From NCBI GenBank assembly GCA_963720755.1, contig CAVRGP010000015.1:256001-320000 (forward strand): DNA of 64,000 nucleotides. The letters run 5' to 3'. This DNA comes from an uncultured Chloroflexia bacterium (GTDB lineage Bacteria; Chloroflexota; Limnocylindria; Limnocylindrales; CSP1-4). Position 1 is the stretch's first letter, and each line of letters starts with the position of its first letter. This document shows positions 1-64,000 of the stretch, piece by piece. Made by a program: the position numbers and the translations under genes. The notes beneath the pieces were generated by a model, which searched no databases, was not told the origin of the DNA, and worked only from the letters and a program-made list of their open reading frames with translations.

Positions 1-363
1 TCGTCCCGGGCACAGGCCCGGACGGTTGCGCTCGAGTCACTCCACCTCGTCGGTCTCCGCGACCGGGCGGGTCACCGCCCGGCCGAGCTGTCGGGTGGTG
101 AGCAGCAGCGTGTCGCCATCGCCCGGGCGCTCGTCAACCGGCCGCGCCTGGTCATCGGGGACGAGCCGACCGGCAACCTCGACAGCGCCCGGTCGGCTGC
201 GGTCCTCGGACTGTTGCGTCGACTGAACCGTGAGTCGGGTCAGACCTTCATCATCGTGACCCACGATCCCGCGGTCGGGGCGGCCTGCGACCGGACGATC
301 CGGATGCGGGACGGACGCGTCCTCACCGACGTCGATGCCGCCGAGCTTGCGATAGCCTCCTGA
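1..363 (+). CDS. ABC transporter ATP-binding protein (LolD/MacB-like), 5'-truncated
   Basis: Frame +1 reads [15 protein letters not shown]...[11 protein letters not shown]...IIVTHD (signature, Walker B, H-loop); TGA at 361-363. Not in the ORF track. Confidence 0.9.
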
Positions 364-378
364 CCGCGCTCGGCGACG

Positions 379-409
379 CGCCCGGGTCCGGCACTGCCGG
401 ACCCGGGCG
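379..409. terminator. GC-rich perfect inverted repeat, probable intrinsic terminator without U-tract
   Basis: CGCCCGGGTCCGGCA-C-TGCCGGACCCGGGCG starts 16 nt after the ABC gene stop. Confidence 0.55.
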
Positions 410-499
410 TTGCCATGTGGTCAAGGCGCGGGTCAGCATGCAGGCGCGGTCGCTGGACACCCATGAACCGCTCGCGCCCGATGGTGGGAAGATGGCTCG

Positions 500-1906
500 G
501 TGATGCAACGGATCGCGACCGTCGTCCTCGCCGCGGGGGTCGGGTCGCGGTTCGGGGGCGGGAAGGTGCTCGCCCGGCTCGGGGGGAAACCGCTCCTGCA
601 GCACGTCCTCGATACGCTGGCGGCGGCCGGGTTGACCGAGGTCGCGGTCGTGCTCGGCGACGACGCGCCGGCGGTCGAGTCCGCGATCTCCTGGCGGGCC
701 GAACGGCGGATCGTCAATCCGCGGCCGGATGACGGTCTGTCGAGTTCGCTCCGCCTGGGGATGGACATGGTCCGTGGCGACGCATCCGCCGTCTTGATCG
801 TTCTGGGCGACCAGCCGTTGCTCTCGGTCGACGTCATCGCGTCGCTCATCGGGGCCGCGGGGGACGAGGCCCGGCCGATCGTGGTGCCGGGGTTCGACCA
901 TGGGCGTGGACGAAATCCCGTTCTGATCGGGCGATCCGCGTTCGGCATCGTGGCCGACGCGACCGGCGACCGCGGGCTGGGTCCGATCATCGACGCCCAT
1001 CCCGACCGAGTGCTCGTCGTGCGCGTCCCGGGAGATAATCCGGACGTGGACACGCAAGCCGATCTTGCCAGCGTCGCCGAGGAGGCGTGGGCATCCCGGG
1101 TCCGGGCCAATCGCGATCAGGTCGATCGGGTGCGCGAGGTCCCCGACGGCACCGACTTCTATGCGCCCGTCAGTTCGATGTTCCGGGCCGACCCGACGAG
1201 GACTGACGACCCGGTCCTCGATCTCCTCCTCGGGATGACCCGACCGGGCAAATCCTGGCTCGACATCGGCGCTGGCGCCGGTCGATATGCCCTCCCGGTG
1301 GCGCGTGCGCTCGCTCCATCTGGTGGCCGGGTCATCGCGCTCGATGCGTCGGCGTCGATGCTCGGCGCCTTGCGAGAGATCGCCGAGGACCACGGGATCG
1401 AGAATGTCACGACGATCGAAAGTCGCTGGCCGCCGTCAGACCTTCGGCCCGCGGAACTCGCCGCCGATGTCGCCCTGATCGCCCACGTGGGATATGACAT
1501 CGAGGCGATCGGACCCTTCCTCGACGCGATGGAGGCGGCAGCGGGTCGCGCCTGCGTGGCGGTCATGATGGAGCAGATGCCGGCCTCGGCCGCCGATCCG
1601 TTCTGGCCCCCCGTGCACGGCGAGTCCCGAGCGGCCCTGCCCGCCCTGCCCGATCTGATCGACCTGCTCGTCGCTCGTGGGCGCCACCCGACCGTCCAGT
1701 GGGTGGCGGCCGAGACGCGCCGCTACGAATCCCGCGACTCGCTCGCCGCATTCGCGGTCCGTCAGCTCTGGATCGACCCGGCGGGCCCGAAGGGCGAGGC
1801 GCTGCGATCGACCCTCGACGACCTGGCCGTCGAGGACGATCAGGGGTGGACCATCCGCGGTCGCGGCCCGATCGATCTCGGGGTCGTCACCTGGGAACCG
1901 GGCTGA
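500..1906 (+). CDS. Fusion of MocA-like Mo-cofactor cytidylyltransferase (NTP_transf_3) and class I SAM-dependent methyltransferase
   Basis: N-terminal VLAAGVGSRFGGGK, LGDQP, GRNPVL, DVDTQADL; C-terminal WLDIGAGAGRY, ALDASASML; directly upstream of coxM. Confidence 0.8.
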   Translation: MMQRIATVVLAAGVGSRFGGGKVLARLGGKPLLQHVLDTLAAAGLTEVAVVLGDDAPAVESAISWRAERRIVNPRPDDGLSSSLRLGMDMVRGDASAVLIVLGDQPLLSVDVIASLIGAAGDEARPIVVPGFDHGRGRNPVLIGRSAFGIVADATGDRGLGPIIDAHPDRVLVVRVPGDNPDVDTQADLASVAEEAWASRVRANRDQVDRVREVPDGTDFYAPVSSMFRADPTRTDDPVLDLLLGMTRPGKSWLDIGAGAGRYALPVARALAPSGGRVIALDASASMLGALREIAEDHGIENVTTIESRWPPSDLRPAELAADVALIAHVGYDIEAIGPFLDAMEAAAGRACVAVMMEQMPASAADPFWPPVHGESRAALPALPDLIDLLVARGRHPTVQWVAAETRRYESRDSLAAFAVRQLWIDPAGPKGEALRSTLDDLAVEDDQGWTIRGRGPIDLGVVTWEPG

Positions 1907-1938
1907 CCGGCGGGTCGACCGGCACGACACGGTCTACG

Positions 1939-1968
1939 TTGACGCCCGGCTGATACCGGGTCGATACT
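1939..1968 (+). promoter_or_regulatory. Putative sigma70 promoter of coxMSL
   Basis: TTGACG (1939-1944), 18 bp, GATACT (1963-1968); about 150-nt leader ending in a GGAGGAGG SD before ATG 2121. Confidence 0.4.
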
Positions 1969-2120
1969 GTTCGGCAACGCTTCCCCCGAGTCGCGGACCC
2001 TCCTCCGTCGCTGTCAAGGACACCGCGAGGGACCGTGGTCGTCGCCAACCGCTCTGCGCCCATCCGGGCCGGATGGGCCGACATCGAACCCGCCCGCGGC
2101 GGGGAGGAGGTCCCAGCGCG

Positions 2121-2996
2121 ATGATTCCAGCCCAATTCGATTACGTCCGACCGGCGAATCTCGACGAGGTGTTGCGGATCCTCAAGGATCGGGAAGGGGA
2201 AGCGAAGATCCTGTCCGGGGGCTACAGCCTCCTGCCCCTGATCAAGCTCCGGCTCGCGCAGCCGGCCCTGCTCGTCGACCTCCGCGACATCGACGGCATG
2301 GACACCATCATCGAGACCGACGATGACCTGCGGATCGGGGGACGGGCGACCCATCGCCAGATCCACGAATCGGCGATCGTCGCCGACCACTACCCGCTTC
2401 TTCGCGACGTGACCGCGGTCATCGGCGATCCCCAGGTGCGCAACTGGGGCACGATCGGTGGGTCGGTCGCCCATGCCGATCCGGCCTCGGACTGGCCGGC
2501 CGTCCTCCTCGCGACGCGCGCCTCGCTGGTCTGTCGGAGCCAGGCGGGCGAGCGTACGGTCGCGGCGCGCGACTTCTTCGTCGACACGTTCCAGACCGCC
2601 ATCGAGCCGACCGAAGTGCTGACCGAGGTCCGGTTGCCCAGGCGCCCGCCGGGCGCCGGGGGCGCCTACGAGAAGCTGGAGCGCAAGGTCGGTGACTTCG
2701 CGACCGTCGCCGTGGCCGCGTTCGTCGCCCTCGGCCCGGATGGCCGGATCAAGCGGGCCGGGATCGGGATCACCGGTGTCGCCGAGGCGCCCTTCGCCGC
2801 GACCGATGCCGAGGCGGTCCTCGAAGGCAAGGCACCATCCGACGCCCTGTTCCGGGAAGCCGGTGCCGCCGCCGGGGAGCAGAGTCGCCCGTTCGGCGAT
2901 GTTCGCGGTCCGGTCGAGTACAAACGAGCGATGGCGGCCGAGTTGACGCTCAGAGCCCTTCGACGCGCCACCGAGCGCGCGCAAGCGTACGCGTAA
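2121..2996 (+). CDS. coxM: Aerobic CO dehydrogenase medium (FAD) subunit
   Basis: [11 protein letters not shown] start after SD; [42 protein letters not shown]. Confidence 0.92.
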
Positions 2997-3007
2997 GGAG
3001 GCCACCG

Positions 3008-3520
3008 ATGACGACCCAGCGCATTTCGGTCACGGTCAATGGCGAGACCCACGAATCGGACGTCGAGCCTCGCCTCCTGCTCGTCCACTACATCCGCGAC
3101 ACGCTCGGCCTGACCGGCACCCACGTCGGCTGCGACACGAGCAATTGTGGCGCCTGCACCGTCCACGTCGATGGGAACAGCGCCAAGTCCTGCACGATGC
3201 TCGCCGTCCAGGCCGATGGCCGGGAGATCACGACGATCGAGGGGATGGCCACCGAGCCGACGCTTCACCCGCTCCAGCAGGCCTTCTGGGATCAGCACGG
3301 GCTGCAATGCGGGTTCTGCACCCCGGGCATGATCATGCAGTCAGCCTGGCTCCTCGCCGAGAACCCCGACCCGACCGAGCAGGAGATACGTGAGGGCATC
3401 AGCGGCAACCTGTGCCGCTGCACGGGGTACGTGAACATCGTGAAGTCCATCCAGCAGGCGGCCGCGGAGATGGCCGCCGCCGCCGAGACCCAGACCGGTT
3501 CGCCGGTCGCGGCCGGCTGA
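3008..3520 (+). CDS. coxS: Aerobic CO dehydrogenase small (2Fe-2S) subunit
   Basis: [10 protein letters not shown] and QCGFCTPG...GNLCRCTGY cysteine motifs; AAGGAGG SD. Confidence 0.95.
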
Positions 3521-3535
3521 GCGGGGAGTGACGAG

Positions 3536-5920
3536 ATGACGACACAGGCAGAGCCCCGTACCAGCGCCGCGATCGGTGGCATGGGTCACTCGGTCAAGCG
3601 CAAGGAGGACCCGCGGTTCATCCGCGGCCAGGGCGAATACATCGAAGACGTGAACCTGCCCGGCCAGTTGTGGCTGGACATCGTCCGCAGTCCGTATGCC
3701 CACGCCAAGATCAAGAGCATCGACGCATCCGAGGCCCTCAAGATCCCGGGCGTCGCCGCCGTCGTGACCGGCAAGGACCTGGAGGGCTACAAGCTCCACT
3801 GGATGCCGACGCTGGCGGGCGACATGCAGATGGTGCTCCCCGTGGACACCGTGATGTACCAGGCACAGGAGGTCGCGGCCGTCATCGCGACCTCCCGCTA
3901 CGCCGCCGCCGATGGTGTGGCCGCCGTCCTCGTGGACTACGAGCCGCTGCCGGTGATCGTGGACCCGTTCAAGGCGCTCGAGCCCGACGCGTTCGTCCTC
4001 CGGCCGGACCGTGGCCCGGACAAGCAGACCAACCATATCTGGCACTGGGAATCCGGCGACCGGGAGGCGACCGACGCCGATCTCGCCGCGGCCGAGGTCC
4101 ACCTCGAGCAGGACATCTATATCCCGCGGATCCACGTCGCCTCGATCGAGACGTGCGGCTGCGTGGCAGATTGGGATCCGGTCCGCGAGCAGCTCACCCT
4201 CCACATGACGTCACAGGCGCCCCACGCCATCCGGACGGTCCTGGCCCTCGTCGCCGCCGGAGCAGGCCTGCCGATCTCGGAGCAGAACATCCGGGTCAAG
4301 ACGCACGACATCGGCGGTGGCTTCGGGGGCAAGGTGCCGGTGTATCCGGGCTACGTCCTGGCCGTCGCCGCGTCATTCCTGACCGGAAAGCCGGTCAAGT
4401 GGATCGAGGATCGCTCGGAGAACCTCCAGGCTGACTCGTTCGCCCGCGACTACCACATGCACGTCGAGATCGGCGCGACCAAGGCCGGCAAGATCACCTC
4501 GCTCAAGGCGAAGACGATCGCCGACCACGGCTACACGGACGCGGCCGCGGACCCGTCCAAGTATCCGGCCGGCCTGTTCAACGTCATCACCGGGTCGTAC
4601 GACTTCCCGAACGCGTTCGTCGAGGTCGACGGCGTCTACACCAACAAGCCGCCTGGGGGCGTCGCCTACCGCTGCTCCTTCCGGGTGACCGAGGCGGTCC
4701 ACGCGGTCGAGCGGATCGTGGACATCCTGGCCCACGAGATCGGCAAGGATCCGGCCCAGCTCCGGATGGAGAACTTCATCCAGCCCGAGCAGTTCCCGTA
4801 CAAGACACCGACCGGCTGGTCGTACGACTCCGGGAACTACCCGGCGGCGCTCCAGCTGGCCATGGACATGATCGACTACCCCGGGCTTCGCAAGGAGCAG
4901 GCGGAGAAGCGCGCCAAGGGCGAGCTCATGGGCATCGGCATCAGCAGCTTCACCGAGATCGTCGGGGCCGGGCCGTCGCACGACTTCGACATCCTCGGCA
5001 TCAAGATGTTCGATTCGTGCGAGATCCGGGTCCACCCGACCGGCAAGGTCATCGCCCGGATCGGTGTCCAGTCCCAGGGCCAGGGCCACGAGACGACGTT
5101 CGCCCAGATCATCTCCGAGGAGCTCGGCTTCCCGGTCGGTGACATCAAGATCGAGTACGGCGACACGGACACGGCACCGTACGGCCTGGGCACCTACGCG
5201 TCGCGGTCGACGCCGGTCGCCGGGGCCGCGACGGCGATGGCCGCTCGCAAGATCCAGGCAAAGGCCCGGAAGCTTGCTGCGCACCTGCTCGAAGCCAACG
5301 AGGACGATCTCGAGTGGGAGCCCGGCAAGTTCAGCGTCAAGGGCTCGCCCGACCGCTTCAAGACGATCCAGGAGATCGCCTTCGCGGCCTACACCAACCA
5401 TCCGCAGGGGATGGAGGCCGGCCTGGAGGCGGTCGACTATTACGACCCGCCGAACCTGACCTTCCCGTTCGGTAGCTACATCTGCGTCGTCGATATCGAC
5501 AAGGGGACCGGCCAGGTCCACGTCCGTCGGTTCGTCGCCGTGGACGACTGCGGCAACATCATCAATCCGATGATCGTGGACGGCCAGATCCACGGCGGCC
5601 TGACCATGGGTCTCGCTCCGTCGCTGTACGAGCAGATCACCTACGACGAACTCGGCAACAACATGGCCGGCACGTTCATGGACTACCTCCTTCCGACCGC
5701 GGTCGAGGTCCCGTCATGGGAGACCGGCAAGACGACCACCCCGTCGCCGCATCATCCGATCGGTGCCAAGGGGGTCGGCGAGTCGGCCACGGTCGGGGCG
5801 CCGCCCGCCATCGCCAACGCGGTGGTGGACGCGCTCTGGCATCTCGGCGTTCGCAACGTCGACATCCCGATGACGCCCCAGAAGATCTGGGCCATCCTCC
5901 ACGAGAAGGGGATCAGTTGA
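3536..5920 (+). CDS. coxL: Form I aerobic CO dehydrogenase large (Mo-Cu) subunit
   Basis: Active-site loop AYRCSFR at 4664-4684 (form I AYxCSFR); RKEDPRF, GGGFGGK, QGQGHET, AKGVGES; MSL gene order. Confidence 0.96.
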
Positions 5921-5951
5921 CCGACGGTCACGGGACCGACGGGACCACCTG

Positions 5952-6989
5952 ATGGACGGCTCGGTCTTCGCCAGGGCTGCCGAACTCGAGGCTGCGGGTC
6001 GATCGTTCGCGGTCGCGACCGTCGTCGCGGTCCGGCGGCCGACGTCTGCCCGTCCGGGCGCATCCGGGATCATCCATCCGGACGGAACGATCGAGGGCTG
6101 GGTCGGCGGGAGCTGTGCCCAGCCGGTGGTCGTCCGCGAGGCGCTTCGGGCGGTCGCGGATGGGCAGCCGCGCCTGCTCCGGCTGTCACGGGATGGCCCT
6201 GGCGAGGGTCGCCGCGCTGACGGGGTGATCGAGCTGGTCATGACCTGCCACTCGGGCGGCACATTGGAGATCTACGTGGAACCGCATCTACCCAAGCCCA
6301 TGCTGTGGGTCGTCGGCACGACCCCGATCGCCGGTGCCCTGGCCGGTCTCGGGTCGGCGGCGGGCTGGCAGGTGACCGTCATCGACCCGGTCGCCGACCC
6401 TGACGCGTTCCCGATGGCTCGCGTTCACCAGTCGGCCGATATCCGGGGACTGGACCCGGAAGCGACCCCGTACGTCGTGGTCGCGAGCCAGGGGATCTGG
6501 GACGAGGAGGCCGTCGGACTCGCCCTGACCCGGGATGTCGCCTACGTCGGTCTGGTGGCGTCGCCGACCCGGGCCGCCGTGGTCCGTGACTGGCTGCGTG
6601 AGGAAACCACGGTCGGTGACGACCGGATCGCCGCGTTACGAGCCCCGGCCGGTTTGGACCTTGGCGCCGAGACAGCCGAAGAGGTCGCCCTGTCCATCCT
6701 CGCCGAACTCGTCCAGGTTCGGCGCGGCCGCGCCGACTTCGTCGCCGCGCCCGGTCCCGCGACGATCGCCGGTGCGGCGGCCGCCACCGCCCCGATCGAG
6801 TCCGTGGTCGATGACATCGTCCTGCTCGATCCGGTCTGTGGCATGACCGTCGAGCGCGCCCACGCCCGCCACCTCGCCGAGCACGACGGCGTCGTCTACG
6901 CCTTCTGCTCGATCGGATGTCGGACCCGGTTCATCAAGGAGCCGGCCACGTTCCTGGAGGCGAACTCCTACTCATCGATGCACGACTGA
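5952..6989 (+). CDS. XdhC/CoxF-family Moco maturation factor with C-terminal YHS domain
   Basis: GWVGGSC, CHSGG, APAGLDLGAETAEEVALSILAE (XdhC); DPVCGMTV...YAFCSIGC (YHS). Confidence 0.88.
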   Translation: MDGSVFARAAELEAAGRSFAVATVVAVRRPTSARPGASGIIHPDGTIEGWVGGSCAQPVVVREALRAVADGQPRLLRLSRDGPGEGRRADGVIELVMTCHSGGTLEIYVEPHLPKPMLWVVGTTPIAGALAGLGSAAGWQVTVIDPVADPDAFPMARVHQSADIRGLDPEATPYVVVASQGIWDEEAVGLALTRDVAYVGLVASPTRAAVVRDWLREETTVGDDRIAALRAPAGLDLGAETAEEVALSILAELVQVRRGRADFVAAPGPATIAGAAAATAPIESVVDDIVLLDPVCGMTVERAHARHLAEHDGVVYAFCSIGCRTRFIKEPATFLEANSYSSMHD

Positions 6990-7007
6990 CCAGCAGCCGG
7001 AGGCTCC

Positions 7008-7454
7008 ATGCATTTCGAAGGTTCCGTTCCGATCAAGGCATCCCGCGATAAGGTCTGGGCCTTCGTCATCGACCCGGAACAGGTCGGGCAGTGCGGACCG
7101 GGCGTCGAGAAGATCGAGGTCGTCGATGCGACCCACTTCAAGGCGACGGCCAAGGTCGGCATCGGCTTCATCAGCGCCCGCTTCGTCGTGGACATGACCT
7201 TCGCCGAGCAGGAACCGCCGGATCGGGCTCTCATCAAGGCCCACGGCCAGGCACCCGGGAGTGCGGTGGATGCGACCGCGGAGATGCGTCTGTCGGACGG
7301 CCCGGACGGTGCCACGGTCATGGATTGGAACGCGGACGTGAACCTGTCGGGCACGCTGGCGAGCGTCGGCGCGCGACTGATCGAAGGGACCGCCACCAAG
7401 ATGATCGGCCAGACCTTCGACTGCATGCGGACGAAGCTCGAAACGCCGGCCTGA
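7008..7454 (+). CDS. coxG: CoxG (SRPBCC family)
   Basis: VWAFVIDPEQVGQCGPG, GTLASVGARLIEG; position in the cox cluster. Confidence 0.88.
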   Translation: MHFEGSVPIKASRDKVWAFVIDPEQVGQCGPGVEKIEVVDATHFKATAKVGIGFISARFVVDMTFAEQEPPDRALIKAHGQAPGSAVDATAEMRLSDGPDGATVMDWNADVNLSGTLASVGARLIEGTATKMIGQTFDCMRTKLETPA

Positions 7455-7476
7455 TCGCGGATCTGGATCGGTCACG

Positions 7477-8115
7477 GTGGAGCGCCTGCATCGGGTCGTC
7501 GGTCCGGCGTCGACCAACGTCCACATCCTTGCGGATCCGCGCTCACGCGAGGCGATCGCCATCGATACCGCGACGCCGTCGCTGGCATGGATCGCGGACG
7601 AGCTGGCCCAGCGGTCGTGGACGCTGAAGTTGATCGTGTCGACTCACGGTCACTGGGATCACATCGGGGACAACACGGCGGTGGCCACGGCGACCGGGGC
7701 AGAGATCGCCGTCCATCCGGCCGATCGACAACGGCTCACCGATCCGCAGCCCCTGTGGGCACCCTTCGAGATCGTGCCGTCCATCCCGGCCGTCGAGCTG
7801 GCAGAGGGCGGGTTCATCCGGTTCGGATCCATCCGACTCCGCGTCCTCCATACGCCTGGCCATACGGAGGGATCGGTCTGCCTGTCGGCCGATGACGACG
7901 GCCTGTTGTTCAGTGGCGACACCTTGTTCGAGGGTGGATGGGGTCGGATCGACCTGCCCGGTGGCAACGCGTTGGCCATGGCCGAGTCGATCACCCGTCT
8001 GGCCGGCCTCGAGGACCACGTCGGGGTCATGCCCGGCCACGGCAACGAGACGACGATCGGTCGCGAACGCGCCTGGATGGACCTGGTTCGCGACGGAGGC
8101 CGCCTCTTCGCCTGA
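7477..8115 (+). CDS. MBL-fold metallo-hydrolase (glyoxalase II-like)
   Basis: THGHWDHIG, HTPGHTEGS, FSGDTLF, PGHG motifs. Confidence 0.9.
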   Translation: MERLHRVVGPASTNVHILADPRSREAIAIDTATPSLAWIADELAQRSWTLKLIVSTHGHWDHIGDNTAVATATGAEIAVHPADRQRLTDPQPLWAPFEIVPSIPAVELAEGGFIRFGSIRLRVLHTPGHTEGSVCLSADDDGLLFSGDTLFEGGWGRIDLPGGNALAMAESITRLAGLEDHVGVMPGHGNETTIGRERAWMDLVRDGGRLFA

Positions 8116-8160
8116 TCGAACGCGGCGTCCACCCGGCGGGGCCAGGCGAGTCAGCGTCCG

Positions 8161-8194
8161 CGTTTGGTCCGCGTTTGTTCCCCGTCCGTAGGGT
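8161..8194 (+). promoter_or_regulatory. SARP/AfsR-type promoter: two 9-bp direct repeats ending 8 bp upstream of a -10 box
   Basis: CGTTTGGTC (8161-8169), CG, CGTTTGTTC (8172-8180), 8 bp, TAGGGT (8189-8194); 11-bp periodicity; no -35 hexamer seen. Confidence 0.7.
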
Positions 8195-8246
8195 CCGCAT
8201 CTCCGGCGCCCGTCAGCGTCGACGGGGATGCGAATCGGAGGGTGGC

Positions 8247-8840
8247 ATGCGACGGACCGTGATACTCACCATCGGGGCGATGCTGATCGTCGCCGCCTGC
8301 TCATCGAGTGGCAGTACCTCGGAGCCCGAGGCATCCTCGGCGCCAGGCGCCGGATCGTCCACGCCGGCGGTCCCGCCCGTGGCCAGCGTTCCAGGGGATC
8401 TTCCGAGCGTCGATCCGTCCGACCCGCTGGCCGGTTTCCGCGACAAGGACGCTACGGCGGTCGTCGTCATCGGCGATCAGCGCTATGAATTCAGCGGGCT
8501 CTATTGCGTGACCATGGGTGGCGCCCTCGGCGCCAAGAGTGTCGGCGGCGATCCGACCGTCAGCATCGACCTCCCGCCCCAGGATTGGGAGACATCGGCA
8601 GAGGGGTGGGACCCGCCGGCCGTCGTCGTGTCGATCGACGATCCGTATGCCAAGTACAGCGCCGACCCGCAGGCCGCCGAATACCTGACCAACATCAAGC
8701 CCGGCATGAGTCAGGTCGACAGCTTCACGACCGACGGCTATCAAGCCTCAGGGGCGGCTTCGTTCGTGGACGTCGCTGACTTCTCGTCGGGTCCCGTGTC
8801 GATCACAGGCACCTTCGAAGTCAGCTGTCCACGGCCCTAG
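8247..8840 (+). CDS. Lipoprotein with two-Cys beta-rich domain (LpqH-like)
   Basis: GGAGGG SD; MRRTVILTIGAMLIVAA-C lipobox; Ser/Pro linker; domain bracketed by LYCVT and GTFEVSC. Confidence 0.8.
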   Translation: MRRTVILTIGAMLIVAACSSSGSTSEPEASSAPGAGSSTPAVPPVASVPGDLPSVDPSDPLAGFRDKDATAVVVIGDQRYEFSGLYCVTMGGALGAKSVGGDPTVSIDLPPQDWETSAEGWDPPAVVVSIDDPYAKYSADPQAAEYLTNIKPGMSQVDSFTTDGYQASGAASFVDVADFSSGPVSITGTFEVSCPRP

Positions 8841-8865
8841 CGCGGCACCTACGAGAGGCTCCACG

Positions 8866-10212
8866 ATGGCCGATCCGTCGAGCTCGCCTGGCCGGGACGA
8901 AGCCACCGAGAAGTTGCTCGACGCTGCCGACTCGCTTGGGGTCGAGATCGACCGCGACGAGGCGGAGCGTTGGATCGAGGCCATGTCGGCCGATGCGTCC
9001 GGGACCGTCGAGATCGACGTGAACTCGGGCGTCTACGGCCACCGGGTCACGATGGTGGACTACGACCCCGTCCATCTCGCGAGATTTCGTCGGATGGCGG
9101 CGATCGTCGGGTTCGAGGACCGGCCACCGCAGGTCACGACGGCGCTCGCATTATCCGGCTCGGCTGCACAGAGCCGGATCCAGCGGTTCCCGGCCGACGC
9201 CGACTTCTTCGAGCGGATCCACATCCGGGCCGACACCCGGGAAGCGGCTTGCGACATCCTGGCGACGGTCATCCGGGACAAGGCACGGTCGACGGTCGGG
9301 CACGACGGGCACCGGCTCCAGGAAGTCAAGTTCGGGAGCTGGCCGGAGGACGGTGTCGCGGACGGCGTGGCCGTGCGTCGCGGATCGCCGGTCTCGTGGA
9401 CAGCGAAGCAGGTCGAGGCCGGCTTCGTCGACGTCGTGCGATCCGATGGCACCAGCGATCGATTGGGTTGGGGCGACGTCGCGCTGGATCCGGGCTGGTG
9501 CAAGCTCGACTGGGTCATCGCGGATCCAGTCGGCGGTGGCCTCGCCAACGTTTCGAACGTTCTGGATCCGACCTGGGAAGCCCCCGACGGGACGATCACC
9601 CCGCTGGATGGCTACCTCGATCCGTACTTCCAGGAGGTCTACCTCGAGACCGATTCGATCCCGCTGTTCACAAAACTCGTCAAGGAACTTGGCGCGGACT
9701 CGGTCGCCGAGTACGTGGAGCGGCTGACCGAGGAGGTCTACAAGTACACGGTCAAGGAACCCAATTACGGCAAGGCGGCCAGACGGATGTACAACATCTT
9801 CCGGTTGACCGGCCGCTACGTCGAGGCTGCCTACGTCCGCGAACTGTTCGACGAGCCGGTCACGGCGCTCTACCAGGTCGCCGCACTCCTCCGGACACTC
9901 GACGAAGCGGCCGACGCGGGCGACACGTTCGAGACGGACGCGATGGTCGGCCAGCTCGATCAGCTGATCATGTCCGCGATCACCGCACTCGAAGGGCGTG
10001 ACGAAGCCGAGATGGTCCGCCGGCTGCTTCACCTGCGCGACGCGATCAGCCGTCGTGCCGACGCCTCGGAACGGGCCGCCGACATCGCCGCGGTCCGCGA
10101 CGACGCCATGACCGCGGTCAACGTCTATTTCGAACGGGTGCTGACGGCCGTTCCCAGTATCGCGGCGTATCTGGATGACATCGCAGACCTGCACGGAGGG
10201 AGATCGGGATGA
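8866..10212 (+). CDS. Uncharacterised Pol-beta-superfamily nucleotidyltransferase-like protein
   Basis: LALSGS-x11-DADFF catalytic-like motif, candidate third Asp in CKLDWVI, helical C-terminus; no signal peptide; GAGAGG SD. Confidence 0.65.
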   Translation: MADPSSSPGRDEATEKLLDAADSLGVEIDRDEAERWIEAMSADASGTVEIDVNSGVYGHRVTMVDYDPVHLARFRRMAAIVGFEDRPPQVTTALALSGSAAQSRIQRFPADADFFERIHIRADTREAACDILATVIRDKARSTVGHDGHRLQEVKFGSWPEDGVADGVAVRRGSPVSWTAKQVEAGFVDVVRSDGTSDRLGWGDVALDPGWCKLDWVIADPVGGGLANVSNVLDPTWEAPDGTITPLDGYLDPYFQEVYLETDSIPLFTKLVKELGADSVAEYVERLTEEVYKYTVKEPNYGKAARRMYNIFRLTGRYVEAAYVRELFDEPVTALYQVAALLRTLDEAADAGDTFETDAMVGQLDQLIMSAITALEGRDEAEMVRRLLHLRDAISRRADASERAADIAAVRDDAMTAVNVYFERVLTAVPSIAAYLDDIADLHGGRSG

Positions 10213-10832
10213 GACAGCGTCGCAAGTTGAACGGGTCCGTGTTCCTCGGCATCGTGTTGATGGCCGGTGCGTGCAGCAGCGGATCGACGACCGAACCGTC
10301 GGCGGCGCCGGATCTCGGAGCCGGTCCGTCTCAGCCGACCTCGGTCTCGACGCCGGGCAGCACGGCCGCCCCGGCATCGGATGGCCCAGCGGCCGACGGT
10401 GCGCTTGGGGCGGTCGTCAACGTCGCCGGCCACACGTACACGTTCCTGCCCGGACCCTATGGTGTCTGTGGTTATCGAGACGACGGCGCGATCACCTTCT
10501 CCGGCGGCACGAGCGACTTCGACCCGGCGGTCGGCGGTGGGGCGAGCGCAGCATTCTTGATCCAGATCGACGGCTGGCAGGATCCCGATCCGGACCTGGC
10601 CAACGACGGCGACCCCTACATCAATATCAGCGACTATGTCGATGGCCTGCACTGGAACTCCGGCCTTGGCCCGTTCACAGGTGGTGTTACCTACGCGGAT
10701 AGTCACATCGAGTCGTCGACGCTCGTGGGCGGCCGGGCCGAAGGATCGGCCCTGTTCGTCGAGCTGCAGAAAACGTCGGGCCAGGAGCCGCCCGTGTCGA
10801 TCCCGGGGACGTTCGAGATCACCTGCGAATGA
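10209..10832 (+). CDS. Lipoprotein, paralogue of 8247-8840
   Basis: ATGA overlap with the NTase; VFLGIVLMAGA-C lipobox; GVCGY...SIPGTFEITCE matches SITGTFEVSC. Confidence 0.8.
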   Translation: MRQRRKLNGSVFLGIVLMAGACSSGSTTEPSAAPDLGAGPSQPTSVSTPGSTAAPASDGPAADGALGAVVNVAGHTYTFLPGPYGVCGYRDDGAITFSGGTSDFDPAVGGGASAAFLIQIDGWQDPDPDLANDGDPYINISDYVDGLHWNSGLGPFTGGVTYADSHIESSTLVGGRAEGSALFVELQKTSGQEPPVSIPGTFEITCE

Positions 10833-11719
10833 GCTGGCGTCGATATCGGGTGGCTGACGTGTCGCTGACCGGGGGCTTTCGGACGTGGATGATCATCATG
10901 GCCTGCGCGCTGGCCGCCTGCGGGGGGACGTCTGATCCGGCCGGTGGCGGATCGGCCTCCGATCCGGGTGGGCCACCCGCCTCACCCGAGACGACGAACG
11001 ACAGCAGTGGCGATAACGCGCCGGTCACCGCCACAGTCGACGGCACGACCTACGGGTACCCGGCCGGGACCTGTGACGTTGGCGGCGATCGGGTCCAGGT
11101 CCATGCAGCCCGAATGGACGTACTGGCCACGGTCGATGTCCGATGGCTCGGCGACGGCGGCAGGGAGACGTTCGATGTCGTCCACACGGGTGGACAGGAC
11201 CCGCAGCCGCCGACCCCGTTCGACCTTCATGCGAGCCCGAACGATGCGGACACCACCTGGGACGTGAGCGTCGACGGGAATAGCGCGGTGATCGTGGCCC
11301 GGATGCTCGACCGATCGCCTGCAGGAGCCGGCGGATACCACGACGTCACGATCAACGTCCAGTGCAACGAGCGTGGGTTCGGCGGCTTTGAGGCACCCGA
11401 GACGAATGTGCCTCAGACGGAGCTGCCGGTGGCGACGTCGGCGGGCGAGAGCGCGATCGCTCTCGAGCTGGGCGGCACGACCTACTCGTGGACGTACCCC
11501 GGCTGTGCGGCGGCCGAAGCCAGCGGGTTCGTGGCCGTGAACCCGGCGCTCGACCGGCTGTTCGTGACGGCCGGTGAGATGACGCTGAGCCTGGCCGATG
11601 GCACCACCTGGACGGCGACGGGCGCGCAGCTCTCGATCTCCGGTGGTTCGGCGACCTGGACGGGGACGATGGCTTCGACCTCCGGCTCACAGCCGGCGAC
11701 CCTCACGATCGCTTGCTGA
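10829..11719 (+). CDS. Lipoprotein with two tandem copies of the two-Cys domain
   Basis: ATGA overlap; IIMACALAA-C lipobox; VDGTTY..GTC...INVQC and LGGTTY..PGC...LTIAC. Confidence 0.75.
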   Translation: MSWRRYRVADVSLTGGFRTWMIIMACALAACGGTSDPAGGGSASDPGGPPASPETTNDSSGDNAPVTATVDGTTYGYPAGTCDVGGDRVQVHAARMDVLATVDVRWLGDGGRETFDVVHTGGQDPQPPTPFDLHASPNDADTTWDVSVDGNSAVIVARMLDRSPAGAGGYHDVTINVQCNERGFGGFEAPETNVPQTELPVATSAGESAIALELGGTTYSWTYPGCAAAEASGFVAVNPALDRLFVTAGEMTLSLADGTTWTATGAQLSISGGSATWTGTMASTSGSQPATLTIAC

Positions 11720-11754
11720 GTGTGTGCCTGACCGGGTAGGTCAAGTGGAGCAGG

Positions 11755-14673
11755 TCAAGACTGACCGGCGATGAGCCGCAACTCCTCGACCAGCCGGCCG
11801 GCGAACACGGTCGTCGGGATGGAGCTGAGTTCCGGCCGCTCGCCCGTGGCAGCCAGACCGGCGGCGATCCGAGCTCGGTAGCCGGGCGTGGCGGCGTGGC
11901 GATCATCCAGCGGGATCCATCCGTACTCGCGATGGACGCGATCGAACTGGTCCAGCAGTTGTGCCGCCATCTGCCAGGCTTCCCGGTCGATGAGGAGCGG
12001 AAGCGCGCCAAAGGCATTGAGCACGAAGTAGATCGCGTGCTGCCGTGCGGTGAGATCGAGTGCTTCGACGATGGCCTTCGCGGCTTCGGCCGGATCGCCC
12101 CATTTCGCCTCGACGAGACCACGCTGGGCCAGGGCTCCCGACCGGACCCGGCGGTCGTTGGCCCGATCGGCAAGGATCAGCGCCCGGTCGAGGTGCGCTC
12201 GCGCTGTCGCCTCATCGTCGTCGTGCCAGGCTGCGAGTGAGAGATGCCGATGGCCGACCGAGGCGATCCGCGGGTAATCCTCGGCCTCGAGGAAGGCGGT
12301 GGCGCCGATCAGGATGGCCTCGGCCAGATCCCGGTCGGCCCCATAGGCGGCCTGCATCCCGATGACCACCCGGCACTCCGCAGCGGCGACCCGGTCGCCA
12401 GCCGCCTCGTAGGTCGAGATCGCCTGGTTGATCAGCGAGACACCTTCGCTCGGCCGACGGTGGATCTGGACGCGGCCCATGCCGTACAGGCCGCGCGCTT
12501 CGCGACGCCGGTCGCCCAGTCGGATGGCCAGGTCACGAACCTCCGCGCTCATCGCTGCCGACTCGTCGTAGTGGCCGACGAAGAACGCCATCCCACTCGC
12601 TGCGGCCAGGATGTCGATCCGGCTCGAGTCGTCGCTGGCGAAGGCGAGACACTCCCGGAGCCAGCGCTGGCCCTCGGAAGCGAGGAAGCGACTGATCCAG
12701 AACTGCGCCAGGCCGGCCGCGATCTCGGCCGCCTGGGCGGCCCGATCAGTGTCGAGGAGGTGGCGCATCGCGATGCGATGGTCGGCGATGCTGGCCTCGA
12801 CCTCGTTCAGTGCGGCTGCTTCCATCGACGTGAAGGCAGCGGCATCGGTCGCTCGGGCGGCCGCGACGGACCAATCGGCATGTCGGTCGCGGGCGGCTCG
12901 CGACTGACGCGAGGAAGTCAGTCTCCGGAGCCCGAAGTCGCGCACCGGCTCGAGCATCCGATACCGCACGGCACCGTCGCGGGCTCGTTCCGGCACGAGC
13001 AGTGATGCCTCGACGAGTCGACACAGCGTGTCGTCGATCGTCCTGGGGTCGTCGGTATCGACGCAGACGCTGCCGAACGCGCCCGCCGTGAACGTGTCGA
13101 CGAAGGCGGACGCCCTCGCCAGGACCTGTCGATCCACGGTGTCGAGCAGCGCGACACTCCGGGCGATCGCGTCGGCAACCGACGCATCGTCGTCGGGGCC
13201 TGACCCCTCCGGGCGTGCGCCGGCCGGCCTCTGTCGGCCGGCGAAGGTCAGACCGGCCGCTCGGTGCAGATCGAGCGAGACGACCCGCCGTGCTGCCAGT
13301 TCCACGGCGAGCGGCATCCCACCGGTCCTCCGACAGAGGGCGAGCAACTCCTCGGCGTCGGCAGCCCTGAGGTCGATCCGTGGATCCGCGTCCCGGACTC
13401 GATCGGCCATCATCTGGAGCGTTGCCGACTCCCACATGCCGTCGGTCATCTCGGGCAGTGACAGCGGTCGGAGCGGCCAGACCGTCTCGCCGGCGATACC
13501 GAGACGCCGGCGGCTCGTGGCCAGGATCCGCACCCGGTCGCCGTGGAGTCGCGTCCCGAGCAACCGGCGGACCTCGGCAATCACATGCTCGCAGTTGTCG
13601 ATGATGATCAATGCCGGACGCGGCGCAAGGAGTCGGTAGAGCTCGTCGAGTTCGTCGACCCGGTCATCGATCGCCAGGACCGAGGTGATCGTGGATAGGA
13701 CATCGGCCTCGGTCCTCGTGCCCGAAAGCCTGACTAGCCAGACGCCGGCATGGTGTGCGTCGAGACGTCGGGACCCGAGCTCGATCGCGAGTCTGGTCTT
13801 GCCGATGCCGGGTGGTCCGGTGATGGTGACGAGATGATGACGGTCTGCGGCCGCGCTGACCGCGGCAAGGTCGCCCTCGCGGCCGACGAAGGTCGAGTCC
13901 ACGAACGGGACGTTATGCGCTCCGCTTGCGCCGGGCAGGTCGATCAACGCAGGATCGTGGTTGTGGACCCGCGTCTCGAGCGCCTGGAGACGCGGCCCGG
14001 GGGTCACCGCCAGCTCCGCGTCGAGCGTCTCGCGAGCCGTCTTGAGCGTCGCCCGGGCGTCGGAGGCTCGGCCCGCCATGGAGTAGGCCAGCACCAGTTC
14101 CTCCCACAGCGACTCGTTGAGCGGCTGTTCGGCGACAAGCTGTCGGAGGAGCGCGATCGATTCCGACACGCGGCCCTGCAGGTTGAGCGCACGCGCCTGG
14201 GTGGTCCGAGCAGCGATGAGCAACTCGACCAGGCGGTCACGCTCGCCGCGTGCCTCCTCGACGTCGGCCAGCTCCGGGTATGGCTCACCGCGCCACAGTC
14301 GTGCCGCGCGGGCGCCGATGTCGCCGGCATCCCGGAACCGGCCCTGGGCCAGATGGCGTCCGGCGCGAGCGACCAGGGTGGTGAACTGGCGGACATCGAA
14401 CTCATGTCCTTCCAGATGCAGCAGGTACCCGTCCCGATGGAGTTGGATGACACCGGGCACCCGGCGTCGGAGGGCGGACAGGTGGACGTGGATCGCCCGG
14501 CCCGCGGTCGCCGGCGGTGTCTCGCCCCACATCCGGTCGATCAAGGTATCGATCGGGAGTGGCGCCTCCGGGTTCACCAGGAAGGACGCGAGGAGGCGTC
14601 GGTGGGCGGGACGCAACGGGATCGCCTGTCCGTCAGACAGCACGATCAGGGTTCCGAGGGCCTCGAATCTCAT
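11755..14673 (-). CDS. AfsR/SARP-family transcriptional activator (wHTH-BTAD, STAND ATPase, TPR)
   Basis: Likely start MRFEALGTL at 14673; LIDRMWGETPP..HVHLSALRR (wHTH); LWRGEP, QPLNESLW (BTAD); FVGRE, GPPGIGKT, IIDNCEH; TPR-like tail. Confidence 0.9.
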   Translation of the reverse strand: MRFEALGTLIVLSDGQAIPLRPAHRRLLASFLVNPEAPLPIDTLIDRMWGETPPATAGRAIHVHLSALRRRVPGVIQLHRDGYLLHLEGHEFDVRQFTTLVARAGRHLAQGRFRDAGDIGARAARLWRGEPYPELADVEEARGERDRLVELLIAARTTQARALNLQGRVSESIALLRQLVAEQPLNESLWEELVLAYSMAGRASDARATLKTARETLDAELAVTPGPRLQALETRVHNHDPALIDLPGASGAHNVPFVDSTFVGREGDLAAVSAAADRHHLVTITGPPGIGKTRLAIELGSRRLDAHHAGVWLVRLSGTRTEADVLSTITSVLAIDDRVDELDELYRLLAPRPALIIIDNCEHVIAEVRRLLGTRLHGDRVRILATSRRRLGIAGETVWPLRPLSLPEMTDGMWESATLQMMADRVRDADPRIDLRAADAEELLALCRRTGGMPLAVELAARRVVSLDLHRAAGLTFAGRQRPAGARPEGSGPDDDASVADAIARSVALLDTVDRQVLARASAFVDTFTAGAFGSVCVDTDDPRTIDDTLCRLVEASLLVPERARDGAVRYRMLEPVRDFGLRRLTSSRQSRAARDRHADWSVAAARATDAAAFTSMEAAALNEVEASIADHRIAMRHLLDTDRAAQAAEIAAGLAQFWISRFLASEGQRWLRECLAFASDDSSRIDILAAASGMAFFVGHYDESAAMSAEVRDLAIRLGDRRREARGLYGMGRVQIHRRPSEGVSLINQAISTYEAAGDRVAAAECRVVIGMQAAYGADRDLAEAILIGATAFLEAEDYPRIASVGHRHLSLAAWHDDDEATARAHLDRALILADRANDRRVRSGALAQRGLVEAKWGDPAEAAKAIVEALDLTARQHAIYFVLNAFGALPLLIDREAWQMAAQLLDQFDRVHREYGWIPLDDRHAATPGYRARIAAGLAATGERPELSSIPTTVFAGRLVEELRLIAGQS

Positions 14674-14797
14674 GTCATCGCGCCCGCGGCGTCGTAGCCC
14701 CTGGACGCCTGCATCGAGGATGCGCGGCGGCACGGTCGCGGGCAGGAGCGGGCCGGTTCCATGCCTGATGATACCTAGGTCGGCGGGACCCTCGACG

Positions 14798-15793
14798 CTA
14801 CCTGGCGAGCGTTCGCCGGTACGCCGCTGCCCGACTGTGGACCTCGAACCCAAGGCCCTCGTACAACCCCAGCGCGCCGTTGGGGTTCTCCGAGTCCACG
14901 CCGAGCATCGCTTCATCCAGACCAGCGTCCCGGAACCGCCTGAGGGATTCGGCGGTGATCGCGCGAGCGAGACCACGACGGCGCCACGGCCGACGCACGC
15001 TGATGTGTTCCAGCCAGCCGCGCTTGATACCCAGCCGTTGGTTCTCCTCCGCCCAGACCCAGTTCTGGACGACGCCGGCAACCTCGTCGCCGTCCCAGGC
15101 CACGACCCACAGGTTCGTGTCGAGACCATCCCGTCCGAACGTCTTGGCGAAGTCGCTGTCGCCCATCTCGCGGTGGCCCCAATGGTCCCGGAACGCCTCG
15201 TTCTCCGCATCGACGACCTGGCGACGCTGGTCCTCGCGGATCGTCCGGACCTCCAGCCCATCGGGGAGGGGAGCGTCGGGGATGTCATCGAGCGAACGTC
15301 GGCGCATCAGGAAGAAGTGCCGGACCGGCTCGAAGCCGGCGTCCGCCAGGAGCCTGCAATGGCCGATCTCGGCATCCTCGGCAAAGGATCCAAGACCGAC
15401 CTCGGTGTCAGCATCTTCGACCGCGGCCCTCGCTCCGGCTCGCGCGATCGCCCAGGCCTGGAGCCAGCGACCGAGTCCGCGTCGACGAAAGCCCGGATCC
15501 ACGGAGCCCCAGATGTCGTAGATCGGGACGTCATCCCGGATGACGCGCTCCAGTCCCGTCGCCGCGATCACCCGACCGTCGACTTCGACCAGGATGACGT
15601 CGTCGGCCGGGTCCACCCCCTCCGAGCTCTCCATATCGATCTGCAGATCAGAGGCGGTCGGCAGGTACGGGATCTGGTCGAACGCGTTCGCGGTGGCGAT
15701 GAGATCGGCGAGTCGCGCGTAGTCCGAAGCGTCGCCGAACCGGCAACCGACCGCGCCCTCGACGGGCGACGCCTGGAGGTCCGTGATCGTCAT
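14798..15793 (-). CDS. Tandem-GNAT N-acetyltransferase (MshD-like architecture)
   Basis: Two AcCoA motifs, VDPGFRRRGLG and VRRPWRRRGLA; NPNGALGLYEGLGF; start MTITDL at 15793. Confidence 0.88.
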   Translation of the reverse strand: MTITDLQASPVEGAVGCRFGDASDYARLADLIATANAFDQIPYLPTASDLQIDMESSEGVDPADDVILVEVDGRVIAATGLERVIRDDVPIYDIWGSVDPGFRRRGLGRWLQAWAIARAGARAAVEDADTEVGLGSFAEDAEIGHCRLLADAGFEPVRHFFLMRRRSLDDIPDAPLPDGLEVRTIREDQRRQVVDAENEAFRDHWGHREMGDSDFAKTFGRDGLDTNLWVVAWDGDEVAGVVQNWVWAEENQRLGIKRGWLEHISVRRPWRRRGLARAITAESLRRFRDAGLDEAMLGVDSENPNGALGLYEGLGFEVHSRAAAYRRTLAR

Positions 15794-16824
15794 GCCTCGA
15801 ATGTACGCCGGTAGGCGCCCTCGCGTCGGTAGACCTCGAAGCCGACGCCCTCGTAGAGCTGCACCGCTCCATTCGGGTTCGTCGCATCGACACCGAGCAT
15901 CGCCTCGGTCAAGCCCTTCGCCCGCAACCGTTCCAACGAGGTGACGGTGAGCGCGCGCGCCAGACCACGACGACGCCACTCGCGCCGGACGCAGACCGTC
16001 TCGAGCCATCCGCGTTCGACACCGAGGTCGGCGTTCTCGTCGGCCCAGATCCAGTTCTCGACGACGCCGGCGACCTGATCGCCGTCCCACGCGACTGCCC
16101 ACAACGAGGTGTCGATCTCCTTGTGGGCGAAGCTCACCTCGAAATCGTGGTCCGTTCCCTCGCGATGACCCCAATGGTCGCGGAAGGCCTCCACCTCGGC
16201 GTCGTAGATCGCCCGATGCTGGTCTGGCGTCACCGCCCGTACCTCGAGACCATCGGGCATCGCCACGGGCGGGATCGACGCGCCGAGGTCGCGACGCATC
16301 AGGTAGAACTGCCGCACACGTTCGAATCGTTCGTGGGTGAGCAGGGCGATCGCGCCATGCTCACCGTCATCGGCGCCCGACTGGACGATGATCGGGCGAC
16401 CCGGCTGGATGTCGGCTGCCCGGTCGCGGACTCGCTGGAGGTTCCACGCCAGCAGGGCACGACCGATCCCACGCCGGCGGACAGCCGGATGGACATGGCC
16501 GTAGACCTGGAACATCTGCTCGCCGTCGCGAACGACCGATTCCGATCCGGCCGAGGCGACGACCGTTCCGCCGAGTTCGACCATGACGAAGTCGCGGACG
16601 GGGTCGAACCCCGGGTCGCCTTCCTTTCGGAGACGCAACTGCTGTGCGGTCGGCAACCACGGGATCCCGTCGGCCCGGCTCGCCGTTCGGAGCAGGGACG
16701 CGAGCGGTTCGTAGTCGTCCACGCCCATCCAGGCCCGAGCCTGGAGGCCGGGGATCGGCGGCAGGCCATCCACGATGGGCGGACTGGTCGGCACATTCGT
16801 GGTCGTGGTCGTGGTCGTGGTCAT
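15790..16824 (-). CDS. Tandem-GNAT N-acetyltransferase, paralogue of the adjacent gene
   Basis: VHPAVRRRGIG and VRREWRRRGLA; shared EAFRDHWGHRE and AWDGD.VAGVV.NW; start MTTTTTTTT at 16824. Confidence 0.88.
   Translation of the reverse strand: MTTTTTTTTNVPTSPPIVDGLPPIPGLQARAWMGVDDYEPLASLLRTASRADGIPWLPTAQQLRLRKEGDPGFDPVRDFVMVELGGTVVASAGSESVVRDGEQMFQVYGHVHPAVRRRGIGRALLAWNLQRVRDRAADIQPGRPIIVQSGADDGEHGAIALLTHERFERVRQFYLMRRDLGASIPPVAMPDGLEVRAVTPDQHRAIYDAEVEAFRDHWGHREGTDHDFEVSFAHKEIDTSLWAVAWDGDQVAGVVENWIWADENADLGVERGWLETVCVRREWRRRGLARALTVTSLERLRAKGLTEAMLGVDATNPNGAVQLYEGVGFEVYRREGAYRRTFEA
16798..16821. repeat. (CGTGGT)x4 hexamer tandem repeat encoding poly-Thr
   Basis: Four perfect copies directly after the start codon of the minus-strand GNAT. 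Confidence 0.85.
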
Positions 16825-17915
16825 CGGTCCCTCCCGTATTTTCGTTCCATGTGTTCGCCGACGGACTTGCTGATGAGCTTCCATGTGCGGCGGTGCTCCG
16901 CCCGCGCCCGTGGGTCACCCTCGCGGGCGAGTCGTGCCGATTCACGTTCGAGCTTGCGGTGGCTGGCGAGGCGATCCTCGGTCAACCGCCCATCGGCCAG
17001 CGCGGCCTGGATCGCGCAGCCCGGCTCGCCGTCGTGCCCGCAGTCGCTGAAGCGGCAGGTGGCGGCGATGTCGACGATGTCGTCGAACGCCTCGTCGACG
17101 CCCTCGTCCGCTCCGAGCACTTCGAGGGCCCGGATCCCGGGGGTATCGACGAGCAGGGCGCCATCCGGCAGTTCGAACAGTTCGCGATGGGTCGTCGTAT
17201 GCCGGCCCCGCGAGTCGGATGCCCGGACCTCGCTGGTCGCCTGGCGATCCTCGCCGAGGAGTGCGTTCACGAGGGTGGACTTGCCGACCCCCGACGATCC
17301 GAGGATGGCTGCCGTCGTGCCCGGCCGGAGGTGGGTGCGGAGCGCATCGAGGCCCTGGCCGGTCCACGCGGACACGGCGACCACGGCGACACCGGCAGCG
17401 ATCGCGTCGACGGCCACCAGGCGACCGTCGACGTCGTCGGCCAGGTCCGCCTTGTTGAGGACGACGACGGGGGTGATCGCACTCGACCAGGCGACGGCGA
17501 GATAGCGCTCGATCCGGCGCAGGTTGAAGTCGTTGTCGAGCCCGGCGACGAGGAGGGCGACATCGACGTTGGCCGCCATGACCTGCTCGTCATCAAGGCG
17601 GCTCCCGCGCCTCGAACCGTCCGCGGCCATCCGCTTGAAGACGGTTCGTCGAGGCAGGATGGTGGCGACGACGTCATCCTGGTCGACGCTCACCCAGTCA
17701 CCGACCGTCGGGAAGTCCGAGTGCGCGAGGGCATCGAACCTGAACGACCCTGAGACCGTCGCCGGTCGATCCCCGCGGTCGTCCCGGACGATGGACGTCT
17801 CGCGATGGACGGCCACGACGCGCGCCGGACGGTGGCCGGCGCGCGCGACGGCCGCGAAGGCGTCGGCCCAGCCGGTGTCCCATCCGAGCGCGTCGAGCCG
17901 GTCGGTGGCCACCAC
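16821..17915 (-). CDS. rsgA: Ribosome small subunit-dependent GTPase A (long LGW-type form)
   Basis: PTVGDWV, NKAD, GSSGVGKST, GRHTTT, DTPG, CRFSDCGHDGEPGC zinc site. Confidence 0.93.
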   Translation of the reverse strand: MVATDRLDALGWDTGWADAFAAVARAGHRPARVVAVHRETSIVRDDRGDRPATVSGSFRFDALAHSDFPTVGDWVSVDQDDVVATILPRRTVFKRMAADGSRRGSRLDDEQVMAANVDVALLVAGLDNDFNLRRIERYLAVAWSSAITPVVVLNKADLADDVDGRLVAVDAIAAGVAVVAVSAWTGQGLDALRTHLRPGTTAAILGSSGVGKSTLVNALLGEDRQATSEVRASDSRGRHTTTHRELFELPDGALLVDTPGIRALEVLGADEGVDEAFDDIVDIAATCRFSDCGHDGEPGCAIQAALADGRLTEDRLASHRKLERESARLAREGDPRARAEHRRTWKLISKSVGEHMERKYGRDR

Positions 17916-17916
17916 C

Positions 17917-18720
17917 TCAGCCCACCCGCTTGAGCTTGCCGGTCCGCTTGGCGTAGTGCTCGGCACGGCCGAACGCCCACAGCCCGAACGGGATGAACAC
18001 GACGCCCATGACGATGAGTGGCCAGACGAGCGAGGTCAGGTCACTCACGGGCGTTCCGTCGATGAGTCCGGCTCGGACGCCCTCCAGGACGTAGGTCGCC
18101 GGCGACAGTCGCGACAGGACCTGCATCCACGGCGGCAGGATGTCGACGGAGTAGTACACGCCGCTGACGAGCAGCAGGACCGACTGCAGGACGAACGTCA
18201 TCTGCGCGCCACGCTCGACGTACAGCAGGGGCAGGATCGCGGCGATCATGCCGATGCCGACGAAGCTGAACGAGCCCAGGATCATGAACGCGACGACCGT
18301 CCCCGGGTTCGCCTGGCTCAGGTCGAGCTGCGGGAAGAACAGGATCAGGGCGACGAAGATGACCGACGTGTGGACGAGGCCGTAGACCATCGCGTAGGCG
18401 ACCGACCCGAGCAGCTGCGACCAGCGCTGGATCGGCGCCATCATCGTGTATTCGAGGGTGCCCTCCCAGCGTTCGACCGTGATCGTCTCGGCGATCCAGC
18501 TGAACACCACCGACAGGTAGTTCCAGAAGATCGCCCCGATCATCAGCGACAGCAGCAGCGTCTCGTTGCCCTGCGACGCACCGATGAGCGAGATCGAGAG
18601 CGCGCCCGCGACCGAGTAGACCAGGAACGCGAGTTCCCAGCCCCAGTAGCGGCGAGTCAGATTGAAGTTGCGCTCGATGAAGGCGTACGAGGCCTTCAAC
18701 TCATGGGTCACGACGGTCAT
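17917..18720 (-). CDS. ABC-2 type exporter permease
   Basis: About six hydrophobic segments; ERWEGTLE; SGVYYSVDILPPWMQ..SP.TY. Confidence 0.9.
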   Translation of the reverse strand: MTVVTHELKASYAFIERNFNLTRRYWGWELAFLVYSVAGALSISLIGASQGNETLLLSLMIGAIFWNYLSVVFSWIAETITVERWEGTLEYTMMAPIQRWSQLLGSVAYAMVYGLVHTSVIFVALILFFPQLDLSQANPGTVVAFMILGSFSFVGIGMIAAILPLLYVERGAQMTFVLQSVLLLVSGVYYSVDILPPWMQVLSRLSPATYVLEGVRAGLIDGTPVSDLTSLVWPLIVMGVVFIPFGLWAFGRAEHYAKRTGKLKRVG

Positions 18721-18756
18721 CGGGATGATCTCCAGGGTGGTGGAGCCGGTCCGGCC

Positions 18757-18948
18757 CTAGCGGGACCGGACCGGCTCGAGTGCGGGCTCCGCGGCGAGCC
18801 GGGCACCGAATGCGATGATCCGGTGGCCGACCGCCTTGCGGATGGATGGGGATGGCTGACGGACGCGGCGCAGGAGAGCGGCATGGGCGATCTCGCGCTC
18901 GATCCGCTCCCTGGCCAGCTGGCCGTGCAGTTCCGGGGAAAAGTTCAT
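18757..18948 (-). CDS. Small basic hypothetical protein (63 aa)
   Basis: Long SD AAGGAGGTGA before ATG 18948; fills the gap between ATPase and permease on the same strand. Confidence 0.7.
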   Translation of the reverse strand: MNFSPELHGQLARERIEREIAHAALLRRVRQPSPSIRKAVGHRIIAFGARLAAEPALEPVRSR

Positions 18949-18963
18949 GGGTATCACCTCCTT

Positions 18964-19863
18964 TCAGTCGGTCTCGGCGTCGTCGTCCTCGATGTCGTCA
19001 TCGAGTGATCGGCCGGTATAGGTCATGAACACGTCTTCCAGCGTCGCGGGACCCGTCACGCGATCGCGGATGAGGGATTTGAGGCCGGACGGTGTGTCCT
19101 CGGCCACGACTCGAGCGTCGTCGATGATCGTGATCCGGCCACACAGCCGTTCGGCTTCGGCAAGGTCGTGGGTCGTCAGGACGATGGTCGCGTCGTGGGT
19201 CTGACTGAGCTCCTCGATGAACGACTGGACGTCCAGCTTGGAGCGCGGATCGAGACCCGTGGTCGGCTCGTCCAGGAGCAGCAGCGTCGGGCTGGTCAGC
19301 AAAGCTCGCGCGATGGCGACCTTCTGCTGCATCCCCCGGCTCATCTGCTCGATCGGTCGGTCGATCCGCTTCTCCGAGATGCCCAGTCGAGCCAGGATCC
19401 CGATCGCCTCGCGTTTCGCCCTCGGACCATCCAGGCCATACAGGCGGGCTGCGAAGAGAAGGTTCTCCATCGGGCTGAGCTTCTTGAAGAAGGCAGCGTC
19501 CACGCTGACCCGATTGATCAGGCGCTTGACCGCCATCTCATCGCGCACGATGTCGTGGCCGAAGACCTCGATCCGACCCTCGTCGAGGGTCAGCAGGCCG
19601 CAGATCAACCGGATAAGCGTCGACTTGCCGGAGCCATTGGCGCCCAGGACCCCATGGATGTCGCCGCGCTCGAGGCGCATCGACACGTGCGAGATCGCGG
19701 TCACCGGTGGCTTCTTCCGACCCACGACGAACCGCTTGCTGACATCCTCGACGAGGAGTGCCGGCACGGCCGACGGCGCGGGTGCCGGCGGCTCGACCAC
19801 GACCGACATCGACGGCCGGTCGGCCGGGTCGTTCTTCAGTTCGGGGCTCAACAGAGCGGTCAC
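18964..19863 (-). CDS. ABC exporter ATP-binding protein (DrrA-like)
   Basis: GANGSGKST, MSRGMQQK, LLLDEPTTGLD, TTHD, TLEDVF; GTG start after GGAG (start uncertain). Confidence 0.92.
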   Translation of the reverse strand: MTALLSPELKNDPADRPSMSVVVEPPAPAPSAVPALLVEDVSKRFVVGRKKPPVTAISHVSMRLERGDIHGVLGANGSGKSTLIRLICGLLTLDEGRIEVFGHDIVRDEMAVKRLINRVSVDAAFFKKLSPMENLLFAARLYGLDGPRAKREAIGILARLGISEKRIDRPIEQMSRGMQQKVAIARALLTSPTLLLLDEPTTGLDPRSKLDVQSFIEELSQTHDATIVLTTHDLAEAERLCGRITIIDDARVVAEDTPSGLKSLIRDRVTGPATLEDVFMTYTGRSLDDDIEDDDAETD

Positions 19864-19990
19864 GATGGTCTCCAGGGTTGACGGTGCAGATGGGCTGACA
19901 TGACAAGAGCCGCGGGTCCTCTCCGACCTGTTCGTCGGCGGGCCTCGCGGCTCTGGTGGCTCGGCTGCCGGCGGGGCAGTGCGAGACATC

Positions 19991-20023
19991 AAAAAAGCCG
20001 GGGGCCCGATCTGGCCCACGGCT
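19991..20023 (-). terminator. Intrinsic terminator within the 5' leader (attenuator)
   Basis: Minus strand AGCCG-T-GGGCC-AGATCG-GGCCC-C-CGGCT-TTTTT, lying between the uORF and the ABC gene. Confidence 0.8.
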
Positions 20024-20059
20024 CGTGGTTCGTCCGGTTGGCGGTCCTGCCGCCTGCGG

Positions 20060-20143
20060 CTAACTCGAGTGGGGCACAGATCTCCCGCGTGCGCGACCCG
20101 TGATGGGCGCAACGCATCGGGTAAGAAGGAACGGTGTCGTCAT
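20060..20143 (-). CDS. Putative leader peptide (27 aa, MTTPFLLTRCVAPITGRARGRSVPHSS)
   Basis: GAAGGAGG SD 8 nt before ATG; lies between a consensus promoter and the terminator. Confidence 0.6.
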   Translation of the reverse strand: MTTPFLLTRCVAPITGRARGRSVPHSS

Positions 20144-20198
20144 TCGAGCCGCCTCCTTCATCGCCTGATCCATGCCCGCGACGTGCGAGCCGGTCGGC

Positions 20199-20228
20199 AG
20201 TCTAGCCGGGCTCGGGAGTCGCTGTCAA
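20199..20228 (-). promoter_or_regulatory. Sigma70 promoter for the leader-ABC operon
   Basis: TTGACA (20228-20223), 18 bp, TAGACT (20204-20199), overlapping the end of the upstream GNAT gene. Confidence 0.7.
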
Positions 20229-20798
20229 TCCCAGCCGGACGATCGGTCGGATCGGGCTGGTCGCGTTCCACTGGCGCCGTTCGACGACGGTGAATCCGGC
20301 CCGCTCGAACATCGCCAGCGTGCCGTGATAGGCGTTCGCGCCGGGGACACGGCCGCCGGCAGTGTCGATCGGATACGCCTCGAGGGTCATGGCGCCGTGC
20401 GACGTCGCGAATTCGATCGCCGCGGCCAGGAGCGCGGTGGCGACGCCCTGCCCTCGCGACCGGCGCGATACGACGAAGCACACGATCGACCAGACGGGCA
20501 CGTCGTCGAGCGGGGCGAGCAGTTTCGAATGGGCCAAGCGCTCGTAATCCTCGCGAGGCGCGAGGCTGACCCAGCCGACCGCGCGTCCATCGTCGTAGGC
20601 GACGAGCCCGGGCGCGGGTTGACGGTTGGTGAGGTCCTCGAGTGCCGCGCGGTTCCCGGCGGGGGTCGAATTCGTCCAGTCCCGGCCCCGGAACCGGAAG
20701 TAGGTGCACCAGCACCACTTGGGATCGCCGCCTTGCTCGAACACGCCGGCAAGGTCCGCGAATCGATCAGGCGTGAGCGGTCGGACGTCGAGTGCCAT
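20202..20798 (-). CDS. GNAT family N-acetyltransferase
   Basis: WCWCTYFR, AVGWVSLAPR, CFVVSRRSRGQGVATALL, LEAYP, AGF. Confidence 0.88.
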   Translation of the reverse strand: MALDVRPLTPDRFADLAGVFEQGGDPKWCWCTYFRFRGRDWTNSTPAGNRAALEDLTNRQPAPGLVAYDDGRAVGWVSLAPREDYERLAHSKLLAPLDDVPVWSIVCFVVSRRSRGQGVATALLAAAIEFATSHGAMTLEAYPIDTAGGRVPGANAYHGTLAMFERAGFTVVERRQWNATSPIRPIVRLGLTATPEPG

Positions 20799-20869
20799 GA
20801 CCTGTCCAGTCTCGCCCAACTCCCGGGGCGACGTTTGACCCTGGATCGCGCCACCCCTACGCTCCGAAC

Positions 20870-21724
20870 GTGGCTTCTGAGGCGCGCTCGATCGTCGGGC
20901 TCATCGGCGAGGGGACGCTCGACGGAGAACTGGCGTCGCAGCTCTGGTTGTTGATCGAGGGCCGGGTCCCGATCATCGTCGCCTCCGACGACGATCCGAC
21001 TGAAGCATCGATGGTCCTGACCGCGCTCCTGGACTTCCTGCCTCCGACGGTGTCGGTCGTCGAGCTTGCCGGGTCGACCGAGTCGTTCTCGTGGCTGCCG
21101 CAGGCGTCGGAACTCGGGTGGCCCGGCACCGTGGATCTCAAGGCGGACGCCGACCCGGTCAGGCCGGATCGGACCGTGCTCCTGGCAGCGGGCCTGGCGG
21201 ATCGCGGGAAGCGCAGCACCCCGGGCCCGGTCGCCAGGATCGCCGTTCGGGCAGCATCGATCGGCTACGGTCTGGCCGCCACGATGCGAGCCGGTTCGCT
21301 CGAGGCCGTGTTCACCGCGCTCCGGCAGGCACCGGTGGGTCTGTCTGATGACGAGTGTTCGCACCTGGGTGTGGTCCTCATCGTGCAGCGCGTGGACGAT
21401 GGATCCCGCCGCGTCACGGCCGCGCATTTCGTCCGCCCGATGGCCCGGGACGTGCACGGTCACGTGCAGCGGCTGGGGCCGGCCGTCATCGCGACCTGGG
21501 ACCCGGGGTCTGCCGCGTTCGCGCACTTCGGGTGGGGGGTGACGCCCGAATTCGCCCGTCGGGTCGGTCGTCACGCAGGTGACTTCGAGGTCGAGGTGGA
21601 GCGTCGCCGCGACTACCTCGAGCGACTGGTGGCGGGTGATGTCGGCGACTCCGACGGAGTGCGCCGAGCCATCCGCGGCTATCGGCCGGCGGCGGCGTTT
21701 GACGCTCCGCGGATGGACGCTTAG
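20870..21724 (+). CDS. Hypothetical protein resembling the C-terminal part of CpaF/VirB11-type ATPases, with Walker A lost
   Basis: LI.EGTLD.ELA..LWLLIE.RVPIIVA...LTALLDFLP and GYGLAATMRAGS; TTGACC-17-TACGCT-6-GTG promoter. Confidence 0.55.
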   Translation: MASEARSIVGLIGEGTLDGELASQLWLLIEGRVPIIVASDDDPTEASMVLTALLDFLPPTVSVVELAGSTESFSWLPQASELGWPGTVDLKADADPVRPDRTVLLAAGLADRGKRSTPGPVARIAVRAASIGYGLAATMRAGSLEAVFTALRQAPVGLSDDECSHLGVVLIVQRVDDGSRRVTAAHFVRPMARDVHGHVQRLGPAVIATWDPGSAAFAHFGWGVTPEFARRVGRHAGDFEVEVERRRDYLERLVAGDVGDSDGVRRAIRGYRPAAAFDAPRMDA

Positions 21725-21763
21725 GCTCGCCCTCCGAGCCCTGCCACCGCACGGGAGCACGCC

Positions 21764-23206
21764 GTGGATCCCATCGAACCGACCGATCCCCAGCCAGCGA
21801 CGCTCGGTGCCCTCAAGGCCTCAGGCTGGCGCTCTCGATCGGTCAAGGATGAACTCCGGAGCAATCTCCTCGGATTGCTCGGGTCGGGCGAACCGATCTT
21901 TTCCGGCGTCGTGGGCTATGAGGATACGGTCGTCCCGGCGATCGAGAACGCGATCCTGGCCGGCCACGACCTGGTCTTCCTCGGCGAGCGGGGCCAGGCC
22001 AAGACGCGGTTGGCCCGGACCCTCGTCGGCCTGCTCGATCCGTGGCTCCCGGTCGTGCACGGTGGCGAGCTCAACGATGACCCTCTCGCGCCGATCAGTC
22101 CGGCCGCCCGCTCGATCGTGGACCGCGACGGCGACGCGACCGAGATCGCGTGGCTGCCTCGCGACCGGCGCTACGCGGAGAAGCTGGCGACGCCGGACAT
22201 CACGATCGCCGACCTGATCGGCGAGGTCGACCCGATCAAGGTCGCCGAGGGCCGCTACCTGTCGGACGAATTGACCCTCCATTACGGGCTCATCCCCAGG
22301 GCCAACCGAGGGATCGTCGCGATCAACGAGTTGCCCGACCTCGCCGAGCGGATCCAGGTCGGGCTGTTGAATATCCTCGAGGAGCGCGACGTCCAGATCC
22401 GTGGCTTCGTCGTCCGTCTGCCACTCGACCTGTACATGGTGGCATCGGCGAACCCCGAGGACTACACCTCTCGCGGCCGGATCATCACCCCGCTCAAGGA
22501 TCGCCTCGGCTCGCAGATCCGGACCCACTATCCACGGTCGCTCGAGCATGAGATGGCGATCGTGCGCCAGGAGAAGCAGCGGTTCGAGGCGGCCGATGGC
22601 GTACCGGTCGTCGTGGTCCCGGCGTTCATGGAGGAGCTTGTCGCCGAGTTGACCCACCTTGCCCGGCGCTCACCCGAGATCAGTCAGCGGTCGGGCGTGA
22701 GCGTCAGGGTGTCGGTCGCCAACGCCGAAGTCCTGGAGGCGACGGCGCTCAAGCGGGCGGTCCGGCTCGGCGAATCGGTCGGGTCCCCCCGGGTCTCGGA
22801 TCTCGGAGCGGTCGTCGCTTCCACCGTCGGCAAGGTCGAGCTCGAAACGGCCGGGGACGATGCGCCGGAGGAGCGGGTCGTCGAGCGGCTCATCACCCGC
22901 GCCCTCCATGCCACGTTCAACCGTCACGTCCAGCTCGACGACCTCGACGGCGTCGTGGAGGCGTTCGAGGACGGGTTCACCGTCGAGACCGGCGAACGGA
23001 TCCCGTCGCGCGAGTATGTCGCGTGGATGCGCGAGGTCCCTGGTCTATCGATGGCAGTCGATCGCCTCGGGGCGCTCGACGTCACCGATGGCGCCGAGGA
23101 GCCCGCGGTCGTCGCCTCCGCGGTCGAGTTCCTCCTCGAGGGCCTCCATCTCGCGAGGCGCCTGAACAAGGACCGGGTCCCCGGCGGGACGGTCTACCAC
23201 CGGTGA
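21764..23206 (+). CDS. AAA+ ATPase, Mg-chelatase/MoxR-like (Rv0958-like)
   Basis: GERGQAKT, INELPDLAERIQVGLLN, NPEDYTSRGRIITPLKDR. Confidence 0.88.
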   Translation: MDPIEPTDPQPATLGALKASGWRSRSVKDELRSNLLGLLGSGEPIFSGVVGYEDTVVPAIENAILAGHDLVFLGERGQAKTRLARTLVGLLDPWLPVVHGGELNDDPLAPISPAARSIVDRDGDATEIAWLPRDRRYAEKLATPDITIADLIGEVDPIKVAEGRYLSDELTLHYGLIPRANRGIVAINELPDLAERIQVGLLNILEERDVQIRGFVVRLPLDLYMVASANPEDYTSRGRIITPLKDRLGSQIRTHYPRSLEHEMAIVRQEKQRFEAADGVPVVVVPAFMEELVAELTHLARRSPEISQRSGVSVRVSVANAEVLEATALKRAVRLGESVGSPRVSDLGAVVASTVGKVELETAGDDAPEERVVERLITRALHATFNRHVQLDDLDGVVEAFEDGFTVETGERIPSREYVAWMREVPGLSMAVDRLGALDVTDGAEEPAVVASAVEFLLEGLHLARRLNKDRVPGGTVYHR

Positions 23207-25374
23207 CGGCCTACAGCCCGGACCCCGGCGATATCGGACCGGAGACGGTCGGGTCCGGATCCGAGGCAGGGCCGCCCGACGACGGCCGGGGCGGGACGGG
23301 ATCGGCAGCCGGTGCGCTAGCACGGTCGGCTCGCTACACCGCCTGGGACGGCAGCCAGCGGGTGGCCGACCTCGAGGCCGACGAACTGGTCGATGCCCTC
23401 GCCGACGACATGATGGCAGAGGGCGATCTCGCCGAAGCCCTGCGCCGGCTTCTGGAACGCGGGTGGCGCACGGGCGATCCGACCCGTGGCGACCTGCCCG
23501 GTCTTCGCGACCTGATGGACCGACTCGAACGCCGTCGCGAGGAGATCCTCGAACGCTACGGGTTGGGCGATGCGCTGGGCGACATCCGACAGGAGCTGGA
23601 CGAGATCGTCGACCTGGAGAGAACCGGGGTCGAACGCCGGCTCGACGACGCTGCGACACCGGACGCGAACGCAGGATCGGATGCGGCGATCGCGCAGGAC
23701 GCGGAGCTCCGGTCGATGCTTCGGGGAGCGGCCGCCCGGCGGCTCGACCAGCTCGACACGTTGCCGCCCGACATCGGCGATCGGATCCGTGGTCTCCAGG
23801 ACTACGACTTCCTCGAGCCAGCGGCGCGTGAGCGCTTCGATGCCCTGGTCAAGCGCTTGCAGGGCCAGGTCCTCGATCAGTTCGTGGCCGGCATGTCGGA
23901 CGCCATCCATTCGATGCGGCCGGAGGACCTCACCGCGAATCGGGAGATGGTCCGGGACCTCAACGCCCTCATCCGCGAACGGATCGGGGGCGGGGACCCG
24001 GATGCCACCGAGTTCCTGGCCAAGCACGGCCGGTTCTTCCCGGGAGCACGCACGTTCGACGACGTGATCGACCAGCTGGCCCGACGTATGGCCGCGATGC
24101 AGTCGCTGCTTCGATCGATGTCGCCCGAACAGCGCGCCGAACTCCAGTCGATGACGGACGCGCTCCTCCGCGACGACCGGCTGCTGGTGGACCTTGCCGA
24201 ACTCGCCTCGAACCTTGACCTCCTCGTCCCGGGCGGCCTTGGCGACCGGGTCCCCTTTGCCGGCGAGGAACCGCTGGGGTTCGGCGGAGCTCTGGCCGAG
24301 ATCGGCCGGCTGGAGGCGATGGATCGCCTGGGCGACGCTCTGTCCGACATCGGGTCACCGGCCGACCTGGCCGCCATCGACCGGGCCGAGGTGCGTGACC
24401 TGCTGGGCGAGGACGGGCTGCGCGATCTCGATGCGCTCGACGACATCGCCCGTCGCCTTGAGGCGGCCGGATACCTGACCAGGGACGGTACCCACCTCGA
24501 GTTGACGCCGCGCGGCAGCCGACGGATCGGCCAGAAGGTGCTCGACGACCTGTTCGCGCGGCTTCAGCGCGACGCGTTCGGTGGGCACCGGCTCGATCGG
24601 GCGGGGCGGGGAGGGGAGCGCACCGAGGCGACCAAGCCGTATGAGTTCGGGGACCCGTTCCACCTGGACCTGCGCGGGACGATGTTCAATGCCCTGGGCC
24701 GCGAGGAGAACGCACCGGCGGCCCGGGCCGCTGCCGGCCGGCAGCGGATCCAGCTGCGGCCGGCGGACTTCGAGGTGTTGCAGACGGAGCAGCTGACCCG
24801 TACCTCCACCGTGCTGCTGGTCGACATGAGCCGGTCGATGCTTCTTCGCGGCTGCTTCCTGGCAGCCAAGAAGGTGGCGGTCGCACTCGACACCTTGATC
24901 CGGACCCAGTACCCGAGCGACCAGCTGACCGTCATCGGCTTCGCCTACTACGCCCGCGAGATCCGACCCGGGGCCCTCGCCGAGCTCACCTGGCACGGCT
25001 ACGAATACGGCACGAACCTCCAGCACGGGCTGCTCCTCGCCCGCCGGATCCTCGAGCGGACGCCGGCCGCGAACAAGGAGATCGTCGTCATCACGGATGG
25101 CGAGCCGACCGCTCATTTCGAGGACGGCCAGGTGGAATTCAACTATCCACCGACTCGGCGGACGATCCAGGAGACGCTCCGGGAGGTCATCCGCTGCACG
25201 CGGTCGGGCATCACCATCAACACGTTCATGCTCGAGCGTTCGCCGGCTCTTGCCGACTTCGTCGCCTACATGACGAAGCTGAATCGGGGACGGGCGTTCT
25301 ACGCGACCCCGGAACGCCTCGGCGAGTACATCCTGGTCGACTTCGTCAACCGTCGTACGAAGCGAGTCTCGTAG
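23203..25374 (+). CDS. VWA domain protein (Rv0959-like), partner of the AAA+ ATPase
   Basis: GTGA overlap; MIDAS DMSRSM, GTNLQHGL, ITDGEPT. Confidence 0.88.
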   Translation: MTAYSPDPGDIGPETVGSGSEAGPPDDGRGGTGSAAGALARSARYTAWDGSQRVADLEADELVDALADDMMAEGDLAEALRRLLERGWRTGDPTRGDLPGLRDLMDRLERRREEILERYGLGDALGDIRQELDEIVDLERTGVERRLDDAATPDANAGSDAAIAQDAELRSMLRGAAARRLDQLDTLPPDIGDRIRGLQDYDFLEPAARERFDALVKRLQGQVLDQFVAGMSDAIHSMRPEDLTANREMVRDLNALIRERIGGGDPDATEFLAKHGRFFPGARTFDDVIDQLARRMAAMQSLLRSMSPEQRAELQSMTDALLRDDRLLVDLAELASNLDLLVPGGLGDRVPFAGEEPLGFGGALAEIGRLEAMDRLGDALSDIGSPADLAAIDRAEVRDLLGEDGLRDLDALDDIARRLEAAGYLTRDGTHLELTPRGSRRIGQKVLDDLFARLQRDAFGGHRLDRAGRGGERTEATKPYEFGDPFHLDLRGTMFNALGREENAPAARAAAGRQRIQLRPADFEVLQTEQLTRTSTVLLVDMSRSMLLRGCFLAAKKVAVALDTLIRTQYPSDQLTVIGFAYYAREIRPGALAELTWHGYEYGTNLQHGLLLARRILERTPAANKEIVVITDGEPTAHFEDGQVEFNYPPTRRTIQETLREVIRCTRSGITINTFMLERSPALADFVAYMTKLNRGRAFYATPERLGEYILVDFVNRRTKRVS

Positions 25375-25445
25375 GCCTTATCCTGCGAACGACGAGCTCA
25401 TCGAACGTGGGATGAGCGCATCTCGGACATCAGCGGAGGAATGCC

Positions 25446-25922
25446 TTGGAACTCTCGCAACTGGTCCCGTACCTGCTCTTCCTGCACGTGATGGGGGCGA
25501 TCCTCGCGTTCGGGCCGACGTTCGCGTACTCGATCATGGGGGCGATGGCCGGGCGTGAGCCGCAGCATGCCAATTTCAGCTCGCGCCAGGTGGCCGCGAT
25601 CGGCAACGGCCTGGTCTATCCGCTGGCGATCTTCCAGGGGATCACGGGTGTCCTGCTGATCATCTCCGGCCAGTTCGATGTCAAGAACCTCTGGTTGGGT
25701 CTCGGCATCGTCCTGTATGCGATCGCGTTGACGTACGCCTTGACGGTCCAGCGCAACGCGCTCCACCACCTGATCGAGCTCACCTCGACCCCCCCGGCGC
25801 CAGGCTCGCCGCCGTCGCCCGAGATCCCGGCAACGGTCAAGAAGGTCCAGCGTGGCGGCATGTTCCTCGGCCTGTTGATCGTGGTGATCGTCTTCCTGAT
25901 GGTCGTCAAGCCGACCCTCTGA
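25446..25922 (+). CDS. DUF2269-like integral membrane protein
   Basis: GGAGG SD with TTG start; LFLHVMGAI, four TM segments, C-terminal LMVVKP. Confidence 0.75.
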   Translation: MELSQLVPYLLFLHVMGAILAFGPTFAYSIMGAMAGREPQHANFSSRQVAAIGNGLVYPLAIFQGITGVLLIISGQFDVKNLWLGLGIVLYAIALTYALTVQRNALHHLIELTSTPPAPGSPPSPEIPATVKKVQRGGMFLGLLIVVIVFLMVVKPTL

Positions 25923-25993
25923 TCTCCGGATGGGTCCGGTCGGGCAGCGGTCGCTACCATGATGGCGACACGATCGACAGGAGACCCATCGCG

Positions 25994-27400
25994 ATGCCAC
26001 ACGTTTCGAACTCCACCTCGGATCTGCTCGGGAGCCTCAGCCCGAGCGCCCATCTAGCCGCCGACCGACTCGTCATCGATGACGAGTCGGCGTTTCGGTC
26101 GACGACCATCCGCGACCTGGCCTGGACGGCGGCGTTCGCCAACGACGAAGCCACGATCGCAGGGGCCCAGTGGCTCATCTGGGAAGCGAGCCAGGCTCTG
26201 GGCGCGCGGTCGGCCAGCATCCAGGCCTTGTACGACGCCCGGGCTCGCGGCGAGGTCGGCGGCTTCACCGTCCCGGCGATCAACCTCCGGGCACAGACGT
26301 TCGACATGGCCCGGACCGTCTTCGAGACCGCCGCAGCCGCGGAGGTCGGGGCCGTGATCCTCGAACTCGCCCGGAGCGAGCAGACCTATACGTTCCAGCG
26401 CCCGGTGGACTACGCCACCTCCGTCCTCGCCGGTGCGATCGCCGCGGGCTGGCAAGGCCCCGTCTTCATCCAGGGCGACCATTACCAGTTCAACGCCAAG
26501 AAGTACGCCGCCGACCCCGAGTCGATGACCGAGGAGATCCGGCGCGCCTGCCGGCTGGCCATCGACGCCGGCTACCGGAACATCGATATCGACTCCTCGA
26601 CCCTGGTCGACCTGTCGAAGCCGAACGTCGACGAGGAGCAGCGCGAGAACTACCGGCGGGCCGCCGAATTGACGGCGCTCATCCGGACGCTCGAGGTCGA
26701 CGGTGTCACCGTCAGTGTCGGGGGCGAGATCGGCGAGGTGGGGACCCAGAATTCGACGGTCGCCGAATTGCGAGCCTATCTCGATGGTTACCGCCGGGAG
26801 CTGGACAGCCTGGCCCCGGGTGTTCGGGGTATCTCGAAGGTCAGCGTCCAGACCGGCACGTCCCATGGCGGGATCCCGTTGCCCGGCGGGGGCGTCGCCG
26901 AGGTGAAACTCGACTTCGAGGTCCTGCGTGAGCTCGGCGTAGTCGCCCGCGAGTACGGTCTGGCCGGTGCGGTCCAGCACGGCGCGTCGACCCTTCCGGA
27001 CGAGTTGTTCCACCGGTTCCCGGCCGTCGACACTGCCGAGATCCACCTGGCGACCGGCTTCCAGAACGCGCTCTATGAGCACCCGGCCTTCCCGGAGTCG
27101 CTGCACCGCCAGATCGAGGCGTGGTGCTTCGCCAATGCTGGCGCTGAACGCAAGGTCGACCAGACGGATCAGCAGTTCGTCTACACCACCCGCAAGAAGG
27201 CGATCGGGCCGCTCAAGCGGGAGCTGTGGGACCTCGACACGAAGGATGAGATCCTCGCCTCGCAACGACGCAAGATCGAGTATCTCTTCACGGAGTTGCG
27301 GGTTGACGGTTCTCGATCGATCGTCGACCGGTACGTCGAGCCGGTCGAACTGCACCGGCCCATGCCGGACACCCTGCGCACGCCAGCTGCCGCCGGCTGA
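25994..27400 (+). CDS. Class II fructose-bisphosphate aldolase (long form)
   Basis: VPAIN, QGDH, DIDSS, GGEIGEVG, QTGTSHGG, VQHGASTL. Confidence 0.85.
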   Translation: MPHVSNSTSDLLGSLSPSAHLAADRLVIDDESAFRSTTIRDLAWTAAFANDEATIAGAQWLIWEASQALGARSASIQALYDARARGEVGGFTVPAINLRAQTFDMARTVFETAAAAEVGAVILELARSEQTYTFQRPVDYATSVLAGAIAAGWQGPVFIQGDHYQFNAKKYAADPESMTEEIRRACRLAIDAGYRNIDIDSSTLVDLSKPNVDEEQRENYRRAAELTALIRTLEVDGVTVSVGGEIGEVGTQNSTVAELRAYLDGYRRELDSLAPGVRGISKVSVQTGTSHGGIPLPGGGVAEVKLDFEVLRELGVVAREYGLAGAVQHGASTLPDELFHRFPAVDTAEIHLATGFQNALYEHPAFPESLHRQIEAWCFANAGAERKVDQTDQQFVYTTRKKAIGPLKRELWDLDTKDEILASQRRKIEYLFTELRVDGSRSIVDRYVEPVELHRPMPDTLRTPAAAG

Positions 27401-27412
27401 TCCCGCGCCGGC

Positions 27413-28354
27413 GTGGACGCTGCCGAGACCGTGGCCGACGATCCGCGCGATCCGCTCGTCCGCGCCCTGGCCCGGGTGCCCGAATTCGCCGCCCGGACGG
27501 TCCGGCTGACCGCCCTGTCGGGTGGCATCACCAACCGGAACTTCATGGTCGAAGCGGACGGGACGAGTGATCGATGGGTCATCCGCCTGGCCGGTAACGA
27601 CACCCACCTGCTCGGGATCAGTCGCGAGGTCGAACACGCGGCGACCGTCGCCGCGGCGGGCGTCGGGGTCGGTCCGGAGGTGACCGCTTTCATCCGGCCG
27701 GAGGGGTACCTCGTGACCCGATTCATCGCGGGTACGCCGGTCGACCTGGAGACCGTTCATCTGCCCGAGACGCTCGCTCGGATCGCCGATTCGCTGCGAC
27801 GCGTCCACGACGGACCGGCGATCCCTGGTCTGTTCGTTCCGCTCCGGATCGTCGAAGCCTATCGTGCCCTCGCGATGGCCCGGGATGTGCCGATCCCGGC
27901 CGCGTACGAGCGGGCGCTGGCCGTTGCCAGGCGGATCGAGGGGGCGCTCCTCGCCGAGCCGATCGAATTGCGGCCGTGCCACAACGATCTGCTCAACGCC
28001 AACTTCATCGATGACGGCGTTCGCATCCGGATCATCGATTGGGAGTACGCCGGGATGGGTGACCCGTTCTTCGACCTGGGCAACCTCAGCGCCAATCACG
28101 AGCTGTCGCCCGACGAGGACGCGATCCTCCTGGCGGCCTATGGCGGCGGCGCCGACGCGCGACAGCTGGCACGACTGACCCTGATGCGCATCGTGTCCGA
28201 CTTCCGCGAGGCGATGTGGGGCGTGCTGCAACAGGCGATCAGCACGCTCGAGATCGATTTCGTCGCCTACGCAGATGCGCGCTTCGACCGGCTCCTGACC
28301 GAGGCGGGATCCCGGCGTTTCGAGCGCGCAATCGCCGCGATGACCGGGGAGTGA
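27413..28354 (+). CDS. Choline/ethanolamine kinase-family phosphotransferase
   Basis: LSGGITNRNF, Brenner motif CHNDLLNANFI, IIDWEYAGMGDPFFDL. Confidence 0.9.
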   Translation: MDAAETVADDPRDPLVRALARVPEFAARTVRLTALSGGITNRNFMVEADGTSDRWVIRLAGNDTHLLGISREVEHAATVAAAGVGVGPEVTAFIRPEGYLVTRFIAGTPVDLETVHLPETLARIADSLRRVHDGPAIPGLFVPLRIVEAYRALAMARDVPIPAAYERALAVARRIEGALLAEPIELRPCHNDLLNANFIDDGVRIRIIDWEYAGMGDPFFDLGNLSANHELSPDEDAILLAAYGGGADARQLARLTLMRIVSDFREAMWGVLQQAISTLEIDFVAYADARFDRLLTEAGSRRFERAIAAMTGE

Positions 28355-29433
28355 TGGACGACGGACCCGATCCGCCCGCCGGATCGCCAGCCCGCCGTGT
28401 CGCCCTCGGCGCGATCGTCTTCGTCGCGACGCTCGCGTTGCTGTTCGGGATCGGTTCTCTCGTCGGGGGCAGCCCTTCGGGTTCGGAGGGACCGGGTCCA
28501 TCGACTGGACCGGCGAGTGGCGTCTCGTCGCCACAGGTATCGGAGGCCGTGCCGTCGGCGACGACCGGTCCGACAGGCACGGCCACATCTGGCCCGACCG
28601 TCGGGCCGACGCCGTCCGCGGTCACTCCGACCGCAGGGACGGATGCGGTCCTCGTCGGGGCCGGCGATATCGCGGATTGTGGGTTGCCCGACGATGGCGC
28701 AACGGCGGACCTCATCGCCGGGATCCCCGGCACGGTGTTCACGGCCGGCGACAACGCCTACCCGACCGGATCCCGGACGCAATTCGGCGATTGCTACGAC
28801 CCGACCTGGGGGCGCTTCCTCGAGCGAACCAGACCGGCGCCAGGCAACCATGACCACCTGACTGCCGGCCTCGCTGGCTACCTGGACTACTTCGGATCGT
28901 CGGCCGCGCCGAATGGCACGAGCTGGTACTCATACGACGTCGGGACGTGGCACATCATCGTGCTCGACTCGTCGTGCGACATCGTGGGCGGATGCGGCCC
29001 CGAATCGGAGCAGGGTCGATGGCTCGCCGCCGATCTGGCAGCATCCGACGCCCGGTGCACGCTGGCGGTCTGGCATCACCCGCGCTGGAGCTCCGGACTG
29101 CACGGCAACGATCCGACCGTCGCGCCTTTCTGGCAGGCGCTCTATTCGGCCGGCGCCGACGTCGTCGTCAACGGCCACGATCACGACTACGAGCGGTTCA
29201 AGCCCCAGGATCCGGCCGGCAACGTCGACGATGCCGCGGGGCTGCGGGAATTCGTCGTGGGTACCGGCGGAGCCGCCCTGCGGTCGTTCTCGTCGACCGC
29301 GGCGAACAGCGTGGTGCGGGTCGCCGGGGTCCACGGGGTCATCCGGTTCGACCTGCGACCGAATGGGTATGGGTGGCGATTCATCTCCACGACCGGCGAG
29401 GTTTCAGATACGGGCCAGGGGACCTGTCACTGA
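28354..29433 (+). CDS. Membrane-anchored or secreted metallophosphoesterase (purple acid phosphatase-like)
   Basis: N-terminal TM segment, Pro/Thr linker, GDIA, GDNAY, GNHD, WHHP, GHDHDYER. Confidence 0.88.
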   Translation: MDDGPDPPAGSPARRVALGAIVFVATLALLFGIGSLVGGSPSGSEGPGPSTGPASGVSSPQVSEAVPSATTGPTGTATSGPTVGPTPSAVTPTAGTDAVLVGAGDIADCGLPDDGATADLIAGIPGTVFTAGDNAYPTGSRTQFGDCYDPTWGRFLERTRPAPGNHDHLTAGLAGYLDYFGSSAAPNGTSWYSYDVGTWHIIVLDSSCDIVGGCGPESEQGRWLAADLAASDARCTLAVWHHPRWSSGLHGNDPTVAPFWQALYSAGADVVVNGHDHDYERFKPQDPAGNVDDAAGLREFVVGTGGAALRSFSSTAANSVVRVAGVHGVIRFDLRPNGYGWRFISTTGEVSDTGQGTCH

Positions 29434-29435
29434 CG

Positions 29436-30221
29436 CTAGCGCACCTCGTCGACGTCCGTCCACCACTGGCGTCGATCGCCGATCCGGTCGCGCATCCGCC
29501 AGGCCATCGGCTTCGGTTCCCCGTCGATCCTGGACTTGACCGCGCGAGTCGCGGTCACCACGCGATCGCGAGCACCGGCATCGAGGTGGGGCTGGGTCAG
29601 CGCCACCGTCCCGACCTTCTCGAGGTTCTGGGTCAGGGTCCGCCAGAGGCCCCAGTCGGCAGCAGCCAGACGGGCGATCCGCTCCAGATCGATCGTGTCG
29701 CCGTCGCGATCGCCGAGCGGATGCTCGAGCAGCAGCATGATCACGTCGACGATGTCCTTCTCGTTGATCTTGACGATCTGGAGTTTGGACAGGAGCAACT
29801 CGGCCAACGGGATCGTCGGGCGCTCGATCTCGAGTCTGCCGGCCAGTGGGATGACGTGGCAGAACTCGAGGCGGTCGTAGAAGACATCCAGGTGGACGCG
29901 CCGGTCCGCGTGGAAGAAGATCGACCGGGCGCCCTCCGATGCGGCATACACTTCGCGGTCGTCGACGTAGCCGTGGCGGACGAGCAGCTCGGTCAGCTCC
30001 TTCGCGCCTCGCCGGTACGCGACCATGTCGATGTCGGCGTAGGTGCGCCTGGACGGGGCCAGCAACGCCGTCGCCGCCGGACAACGCAGTGAAACGGCGA
30101 TGGAGCCGAGGACCCGGAAGGGTATCCCGGCCTCGTCGGCGAACTCGATGATCCGGGCCACCTCCGCTTCCAGCGTCGCCCGGTCGATCGCATACGCCGC
30201 CTGATCACGGGAAGCGGTCAC
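29436..30221 (-). CDS. Uncharacterised nucleotidyltransferase-family protein
   Basis: VLGSIAV...YADIDMV, HLDVF, LLLSKLQ...EKDIVD; GTG start 6 nt after TACGAT. Confidence 0.7.
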   Translation of the reverse strand: MTASRDQAAYAIDRATLEAEVARIIEFADEAGIPFRVLGSIAVSLRCPAATALLAPSRRTYADIDMVAYRRGAKELTELLVRHGYVDDREVYAASEGARSIFFHADRRVHLDVFYDRLEFCHVIPLAGRLEIERPTIPLAELLLSKLQIVKINEKDIVDVIMLLLEHPLGDRDGDTIDLERIARLAAADWGLWRTLTQNLEKVGTVALTQPHLDAGARDRVVTATRAVKSRIDGEPKPMAWRMRDRIGDRRQWWTDVDEVR

Positions 30222-30300
30222 TGCGCGATCGTAGCGGAGCCGATCGGCCCGTGCAGGAGCGCCGCGCGGCCGTCGCTCGGAGGCCATATCGTTTCTGGTC

Positions 30301-32748
30301 ATGGCGACGGATCAGGCTCGGGTGGTGGTCATCGGCGGCGGGATCACCGGTTGCAGCGTGGCCTACCACCTCGCCCTCGAGGGTTGGACGGATGTCCTTC
30401 TGCTCGAGAAGGCCGAGCTGACGGCGGGTTCCACCTGTCAGGCCGCCGGTCTGGTCACTGCATTCAACCCGTCTTCGACGATGATGCGGTTCCGCCGGTA
30501 CAGCATCGACCTGTACCGACAGCTCGGCGTGTTCGATACCGTCGGAAGCCTGCGATTGGCGTCGAGCCACGACCAGCTCCGGGAGCTCGAGCGGGCGGCC
30601 AGCCGAGCGCGCGGGGTCGGTCTCGATGCGGGGGTCATCAGCGCCGAGGAGGCTCGTCGGCTGATGCCGGCGATCTCGGACAAGGCTCTCTACGGTGCCG
30701 TCCACCTGGCCGGGGACGGTCACCTGGACCCACACGGTGCGACGCATGCCGTCGCCGACGCGGCTCGGGCGCTCGGGGTGCGGATCAAGACCGGGATCCG
30801 GGTCACCGGGGTGGAGCTGGGTCAGCGCCGCGAGGTGACCGCGGTGATCACCGATTCCGGCCGGATCGCGACCGACGTCGTCGTCAACGCGGCCGGGATG
30901 TGGGCGCCGCAGGTCGCGGCGATGGTCGGTGGCTTCATCGCGTCCACCCCGGTCGATCATCAACACGTCGCGCTGCGCGCCGTGCCCGGGCACGAACTGC
31001 CCAGGGACATGCCCTGTTTCCGCGATCCGGACAACCTGGTCTACGGCAAGAGCGAGCAGGGCGGGATGCTCTTCGGCGGCTACGAGCTCGACCCGGTCTC
31101 GCGCTGGGAGGATGGCGTCCCGTGGGACCACGCTGCGCGCTCCATGGCCCCCGATTGGGAGCGCTTCGCCCCGCTCATGGCCGGCGCGATCCGACGGTTC
31201 CCGTTCCTGGCCGATGCCGAGGCCATCCGGCTGGTCTGCCATCCCGATGCCATGACCCCCGATGCGAACCCGCTCCTCGGCCCGCTCCCCGGCGTGCGGG
31301 GGTTCTGGGTCGCCGCCGGTCTGTCGCTCAACGGGTTCGGCGGCGGCGGTGGCATCGGTCGGGCGATGGCCGGCTGGATCACCGCCGGCGATCCGGGCGT
31401 GGATGTCGGGCCTTACCGGGCCTGGCGGTTCAGCGACACCTACCGAGACCCGACGTTCGCCGCGGGCCTGGCCCGCGAGATGTACGCCGACTACTACCAC
31501 CTGCGATATCCGTACGACGCGGACGTGACTGGTCGGCCCCGGCGGCTGTCACCGCTGCACGGCCGCCTCCAGGAGACGGGTGCCGTGTTCGGGACCAAGG
31601 CCGGCTGGGAGCGCGCCGACCACCACGAGCCCGGCCGACCGTGGCGCCGGGCCGGACGAGATCAGGCCGGCTGGGGTTGGTCCGAACCGCCCTGGTTCGG
31701 ACGCGTCTGCGCCGAGGCCCGGAGTGTCCGGGAGCGAGTCGGGATCATCGACCTGTCCTCGTTCGGGAAGATCGACGTGGACGGTCCGGGCGCCTTGTCG
31801 CTGCTCCAGCGGGTCGCGGCGAACGACGTCGACCGTCCGGCCGGCAGCGTGATCTACAGCGCATTCCTCGACGCGTCGGGTGGCATGGTCGCCGACGTCA
31901 CGATCACCCGGCTGGCGGCCGAACGGTTCCGGGTCATCACCGGCGCCGGCACCCTCGCATCCGACCTGGCCTGGCTGCGCAACGCCGTCGATGACGATGA
32001 CGTGCGACTGCGCGACGTATCAGCCGACCTTGCCACCATCGGGCTGTGGGGCCCGCTCGCACGAGACGTGCTGGCCGAGATGGTCGTCGACCCGGACACG
32101 GTCGCCGATGCCGCCCTGCCGATCCGCCAGGCGCGGTCGATCGTCGTCGCGAACATGCCCGTGTTGGCGGCCCGGATCAGTTACGCGGGCGAGCTCGGGT
32201 GGGAGCTGACCATGGCTGCGCAGCATGCGGTTGCGGTCTGGGACGCGGCGATGCGGGCTGGCGCTCCCGTCGACCTCGGTCCGTTCGGGTATCGGGCGCT
32301 CGACTCGCTCCGGCTGGAGAAGGGGTATCGCTACTTCGGGACCGACATGACGATGTCCGAGACACCGGATGCGGCGGGGCTCGGCATGTTCGTTCGGACG
32401 CACAAGGGCCTTTTCATCGGGCGGGATGCCGTGCTCGCGGCGCGGGCCCGATCCGCCGCGTCCCCGGATCCCGAGGCCACCCGCCTGAGCACATTCGTGG
32501 TCGATGATCGGGACGGCTATCTGCCTGTGTTCGGGGGCGAAGCGGTGCGTTCGGAGGGGGAGGTCATCGGTCGCGTCCGAAGCGCTGCCTACGGAACGAC
32601 CCTATCGCGAACGATCGGCTACGTGTATCTTCCTGCGAGACTCCAGGAGGGATCGCCACTCACGGTGGATGTCTTCGATCAGCAAGTCCCGGCGACCGTC
32701 ACGGCCGACGTCCTCGTCGACCCGCGCGGTCTCCGGATGCGCGGCTGA
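30301..32748 (+). CDS. GcvT-family FAD-dependent oxidoreductase (dimethylglycine/sarcosine dehydrogenase-like)
   Basis: IGGGITG, TPDANP, GWERA, DLSSFGK, YAGELGWEL, SLRLEKGY. Confidence 0.92.
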   Translation: MATDQARVVVIGGGITGCSVAYHLALEGWTDVLLLEKAELTAGSTCQAAGLVTAFNPSSTMMRFRRYSIDLYRQLGVFDTVGSLRLASSHDQLRELERAASRARGVGLDAGVISAEEARRLMPAISDKALYGAVHLAGDGHLDPHGATHAVADAARALGVRIKTGIRVTGVELGQRREVTAVITDSGRIATDVVVNAAGMWAPQVAAMVGGFIASTPVDHQHVALRAVPGHELPRDMPCFRDPDNLVYGKSEQGGMLFGGYELDPVSRWEDGVPWDHAARSMAPDWERFAPLMAGAIRRFPFLADAEAIRLVCHPDAMTPDANPLLGPLPGVRGFWVAAGLSLNGFGGGGGIGRAMAGWITAGDPGVDVGPYRAWRFSDTYRDPTFAAGLAREMYADYYHLRYPYDADVTGRPRRLSPLHGRLQETGAVFGTKAGWERADHHEPGRPWRRAGRDQAGWGWSEPPWFGRVCAEARSVRERVGIIDLSSFGKIDVDGPGALSLLQRVAANDVDRPAGSVIYSAFLDASGGMVADVTITRLAAERFRVITGAGTLASDLAWLRNAVDDDDVRLRDVSADLATIGLWGPLARDVLAEMVVDPDTVADAALPIRQARSIVVANMPVLAARISYAGELGWELTMAAQHAVAVWDAAMRAGAPVDLGPFGYRALDSLRLEKGYRYFGTDMTMSETPDAAGLGMFVRTHKGLFIGRDAVLAARARSAASPDPEATRLSTFVVDDRDGYLPVFGGEAVRSEGEVIGRVRSAAYGTTLSRTIGYVYLPARLQEGSPLTVDVFDQQVPATVTADVLVDPRGLRMRG

Positions 32749-32760
32749 GGCGCGACGACC

Positions 32761-33756
32761 GTGCCCCTGTTCGGCCGGCGTCCGCCGGCCCATGAGACCA
32801 CGATCTTCTTCGCGACCGACGTCCATGGTTCGGAGCGGACGTGGCGGAAGTTCGTCAACGCCGCCGCCTTCTACGGCGCGGACGTCGTGGTGATGGGCGG
32901 CGACGTCATGGGCAAGCTCGCGATCCCGATCATCCGGTCGAGCGGCGGCCGCTATCGGGCGACGATCCACGGTCGGGTGGAGACCCTGGAGACGGACGCG
33001 GAAGTCGCCCAGACCCGCGAGCGGATCGCGTCCCTCGGCTTTTACGACACGGTCATGGACGAGGACGCCTACCAGGCGACCCGGGACGACCCAGACGCGG
33101 TCGATCGACTGTGGAAGGATCTGGCGACCGAGCGCCTCGAACGCTGGATCGCGATCACGGAGGAGCGCCTCGGGCCGTCCGGGATCCAGTGCTACGTCTC
33201 CGGCGGCAATGACGACCTGCTCGAGGTCATGTCGGCGCTGCCGTCGACGGGCACCCGCTCCTTCGTCGGTTGCGAGGGACGGGTCGTGCCGCTCGACGAC
33301 CGGCACGCGATGATCAGTCTTCCGTACGTGAACCCCACGCCCTGGAGCACGCCCCGCGAGGCGTCCGAGGCGGAGCTGGCGCAGATGATCGATGAATCGA
33401 TCGGCGGCCTTCCGGATCTCGAACACGCGATCTTCAATTTCCACGCGCCCCCGGTGGAGTCGACCCTCGACACCTGCCCCCAGCTCGACTGGACCACCGA
33501 CCCGCCATCCCAGATCGTTCGCGGCGGGCAGCCCGTCCTCTACGGGGCCGGGAGCACGTCGGTCCGCGCCGCGATCGAGGAGCATCAGCCGATGCTCGGC
33601 CTCCACGGCCACATCCACGAGTCGCAGGGTGCGGCGAGGATCGGCCGGACCCTGACCGTCAACCCGGGCAGCGAGTACGGCGAAGGGGTCCTGCGGGGTT
33701 GTCTGATCAAGATCGCCGACGGCACGGTCAAGGGATACCAGATGACGACCGGCTGA
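32761..33756 (+). CDS. Cytoplasmic metallophosphoesterase (Icc/COG2129-like)
   Basis: TDVHGS, GGD, GNDD, HAPP, HGHIHE, NPGS. Confidence 0.88.
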   Translation: MPLFGRRPPAHETTIFFATDVHGSERTWRKFVNAAAFYGADVVVMGGDVMGKLAIPIIRSSGGRYRATIHGRVETLETDAEVAQTRERIASLGFYDTVMDEDAYQATRDDPDAVDRLWKDLATERLERWIAITEERLGPSGIQCYVSGGNDDLLEVMSALPSTGTRSFVGCEGRVVPLDDRHAMISLPYVNPTPWSTPREASEAELAQMIDESIGGLPDLEHAIFNFHAPPVESTLDTCPQLDWTTDPPSQIVRGGQPVLYGAGSTSVRAAIEEHQPMLGLHGHIHESQGAARIGRTLTVNPGSEYGEGVLRGCLIKIADGTVKGYQMTTG

Positions 33757-33896
33757 GTCGGACCGGGCCAAGACGTCAAGGGTGGGGAAGGGAGGGCATG
33801 CATCGAGGATCGGAGGAGGGGGACGGAAGCGGCCTAGCCGCGCGGCAGCCGAGCCCTGCCGGATCCCGGCTCGAACCTGCAACGAGGTCAACACGT

Positions 33897-35555
33897 ATGG
33901 CGACAGCTACCGCCCCGGCGGCGCCCGAAGTCTTCGTGCGCAAGTCGTCGGGTCTCGTTCGCGTGATGTCTCCGTCATCGGCGTTCATCTACAACGTCCT
34001 GACTATGGGCCTGATCTTCCCCTGGACCTACCTGTGGGCGCCGGGGGCTCTTCCCGGCGGCCAGCTGGTGTGGGGGATCCTCCTGGCGATGCTGCTCGAG
34101 ATCCCGATCGCCCTGTCGTACGTCTGGTTGTCGACGACCTTCCCCAGGACCGGCGGCGACTATGTCTTCCAGAGCCGGGTGTTCGGCGGCGGCATCGCCT
34201 TCACCGTGGTGTTCTCGGGCTTCGTGATCTGGATCCTGCAATGGGTCGCCCTGTCGGGCTGGCTCCTGGCGACGCTCGGGTTCGCACCGCTCTTCCTCGG
34301 GTTGGCGGCATCGACCGGGAACGCGTCCCTGGTCGACATCTCGACCTGGTTCACGACGCCGACCGGGATCATCATCACCAGCGTGGTCAACGCGGCGTTG
34401 GCCCTGGTCATCCTGGTGTCCGGGTTCCGCAACTACATCCGTCTCCAGCGGGTGATGTGGATCGCCATCCTCGTCTCGTTCGGGACGATGCTCCTGACCC
34501 TGTTCCTGACGCCGACGGCAGATGTCCCGGGCAAGCTGGACGCGTTCTCGGCGGCGATCGGGGGTTCGGCCAATTTCACCGCCGACGCGACGGCCGCTGC
34601 GACCGCAGCAGGGGTGGACCTCAATCCGGCGTTCAGCCTGCTCGCCACGCTGCTCATCGCGCCCATCGCCTGGACGTCGCTGCAGTGGGCGACCTATAGC
34701 AGCCAGCAGAATGGCGAGATCAAGAGCGCAGGCTCGTTCCGTGACCAGGCGTACATCATCATCGGGTCACTGATCCTCACCGGCCTGCTCCTCGCTCTCC
34801 TTGCCTTCGTCCTGGAGAACACCGTGGGCACCCAGTTCCTGTATGTCGCAGGGGCCGGCTACTGGAGTGGCGTCGGGGAGGCCACCCTGGCCGGGTCCTA
34901 CCTGTGGCCGAACATCATCGCGACCGCCCTCGCCAACAACGTCATCGTGACCTTGCTGATCGCCTTTGGGTTCATCCTCAACGGCCACCAGATCGTCCAC
35001 AACTGCTATATCGGGATGACCCGGGTCATGCTGGCGATGTCGTTCGACCGCCTGCTCCCGGAGTGGATCAGTCGGGTGAGCGCCCGGCTTCATACGCCGG
35101 TCAACGCCCATGTCGTCTACTTCCTCGCGAGCATCCCGGTCATCCTCCTGTACAACCTCTTCTCCTACGGGGAAGGCGACAACGCCACGAGCTGGGCGTC
35201 CCTGACCCTTGGCGTGACGTTCGCCTGCGGCTACGTGTTCGTCGTCACGGCGCTCGCGGGGGCGTTGCTGCCGTTCCGTGCGAAGGCTGCGTATGAGGCC
35301 TCCCCGGGCGCGAAGTACACCGTCGGCGGGTTCCCGCTGGTCACGATCGTCGGCCTGCTCGGCGCCGCCTTCGGCGTCGTCTTCCTGTATCTGTTCCTGA
35401 CCAACGACCAGCTCGGCCTCGTGAGTCAGCTGGCCTACACCGTCGTGGGCGGCGTGCTGCTGTTCTCCGCCGCCTGGTACTTCATCGCCAAGCAGATGCG
35501 CAAGTCCAGCGGCATCAACGTGGAGTACGCGTTCAAGGAGATCCCGCCCGAGTGA
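33897..35555 (+). CDS. APC family amino acid/amine permease
   Basis: FVRKSSGLVR, PRTGGDYVF, RVMLAMSFDRLLP, FKEIPPE; about 12 or more TM segments. Confidence 0.9.
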   Translation: MATATAPAAPEVFVRKSSGLVRVMSPSSAFIYNVLTMGLIFPWTYLWAPGALPGGQLVWGILLAMLLEIPIALSYVWLSTTFPRTGGDYVFQSRVFGGGIAFTVVFSGFVIWILQWVALSGWLLATLGFAPLFLGLAASTGNASLVDISTWFTTPTGIIITSVVNAALALVILVSGFRNYIRLQRVMWIAILVSFGTMLLTLFLTPTADVPGKLDAFSAAIGGSANFTADATAAATAAGVDLNPAFSLLATLLIAPIAWTSLQWATYSSQQNGEIKSAGSFRDQAYIIIGSLILTGLLLALLAFVLENTVGTQFLYVAGAGYWSGVGEATLAGSYLWPNIIATALANNVIVTLLIAFGFILNGHQIVHNCYIGMTRVMLAMSFDRLLPEWISRVSARLHTPVNAHVVYFLASIPVILLYNLFSYGEGDNATSWASLTLGVTFACGYVFVVTALAGALLPFRAKAAYEASPGAKYTVGGFPLVTIVGLLGAAFGVVFLYLFLTNDQLGLVSQLAYTVVGGVLLFSAAWYFIAKQMRKSSGINVEYAFKEIPPE

Positions 35556-35576
35556 GCCCCGCTCGCTCCGAGCGCG

Positions 35577-35608
35577 GCGGCCCGGCCGACCGATGTCGGC
35601 CGGGCCGC
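35577..35608. terminator. Perfect 14-bp hairpin between convergent genes (bidirectional terminator)
   Basis: GCGGCCCGGCCGAC-CGAT-GTCGGCCGGGCCGC. Confidence 0.65.
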
Positions 35609-35622
35609 TTCATGTCCGGGGA

Positions 35623-36525
35623 CTATCCGCGGACGTCGCGCAACCAGGCCTCGAGATCCGGGCCGTCGAGCATCCCGGTCGCGCGGGCCCAGCGTTCCTC
35701 GGCCCAGCCGGTGAAGTCGAAGTCGATCGCGGAAATGGCCGCCTGGATGGCCGCCCACAGCGTCCAGCCGACGTCGGACATGATCATCTGCAGATGCATC
35801 CTGGCCAGCAGGCCAGCGGTGACCCGCCCGAAGTAGGCGGCACAAAGCTCCTCCAGGCGGGCCTCGTCGAAGCCCAGTTCCTGGGCCGTGTTGCCGAGTT
35901 CGAAGGTCGGGTCGCCGTTGCCGCTGTATTCGAAGTCGACGATCCACAGCCGCGTGCCATCGTCGATGTAGTTGTCGGCGAGCAGATCGTTGTGGCAGGG
36001 CACCGTGGGGAGGGGGGTGGCCGCCAGGGCAGCCTCGATCCGGGGGAGGAGTCCGAGGTGCTCGCGGTAGCCGGATGGGATCGCGATCGCTCGCTCGTCG
36101 ACCAGGGCGAGGTATCGCTCGGACAGTCGGAACATGTCGAAGTCGTCGCGGAAACGGGGACCGGCGTGGAGGCGGCGGAGCGCCGTCGCGATCCGGGCCG
36201 GCTCGCCGGGCGCGGCGAAGGCCTCGTTCGACATCGTCCGTCCCTCCAGCCAGTCGAGCACGAAGACGTCCCATTCGGGCAGGCTGTAGGTGACCCGCGG
36301 TGCGACGCCGGTCTCCGCCGCCGCCCGGGTGTTGTGGAGTTCGTTCGCCCGATCGACGGCCAGGAGTTCCGTCGCCGCCCCGGGGATCCGGACGAAGTAT
36401 CGTCGGTCGCCGACCTCGACCCGGTAGTTCGTATTGGTCAGCCCGGCCTCGATCCGCGTGGCCGCGACCGCGTGACCGGACCAGTCTGGGATGGCGGCGA
36501 TGACCTGCTCGAGCGTCGGAGGCAC
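35623..36525 (-). CDS. Choline/ethanolamine kinase-family phosphotransferase (second paralogue)
   Basis: AGLTNTNY, CHNDLLADNYI, VDFEYSGNGDP; GTG 6 nt after TACCCT. Confidence 0.9.
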   Translation of the reverse strand: MPPTLEQVIAAIPDWSGHAVAATRIEAGLTNTNYRVEVGDRRYFVRIPGAATELLAVDRANELHNTRAAAETGVAPRVTYSLPEWDVFVLDWLEGRTMSNEAFAAPGEPARIATALRRLHAGPRFRDDFDMFRLSERYLALVDERAIAIPSGYREHLGLLPRIEAALAATPLPTVPCHNDLLADNYIDDGTRLWIVDFEYSGNGDPTFELGNTAQELGFDEARLEELCAAYFGRVTAGLLARMHLQMIMSDVGWTLWAAIQAAISAIDFDFTGWAEERWARATGMLDGPDLEAWLRDVRG

Positions 36526-36620
36526 GGGCGGAGGGTAGCGCACCGCGGCCCGGTCGGGGAGGTGCCTAACCGCTACGCTGAGCGCTGTCAGCCAAACCGC
36601 AGGCGGAGTGGACAGGGTCG

Positions 36621-39059
36621 ATGGCAGAGCACGCTCGGGCGGTCGTCATCGGTGGCGGAGTCGGCGGCACCTCCATCGCCTACCATCTTGCCGAGCGAGG
36701 CTGGACGGACATCGTCCTGGTCGATCGCGCCGAGCTGACGTCCGGGTCGACCTTCCACTCGGCCGGGCTGGTCGGCCAGCTTCGCGGTTCGGTGACGTTG
36801 ACCAAGATGATGATGTACGGCTCCGACCTCTATCGGCGCCTTGCCGCCGAAACCGGCATGGATCCCTCGTGGCATGAAGTGGGCTCGCTGCGCCTGGCGT
36901 CGAGTCGGGAGCGATTCGAGGAGCTGCGGCGCCAGGCCGGTTGGGCCAAGACGTTCGGTCTGCCCCTCGAGCTCATCACCGCAGATGAGGCGCAGGCACG
37001 CTTCCCGTTGATGTCGACCGATGGCGTGCTCGGCGCGGTCTTCCTGCCGACTGACGGATGGCTCGACCCATCCGGCCTCGCCAACGCGCTGGCAGCCGGC
37101 GCACGCCAGCGGGGTGTGGCCATCCGGACCCACACTCGGGTGGTTTCTATCGGCGTGGAGCGTGGCCGGGTCACCGGCGTGACCGTCGACGCCGGCGGCG
37201 AACGCATGGAGATCCGGGCCGACGTCGTGGTCAACGCGGGGGGCATGTTCGCTTCCGAGATCGGTCGGATGGCCGGGGTGAACGTGCCGATCATCCCGAT
37301 GGCCCACGAATACCTGTTTACGGAGCCGATCGAGGGCGTCCACGCGGGTCTGCCCCAGCTGCGCGATCCCGACAATCTCGTCTACTTCCGGGAAGAGGTC
37401 GGCGGCCTGTGCATGGGTGGGTACGAGCGCCATCCGGCGCCGTGGGGACTCGACGGCATCCCGGCCGACTTCAACGGTCGGCTCCTCGCCCCCGACTGGC
37501 CGCGGTTCGAGGAGATCATGGACGGTGCGGTTCGGCGCGTCCCCGCCATCGCCGATGCCGGGATCAACCGGATGATCAACGGCCCGGAGGCCTTCACCCC
37601 GGACAACGAGTTCATCCTCGGCGAATCGGAGGTTCGCGGATTCTTCGTTGCCGCCGGGTTCAGCGCTCACGGGATCGCCGGGGCCGGTGGGATCGGTCGC
37701 CAGGTGGCGTCCTGGATCGTGGACGGGGAACCCGAGCTCGACTTGTGGAAGATGGACATCCGCCGGTTCGGACCCGCCTTTCGAAGCCAGGACTACACCC
37801 TCGCTCGCACGACCGAGGTGTATGCGACGTACTACGACATCCACTACCCGAACGAGGAGCGCCAGGCCGGCCGGCCTCTCCGAACGTCCCCGACGTACGA
37901 GACGCTGATCGGCCTCGAAGCCGCATTCGGCGAGAAGTCGGGCTGGGAACGCCCGAATTGGTTCGACGCGAACGCCGATGACGTCTTCGAGCCGCTCCGC
38001 CCCACCGGCTGGGCCGGGATGCACTGGTCGACCGCGATCGCCGCCGAGGCACTGGCCACCCGCCGGACTGCGGGCCTGTTCGATGAGACGTCGTTCGCGA
38101 AGCTCGAAGTCGTCGGACCAGGGGCGCTCGACTTCCTCCAGTACCTGTGTGCCAACGACATCGACGGACCGGTCGGTCGGATCGTCTACACCCAGCTCCT
38201 CGACCGCCGCGGTGGGATCCAGTGCGATCTGACCGTCACCAGGGTCGCCGCGGACCGGTTCCTGCTGGTGACCGGGACCGCGGTCGGCCAACACGACCTC
38301 GCCTGGCTCCGTCAACACCTGCCGGACGACGACAGCGTGTCCATCTACGACCTCACCGCCGGCCGCGTCTGCTTCGGCCTGTGGGGACCACGTGCCCGCG
38401 ACATCCTCGGTTCGATCACCCGGGACGATGTTTCGGATGCGGCCTTCCCATTCCTCACGGCTCGCGCGATCACGGTCGGATCCGTCCCCGTCCTCGCCCT
38501 CCGCGTGACCTACGTCGGCGAGCTGGGATGGGAGCTGTACGCCCCCACGGAGTTCGGGCTGACGCTGTGGCGGACGCTGTGGACTGCCGGTCAGCCGCAC
38601 GGGATCGTGGCGGCTGGCTACCGGGCCATCGACGCACTCAGGATCGAGAAGGGATATCGCGTCTGGTCGACCGATATCACCCCCGACGAGACGCCGTTCG
38701 AGGCTGGTCTCGGGTTCGCGGTCGCGCTCGACAAGGAGCCCGAGTTCATCGGTCGGGATGCGCTCGTCGCCGCCAGGGCGGCCGGGCCGACCAAGCGCCT
38801 CCGCTGCCTCGTCCTCGATGATCCACGGTCGGTCTGCCTCGGCAACGAACCGGTTCGGATCGGCGGGGTCGTCGTCGGCCGGGTGACGTCCGGTGGCTAC
38901 GGCTTCGCGGTCGAACGGTCGATCGCCTACGCCTATCTGCCGCCGGACCAGGCGGCCTTCGGGCTTCGAGGCGAGATCGAGGTCTTCGGTGACTGGATCG
39001 GGTTCGAGGTCGTCCGCGAGCCGTTGTACGACCCGGACGCGTCGAGGGTCCGGGCGTGA
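36621..39059 (+). CDS. GcvT-family FAD-dependent oxidoreductase (dimethylglycine dehydrogenase-like)
   Basis: IGGGVGG, SGSTFHSAG, FTPD, GWERPNWF, YVGELGWEL, LRIEKGY. Confidence 0.93.
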   Translation: MAEHARAVVIGGGVGGTSIAYHLAERGWTDIVLVDRAELTSGSTFHSAGLVGQLRGSVTLTKMMMYGSDLYRRLAAETGMDPSWHEVGSLRLASSRERFEELRRQAGWAKTFGLPLELITADEAQARFPLMSTDGVLGAVFLPTDGWLDPSGLANALAAGARQRGVAIRTHTRVVSIGVERGRVTGVTVDAGGERMEIRADVVVNAGGMFASEIGRMAGVNVPIIPMAHEYLFTEPIEGVHAGLPQLRDPDNLVYFREEVGGLCMGGYERHPAPWGLDGIPADFNGRLLAPDWPRFEEIMDGAVRRVPAIADAGINRMINGPEAFTPDNEFILGESEVRGFFVAAGFSAHGIAGAGGIGRQVASWIVDGEPELDLWKMDIRRFGPAFRSQDYTLARTTEVYATYYDIHYPNEERQAGRPLRTSPTYETLIGLEAAFGEKSGWERPNWFDANADDVFEPLRPTGWAGMHWSTAIAAEALATRRTAGLFDETSFAKLEVVGPGALDFLQYLCANDIDGPVGRIVYTQLLDRRGGIQCDLTVTRVAADRFLLVTGTAVGQHDLAWLRQHLPDDDSVSIYDLTAGRVCFGLWGPRARDILGSITRDDVSDAAFPFLTARAITVGSVPVLALRVTYVGELGWELYAPTEFGLTLWRTLWTAGQPHGIVAAGYRAIDALRIEKGYRVWSTDITPDETPFEAGLGFAVALDKEPEFIGRDALVAARAAGPTKRLRCLVLDDPRSVCLGNEPVRIGGVVVGRVTSGGYGFAVERSIAYAYLPPDQAAFGLRGEIEVFGDWIGFEVVREPLYDPDASRVRA

Positions 39060-39922
39060 CCGGATCGTCCGACGACGCCTCCGTCGCCTTCGGACCGGCG
39101 TGGTCGGCGACGCACCGTCGTGGCAGCGACTCGGAACTTCGGGGCTGGCTCGATGACGCGATGGAGATCTGCGACGAGGCCGATCGGATCGCCCGTGACC
39201 ACTTTCGTCGCGACCTCCAGATCGACACGAAGCCCGATCGGACCTTCGTGACCCAGGCCGATACCGCGATCGAGACGATGATCCGCGAGCGACTGCTCGA
39301 CGCCTACCCGGACCATGGCCTGGTCGGCGAGGAGTACGGCACCTCGGCCGGCGACGCATCGGTCCGTTGGTACATCGACCCGATCGATGCGACCCACAAC
39401 TTCATCCGCGGGGTCCCCCTGTTCGGGACGCTGCTGGCCGTCGAGCGGGACGGCGAGCTCCAGGCCGGGGTCCTCTCGGCGCCGGCCCTCGACGAGCGCT
39501 GGTGGGCCTGGCGGGCGGGCGGTGCATGGGCCCGCAACCGCGGAGAACCCGTACGCCGGATCCAGGTCTCGGCGGTCAGCGAGCTCGTCGATGCCCAGGT
39601 GTTCCATGGATCCGGCCGGGACATCGTCGCTTCGGGTCGTGCGCCCGGGTTCGACGACGTCCTCAGCCGGGCCTGGCGTGAACGTGGGTTCGGGGACTTC
39701 TGGGGCTACGCGCTGCTCGCCGAGGGGGCGGCGGAAGCGATGATCGAGGTCGACCTGTCCGCATGGGACACGGCCGCACCGCTCATCCTGGTGGAGGAGG
39801 CCGGCGGGCTGGCCACCGACTTCGACGGTCACCGGGTCCTCGACAGCGGCACATTCCTCGCCACCAACGGCCGGCTCCACGATGTCATCCGACGACGAAC
39901 GATCGGGGAGGCGACGTCCTAG
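39056..39922 (+). CDS. hisN: Inositol monophosphatase-family protein, histidinol-phosphatase type
   Basis: VTQAD, GEE, WYIDPIDAT.NF.RG.P, GFGDFWGY, WDTAA. Confidence 0.75.
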   Translation: MTGSSDDASVAFGPAWSATHRRGSDSELRGWLDDAMEICDEADRIARDHFRRDLQIDTKPDRTFVTQADTAIETMIRERLLDAYPDHGLVGEEYGTSAGDASVRWYIDPIDATHNFIRGVPLFGTLLAVERDGELQAGVLSAPALDERWWAWRAGGAWARNRGEPVRRIQVSAVSELVDAQVFHGSGRDIVASGRAPGFDDVLSRAWRERGFGDFWGYALLAEGAAEAMIEVDLSAWDTAAPLILVEEAGGLATDFDGHRVLDSGTFLATNGRLHDVIRRRTIGEATS

Positions 39923-40551
39923 CCGGTCGATCTCCCGAGGCGGCGTGCCACGGCGGCGATCAGGGCAAGGCCGGCGACGAGGATGAGAAGCCCGAGACCG
40001 ATGTCGACGATCGCTCCGATCCCCGCGCAGGCCACCACGAAGACGACGGCGACCATCGTCAGCGGACGACCATCGACGACGGTTCGGTCCGGGGTCGCGA
40101 GGGTCGACAGTGAGCCTGGGGTCGACATGCCGGTCGATTCGGCGAGCTCGTCCGCGGTCGCCCGAAGGACGGCGAGGGTATCCGGATCCGCGAGGTCGTC
40201 GACCACGGCGGCCATGGCCGCCTCCTCGAACGCGGCGGCCGCCGCGACGCGATCGTCCGCGCGGGCGACGGACACGGCCATCTCGGTCAGTGCCCAGGTG
40301 CCGCTGAAGCCACTCCGGGAGAACAAGCGCATGGTCGCGTCCTGCGCCGCCACGACGGCTTCGTCGAACAGTTCGCCTCGACCAGCTGCGATTGCGGCAT
40401 TCCTCGCCGTGGCCTCCGCAGCGCGACGCTCGGCATCGGGGCGGGCGACGACGATCACCTGAAGGTCGATCCGGGCCATTCCCTCGAGAACGTCGGCGAC
40501 CCGAGCCCGTGCGGAAGCGAGGCCGGCGTCGTCCTCCCGCACCCCGGTCAT
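39919..40551 (-). CDS. Hypothetical protein with two C-terminal TM segments
   Basis: Follows the aminotransferase with a 3-nt gap; hydrophobic C-terminus. Confidence 0.65.
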   Translation of the reverse strand: MTGVREDDAGLASARARVADVLEGMARIDLQVIVVARPDAERRAAEATARNAAIAAGRGELFDEAVVAAQDATMRLFSRSGFSGTWALTEMAVSVARADDRVAAAAAFEEAAMAAVVDDLADPDTLAVLRATADELAESTGMSTPGSLSTLATPDRTVVDGRPLTMVAVVFVVACAGIGAIVDIGLGLLILVAGLALIAAVARRLGRSTG

Positions 40552-40554
40552 CGC

Positions 40555-41883
40555 TCAGGCGCCAGCGGCAGCCAGGCTCTCGTCGAGGATCGAGATGGCG
40601 AGGTCAACTTCCTCGCCGGACGTGACCAGTGGGGGGATGATCCGGATCACATTGGCGTAGGTACCGGCCGTGAGGACGATGAGGTTCCGGGCGAGCGCCT
40701 CCGCCTGGATCCGCTTGGTCAGCTCCGGATCTGGGACGCGGCCGTCGCCGATCCCGGGCTTGATCAGCTCGATGGCGACCATGAGGCCGAGACCGCGGAC
40801 ATCTCCGAGCGAGGCGTACCTCGAGGCGAGATCCCGGAGCCCGGCCAGGAACTGCATGCCACGCGCCCTGGCGTTGGCGACGAGGCTCTCCTCCTCGATG
40901 ACATCCAGGGTGGCGTTTGCGGCGGCGCAGGACACGACGTTGCCGCCATACGTGCCGCCGTGCGTCCCGGGCTTCCACCTGGCCATCAACTCCGGGTGGG
41001 CCAGGATCCCGGACAACGGCAGGCCGGAGGCGATCCCCTTGGCCATCACCAGGATGTCGGGCTGCACGGCCCAGTGCTGGACGGCGAACATCTCACCGGT
41101 CCGCCCGAACCCGGTCTGGACCTCGTCTGCGATGAGCAGGATCCCGTGCTCGCGGGTGATCTCGCGGAGTCGGGGCAGGAACTCCGGCGGCGGGACGATA
41201 TAGCCACCCTCGCCCAGCACGGGCTCGATGATGATCGCGGCGACCCGGTCCGGGTAGATGAACTGGTGGAACGTGAGCTCAAGTTGCTCCTCCCAGTCGC
41301 ACGAACAGGCGTCGGGCGCGTGCCCGCCGCCCGGGGCCCGGTAGCAGTACGGGTATGCGGTGTGGTAGATGGATCCGGGCAAGGGCTCGAAGGCGGCGCG
41401 GTAGACGTCCTTGGCGGTCGTCAGGGCCATCGTCTGGGCGGTCCGGCCGTGATAGCCGTAGCGGAACGCGATGATCGCCGGCCGGCCCGTGGCCACCCGC
41501 GCGAGCTTCACCGAGGCCTCGACCGCCTCCGCCCCGGAGTTGGACAGGAAGGCCTGCCACGGGCCACCTGGAAGGACGTGCTGCAATCGCTCGTACAGGC
41601 GCAGGCCGGGCTCGTGGTACAGGATGTTCTGCTGCCCGTGGAGGAGCTTCTGGGCCTGGACGGCGACCGCGGCGGCCACTCGCGGATGAGCGTGACCGGT
41701 GTTGGTGACCCCGATCCCGGACGAGTAGTCGAGGTATCGCTGCCCGTCCCGGGCGATCAGCCATGAACCCTCGCCGCGCTCGATGTCGAGGTTCGTGATC
41801 CGGCTCCAGACGGCCGGTACGACGGCGTGGTCGGGCAGGGGATCCCCGTCGGCGCTGGCAGGGGACTTGACCGTGTCGACCAT
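40555..41883 (-). CDS. Class III PLP aminotransferase (4-aminobutyrate aminotransferase-like)
   Basis: NSGAEAVE, YHGRT, EPVLGEGG, LIADEVQTGFGRTG, AKG, HGGTYGGN. Confidence 0.9.
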   Translation of the reverse strand: MVDTVKSPASADGDPLPDHAVVPAVWSRITNLDIERGEGSWLIARDGQRYLDYSSGIGVTNTGHAHPRVAAAVAVQAQKLLHGQQNILYHEPGLRLYERLQHVLPGGPWQAFLSNSGAEAVEASVKLARVATGRPAIIAFRYGYHGRTAQTMALTTAKDVYRAAFEPLPGSIYHTAYPYCYRAPGGGHAPDACSCDWEEQLELTFHQFIYPDRVAAIIIEPVLGEGGYIVPPPEFLPRLREITREHGILLIADEVQTGFGRTGEMFAVQHWAVQPDILVMAKGIASGLPLSGILAHPELMARWKPGTHGGTYGGNVVSCAAANATLDVIEEESLVANARARGMQFLAGLRDLASRYASLGDVRGLGLMVAIELIKPGIGDGRVPDPELTKRIQAEALARNLIVLTAGTYANVIRIIPPLVTSGEEVDLAISILDESLAAAGA

Positions 41884-41899
41884 CGCCGTCTCCTCCTGG

Positions 41900-42763
41900 T
41901 CAGGCCGGCCGGTCGCCGCGTCGCTGGAAGATCACGGACAGCGCGACGAGGACGACCGCGATGACGAAGATCGAGGTGCCGATGACATTGACCTGGACGG
42001 GGATCCCGATCCGGGCCGCACCCCAGATGTACATCGGGAAGGTCACGGTCCGGCCGGCGGTGAAGTTGGTGATGACGAAGTCGTCGATGGACAGGCTGAA
42101 GGCCAGCAACGATGCGGCCAGGATCCCCGGCAGGATGAGCGGGAAGGTGATCCTCCAGAAGGTGACGAGCTCGGTCGCCCCCAGGTCCATCGCGGCTTCT
42201 TCGAGGTGGCGATCGAGCCCCGACAGGCGGGCCCGGACGGTCACCACCACGAAGCTGATGTTGAACATGATGTGCGCGATCAGGATCGTCAGCTCGTTGA
42301 GCGGGAAGAACGGCGGACGGCTGATGGCCACGAACATCGTCAGGAGCGACGCACCGAGGACGATCTCCGGGGTGGCCATCGGCAGGAAGATCAGCAGGTT
42401 GGCCGATCCGGAGGCCCGGAATTGGTAGCGCACGAGTGCCAGGGCGATGAGCGTGCCGAGGATGGTCGCGATGATCGTGGACAGGAACGCGATCTGGAGC
42501 GACACGATGACCGCGCTCCCGATGCCCGGTACCCCGAACGGGTCCTGCCAGTACTGCAGGGTGAAGCCGCGCCAGACGAGATTGCTCCTGCCGATCGGGT
42601 CGTTGAACGAGAACAGGGCGATGACCGCGACAGGCAGGAGGAGGTAGATGATCGCGAGGATCGCGTACAGCGGCAGGAGGTAACGATCGAGGAAGCGCCG
42701 GACCCGGTCACCGAGGGGTCGCGACGCTCGCATCGGTGCGGTGGAAGCCGTCGTCGCCGTCAT
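41900..42763 (-). CDS. potC: Polyamine ABC transporter permease
   Basis: FSFN, LEEAAMDLGA, FSLSIDDF. Confidence 0.85.
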   Translation of the reverse strand: MTATTASTAPMRASRPLGDRVRRFLDRYLLPLYAILAIIYLLLPVAVIALFSFNDPIGRSNLVWRGFTLQYWQDPFGVPGIGSAVIVSLQIAFLSTIIATILGTLIALALVRYQFRASGSANLLIFLPMATPEIVLGASLLTMFVAISRPPFFPLNELTILIAHIMFNISFVVVTVRARLSGLDRHLEEAAMDLGATELVTFWRITFPLILPGILAASLLAFSLSIDDFVITNFTAGRTVTFPMYIWGAARIGIPVQVNVIGTSIFVIAVVLVALSVIFQRRGDRPA

Positions 42764-42766
42764 CCC

Positions 42767-43783
42767 CTAGACGCTCCGACCGGCGGTGAGGTTCTCGGTC
42801 CCGAGGGCGCGGGCGTACACGGCCACGATCGCCAGGATGCCGATCATCAGGATGAAGCTGAGCGCGGACGCCGTCGGATAGTCATTGTTCGTGAGGAAGC
42901 GACTCTGGATGACGTTACCGATCATGTTCGTCGACGGATTGCCCAGCAGCGACGCATTCACGTAGTCGCCCATCGCGGGGATCAGGACCAACAGGGATCC
43001 GGCGAAGACACCCGGCAGCGACAGCGGGAAGGTCACCCGGACGAACGCCTCGTTGAGGAAGACGGTCCCGCCGATCCCACCGGCGATGGCGCCCGCGGAG
43101 ATGGCTTCCGGCAGCGAGAAGTCGAACGCAAACCCCATCAGCGCCCCGACGATCGCCCCGCCGAGCCCGCCGGCGATCGTGCCACCCGGCCGCCACGGAC
43201 CCGCGTACAGGTCCTCAGCGGCCTCGGTCAGGCGTCGATCCATCTTCTCCAGGGAGACGTAGATCGGCAGGGTCATGAACGGGAGGAAGTTGTAGGTGAT
43301 CCCCGAGATGACCGCGATGGGCGTGGCGAGGACCCGGAAGCCGGGGTCGAGGATGCCCAGGTCCTTGAGCGGACCGAGGACGAGGCCGTCGTCGCCCAGG
43401 ATGATCTTCCAGCTGACCGTTCGCAGCAGGAAGCTCGTGAAGAACGGCGCGACCACCAGGAACAGCATGAGGTTCCGGTATCGGCCGCCACGGAAGGCGA
43501 TGGCGTAGGCGAGGGGATAGGCGATGAGGAAGGTGAGCAGGGTCGCGGTCAGCGAGTAGACGATCGACCGGCCGAACTGGGTCGAGTAACGATCGAGTGC
43601 CTCAGGGTACGTCGTCCAGTTCGACAGCGAGAAGGTGAAGCCGGTCTCCACGGTCCCCGACCAGAACGAGGTGATGAACATCTGGAACGCCGGGTAGACG
43701 TAGAAGACGAGCAGCCACAGCAGGCCCGGCGCCAGCAACAGGTACGGGATCGCATGGCGATGGCGGTGCAGGAACGTGCCCAC
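42767..43783 (-). CDS. potB: Polyamine ABC transporter permease with an inserted hydrophobic hairpin
   Basis: PFFTSFLLR, YNFLPFM.LPIY, EAAEDLYA, RVTFPLSLPG, MIGNVIQ. Confidence 0.85.
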   Translation of the reverse strand: MGTFLHRHRHAIPYLLLAPGLLWLLVFYVYPAFQMFITSFWSGTVETGFTFSLSNWTTYPEALDRYSTQFGRSIVYSLTATLLTFLIAYPLAYAIAFRGGRYRNLMLFLVVAPFFTSFLLRTVSWKIILGDDGLVLGPLKDLGILDPGFRVLATPIAVISGITYNFLPFMTLPIYVSLEKMDRRLTEAAEDLYAGPWRPGGTIAGGLGGAIVGALMGFAFDFSLPEAISAGAIAGGIGGTVFLNEAFVRVTFPLSLPGVFAGSLLVLIPAMGDYVNASLLGNPSTNMIGNVIQSRFLTNNDYPTASALSFILMIGILAIVAVYARALGTENLTAGRSV

Positions 43784-43833
43784 TCGGCCTCCGAAGGTCC
43801 GGACTCGGGATGGTCAGCGCTGGCGAAGCGCGG

Positions 43834-45066
43834 TCACACGCCGGTGAGCGTCGAGAACTGGTCGTTCATGTACGTCTCTTCCTCTTCGGACAGCGACTTG
43901 AACGGCTTGACCAGGGTGAGCATCTCCGGCGTCGGGAAGATCAGGGGATTCTTGGCCAGATCCGGGTCGATCTTGGCCAATTCTGCCTGGGCTCCCTTGA
44001 CCGGGCAGATGTAGTTCACCCAGGCGGCGATCTGCGCCGCGACCGCAGGGCGGTAGACATAGTCGGCGAAGATCGAAGCCGTGTACACGTTGGGACTGCC
44101 CAGCGGGATCATCATGTTGTCGTACCAGAGCATCCCGCCCTGGGTCGGGATCGAGAACCGGAGACTGGCCTTCTCGAGCTGCTTCTGGATGATGTCGCCC
44201 GACCAGGCCATCGCCAGGACGACATTGCCGGCCACGAGATCCTCCGCGTAGTCGTTGCCGGTGAACGCCCGGACGATGCCGTCGTCGACCGATTGCTGGA
44301 GCTTGGCGATGGCCTCGTCGAATTGATCGGTCGTGACCGTCAGCGGGTCGTATCCCAGGTTCTCAAGGGTCAGGCCGACCGCGTCGCGCATCTCGGACAG
44401 GTAGGTGATCCGGCCCTTCCACTGCGGGTCCCAGAGGGCGTCCGAGCTGGTGAGGTCACCGGTGACCTTGCGGTCGAAGCCGAGGCCGGTCATCCCCGAC
44501 TGCCACGGGGCGTGGTACTCGTTCGTCGCGTCGAAGTCCGGAGCCAGGTAGACGTCCTCGAGGTTCGCCGTGTAGTTCGGCATGTCGGCGACATCGAACT
44601 TCTCCGCCCAGCCCAGGCGGATGATCCGGGCCGCCATCCACTGGGTCAGGACCATCAGGTCCCAGCCGGTTGGCTGGCCCGCTTCCAACGGTGCCTTGAT
44701 CGTCCCGAAGAACTCGTTGTTGTCGTTGATGACCTCGGAGTACTTCACCACCGTCCCGTACTCGGCCGTGAAATCCTCGAGCGTCTTGTGCTTGGTGGAG
44801 TCGTTGTCATCCGTATCGATGTACAGCGGCCAGTTGGCGAACTGGAGCTCCGCCGCCATCGTCTTGTCGATCGGGGTGGCGCTCGGCGCCTCGGTCGGCG
44901 GTGTCGTCGCGGCCGCGCTGGAACTGGTGGGCGCCGCGGCCGACGGGCTGCCCCCCGTGCCGCTCGTCCCGCAGGCGGCGAGGAAGGCCGCGACGCCCGT
45001 GAGCGTCGTGCCCTGGAGGAATCGCCGACGGGTCAGTTCCAGGTGTGTCTGGGTCGGTTCGGTCAT
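43834..45066 (-). CDS. potD: Polyamine ABC substrate-binding Tat lipoprotein
   Basis: TRRRFL Tat motif and LAAC lipobox; NWPLYID, PWQSGMTG, WSGD, WYDNM.IP. Confidence 0.88.
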   Translation of the reverse strand: MTEPTQTHLELTRRRFLQGTTLTGVAAFLAACGTSGTGGSPSAAAPTSSSAAATTPPTEAPSATPIDKTMAAELQFANWPLYIDTDDNDSTKHKTLEDFTAEYGTVVKYSEVINDNNEFFGTIKAPLEAGQPTGWDLMVLTQWMAARIIRLGWAEKFDVADMPNYTANLEDVYLAPDFDATNEYHAPWQSGMTGLGFDRKVTGDLTSSDALWDPQWKGRITYLSEMRDAVGLTLENLGYDPLTVTTDQFDEAIAKLQQSVDDGIVRAFTGNDYAEDLVAGNVVLAMAWSGDIIQKQLEKASLRFSIPTQGGMLWYDNMMIPLGSPNVYTASIFADYVYRPAVAAQIAAWVNYICPVKGAQAELAKIDPDLAKNPLIFPTPEMLTLVKPFKSLSEEEETYMNDQFSTLTGV

Positions 45067-45094
45067 CGGTTCTCCTCCTCGCGCGGCTGGGGAT

Positions 45095-46225
45095 TCATTC
45101 CTCGGTCGACTCGGCCTCGGATGTCGCATCGTGGACGACGAAACTGTGGTCGGGTGACCAGGTGAGTCGGACCTGTTCGCCGGGCGTCCACAGCTCGGAC
45201 CGTGTGGCGCGCTCGACGTTCTGTTCGTAGACTGTGACGATCGCGCCGCCACTCGCCTCGATCTGGTACTGGGTGCTGACGCCAAGGTACGAGGCATCGC
45301 GGACGACGCCGGTCAACTGGTTGTGTCCGGCCGGGGCATCGTCGGTCAGCTCGCGAAGTCGGATCTTCTCGGGGCGCACCCCGACGCTGACTTCCGTCTG
45401 GCCATCGATCGAGGCATTCGGGGTGCGGACCAGCGTGTCGTCGCGCAACCGGACGGTGGCGTGCTCGCCGTCCGTCCCCTGGACGGTCCCGGGCAGCAGG
45501 TTGCTGATCCCCAGGAAGCCCGCGACGAATCGGGTCGTCGGACGTTCGTACAGGCTCGCCGGATCGCCGATCTGCTCGTAGTGACCCTGGTGCATGACGG
45601 CGATGCGATCCGACATCGTCATCGCCTCTTCCTGGTCGTGGGTGACGTAGATGAAGGTGATCCCGACCTCCTGCTGGATCCGCTTGAGCTCGACCTGCAT
45701 CTGGCGACGCAACTTCAGGTCCAGCGCCCCGAGCGGCTCGTCGAGCAGCAGGACGGCCGGTCGATTGATCAGGGCGCGGGCGAGGGCGACTCGCTGGGCC
45801 TGCCCACCGGAGATCTGGTTCGGCTTCCGCTTCTCGAACCCGGGCAGTTCGACCAGGTCGAGCATCGCGCTCACCCGTTGGCCCACCTCGCTCGAGCTGA
45901 CACCCTTCCGCCGGAGACCGAACGCCACGTTCTCGAAGATGGTCAGGTGCGGGAAGAGCGCATAGCTCTGGAAGACCGTGTTGACGTTGCGCCGGTACGG
46001 CGGCAGCCAGGTCACGTCCTGGCCCTGGAGCTCGATCAGCCCTGATGTCGGCGCCTCGAACCCGCCGATCATACGGAGGGTGGTCGTCTTGCCACAGCCC
46101 GATGGACCGAGGAGGCTGAAGAACTCGCCATCGACCACTTCGAGGTTGATGTGGTCCACGGCGACCGCGTCGCCGAACTTCTTGACCACATCCACGAGCT
46201 TGACGTCGACGGTGGGCACGTTCAA
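45095..46225 (-). CDS. potA: Polyamine ABC ATP-binding protein
   Basis: GPSGCGKTT, NTVFQSYALFPHL, ISGGQAQR, DEPLGALD, TOBE-like tail. Confidence 0.9.
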   Translation of the reverse strand: MNVPTVDVKLVDVVKKFGDAVAVDHINLEVVDGEFFSLLGPSGCGKTTTLRMIGGFEAPTSGLIELQGQDVTWLPPYRRNVNTVFQSYALFPHLTIFENVAFGLRRKGVSSSEVGQRVSAMLDLVELPGFEKRKPNQISGGQAQRVALARALINRPAVLLLDEPLGALDLKLRRQMQVELKRIQQEVGITFIYVTHDQEEAMTMSDRIAVMHQGHYEQIGDPASLYERPTTRFVAGFLGISNLLPGTVQGTDGEHATVRLRDDTLVRTPNASIDGQTEVSVGVRPEKIRLRELTDDAPAGHNQLTGVVRDASYLGVSTQYQIEASGGAIVTVYEQNVERATRSELWTPGEQVRLTWSPDHSFVVHDATSEAESTEE

Positions 46226-46276
46226 TTCCGCTCCTCGTGGGGGAGTGAGCGTGATTCATTCCGCTCGGGTCTCGCG

Positions 46277-46306
46277 AGGATATGGTCGGGTGCATGCGAG
46301 TGTCAA
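46277..46306 (-). promoter_or_regulatory. Sigma70 promoter of the pot operon
   Basis: TTGACA (46306-46301), 18 bp, TATCCT (46282-46277). Confidence 0.6.
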
Positions 46307-46520
46307 GGAATGGGCGCTGCTCTGCGCGATACACGTATCCTGCGGACGCGAGCCCCTACGAGATTCGTTCGCTGCCCAGCCCGGAGTCACGAATCTCGCG
46401 CCCGCGCGCGCCGACAAATGGCCGTTGACGCGTGCCTTCCGGGCTCGCGGTACGATGGCGAGCGAATCCTCCCGCAGGGCACCAGGCCCTGTTCCGCGAC
46501 GTGAAGGGACCCGCCCACCG

Positions 46521-47600
46521 ATGTCCGACCTGACCCACGATGCCGTGATCGAAGCGATGCGCACGGTCCAGGAACCCGAACTCGGCCGCGATCTCGTCGC
46601 GCTCGACATGGTCAAGGACGTGGTCATCGATGGTTCGACCCTGTCGATGAAGATCGAGCTCACGACGCCGGCCTGTCCGCTCAAGGATGAGATCGAACGG
46701 ACGACGAACGAGGCCCTCGGTGCGATCGGTGCGACCAAGGTCGAGATCACCTGGGGGGCGATGGTCCGCCGGGCGCAGCCGCGACAGGCCGAACAGCTCG
46801 TCCCGGGTGTCAAGAACATCATCGCGGTCGCATCCGGCAAGGGCGGGGTCGGCAAGAGCACGGTCAGCGTCAACCTCGCCGTGGCCCTCGCGCAAGCGGG
46901 CGCCTCCGTCGGTCTCCTCGACGCCGACATCACCGGTCCGAACATCCCGCTCATGCTCGGGCTCGAAGGGCAGCCGAAGGCGAGCGCGAACAACAAGATC
47001 ACCCCGCTCGAGCGCCACGGGGTGAAGGCGATCTCGATCCAGTTCTTCGTTCCGGAAGGCCAGCCGATCGTCTGGCGAGGGCCCCTGGTCGGCGGCGCGA
47101 TCCAGCAATTCCTTCGAGACGTCGACTGGGGAGACCTGGACTACCTGGTCATCGACCTGCCGCCCGGCACGTCCGACGCGCAGCTGACCCTGGCCCAGGC
47201 GGTACCGATCTCCGGTGCGGTCCTCGTGACCACACCCCAGGCCGTCGCGCTGGCAGACGTGGGCAAAGCCCTCGCCATGTTCAACCGGATGAGCGTGCCC
47301 ATCATCGGTCTGGTCGAGAACATGACGTCCTTCGCCTGTCCTCATTGTGGCGAACTGACCGAGATCTTCGGCCGCGGCGGTGGCGAGCGCTTCGCGACCG
47401 AACACGGTCTGGAATACCTGGGCGGCATCCCGCTCGACGTCACCGTCCGCCAGGGTGGCGACGTTGGCGTCCCAGCGGTCGCCCAACGCGAACCGGGGCC
47501 GGCCGGACAGGCCATGACCGCCATCGCCAGCCTCGTGGCAGCCCGGATGAGCGTCCGCGCGGCCCAGGGCGCGACCGCGCCGGTGCTGACGATCTCCTAG
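46521..47600 (+). CDS. mrp: Mrp/NBP35 (ApbC) Fe-S cluster carrier ATPase
   Basis: ELTTPACP N-domain, GKGGVGKST, DADITGP, WRGP, DLPPGT, ENM..F.CPHC. Confidence 0.93.
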   Translation: MSDLTHDAVIEAMRTVQEPELGRDLVALDMVKDVVIDGSTLSMKIELTTPACPLKDEIERTTNEALGAIGATKVEITWGAMVRRAQPRQAEQLVPGVKNIIAVASGKGGVGKSTVSVNLAVALAQAGASVGLLDADITGPNIPLMLGLEGQPKASANNKITPLERHGVKAISIQFFVPEGQPIVWRGPLVGGAIQQFLRDVDWGDLDYLVIDLPPGTSDAQLTLAQAVPISGAVLVTTPQAVALADVGKALAMFNRMSVPIIGLVENMTSFACPHCGELTEIFGRGGGERFATEHGLEYLGGIPLDVTVRQGGDVGVPAVAQREPGPAGQAMTAIASLVAARMSVRAAQGATAPVLTIS

Positions 47601-48862
47601 GCAGGAGAGCTCGGGTCCCGCTCTCCCGACCCGGCGACCCGCGGCAGTGTGTCGAGCAGGACCGCCGCGGCGGCGAGGGCCGCCCGCGACCGACCGATCG
47701 GCCCCGACAGAAAGACGTCTCGCCGCACCTCTCGTCGGTCGTCCGGCGTGACGACGGCGATCGAGACGGTCAGATCGCCCGCTCGAACAAGGGCTCGCAC
47801 CGCAAGGCCCACGTCGCTTCGCATGCGCCGGCGCACCCGTTCTGCCGCGGCGATCAGGTCGGACCGACCGCTCCGAACCCCCTCTGCGTCGCTCCCGTCG
47901 ACCGTCTCGCCCGTGGGATCCGGGTCGGACGCGATCGACTCTGCGAGGTGAAGCCGGCCGACATCGGCCAGTAGTCCACCCACGCTTCCGCCGGTTCCGA
48001 TCTCGACCAGGGCCAGACTCCACCCGAGTTCGTCGAGGCGGGCGCCGATGGCCTGGGCCCAGGTCGTCTCCCCGGTCGCCCAGACGTACGTTCCGACGCG
48101 TTCCTGGACGATCGCGGCGATCTCCTCGACCAGGGACTCCGCCGTTCGTCCATCGCGACCGACGGCCGAGATCCGGACGTCGACGGCCTCGGCCCGGGCA
48201 TACGTGGCGACGATCGGATCGGTCGAGCGAAGCAGCGGTTCGCCCAGGCGTTCAGCGACCTGCGACTCGCCGATCCCGGTCAGCCGGTAGGTCCGCGCCA
48301 CGACGTCCGCACCGAGGCCGATCGCCCCCAACCGCGGGAGCGCCTCGTCCGCCCACATCGGGCGCATCTCGCGCGGGGGCCCCGGCAGTGCGACCGCAAC
48401 CCGACCGTCCGCGCGTGTCACCAGCCACCCGGGTGCCGTCCCGTTCGGGTTTGCCAGGGCGACGGCCGACGGGATCAGCCAGGCCTGCTTGAGATTCATC
48501 TCAGGAAGGGCCATGCCTCGCCGGGCCCAGAGGTCCCGCAACCAGGCTTCGAGAGCCGGGTCGGTGACCGGTGTCTCCCCCCAGACGTCGGCGATGGCCT
48601 CGCGAGTCAGGTCGTCGGGGGTCGGTCCAAGTCCGCCCGTTGAGACGACGAGGTCGACCCGATCGAGTGCGCTGCGGAGTGCTGCGGCGACCGTCGCTCG
48701 ATCGTCCGGCAGCGCGGTGATCCGAGTGACACGGACGCCGGCCGCGGTCAGCGATCGCGCCAGCTCCCCACTATTCGTGTCGCGGGTGTCGCCGACGGTA
48801 AGTTCGGTGCCGATGCTGAGCAGTTCGGCCACGATGAGCTGTCGAGGCGGTCGATCCATCAC
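47597..48862 (-). CDS. cinA: CinA-like protein (intact MoCF-like N-domain, degenerate PncC domain)
   Basis: IGTELTVGDTRDTN, TGGLGPTPDDLT, NGTAPG, LPGPPREM; C-domain reads VEIGTGG. Confidence 0.85.
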   Translation of the reverse strand: MMDRPPRQLIVAELLSIGTELTVGDTRDTNSGELARSLTAAGVRVTRITALPDDRATVAAALRSALDRVDLVVSTGGLGPTPDDLTREAIADVWGETPVTDPALEAWLRDLWARRGMALPEMNLKQAWLIPSAVALANPNGTAPGWLVTRADGRVAVALPGPPREMRPMWADEALPRLGAIGLGADVVARTYRLTGIGESQVAERLGEPLLRSTDPIVATYARAEAVDVRISAVGRDGRTAESLVEEIAAIVQERVGTYVWATGETTWAQAIGARLDELGWSLALVEIGTGGSVGGLLADVGRLHLAESIASDPDPTGETVDGSDAEGVRSGRSDLIAAAERVRRRMRSDVGLAVRALVRAGDLTVSIAVVTPDDRREVRRDVFLSGPIGRSRAALAAAAVLLDTLPRVAGSGERDPSSPA

Positions 48863-49146
48863 CTGCCAGCCTAGCGCGCCGCGCCTCGGACGGCCGGGGC
48901 CTGGCCGATCGTCGCTGCTATCATCGGGCGGACGCGCCGCTTGCCCTATTCGGAGTCACTGCCCTGGACGATCCGACGGCCACCCCACCGCCGCCACCCG
49001 ATCCCGCACCGGCCGGGGGTCGTGGTGCGCCCGGTACGGACTCGGGCGGCAAATCCGGGGCGACCGGCGGATCCGAAGGCAAACGCCGTCCGGGCCAGCG
49101 TCCGCCGGGCCTCGGCGCTCAGATCGGTGCCACCCGCGAGGCCCTG

Positions 49147-49899
49147 GTGGCGCTGGTGGTTGCCCACATCGACCTGGCGAAGGCGGAGGCCGGGGCGATC
49201 GCTGGCGAAGTCGGTCGGGTCGCGGCACTCGCCGCGCTGGCGCTCTTGTTCGTCATCTTCGCGGTCTTCCTCGCGGTCATCGGCATCTCCCTGTCGATCG
49301 GACAGGTCGTCCTGGGGTCGATGGGTTGGGGCGTCATCCACGGCGTCCTGATGTTCATCGATATCGCCGTGGCGGCCGTCCTGGTGGCCATCGGCGTCGC
49401 GGCCGGCCGGATCGGTCGGGCATTGCTGGTGGCGATCGTGGTCGGGGCCGTTGTCGGGATCGTTCTCGGCTTGAACCTGCCGAACCAGCTCTACACCTCG
49501 ATCGGCGAGTCGTTGAAACTCGCGGTCGACCCGGGCAATCTGCCGCTGGCCGTGGGGACGGCGATCGGCGGGCTCGTCGGCCTGCTCGCTGGTGTCATCG
49601 TCGCCATCCGGATGACCGGATCGGCGGGCGGCAGGATCGGAGTGGCCGTCCTGCTGACCCTCCTCGGCGCGGCGGTCGGGGCGTTCACGGCCATCACCTT
49701 CGGACCGCAGGTCGGGGCGGGGATCGGGATCACCGTCGGCTACCTCACCTGGATGGTCCTCATGGCCATCGACGTGTATCGCACCGGGATCGACACCGAG
49801 GCGTTGCGACTCCGGTTCTACCCCACGCAGACCATCGATACCAGCAAGGAGACGCTCGAGTGGCTACAGAAACGGATGCCGCCCGGGATCGGGTCCTAG
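49147..49899 (+). CDS. DUF1469/phage-holin-family-like membrane protein (start may be CTG 48964)
   Basis: HIDLAKAE followed by several TM segments, P.QTIDTSKETLEW tail. Confidence 0.7.
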   Translation: MALVVAHIDLAKAEAGAIAGEVGRVAALAALALLFVIFAVFLAVIGISLSIGQVVLGSMGWGVIHGVLMFIDIAVAAVLVAIGVAAGRIGRALLVAIVVGAVVGIVLGLNLPNQLYTSIGESLKLAVDPGNLPLAVGTAIGGLVGLLAGVIVAIRMTGSAGGRIGVAVLLTLLGAAVGAFTAITFGPQVGAGIGITVGYLTWMVLMAIDVYRTGIDTEALRLRFYPTQTIDTSKETLEWLQKRMPPGIGS

Positions 49900-50441
49900 C
49901 GGCTCGAGCCACGCTCGGCGACGAACTGGACACGCTCGAGGCGTCTGCTCGAGCGGCAGTCGACATACCGGCCAAGATCCGGAGGAGCCCCGCCAAGGCG
50001 GCAGCCGTGGCGGGTGGCACCGCCTTTGTCGTGCTGCGCGGCCCACAGCGCGTCTTCCGCGCGGGCAAGCGGGCCGTCTTCGGCGCGCCGGATCCACTCC
50101 CCGAATCGATGCTTCCCGACGATGTGGAGCGGGCGATCCGCGCACTCGGCGACGATGGGGCCAAGGTTCGGGGTGCCCTGGAACGAGATTTCGCGGCATA
50201 TGCGAAACAGGCGAGCCGGGATCGCGCCGGGCTGCGCAACCTGCTCCTGCTGTCGGTCGCCCGGCCGATGTTGCAGAGTGCTGCGAAGTTCGGTGGAAAG
50301 TGGCTGTTCAGGACAGACGACGAAGGGTTCCAGGCACGCTTGGAGCAGATCCGCGAGCGAGCGGGTCAGATGGGACCGTCCGGTTCCCCGAAGCCGACTG
50401 AACCCGACACCGTCCCGGGCGAGGGCACCGCGCTAGACTGA
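49860..50441 (+). CDS. DUF3618-like protein
   Basis: AAGGAG SD, GTG start, AR..L.DELDTL helix followed by a hydrophobic stretch; usual partner of the DUF1469 gene. Confidence 0.65.
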   Translation: MATETDAARDRVLAARATLGDELDTLEASARAAVDIPAKIRRSPAKAAAVAGGTAFVVLRGPQRVFRAGKRAVFGAPDPLPESMLPDDVERAIRALGDDGAKVRGALERDFAAYAKQASRDRAGLRNLLLLSVARPMLQSAAKFGGKWLFRTDDEGFQARLEQIRERAGQMGPSGSPKPTEPDTVPGEGTALD

Positions 50442-50446
50442 CCGAC

Positions 50447-50534
50447 GGGCGAGTGGCGGAATGGCAGACGCGCCGGCCTTAGGAGCCGGTGCCGCGTGAG
50501 CGGCGTGGAGGTTCGACCCCTCTCTCGCCTACCA
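50447..50534 (+). tRNA. tRNA-Leu(TAG)
   Basis: Acceptor stem GGGCGAG/CTCGCCT plus A-CCA; D-arm TGGCGGAATGGCAGACGC; anticodon arm CCGGC-CTTAGGA-GCCGG; long variable arm; GGTTCGACCC; TAGACT -10 upstream. Confidence 0.96.
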
Positions 50535-50623
50535 GTAACGTCGTGGCCATCTCAACACCTTGGTGGGCCGCGCCAAGTGGCGGCCGGGCCCGCACCGGGC
50601 TCCCGCCCTATACTTCGCGGGCG

Positions 50624-52048
50624 ATGCAGATCACCCGGACCCCAGGTCCCAATTCCACCGTCCTGCTCGAGATCGAGCTTCCCCCCGACCGGTTGGCCCG
50701 CGCGACAGACGATGCCGTGCGCCGGTTGTCGCGTCGGACCCGGGTGCCCGGGTTCCGGCCTGGCAAGGCCCCTCGGCCCGTCCTTGAGCGCCACCTCGGC
50801 CCGGGCGTCGTGCTCGATGAGGCAGTCGAGCACCTGGTCCAGGATGCCTACCGCGACGCCCTCGTCGAGGAGGACATCCTGCCGCTCACCAATGCTGACG
50901 TGGAGGTCGTCCAGGCCGAGGAGGGCGAGCCGCTCATCTTCAAGGCCACCGTCCAGGTCCGCCCGGACGTCGCGCTCGGCGACTACAAGCACTTCAACTT
51001 CGAGCCGGAGATCGACGTCATCGACGACGCCCGGGTGGATACGGTCCTCGAAGAGCTGCGCGATCAGAACGCGACCCTGGCCGCGGTCGAGGGCCGCGGC
51101 GCACAGGACGGCGATTATGCGGTCATCTCATTCGTCGGGACCCGCGACGGCCAGCCCTTCGAGGGTGGGACCTCGGAGCGGATGCCGCTGATCCTCGGTC
51201 AGGAACGCCTCATCCCCGGATTCGAGGCCAACCTGATCGGCCTCGAGGTCGGCGGTTCGACGGAGTTCGACATCACCTTCCCGGACGACTACCCGGAGGC
51301 CGAACTGGCCGGCAAGCCGGCCCACTTCGAGGTCGTGATCCGGGAACTGCGGGAGAAGATCCTGCCGGAACTGGATGACGATTTCGTCGGGACGCTGGGC
51401 GACTTCAGCGACCTCGCCGCACTTCGGGCGGATATCAAGATCCGCCTGGAACGTAACGCCGTGGATCGCGCTCGCCACGAGTTCGCGGACAAGATCATCG
51501 ACTACGCGGCCGCCAACGCGACCCTGGAGCTGCCGGAGATCCTCGTCGACCAGGAAGTCGAGGTCATGCACGACGAGTTCCGGGCGACCATCGCCCGGCA
51601 GGGGATCGCCGAAGAGGCCTATCTCAAGGCGGTCGACAAGACCGATACGGATCTCCACGCCGAGTTCCGGCCCGGCGCCGAGAAGCGGGTGCGGACCCTC
51701 CTCGTCCTGTCCAAGGTGGCCGAAACCGAGGGGGTGGTCGTCCCCGACGAAGACGTCGACGCCGAGGTCGCCCGGGGTCGCGAGCGCTACTCGGAGGATC
51801 AGCGCCTGCTCGCCTACTTCGACTCCGAACGGGGTCGTGCCTACATTCGCAGCACCCTCCGGCGAACGCGGGTCGTCGAGGGCCTCATCGATGAGTGGCT
51901 GGCCGATCACCCCGACCATGCCCCAATGCCGCATCTCGAGGATGCACCGGGCTCGGCGATCGATGACGGCCAGGCCTCGGCCAACGCGGCGGTGGATGCG
52001 ACCGATCCCGGCACCGTCATCGACGACGTCCCGACGCCAGCCGGCTGA
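50624..52048 (+). CDS. tig: Trigger factor
   Basis: [25 protein letters not shown]; precedes clpP-clpX. Confidence 0.95.
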
Positions 52049-52086
52049 CCACCCGATCCGTGCCATTTGAACCAGGGAGTCCCAAG

Positions 52087-52779
52087 ATGCTCGTCCCCAT
52101 GGTCATCGAAACCTCGAGTCGAGGCGAGCGCGCCTACGACATCTACTCTCGCCTGTTGCGTGAGCGAATCATCTTCCTGGGCGACGCCATCGAGGACCAT
52201 CTCGCCAACCTCGTCATCGCCCAGCTTTTGTTCCTCGAATCCGAGGACCCGGAGAAGGACATCAGCCTGTACATCAATTCGCCCGGCGGTCAGGTCACCT
52301 CGGGCCTCGCCATCTACGACACGATGCAATACCTGCGGGCCCCGGTCAGCACGATCTGCATCGGCATGGCGGCATCGATGGCGGCCGTCCTGCTCGCGGC
52401 CGGCGCGAATGGCAAGCGCTACGCCCTGCCCAACAGCCGGATCATGATCCACCAGGGCTCGGGCGGCTTCCGCGGTAACGCGGCCGATGCGGTCATCCAG
52501 ATGAAGGAGTGGGAGTACCTGGTCCAGCGCAACCACGAGATCCTGGCACGTCACACGGGCCAGACGATCGAGACGATCGTCAGGGATACGGAACGCGACA
52601 ACTTCATGAGCCCCGAGCGGGCCAAGGACTATGGCATCATCGACGCTGTCTACGCGGTCGAGAGCAGTTCGTTGATCGCGCAGGCGCATGACGCCGCCAT
52701 CGGCGGCGGTCGGGGTTCGAAGGCGGCCGAGGATCCGACGGAGTCGACCGAGGCACCCAAGAAGAGCAAGGACCAGTAG
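52087..52779 (+). CDS. clpP: ATP-dependent Clp protease proteolytic subunit
   Basis: [33 protein letters not shown]. Confidence 0.97.
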
Positions 52780-52798
52780 CGGCCGGGGACATGCGATC

Positions 52799-54112
52799 GT
52801 GACGACGTCGGGCAGCAGCACCAAGGGACCCAAGGTCCCGTATCGGTGCTCGTTCTGTGGGAAGAGCCAGGAGCAGGTTCGCAAGCTCATCGCGGGGCAG
52901 GGCGTCTACATCTGCGACGAGTGCATCAACCTGTGCCAGGAGATCATCGAGGAGGAACTCCTCGAGACACCCAAGCCGAAGCCATCCAGCACCAAGCTGC
53001 CCAACCCGCACCAGATCAAGGACGCGCTGGACCAGTACGTCATCAGCCAGGAACGGGCCAAGAAGGTCCTGTCGGTCGCTGTCTACAACCACTACAAGCG
53101 GGTCAATGCCGGCCACCAGATCGATGAGGTCGAACTCCAGAAGTCGAACGTCCTGCTGGTCGGGCCGACCGGCTCGGGCAAGACCCTCCTGGCCCAGACC
53201 CTCGCCAGGGTCCTGGATGTGCCGTTCTGCATCGCAGACGCGACCTCACTGACCGAGGCGGGCTACGTCGGCGAGGACGTCGAGAACATCCTCCTCCGAC
53301 TCATCCAGGCGGCCGATTTCGATGTCGCCCGCGCCCAGCGCGGGATCATCTATATCGACGAGATCGACAAGATCGCCCGCAAGGCCGACAACCCGTCGAT
53401 CACCCGCGATGTCTCGGGCGAAGGTGTCCAGCAGGCTCTGCTCAAGATCCTCGAGGGCACGGTCGCGAACGTCCCGCCGCAGGGAGGACGGAAGCACCCA
53501 CACCAGGACTTCATCCAGATCGACACGACCAACGTCCTGTTCATCTGCGGCGGAGCATTCGATGGACTCGAGCGGATCATCGAGGAGCGGGTCGGCAAGC
53601 GCTCCATCGGGTTCGGTGCGGAATCGGTGATGACCGCGGTCGAGCGGGGCCGCCTGCTCGAGCGGCTCATGCCCGAGGATCTGCTCAAGTTCGGCCTGAT
53701 CCCCGAATTCATCGGTCGGCTGCCGGTCATGGTCACGCTGTCCGCGCTGTCGGCAGACGATCTGGTTCGAGTCCTGACCGAGCCAAAGAACGCGGTGACC
53801 CGTCAGTTCGAGAAGTTCCTGTCCCTCGACAAGGTGGAACTCGTGTTCACTCCGGGTGCGCTCCGGGCTGCGGCAGAGGTCGCGCTCGATCGGAAGACCG
53901 GAGCCCGGGCCCTGCGGTCGATCGTCGAGGAAGCGCTCCTGGAAGTCATGTACGACATCCCGGACCGGTCCGACGTTCGCAAGTGCATCATCACCGAGGA
54001 AACCATCCGGGCCGGTCGGTTGCCACTCCTGTTGACGAAGACGGACGTCGACAAGGGCGTCGACGAGACGAACTACGAGGAGTTGTTGGCGGAGCGCGGC
54101 GCGAGCGCGTAG
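52799..54112 (+). CDS. clpX: ATP-dependent Clp protease ATP-binding subunit
   Basis: CSFCGK/CDEC zinc finger, [22 protein letters not shown] loop. Confidence 0.97.
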
Positions 54113-54200
54113 ACTCCGACAGCTGACCGAGCAGGTTCAGGCGACCGCGGTCGGCATTGCCGGGTCCGATTCGACGGGGAGGAACGCCCAAGCCCACAGG

Positions 54201-55352
54201 CTAGGCGGGCAGGGACGATCCCAGATCCGACGTCGCGGCGTCGTAGACCGAGTCGATCACCATGTCGAGCTGATCCTCGAGTCCAAGCCAGAGCGGCAGC
54301 CGTACAAGTCGTTCGCTGACCGACTCCGTGATCGACAGGTCACTCGCCTGCCGTCCGACCTTGCGGCCGAACGGTGCGGAGTGCAGCGGCACGTAATGGA
54401 AGACTGCCTGGATGCCCAGTGTCCGGAGCCGCTCGATGAACGCAGTCCGCGCATCGAGACTCGGCAGCAACAGGTGATACAGATGTCCGTTCGGGACACG
54501 ATCGGGCAGGACGACCGGCCGGCGGACGAGCCCGGCAGCTTCGAGATCGGCGAAGGCCTGGTGGTACCTTCGCCAGATCGCCAGGCGCCTTGCCGTGATG
54601 GCGTCCCCCTGCTCCATCTGTGCCCACAGAAAGGCGGCCGTGATCTCGCCAGGGAGATACGACGAGCCGAGGTCGACCCAGGTGTACCGGTCAACCTGAC
54701 CTCGGAAGAATTGACTCCGATTGGTGCCTTTCTCCCAAATGATCTCCGCCCGCTCGGCGAACCGCGGGTCGTTGATCAGCAACGCACCTCCCTCGCCTGC
54801 GATGATGTTCTTCGTTTCGTGGAATGAAAGCGCCGCCATGTGACCGAAGCTGCCGAGTGGTCGGTCGTCGATCGCGGCCAGCAATCCCTGCGCCGCATCC
54901 TCGATGACCAACAGGTCGTGTCGACGCGCGATGTCCATGATCGCGTCCATCGCGCATCCGACGCCGGCGTAGTGGACCGGCACGATGGCCTTGGTCCTTG
55001 GCGTGATCGCTTCCTCGATCCGCGTCTCATCGATGTTCAGGGTGTCGGCCCGGATCTCAACGAACACGGGGGTCGCCCCACGTAGCACGAATGCATTGGC
55101 CGTCGAAACGAACGTGAATGACGGCATGATCACCTCATCGCCGACACCGAGGTCGCCGAGGATCGCGGCCATCTCCAGGGCGGCCGTGCACGAGTGGGTC
55201 AGGAGTGCACGATGACTCCCGATCCGGGACTCTAGCCAGCCGCAGCAGCGCTTGGAGAAGGCTCCGTTGCCAGCCAAATGGCCGTTCGCGTGAGCCTCCG
55301 TGATATAGGTCAGTTCGTTACCGGTCAGGAACGGTCGATTGAACGGGATCAC
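54201..55352 (-). CDS. wecE: dTDP-4-amino-4,6-dideoxygalactose transaminase
   Basis: MIPFNRP, SCTAALEMAA, EDAAQG, SFHETKN, EKGTNRSQFFRGQVD, FHYVPLH. Confidence 0.92.
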   Translation of the reverse strand: MIPFNRPFLTGNELTYITEAHANGHLAGNGAFSKRCCGWLESRIGSHRALLTHSCTAALEMAAILGDLGVGDEVIMPSFTFVSTANAFVLRGATPVFVEIRADTLNIDETRIEEAITPRTKAIVPVHYAGVGCAMDAIMDIARRHDLLVIEDAAQGLLAAIDDRPLGSFGHMAALSFHETKNIIAGEGGALLINDPRFAERAEIIWEKGTNRSQFFRGQVDRYTWVDLGSSYLPGEITAAFLWAQMEQGDAITARRLAIWRRYHQAFADLEAAGLVRRPVVLPDRVPNGHLYHLLLPSLDARTAFIERLRTLGIQAVFHYVPLHSAPFGRKVGRQASDLSITESVSERLVRLPLWLGLEDQLDMVIDSVYDAATSDLGSSLPA

Positions 55353-56245
55353 GTCCCGGCTTCCGATCTGGGCCGTGTTCTTGCCACCACGAGCAGCGAA
55401 CCTCCAGCCGGAAACGAGATTCCGAGCTCGATGAGGGACCGCTCCAGGCGCATGACGGACCCGAGCATGGCGTCCGTGACGGGGTGGATGCGTAACTCGT
55501 CCATGACGTCGAATGACGGGTCAAGCCGTCGACGTCGGATGCGGGACCGCGAGATGAATTGCAATGGCAGGAGCAGTGAGACGAACGAGGTCATCCGGAT
55601 CACCTCGAAACCAGCATGCTCCAGTCTGCTTCTGAGTCCCGCCGCCGTGTATCGGCGCACATGGTACGCATGGTCATCCTGCGGACTCCACAGGGCCGGA
55701 TGCTGCGGCACGGTCAGGATGAACCGGCCCTCGGGTCCGAGCGCTGTGCCAACCTCGGCCATCACGTCAACATCGTCCTCGATGTGCTCGAGTACATCGA
55801 ATGCGCCGATCGCGTCGAAGTGGTCACGGAATGGGATCGACCGCGCATCCATCTGATAGAAGTACGCCGACGGAACACGCGATGCCGCGAAGGCCAGCCC
55901 TGCGCTGAAGATCTCGGTCCCCGTGAGCTCGGCATCCGGGTAGGCGGACCGGATGGCGTTGAGGACATAGCCGGTCCCGCAGCCGAGTTCGAGGAAGCGC
56001 GCGAGATCAGGGACCTCGGTTCGCAATGCCCACAGGATCAGCTGATTGCGCGCTCGAAACCAGAAGTTGCGATCCTCCAGGGTGGCCAGGTCCGCGAAAT
56101 ACGAGGCCTTGAACCCGTCGTTGTCCAAAGCCGCCGACGGCGCGAACGCGAGGACCCCGTTCATCACGACGGGCCGCTCACCGCAGTCGGGACAGTCCCA
56201 GTCGTCCGGGCTGGCGGAGGAGCCGCAGACTGGACAACGCTTCAC
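55349..56245 (-). CDS. Class I SAM-dependent methyltransferase with N-terminal CxxC...CxxC
   Basis: CPVC..CPDC, NFWFRARN, LELGCGTG, FDVLEHI, HVRRY. Confidence 0.88.
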   Translation of the reverse strand: MKRCPVCGSSASPDDWDCPDCGERPVVMNGVLAFAPSAALDNDGFKASYFADLATLEDRNFWFRARNQLILWALRTEVPDLARFLELGCGTGYVLNAIRSAYPDAELTGTEIFSAGLAFAASRVPSAYFYQMDARSIPFRDHFDAIGAFDVLEHIEDDVDVMAEVGTALGPEGRFILTVPQHPALWSPQDDHAYHVRRYTAAGLRSRLEHAGFEVIRMTSFVSLLLPLQFISRSRIRRRRLDPSFDVMDELRIHPVTDAMLGSVMRLERSLIELGISFPAGGSLLVVARTRPRSEAGT

Positions 56246-57057
56246 CTGATGACGAGCCGGTGGAAGGTCATCTGCGCGCTGGAGAAGGTGAACCCAAGGC
56301 GAGCGTACAGATTGACCGCGGCGAGGTTGTGAACGGAGATTGTGGTCTCGATCGAGGTCGCACCCTCGGCGGCGTGCCGGCGAAGCATTGTCTGCCACAG
56401 GCTGAGGCCGATGCCCATGCCCTGTCGGGCGGGCGAGATCGCTGTCAGATGCCAGTAGGCAAGGCCATCCGGCCGGGCCTCGACGATGAAGAAGCCGACG
56501 AGTTCGCCGTCGAGTTCGGCCTTGAGGACAGACTGGACGGATCCGTCGAATGCTGACCGGACCCACCGTGCATAGCGGCGTCGACCCAGCTCGGGTGGCA
56601 ATCTCTCGTCGAGTACGAATTGTCCGGTGCGGAACGCCTCGAACGCAACGGCTTCGATCACTGGCAGATCAGCTGCCGTCGCCGCGGCCACCGCGATCGA
56701 GTGGCGTGGCGCCTCGACTAAGCCTGGGTCGTCGCGATGGGGCCGGAACACCATCTCGACGAACCGGAACCCGTGTGCCTCGAGTGCCATGGATTCGACG
56801 AGACGGAGATGGTCGAGGCGAGCCGACACGAACCGGACGTCCCGCTCCGTGCACCATCGGTCGAATGCCTCGAATGCGACCTCGTCCGGAATCGTTCCCG
56901 GTTCGATCTCGGCTCGACTGATCTCCGCGACCGGGAAGCCGAAAGCCGCCGTATCCCACGGCACCAACGAGCACTCGAGGATCGTCCCGCGCGAACCTAT
57001 CGTGGTCGTGGCGACGTCGGTCGGATGTGCCGACGTCGGCGAGGGGGCCTCGGTCAT
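56242..57057 (-). CDS. GNAT acetyltransferase, WecD/RffC-like
   Basis: WDTAAFGFPVA, YARWV, QGMGIG, NLAAVNLYARLGF; same operon as wecE. Confidence 0.75.
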   Translation of the reverse strand: MTEAPSPTSAHPTDVATTTIGSRGTILECSLVPWDTAAFGFPVAEISRAEIEPGTIPDEVAFEAFDRWCTERDVRFVSARLDHLRLVESMALEAHGFRFVEMVFRPHRDDPGLVEAPRHSIAVAAATAADLPVIEAVAFEAFRTGQFVLDERLPPELGRRRYARWVRSAFDGSVQSVLKAELDGELVGFFIVEARPDGLAYWHLTAISPARQGMGIGLSLWQTMLRRHAAEGATSIETTISVHNLAAVNLYARLGFTFSSAQMTFHRLVIR

Positions 57058-58061
57058 GCGGGCGCTGCGATCTCGTCGTCGGTGACCTCCCGAACGACGT
57101 ACGTCGGTCGATCCATCGATCTGAAGTGCATCCTGGCGAGGTATTCGCCGATGATCCCGAGGGCGAACAGTTGTGCGCCACTGAAGATCGAGATGATCGA
57201 CGCGAGGAAGGCGAAACCCGGGACGCTGCTGCCGCCATTGAGGACATAGGTGGCGAGCACGAGAACGAGGACTCCGAACCCGAACAGGGTGAAGAGGAAC
57301 CCGATCAGGCTCGCGATCTGGAGGGGTAGCGTGCTGAAGCCGGTCATCATGTTCAGCGCATGGGTGACGAGCATTCGTATCGAGTAGTTGGACGCCCCGC
57401 TTTGCCGCGGCTGATGCTCGACGGCGACGTGGTCGAACCGGGTCGACCCCCATGTCAGGAGCACGTCGATCGACACGAACGGTCCCTGAAACCGCGCGAA
57501 CGCATCGCGGATCTGCGTCTTGAAGGCCCTGAACGAGCTCACGTGCCGTGCTGTGTCCGCACTCATGGCGCTTTGGAGAGCCAGCTTCGTGATCCTCGAT
57601 GCCTGGTCGCGCAGAAGACCGTGCTGCTCGACCTCCGGAGCCCCGTACACCACATCGACGTCGTCGGTCAGCCGCGCCAGCAGCTTGGGGATCTCCTCCG
57701 GTGGGTTCTGGAGGTCGTCATCCAGCGTGACGATGACTCCGTATCGGGCGGCCCGGATGCCACACAGCAGCGCGTTGTGTTGGCCGTAGTTGCGGTTCAT
57801 CCGGATGCCGCGCACCCGATCGTCACGACGCGCCAGGTCCTGGATCACGCCCCATGAGCCGTCACCCCCGCCGTCGTCGACCATGATAATCTCGCCGCGC
57901 TCGGCGAGATTCGGCAGGATGGCAGCGAGCCGTCCATGGAGTTCCGGAAGGATCGCAGCGGATCGGAACACCGGGACCACGATCGACAGTGACGGCACTT
58001 TGCGCGGGGACCATTCGGCCTGGCGCGTCGCCTCCGGGAGGGTCACCATAGGTTCTGTCAC
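57054..58061 (-). CDS. GT2 polyprenyl-phosphate glycosyltransferase (GtrB/ArnC-like)
   Basis: SIVVPVF, VDDG, RNYGQHNA, DDDLQNPPE, two C-terminal TM segments, GIIGEYLAR. Confidence 0.92.
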   Translation of the reverse strand: MTEPMVTLPEATRQAEWSPRKVPSLSIVVPVFRSAAILPELHGRLAAILPNLAERGEIIMVDDGGGDGSWGVIQDLARRDDRVRGIRMNRNYGQHNALLCGIRAARYGVIVTLDDDLQNPPEEIPKLLARLTDDVDVVYGAPEVEQHGLLRDQASRITKLALQSAMSADTARHVSSFRAFKTQIRDAFARFQGPFVSIDVLLTWGSTRFDHVAVEHQPRQSGASNYSIRMLVTHALNMMTGFSTLPLQIASLIGFLFTLFGFGVLVLVLATYVLNGGSSVPGFAFLASIISIFSGAQLFALGIIGEYLARMHFRSMDRPTYVVREVTDDEIAAPA

Positions 58062-58171
58062 GCTCCTCCAGCCGCCAACGTTCCGTCACACTTCGGACCC
58101 GACTGTACACCGCTCCCACAGGCCCGGTAGAAGGCGGGATCTCGGTCGGGACGCGCCGATCACCTGGCCGA

Positions 58172-59794
58172 TTGTCTGAGATCAGCGCGGCGCCGCGGGG
58201 ACGGGCCGTCGACGCAGATGCCGTTCCTTGGGTCCCCGTCTGGCGCGATCGGGTCGCGATCGCGCTCGTCTACGCCCTCGCCTGGGGGATCCTCAACGTC
58301 AATCGCGGCTTCTATTGGGACGACTGGACTCTGGTCGGCGTTGCACCATCGGACCTGATCCACACATTCACTGAACTCGGGATGCCATGGATCGGCTACT
58401 TCTACGCGGCACTTCTGGCGCTACCGCTGCCTGCGCTCGTCGGCCATGTCGTCGTCTTCTGGACCTACCTGTTGGCCGCGATGATGTTCCACGCGGTGCT
58501 CTGCCGGATCCCCGGACTCAGCCGGCTCGACGCCCTCGTTGCGGCGCTCGCGTTCGCGGTGCTGCCGGTCAACTACGCGCGAGTCGCCATGATCGACCTC
58601 ACCTACGGCCTGTGTCTCGCGGCGTTCCTCACCGCGACGTGGATGTTGGTCCGCTACGTCGCGGTTGGCGGGATAGGCCTTCGACTCGCCGCGCTCGGGC
58701 TGTTCATCATCTCGTTCTCGACCGCATCGATGCTGGTCATGTTCGTGGTGCCCCTGGCACTGGCGGGCGGCTTGGTCTGGCATGCCGGCAAGGTGCCGGT
58801 CCGGTCGTTTGCGATCCGGCACCTCGACTTCGTGCTCTTGCCGGTCGTGTATTGGGTCGTCAAGTCGACATTCTTCAGCCCTTCTGGGGTCTACTCCGGG
58901 TACAACGCCCTGACTGTCCCGGGGCTACTCGCGGTTCCATCCGCGTTGCTCGCGACCCCGGACCAGGTTCTCGTCGAGCCCATCTACCGGGCGGTCTCGG
59001 TCGCCGGCATACCGGGCCTCGTCGCCGGCGGCGCGTTGGCAGGGTGGCTGCTGTGGCGCAGTCGGGCGCCCGAGGGTGGAGAGCGGATCAGTGCGCTGGT
59101 GCTCGCGGCAGCGGGTGTCGCCCTCGTCGGCCTCGGGGTGTCGGCCTACCTCGCCGTCGGGCGCGTCCCGACCATTTGGGACTGGTCGAGCCGACACCAG
59201 CTGCTGGTGCCCCTCGGCGCGGCCCTGTTGGCGGCGGCCGTCATGCGCGGCGTCCACTGGGCAGGACGAGCTGGACCGGTCTTCGGTGTGGTGGTCGGGA
59301 TGGTCCTCGGGATCGCCATCGTCGCGGACGCACGGACCCTGGTCGCTTACCAGATCGATTGGTACAAGCAAGTGGCGTTCATGGATACAGTGCGTGACCT
59401 TCCCGACGTGCGCGCCGCTCACCACATCCGGATCGTCGACCAGACAAGGGGCCTCGATGCATTGCGGCGGCGCATCCGCTTCTACGAATACAACGCCCTT
59501 CTGAGCCAGGCGTTCGGGGACACCAGTCGTCTCGCCTCCGAGGGTTCCGATGAACCCGCCCCAGATGAGCTGGCCGGATACATCGCACGGCCGGCATACC
59601 ACATGGACCGGTACATCCCCTCGAGCATCGATCTCGAGCTTCTCATCGGCCACGACGGCCAGCCACCGGACGTCCTTGAGGTCGCCAGGCTTGTGGTCGC
59701 AGAGGCACTCGGTTGGCCGTCGTTCGAGCACGATGTCTCGCGAATGGTCGATCTCACGCCAGTCCAACTGCCCGGATCGGTCGTCTCGCCGTGA
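58172..59794 (+). CDS. Multi-TM GT-C-like glycosyltransferase (GtrC/GtrII-like)
   Basis: YWDDW acidic motif after TM1, about 10-12 TM segments, soluble C-terminal domain; divergent from the GT2 gene. Confidence 0.6.
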   Translation: MSEISAAPRGRAVDADAVPWVPVWRDRVAIALVYALAWGILNVNRGFYWDDWTLVGVAPSDLIHTFTELGMPWIGYFYAALLALPLPALVGHVVVFWTYLLAAMMFHAVLCRIPGLSRLDALVAALAFAVLPVNYARVAMIDLTYGLCLAAFLTATWMLVRYVAVGGIGLRLAALGLFIISFSTASMLVMFVVPLALAGGLVWHAGKVPVRSFAIRHLDFVLLPVVYWVVKSTFFSPSGVYSGYNALTVPGLLAVPSALLATPDQVLVEPIYRAVSVAGIPGLVAGGALAGWLLWRSRAPEGGERISALVLAAAGVALVGLGVSAYLAVGRVPTIWDWSSRHQLLVPLGAALLAAAVMRGVHWAGRAGPVFGVVVGMVLGIAIVADARTLVAYQIDWYKQVAFMDTVRDLPDVRAAHHIRIVDQTRGLDALRRRIRFYEYNALLSQAFGDTSRLASEGSDEPAPDELAGYIARPAYHMDRYIPSSIDLELLIGHDGQPPDVLEVARLVVAEALGWPSFEHDVSRMVDLTPVQLPGSVVSP

Positions 59795-59835
59795 CCCGTT
59801 CCACGCTGATCCCCGTGATAGACTCCGGCCCTCAC

Positions 59836-60067
59836 GGCATCGACCGGGAAGAGTAGCGACGGGATGGCCGAAAGCGAGCGCGGAGACGGTGTGAGCCGCG
59901 CGGGTCCAACGTCGCGAAGGTCGCTCGCGAGCTGTGCGGGAGACGCCCGTTAGCGCGCCATGAGGGCTCCGGGTCGGCCGGCCGCGATGAGCGGATCGGC
60001 CCCGGTCGGCCGAACCAGCAGGTGGTACCACGACCCGTTCGTCCGCTGGACGAGCGGGCATTTTCTT
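59836..60067 (+). ncRNA. Val T-box riboswitch
   Basis: Stem I with GAAGAGTAG and GGTGTGAG, specifier GTC (59920-59922), T-box AGGTGGTACCACG (60020-60032), terminator CCCGTTCGTCC-GCT-GGACGAGCGGG-CATTTTCTT; TAGACT -10 at 59819. Confidence 0.92.
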
Positions 60068-60078
60068 GTCGAGGGGCG

Positions 60079-62802
60079 ATGATGTCGGACCTGCCGAAGA
60101 CCTATACGCCGAGCGACGTCGAAGGCGCGATCTACGAGCGCTGGCTGGCGGCCGACGTCTTCGCGCCGGACGGAGCTGGCTCGACCGCCGATCCGGATCT
60201 TCCGACGTTCACGATCATCCAGCCACCACCCAATATCACCGGGTCGCTCCATCTCGGACATGCGCAGCGGACCGCGGTCGAGGACCTGATGATCCGGCAC
60301 GCCCGGATGCGCGGCCATCGTGCGCTTTTCCTGCCGGGGCTCGATCACGCCTCGATCGCGGCCCAGTTCGTGCTCGACGGGATCCTTGCCGCCGAGGGGG
60401 AGAGCCGTCAGACCCTCGGTCGTGAGCGCTACCTCGAGCGGATGCAGGCATTCGTGTCGACGACCCGCGAACTCATGCTCGGGCAGCAGCGGCGCGTCGG
60501 CGCTTCGGCGGACTGGGGACGGCTTCGGTTCACGATGGACGACCGATCGGCCACGGCCGTGCGGACCGCCTTCGCCCGCCTCTACGAAGCCGGCCTCGCC
60601 TACCGATCCGAGGCGCTGGTCAACTGGTGCCCGGGCTGCCGCACGAGCGTCAGCGACCTCGAGGTCATCTCGACCCCGGAGTCCGGCACGCTCTGGTCGG
60701 TCCGCTATCACCTCATCGACCCCGCGACCGGAGAGCCCGACGGCGCGGCGAGTATCACCGTTGCGACGACCCGACCGGAGACGATCCTGGGCGATACGGC
60801 CGTCGCGGTCCACCCGGACGATCCTCGCTACGCCGCCCTGGTCGGACGGTCGGTCCGGATCCCGTTCGTCGACCGTGACGTCCCGATCATCGCCGACGAG
60901 GTCGTCGACCGTGCGTTCGGCACCGGGGCTGTCAAGATCACACCGGCCCACGACCATGACGACCACGAAACGGGTCTCCGTCATGGGCTCGCCGCGCCCT
61001 CCATCCTCGCCGATGACGGCTCGATCGAAGGGACGGGGACACCGTACGACGGGCTCGACCGGTTCGAGGCGCGGAAAGCCATCGTCTCCGACCTCGAGAC
61101 GGCTGGCGACCTGGTCGGGACCACGCCACACGAGCTCGTCCTCGGCCGCTGCCAGCGCAGCAACGATGTGGTCGAACCGCGGCTGAAGACGCAGTGGTTC
61201 ATCCGGACCGGCCCTCTGGCCGAGCGAGCGCTCGAGGCGACCCGGTCCGGCCGGACCCGGATCCTGCCCGATCGGTTCGAAAAGACCTGGGAGCACTGGC
61301 TGACCGGCATCCGCGACTGGAACGTATCGCGCCAGCTGTGGTGGGGTCACCGCATCCCGGCCTGGTACTGCCCGGATGGCCACGTCACGGTCTCATCCGT
61401 GGCGAGCGGTCCCGACGCGTGCGCCGTCTGCGGCCGGCCAGCCGACGTGCTGCAGCAGGATCCGGACATCTTCGACACCTGGTTCAGCTCCGGACTGTGG
61501 CCATTCTCGACGCTGGGTTGGCCGGAGGACACTGCCGACCTCGCGATGTACTACCCGACGTCGGTCATGGAGACCGGCTACGACATCATCTTCTTCTGGG
61601 TCGCCCGGATGATGATGCTCGGACTGGCCCTGACCGATCAGGAACCGTTCCACACCGTCTACCTGTCCGGACTGATCCGCGACCCGCTGGGTCAGAAGAT
61701 GTCCAAGACGAAGGGCAATGTCGTCGATCCTCTCGGCGTCATCGACGAAGCTGGCGCCGACGCGCTCCGGTTCGCGGTCATCCACGGTGCGACCCCGGGC
61801 AACGACCAGCGGTTCGGTCCGGCCAAGCTGGCCCACGCGCGCAACTTCGCGAACAAGCTCTGGAATGCCTCCAGGTACGTTCTGGGCGCCCGTCCCGTCA
61901 CGGTCCCGCCCGATGCGGTGCGCCGCGATCCCGGGGCCGAGCACCTCGGTCCGGCTGAGAGATGGCTCCTGTCCCGTGCCGCCGCCACGACTGCGGCCGT
62001 CGATGATGCGATGCGCGGGTACGCCTTCGGCGAGGTCACGCGGCTCATGTACGAGGCGATCTGGAGCGAGTACTGCGACTGGGGCCTTGAGCTGGCGAAG
62101 GTCCGACTCGGTGATGAGCGCCTGGATCCGGCGGCGCGCGAGGCCACCTGGTGGACGCTGGTTTCCGTCCTCGACACGTACCTCAGACTTCTGCACCCGG
62201 TCATGCCGTTCGTGACCGAGGCGATCTGGGCCGCGTTGCCACACCGGGTCACGGACCCGGACCTGCTCATCGTCGCCCGCTGGCCCGGAGTGGGGGAGCG
62301 CGATCTCGAGGCCGAAGCTTCGGTCGGCGCAGTGATCGACCTCGTGTCCGAGATCCGCAATGCGCGGTCCACCGCCAAGCTTCCGGCAGCCGACTGGCTC
62401 CTGACGCTTGTCGTCGTCCCGATCGACCTCGGACCGACCTTCGAGATGCTGCGTCCCGCCGTCGAGCGCCTGGCCCGGGCGCGACCGCTGCTCCGTGAGC
62501 TCACCCCTGAGTCGCTTGCCGGGGTCACGATGCCTGGCGACCTGGTCGTCCTTGTCCGTGGCGGCCAGCTCGAGGCGGCCGTTCGCCCGGGCACGCTCGA
62601 TGCGGGCGCCGATACGCTCGAGCGCGATCGACTGCGACGCGAGCTCGAGGAAGCCGAGGGCTGGCTGGCCGCGGCGCGTGCCCGACTCGCCGATGAGGCC
62701 TTCGTGACCCGCGCCCCCGCGTCCGTCGTCGAGGGCGCCCGCGCCCGTGAGGCGGAGCTGGCCGAACAGGTCGAACGGCTGCGCCAGCGCACGGAGGGCT
62801 GA
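60079..62802 (+). CDS. valS: Valine--tRNA ligase
   Basis: PPPNITGSLHLGH, ATTRPET, DWNVSRQLWWGH, KMSKT, coiled-coil tail. Confidence 0.97.
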   Translation: MMSDLPKTYTPSDVEGAIYERWLAADVFAPDGAGSTADPDLPTFTIIQPPPNITGSLHLGHAQRTAVEDLMIRHARMRGHRALFLPGLDHASIAAQFVLDGILAAEGESRQTLGRERYLERMQAFVSTTRELMLGQQRRVGASADWGRLRFTMDDRSATAVRTAFARLYEAGLAYRSEALVNWCPGCRTSVSDLEVISTPESGTLWSVRYHLIDPATGEPDGAASITVATTRPETILGDTAVAVHPDDPRYAALVGRSVRIPFVDRDVPIIADEVVDRAFGTGAVKITPAHDHDDHETGLRHGLAAPSILADDGSIEGTGTPYDGLDRFEARKAIVSDLETAGDLVGTTPHELVLGRCQRSNDVVEPRLKTQWFIRTGPLAERALEATRSGRTRILPDRFEKTWEHWLTGIRDWNVSRQLWWGHRIPAWYCPDGHVTVSSVASGPDACAVCGRPADVLQQDPDIFDTWFSSGLWPFSTLGWPEDTADLAMYYPTSVMETGYDIIFFWVARMMMLGLALTDQEPFHTVYLSGLIRDPLGQKMSKTKGNVVDPLGVIDEAGADALRFAVIHGATPGNDQRFGPAKLAHARNFANKLWNASRYVLGARPVTVPPDAVRRDPGAEHLGPAERWLLSRAAATTAAVDDAMRGYAFGEVTRLMYEAIWSEYCDWGLELAKVRLGDERLDPAAREATWWTLVSVLDTYLRLLHPVMPFVTEAIWAALPHRVTDPDLLIVARWPGVGERDLEAEASVGAVIDLVSEIRNARSTAKLPAADWLLTLVVVPIDLGPTFEMLRPAVERLARARPLLRELTPESLAGVTMPGDLVVLVRGGQLEAAVRPGTLDAGADTLERDRLRRELEEAEGWLAAARARLADEAFVTRAPASVVEGARAREAELAEQVERLRQRTEG

Positions 62803-62812
62803 CCGGGCCGGA

Positions 62813-62885
62813 TTGCTTTGTCAACCGACTTGACAAAGCAATACCTCGAACGCAACATGGGACTTTGTCCAGTCCCTTGCCAAAG
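62813..62885 (+). promoter_or_regulatory. Two palindromic ROK-type operators overlapping a promoter
   Basis: TTGCTTTGTCAA-N5-TTGACAAAGCAA (62813-62841, perfect) and CTTTGTCCA-N5-TTGCCAAAG (62863-62885); TTGACA-17-CAACAT promoter. Confidence 0.75.
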
Positions 62886-62929
62886 CCGCCTGCGGCAAGG
62901 TGACATCGGCTGGAGGAGGACCCGCCCGG

Positions 62930-64000
62930 ATGAGCACCAGCGCGATGGTCCTGCCGGAGAAGGCAACGCACCAGCGGACGCGGACGTTCAACCAGCAGTT
63001 GGTCTTGCGCGCACTCCACGATCAAAGTCCGCTCTCGCGGGCCGACCTGGCCCGGCTCACGGGGTTGACCCGTACTTCGGTCGGCGGCCTCGTCGGCACG
63101 CTGATCGACGACGGCCTGATCGAAGTGGTCGGTCGTGGCCGGTCGACCGGAGGCAAGTCACCCATTCTGTTGCGGGTCGCTCCAGACGGCCGCCACCTGA
63201 TCGGACTCGACCTCGGGGAGGCGGAGTTCAGCGGCGCCGTGGTCAACCTCCGTGGCGAGATCCTACGCTCGATCCACTTCCCCCTGGATGGACGGGACGG
63301 CGATGCCGCCGTCGAACTCGTCTTCCGACTTGTCGATGCCCTGCGCGCCGATGACCGGCCCCGCCTCCTCGGGATCGGCGTCGGCGCGCCCGGCATCATC
63401 GACACGAATACGGGGACGGTGCGCTGGTCGGTCCTGAATTGGGCCGAGCTCCGTCTCGGGCCACAGCTCGAGGCGCACTACGGCGTGCCGGTCGTCGTCG
63501 CCAACGACAGCCACGCTGCCGCACTGGCCGAGCTGACCTTCTTTCGCCGCCCTCGGCCGAACAACCTGATCGTGATCCGGGTCGGTCGCGGCGTCGGCGC
63601 CGGGATCATCCTCAACGGCCAGCTATTCCAGGGCGATGGGTACGGCGCGGGGGAGTTGGGTCATGTATCGACGGGCCGCGGGAACGCTCCGTGCCGCTGC
63701 GGGCGGGAAGGTTGTCTCGAAACGATCACCAGCATGCGTGCGTTGGTCGACGCCGCAGGCGTCATCGAGCCATCGATCACCGACGAGACCAGCCTCGTGG
63801 CCGCGTTCCGGACCGGGATCAGTGGCATCCGGCGGATCGTCCTCGACGCTGCGCGCGACCTCGGCATCGCGATCGGCTGGCTGATCGGAGTGCTCAACGT
63901 TCGGCACGTGCTGTTGGTCGGTCCGGTCGCGGCGTTCGGCGACGACTGGCTCGACGAGGTCCGGGAGCACGCCCGTTCGGGCGTCCTCGCCCTGCTCGCT
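62930..64000 (+). CDS. ROK family (XylR/NagC-like) transcriptional repressor, 3'-truncated
   Basis: GGAGGAGG SD; LSRADLARLTGLTRTSV HTH, GLDLG, GVGAPG, NDSHAAALAE, GELGH..CRCGREGCLE. Not in the ORF track. Confidence 0.92.
   Translation, partial: MSTSAMVLPEKATHQRTRTFNQQLVLRALHDQSPLSRADLARLTGLTRTSVGGLVGTLIDDGLIEVVGRGRSTGGKSPILLRVAPDGRHLIGLDLGEAEFSGAVVNLRGEILRSIHFPLDGRDGDAAVELVFRLVDALRADDRPRLLGIGVGAPGIIDTNTGTVRWSVLNWAELRLGPQLEAHYGVPVVVANDSHAAALAELTFFRRPRPNNLIVIRVGRGVGAGIILNGQLFQGDGYGAGELGHVSTGRGNAPCRCGREGCLETITSMRALVDAAGVIEPSITDETSLVAAFRTGISGIRRIVLDAARDLGIAIGWLIGVLNVRHVLLVGPVAAFGDDWLDEVREHARSGVLALLA

Follow-up and report, generated by a model that had tools for sequence, protein, structure and literature searches.

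The window analysed here is a 64,000-nt stretch of a 3.01-Mb genome from a soil Chloroflexota bacterium. Near its left end, four tightly packed genes on the + strand, in the order Lpp1, NTase-like gene, Lpp2 and Lpp3, converge with a regulator gene on the − strand. The features of the locus are:

8160..8181, + strand: proposed SARP box, two 11-bp direct repeats (GCGTTTGGTCC, GCGTTTGTTCC), overlapping the −35 region
8189..8194, + strand: putative −10 hexamer TAGGGT (TANNNT), predicted, 7 bp past the box
8237..8242, + strand: Shine-Dalgarno-like GGAGGG, a reading of the sequence, 4 nt 5′ of the Lpp1 ATG
8247..8840, + strand: Lpp1, 197-aa lipoprotein, lipobox VAAC, two Cys in the mature part
8866..10212, + strand: predicted NTase-fold protein (Mg662-like), 448 aa, from motif, family conservation and predicted fold
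10209..10832, + strand: Lpp2, 207-aa lipoprotein, Lpp1 paralogue, start overlapping the NTase stop
10829..11719, + strand: Lpp3, 296-aa lipoprotein, start overlapping the Lpp2 stop
11755..14673, − strand: large SARP-type regulator, 972 aa, from Pfam and NCBIfam matches and orthologues

The first-pass annotation had described a tight + strand operon with two ATGA overlaps and a convergent regulator, and order, strands and junctions are all as claimed: 25 bp separate Lpp1 from the NTase-like gene, and ATGA start/stop overlaps lie at 10209-10212 (NTase/Lpp2) and 10829-10832 (Lpp2/Lpp3). We infer from the sequence that the four genes form one transcript.

Upstream of Lpp1, the direct repeat GTCCGCGTTTG occurs twice at 8156-8177 with 11-bp spacing. 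The full element comprises 35 bp, namely two 11-bp direct repeats with the core CGTTT[A/G]G and then TANNNT at a fixed distance. The window site aligns column for column with sites in four related loci (L074, L097, L090 and L002), the T, A and final T of the −10 being invariant columns in this five-locus alignment, and the TAGGGT hexamer is also found in the orthologous loci of two further genomes, G068 and G445. Since the bare 11-mer is not rare (2 window matches at up to one mismatch versus 1.87 expected), the significance of the element lies in the conserved arrangement of two repeats plus −10. A strict regular expression returned five matches in 1.58 Mb of fetched loci, the window's own copy included, and a single match in the whole genome of the host, where the element is unique; none of 401 genomes of the class contained the A-type pattern. 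A position weight matrix (PWM) built from five sites scored the window site at 33.1-34.5 against 13.5-16.6 for the next best site of the same genome, and recovered sites on which it had not been trained in L004 (26.4 and 25.0), L002 (15.7), G445 (20.1) and G068 (34.0).

SARP sites are described in PMC10936776 as direct repeats with a spacing of 11 or 22 bp, the afs box being a pair of 11-bp repeats that covers −40 to −19 and overlaps the −35. The window site fits this promoter layout, its 7-bp gap between box and predicted −10 being about 1 bp off the AfsR layout as read here. The SARP-type direct repeats previously claimed for this promoter are real, and they belong to a 35-bp element conserved in eight loci.

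The regulator had been annotated as an AfsR-like chain of winged helix, BTAD, ATPase and TPR. Pfam matches above cut-off were obtained for Trans_reg_C, an OmpR-type winged helix (29.1 bits, cut-off 26.2, residues 15-73), and for BTAD (92.5 bits, E 4e-26, residues 92-236). The ATPase region falls just below the cut-offs (AAA_16 26.9 bits, cut-off 32.6; NB-ARC 22.4 bits, cut-off 23.5), with Walker A (GPPGIGKT) and Walker B (IIIDN) readable in the translation, while the C-terminal 491 aa gave a weak TPR_2 match only (E 0.035, 14.7 bits). The AfsR equivalog NF053617 matches residues 1-466 alone, with E 1.7e-25 and 89.2 bits versus a cut-off of 1430. Orthologues share about 89-90% identity in G068, 66-67% in G445 and 58% over a fragment in L004.

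The box is present in 8/8 loci that hold an orthologous SARP-type gene and missing from 4/4 clade-A loci that have long flanks but lack a SARP gene (no PWM score ≥11). In all box-bearing loci it is directed into the NTase-gene operon, either directly or behind a LuxR-STAND gene; extra copies precede a BBE-type FAD oxidase gene in L002 and a luciferase-like monooxygenase gene in L004. The claim that regulator and operon form a unit, and are not neighbours by chance, stands: box, orthologous SARP and an NTase operon that also encodes exported proteins, of the Lpp1 family or others, are found together in these eight loci. Being related lineages, the eight do not count as separate events, and L097/L098 and window/G068 are nearly copies of one another. 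The place of the SARP gene varies, divergent upstream in L074, L090, L097 and L004 and convergent downstream in the window, G068, G445 and L002, as would suit an operator of a different regulator, or a promoter feature that has nothing to do with the SARP, with the convergent SARP controlling another, unseen target. These genomes encode many STAND regulators, and the pairing of box and SARP is drawn from co-occurrence in the loci and from AfsR analogy. We nevertheless regard this explanation as improbable in view of the 8/8 versus 0/4 distribution of the box with the SARP gene, the agreement with the SARP sites described in PMC10936776, and the finding of no second site in the genome on which the SARP could act.

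We therefore favour, as probable though well short of certain, a transcriptional switch situated in its own cluster and dedicated to a single target operon, a reading built on sequence comparison and analogy. The large SARP (OmpR-type winged helix, BTAD, STAND/NOD ATPase and helical C-terminal sensor) would bind the 8160-8181 repeats as a side-by-side dimer, as AfsR does its own site, and from a box overlapping the −35 it would recruit RNA polymerase to the promoter with the −10 TAGGGT. One message would then cover Lpp1, the NTase-like gene, Lpp2 and Lpp3, and the output would be one conserved cytoplasmic Mg662-like enzyme along with small exported lipoproteins that contain disulphides and vary as a set. 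In the orthologous loci, translation of the enzyme would be coupled to that of a small 2-TM protein.

In each of the three small proteins, a basic N-terminus and a hydrophobic stretch are followed by a lipobox Cys (VAAC, AGAC and LAAC in Lpp1, Lpp2 and Lpp3, respectively) that conforms to the pattern [LVI][ASTVI][GAS]C; Pfam LPAM_1 reaches 17.2 bits on Lpp1, under its cut-off of 20. Of the relatedness claimed for the three, the Lpp1/Lpp2 part holds (29% identity, E 4e-12) and the link of Lpp3 to either is marginal (E 0.045). Lpp3 possibly consists of two repeats of a Cys-bounded domain. Lpp1 has 22 homologues besides itself at 39-81% identity, among them the orthologues of G068 (81%) and G445 (52%), and shows a weak relationship to the lipoproteins that the first genes of L002, L004 and L092 encode (E about 1e-5). 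A word-indexed search returned three homologues of Lpp2, and Lpp3 homologues occur in L004 (E 6e-17) and G445 (58%). The lipoprotein set varies between close relatives, the Lpp3 gene (window 10841-11751) being missing in the close relative G068. It had also been noted that no TM transducer is encoded, which is correct for the window, where no gene for a 2-TM protein is found in the locus, but not for the orthologous loci, which encode a conserved small 2-TM protein between Lpp1 and the NTase gene.

The 448-aa protein gave no Pfam, NCBIfam, PADLOC or PDB-sequence match; even at E 10, Pfam (PF01909 included) matched 0 of 22 family members, and hhalign against the genome's own PF01909 protein returned a probability of 0.1. 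It is no orphan, as had been supposed, since its family counts 6161 proteins at E ≤ 0.001, mostly from Chloroflexota. Identity is 65-80% across classes and 84 residues are at least 98% conserved in 160 sequences, including G98, S99, D111, D113 and D215. The segment LSGS...ADADFF fits the Pol-beta motif hG[GS] x9-13 Dh[DE]h of a strand-helix-strand unit, with G98, S99, D111 and D113 invariant and candidate catalytic residues, its first half falling where strand 90-97 ends and its second where strand 111-121 begins in a structure model of middling confidence (mean pLDDT 66, core 74-94, pTM 0.60). D215, on the modelled strand 212-219, is a candidate third catalytic carboxylate, a placement taken from the model without side-chain superposition.

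Foldseek matched this model to 4ams, 4xul and 4amq with probability 1.00 (E 1.6e-6 to 5e-5), and VIA aligned 305 residues with 4xul_A over model residues 66-443 (Z 15.2, rmsd 4.8); TM-scores to Mg662 are 0.37-0.46. Seventeen giant-virus or virophage models (BFVD) appeared at E ≤ 1e-3, and an Atlas lead to a Nucleocytoviricota PF01909 cluster (0.88) is consistent with the likeness to Mg662. Because of the invariant GS...DxD motif and the predicted fold, the protein appears to be a Pol-beta-superfamily nucleotidyltransferase, closest to Megavirus Mg662, and we infer that it transfers a nucleotide.

Members of the NTase family sit mostly in unrelated contexts, and a tie to SARP/LuxR-STAND regulators and exported proteins is confined to one clade (14 tree rows). 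A neighbourhood association thus fails for the family as a whole (among its first 80 genome loci, SARP 3/80, Lpp3 1/80 and Lpp1/Lpp2 0/80) and stands for that one clade. Neighbours in other clades are comEA, an aldehyde dehydrogenase or a DEDDh 3′-5′ exonuclease, the last of these paired with the NTase in two clades, at 35/165 loci. With most members outside the SARP/lipoprotein context, the core function of the enzyme cannot depend on either, and its equal conservation amid differing neighbours argues for a substrate common to all clades.

The cargo may be an inducible envelope-associated response in which the enzyme nucleotidylylates either a small molecule or the 3′ end of an RNA and the lipoproteins bind something outside the membrane, a possibility to which we give limited credence. 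Less probable still is a small-molecule processing or resistance cluster, such as SARPs usually control, in which the STAND protein senses a compound that the NTase nucleotidylylates (compare the aminoglycoside/lincosamide NTases), oxidases and transporters of the related loci complete the pathway and the lipoproteins bind the compound outside. A flavin amine oxidase gene does follow the NTase gene in four clade-A loci (L002, L089, L090 and L092), L092 and L003 have MFS transporters close by, the additional boxes of L002 and L004 stand before oxidase and monooxygenase genes, and SARPs are described, in the review PMC10972967, as mainly cluster-situated activators of metabolite clusters. However, the window, G068 and G445 have none of these oxidases and monooxygenases, no known resistance NTase family was matched, and NTase conservation does not differ among clades with quite different neighbours.

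The first-pass annotation had instead proposed a self-contained signalling or conflict module in which a second messenger made by the NTase feeds back on the STAND regulator or hits an invader, the lipoproteins being a diversified recognition set. Such a module would accord with an enzyme fold in the OAS/cGAS/poly(A)-polymerase-like NTase group (OAS1, DncV and MB21D2 appear among low-probability Foldseek rows, 0.07-0.51), with NLR-like STAND regulators, with lipoprotein content varying among close relatives and with the DEDDh exonuclease, which could make up a maker/degrader pair with the NTase. Against it, no operon protein matches PADLOC (E ≤ 0.1) or PHROG, no effector gene was seen among the neighbours and no plasmid or phage copies were found. 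The position is chromosomal and stable across genera, G068 and G445 being syntenic with the window down to the same MBL and GNAT genes on either side. dN/dS between window and G068 (NTase 0.06-0.08, Lpp1 0.25, Lpp2 0.21, SARP 0.16) indicates purifying selection on the locus genes; the NTase is among the most conserved of them, unlike typical defence genes, and the lipoproteins are under relaxed purifying and not positive selection. The NTase and SARP genes of G068 carry net frame changes, which decay or assembly errors could explain. Nothing here points to defence or pathogenicity and nothing indicates second-messenger signalling or NTase feedback on the regulator, so the conflict part of that proposal is not supported and the module as a whole we hold to be very unlikely.

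A related and similarly remote conjecture makes the Mg662-like enzyme a membrane (oligo)nucleotide synthase that works with the 2-TM protein and the lipoproteins in trans-envelope signalling under NLR-like SARP/LuxR-STAND factors, the DEDDh exonuclease being the degrader. Were it true, bacteria would have a new family of nucleotide-signalling enzymes, one with relatives among giant viruses and virophages.

Under the favoured single-operon switch, the locus would offer a simple model of a large SARP outside Actinobacteria: an NLR-like activator with a single conserved operator and a single small operon. Little is understood as yet about large SARPs, and here box, regulator and output can each be spelled out. 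The locus also flags a large, strongly conserved bacterial enzyme family that lacks a Pfam or NCBIfam model and has a Megavirus 'ORFan' nucleotidyltransferase as its sole structural relative with a solved structure, such that the function of either would inform the other. Finally, it gives an example of cargo turnover, lipoprotein genes being gained and lost inside a conserved regulatory frame.

Among known systems, the CD-NTases of CBASS, OAS and cGAS combine a catalytic core with a helical domain, as the window enzyme is predicted to do, but the locus shows no CBASS CD-NTase HMM match, effector or Cap genes and its enzyme is very highly conserved. The structural likeness to Megavirus chilensis Mg662 (4xul, 4ams and 4amq; a Megaviridae 'ORFan' whose nucleotidyl transferase label we take from the PDB titles only) and to virophage V21-like proteins extends over nearly the whole protein. 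The window enzyme is about 10-16% identical to Mg662, without a sequence-level match to any solved NTase, and belongs to a bacterial chromosomal family whereas Mg662 is viral. Mycobacterial LpqH (19-kDa) proteins are likewise small, two-Cys lipoproteins, and an Atlas feature score of 0.88 for the Lpp2 orthologue provides a lead only, PF05481 (Myco_19_kDa) giving no Pfam match in the window lipoproteins.

On the regulatory side, AfsR and the large Streptomyces SARPs share their N-terminal domain order with the window regulator, and AfsR-type target sites are likewise two 11-bp direct repeats overlapping the −35 near a weak −10. The window regulator differs in scoring far below the AfsR equivalog cut-off and in having its TPR backed by a weak match only; AfsR targets are a metabolite cluster or afsS, while the target here is a lipoprotein/NTase operon, apparently the single one. 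SARPs are described as exclusive to actinobacteria in PMC10972967, a statement with which a Chloroflexota host disagrees. SARP-to-LuxR cascades such as PimR to PimM have their counterpart in L074, L090 and L097, where the box would drive a LuxR-family STAND gene at the head of the operon. The orthologue of that gene in the window genome (57% identity) lies on another contig (C11) with a lipoprotein gene of its own, and in the window the box would instead drive the cargo directly.

The operon and the regulator gene facing it are laid out in the window as follows.

7477-8115: MBL-fold hydrolase gene, preceding the operon
8247-8840, + strand: Lpp1, predicted lipoprotein, first operon gene
8866-10212, + strand: NTase, nucleotidyltransferase-fold protein of 448 aa, second operon gene
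10209-10832, + strand: Lpp2, predicted lipoprotein, third operon gene
10829-11719, + strand: Lpp3, predicted lipoprotein, fourth operon gene
11755-14673, - strand: regulator gene (972 aa), ending 35 bases past Lpp3 on the opposite strand

Coordinates, strands and junctions bear out the gene set, order, coupling and convergent regulator described in the first-pass annotation, the TPR region of the regulator and the kinship of Lpp3 excepted. Lpp1 and the NTase gene are separated by a 25-bp gap, the NTase/Lpp2 and Lpp2/Lpp3 junctions are ATGA overlaps, a 131-bp spacer separates the MBL-fold hydrolase gene from Lpp1, and a two-domain GNAT gene adjoins the regulator gene on the side away from the operon. 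G+C of the window is 65-72% and composition is unbroken at the operon locus. Upstream of the MBL-fold hydrolase gene, at 3008-7454, there is a CoxS/CoxL-type (cox/xdh-type) molybdoenzyme cluster in which XdhC (with a YHS domain) and CoxG were confirmed by Pfam, and CoxS and CoxL were named by eye from translations; G068 and G445, two genomes with orthologous loci, keep this cluster in the corresponding position. All genomes compared are metagenome-assembled.

Both Trans_reg_C and BTAD exceed Pfam cut-offs in the regulator, which belongs to the SARP family by these two defining N-terminal domains. AAA_16 and NB-ARC matches fall slightly under the cut-offs, with Walker A and Walker B motifs legible in the translation, and the C-terminal half returns a weak TPR_2 match and nothing else. 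The earlier reading of an AfsR-like wHTH-BTAD-ATPase-TPR protein holds for wHTH and BTAD; its TPR part, given that weak match, is unproven.

A repeat search of the window returned GTCCGCGTTTG as a tandem pair at 8156-8177. The bare 11-mer is not rare, and the weight of the element comes from comparison across loci. Inspection of the spacers beside SARP-type genes in loci encoding the closest NTase relatives revealed a similar repeat, GCGTTTAG, with 11-bp spacing in four of them (L074, L097, L090 and L002). Aligned with the window, these five sites have in common a pair of repeats, each with CGTTT[A/G]G as its core, and a TANNNT hexamer whose distance from them is constant. In the window the 35-bp element spans 8160-8194. 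A strict regular expression of this arrangement matches just those five sites, the window's own copy among them, in 1.58 Mb of fetched loci, and matches once in the 3.01-Mb genome of the window; no instance of the A-type pattern turned up when 401 genomes of the class were sampled. A PWM built from the five aligned sites finds sites on which it was not trained in L004 (26.4 and 25.0), L002 (a second site, 15.7), G445 (20.1) and G068 (34.0), the second-best score in the window's genome being 13.5-16.6. Overall, the element is present in 8/8 loci with a regulator homologue (the window, G068, G445, L002, L004, L074, L090 and L097), which are related lineages including two pairs of near copies and not eight independent events. 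No element scoring at least 11 was found in four same-clade loci with long flanks and no regulator gene (L001, L092, L093 and L003).

Published SARP sites are described as repeats 11 or 22 bp apart beside the -10, and the AfsR box as two 11-bp repeats overlapping the -35 (PMC10936776); the layout in the window agrees with both descriptions. Because the element co-occurs with the regulator gene and its layout matches published SARP sites, the putative regulator-to-operon link is well supported by comparison. By analogy with AfsR, a dimer of SARP domains would occupy the repeat pair and bring in RNA polymerase at a promoter whose -35 is poor, and the NOD ATPase and C-terminal helical domain would gate activation in response to a signal. 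The regulator looks dedicated to the NTase/lipoprotein operon, since the genome has no strong site other than the operon's box. Extra boxes lie before a luciferase-like monooxygenase gene (L004:3503-3537) and a BBE-type FAD oxidase gene (L002:9960-9994), and the regulon in these two genomes would therefore be larger than the NTase operon.

In G068 and G445 the locus is plainly orthologous to that of the window, with the MBL and GNAT genes flanking it in the same way. The G068 locus (about 90% identical in DNA) carries Lpp1, NTase, Lpp2 and SARP; the G445 locus comprises the box, Lpp1, a 2-TM protein, NTase, Lpp3 and SARP, together with an additional protein of 458 aa whose end resembles Lpp1. 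Since Lpp3 is missing from the one syntenic locus and the 2-TM and 458-aa proteins are present in the other, the regulatory frame holds steady and the exported cargo is turning over; the 2-TM gene has been lost from the window. The Lpp3 difference itself is a clean presence/absence, the gene (window 10841-11751) being replaced by about 22 bp in G068 (L179). Comparison of dN/dS between the window and G068 indicates purifying selection throughout, strongest for the NTase (0.06-0.08) and most relaxed for Lpp1 (0.25) and Lpp2 (0.21). Values of dS against the same genome are 0.17-0.24 for the NTase gene and Lpp2 (window 8866-10832) and higher, 0.43-0.62, for flanking genes, which could reflect codon constraint or recent exchange. 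Relative to the window, the NTase gene of L179 also differs by a net +2 bases (opposite 9438-9453) and its SARP gene by +1 (opposite 14453); because dN/dS is low on either side, the changes must be frameshifts of very recent origin or else errors of assembly.

Described in the first-pass annotation as an orphan, the NTase is nothing of the kind: 6161 proteins match it at E<=0.001 in a word-indexed search, and the best 120 of these are 64-100% identical, all unnamed and none with a Pfam domain. By record titles the homologues are mostly Chloroflexota (Limnocylindria, Anaerolineae) with a few Acidimicrobiia. The family is compact, since an exhaustive profile search returned only 592 representatives (50% clustering, E<=1e-3), and that search stayed inside the family with no bridge to any named one. 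Among 160 sequences 84 positions are at least 98% conserved, including G98 S99, D111 D113 and D215. Pfam, NCBIfam, PADLOC and PHROGs gave no useful match, and searches of PDB sequences with the profile and with the core region gave none beyond a chance row, arsenate reductase at E 1.1. Kinship with the genome's own AadA-like PF01909 protein likewise found no support (hhalign probability 0.1).

The AlphaFold model of the NTase is of intermediate quality overall (pLDDT 66, pTM 0.60) and good in the core (74-94 over residues 110-250), and its predicted helix-strand-GS-helix-strand-DxD order is that of the NTase fold. In Foldseek, three PDB structures (4ams, 4xul and 4amq) matched at probability 1.00, each of them a Megaviridae 'ORFan' nucleotidyl transferase, with OAS1, DncV and poly(A) polymerase ranking far below. 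An independent VIA search placed 4xul_A at the top (Z 15.2, 305 residues aligned, model residues 66-443), followed by generic helical bundles matching the C-terminal domain. Against viral models there were 17 matches at E<=1e-3, every one from a giant virus or virophage, and an Atlas lead obtained with a homologue agrees with them. As the Foldseek, VIA and viral-model searches concur, the NTase fold is confirmed at the level of the predicted model. The enzyme family is unstudied and its relatives by structure are from giant viruses only; a literature search for Mg662 found nothing relevant. Two representatives carry NTase-like domains in fusions, P0242 (1291 aa) behind a eukaryote-like set of AbfB, F-box-associated, C-type lectin and PLAT domains, and P0181 (1067 aa) behind a PQQ_2 propeller.

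Each of the three lipoproteins, as read from translations, has a lipoprotein signal peptide and two Cys per mature domain. They had been called related, which is clear for Lpp1 and Lpp2 (E 4e-12) and marginal for Lpp3 against these two (E 0.045). Lpp3 homologues are present in L004 and G445, and the first-gene lipoproteins of L002, L004 and L092 are mutually orthologous and weakly related to Lpp1. The operon cargo is, by prediction, a cytoplasmic NTase-fold enzyme plus surface lipoproteins. We tentatively favour, as one possibility among several, an inducible response associated with the envelope, in which a nucleotide would be transferred to a small molecule or RNA end. The second-messenger or conflict module of the first-pass annotation is improbable and ranks last, given that the operon has no effector, PADLOC returned no defence-family match, no mobile-element copy was seen and the NTase evolves very slowly.

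Neighbourhoods were examined in the best 80 + 80 loci among 500-plus genomes encoding the family. The window's SARP was matched in 3/80 of the first 80 loci, Lpp3 in 1/80, and Lpp1 and Lpp2 in 0/80, so the association expected from the first-pass annotation fails for the family at large; it does appear, as SARP/LuxR-STAND regulators with exported proteins, in the window's own clade (14 rows, support 97). Compared over 165 loci, neighbours sort by clade of the NTase tree (FastTree). In the window's clade the recurring ones are STAND regulators of the SARP and LuxR types, a flavin amine oxidase, PD40 propeller lipoproteins, unnamed exported proteins and, immediately ahead of the NTase gene, a conserved 2-TM protein. 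Oxidases in related loci hint at a small-molecule processing cluster, a reading we consider unlikely, placing it below the envelope-associated response and above the second-messenger or conflict module. In the window's genus the family occurs in only 5/24 sampled genomes, as copies 61-64% identical and in another clade.

Across the 165 loci, the neighbours include a DEDDh (RNase T/Rv2179c-like) exonuclease (35/165), comEA (27/165) and aldehyde dehydrogenase (22/165); neighbour cluster 'c139' is a shadow ORF of the exonuclease and no separate gene. This 3'-5' exonuclease gene lies directly upstream of the NTase gene in two separate clades (for instance L066:6193-6768, L029, L037 and L073), divergent in one and co-directional in the other. 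The pairing could be ancestral under midpoint rooting, a hint that the substrate may be a nucleic acid or an oligonucleotide. G445 has two NTase gene copies, 77-78% identical to that of the window (L001, C3 about 1.37 Mb; L183, C3:300000-319000), one in the syntenic SARP/lipoprotein locus and the other beside copper genes (PCuAC, SCO1, multicopper oxidase); a serine recombinase and a prim-pol/AAA_25 gene come after this other copy, which suggests a mobile-element border.

A literature search for such a gene set found nothing relevant, nor did one for BTAD/NB-ARC in Chloroflexi. SARPs are said to be exclusive to actinobacteria in one review (PMC10972967); set against that statement, the host phylum is new for a SARP, these genomes being titled Chloroflexota. 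The regulator is a SARP family member yet no AfsR equivalog. In three relatives (L074, L090 and L097) the box heads an operon starting with a LuxR-STAND gene, which resembles known SARP-to-LuxR cascades. The window differs, in that its genome's LuxR-STAND orthologue lies elsewhere, beside its own lipoprotein gene. This 882-aa LuxR-AAA16-TPR regulator (contig C11:5141-8552, outside the window) is 57% identical to the head-of-operon regulator of L090; a 237-aa lipoprotein gene comes next, and another large cyclase-type STAND regulator also adjoins it. The promoter logic is known SARP logic, and the target operon is of a new kind for a SARP.
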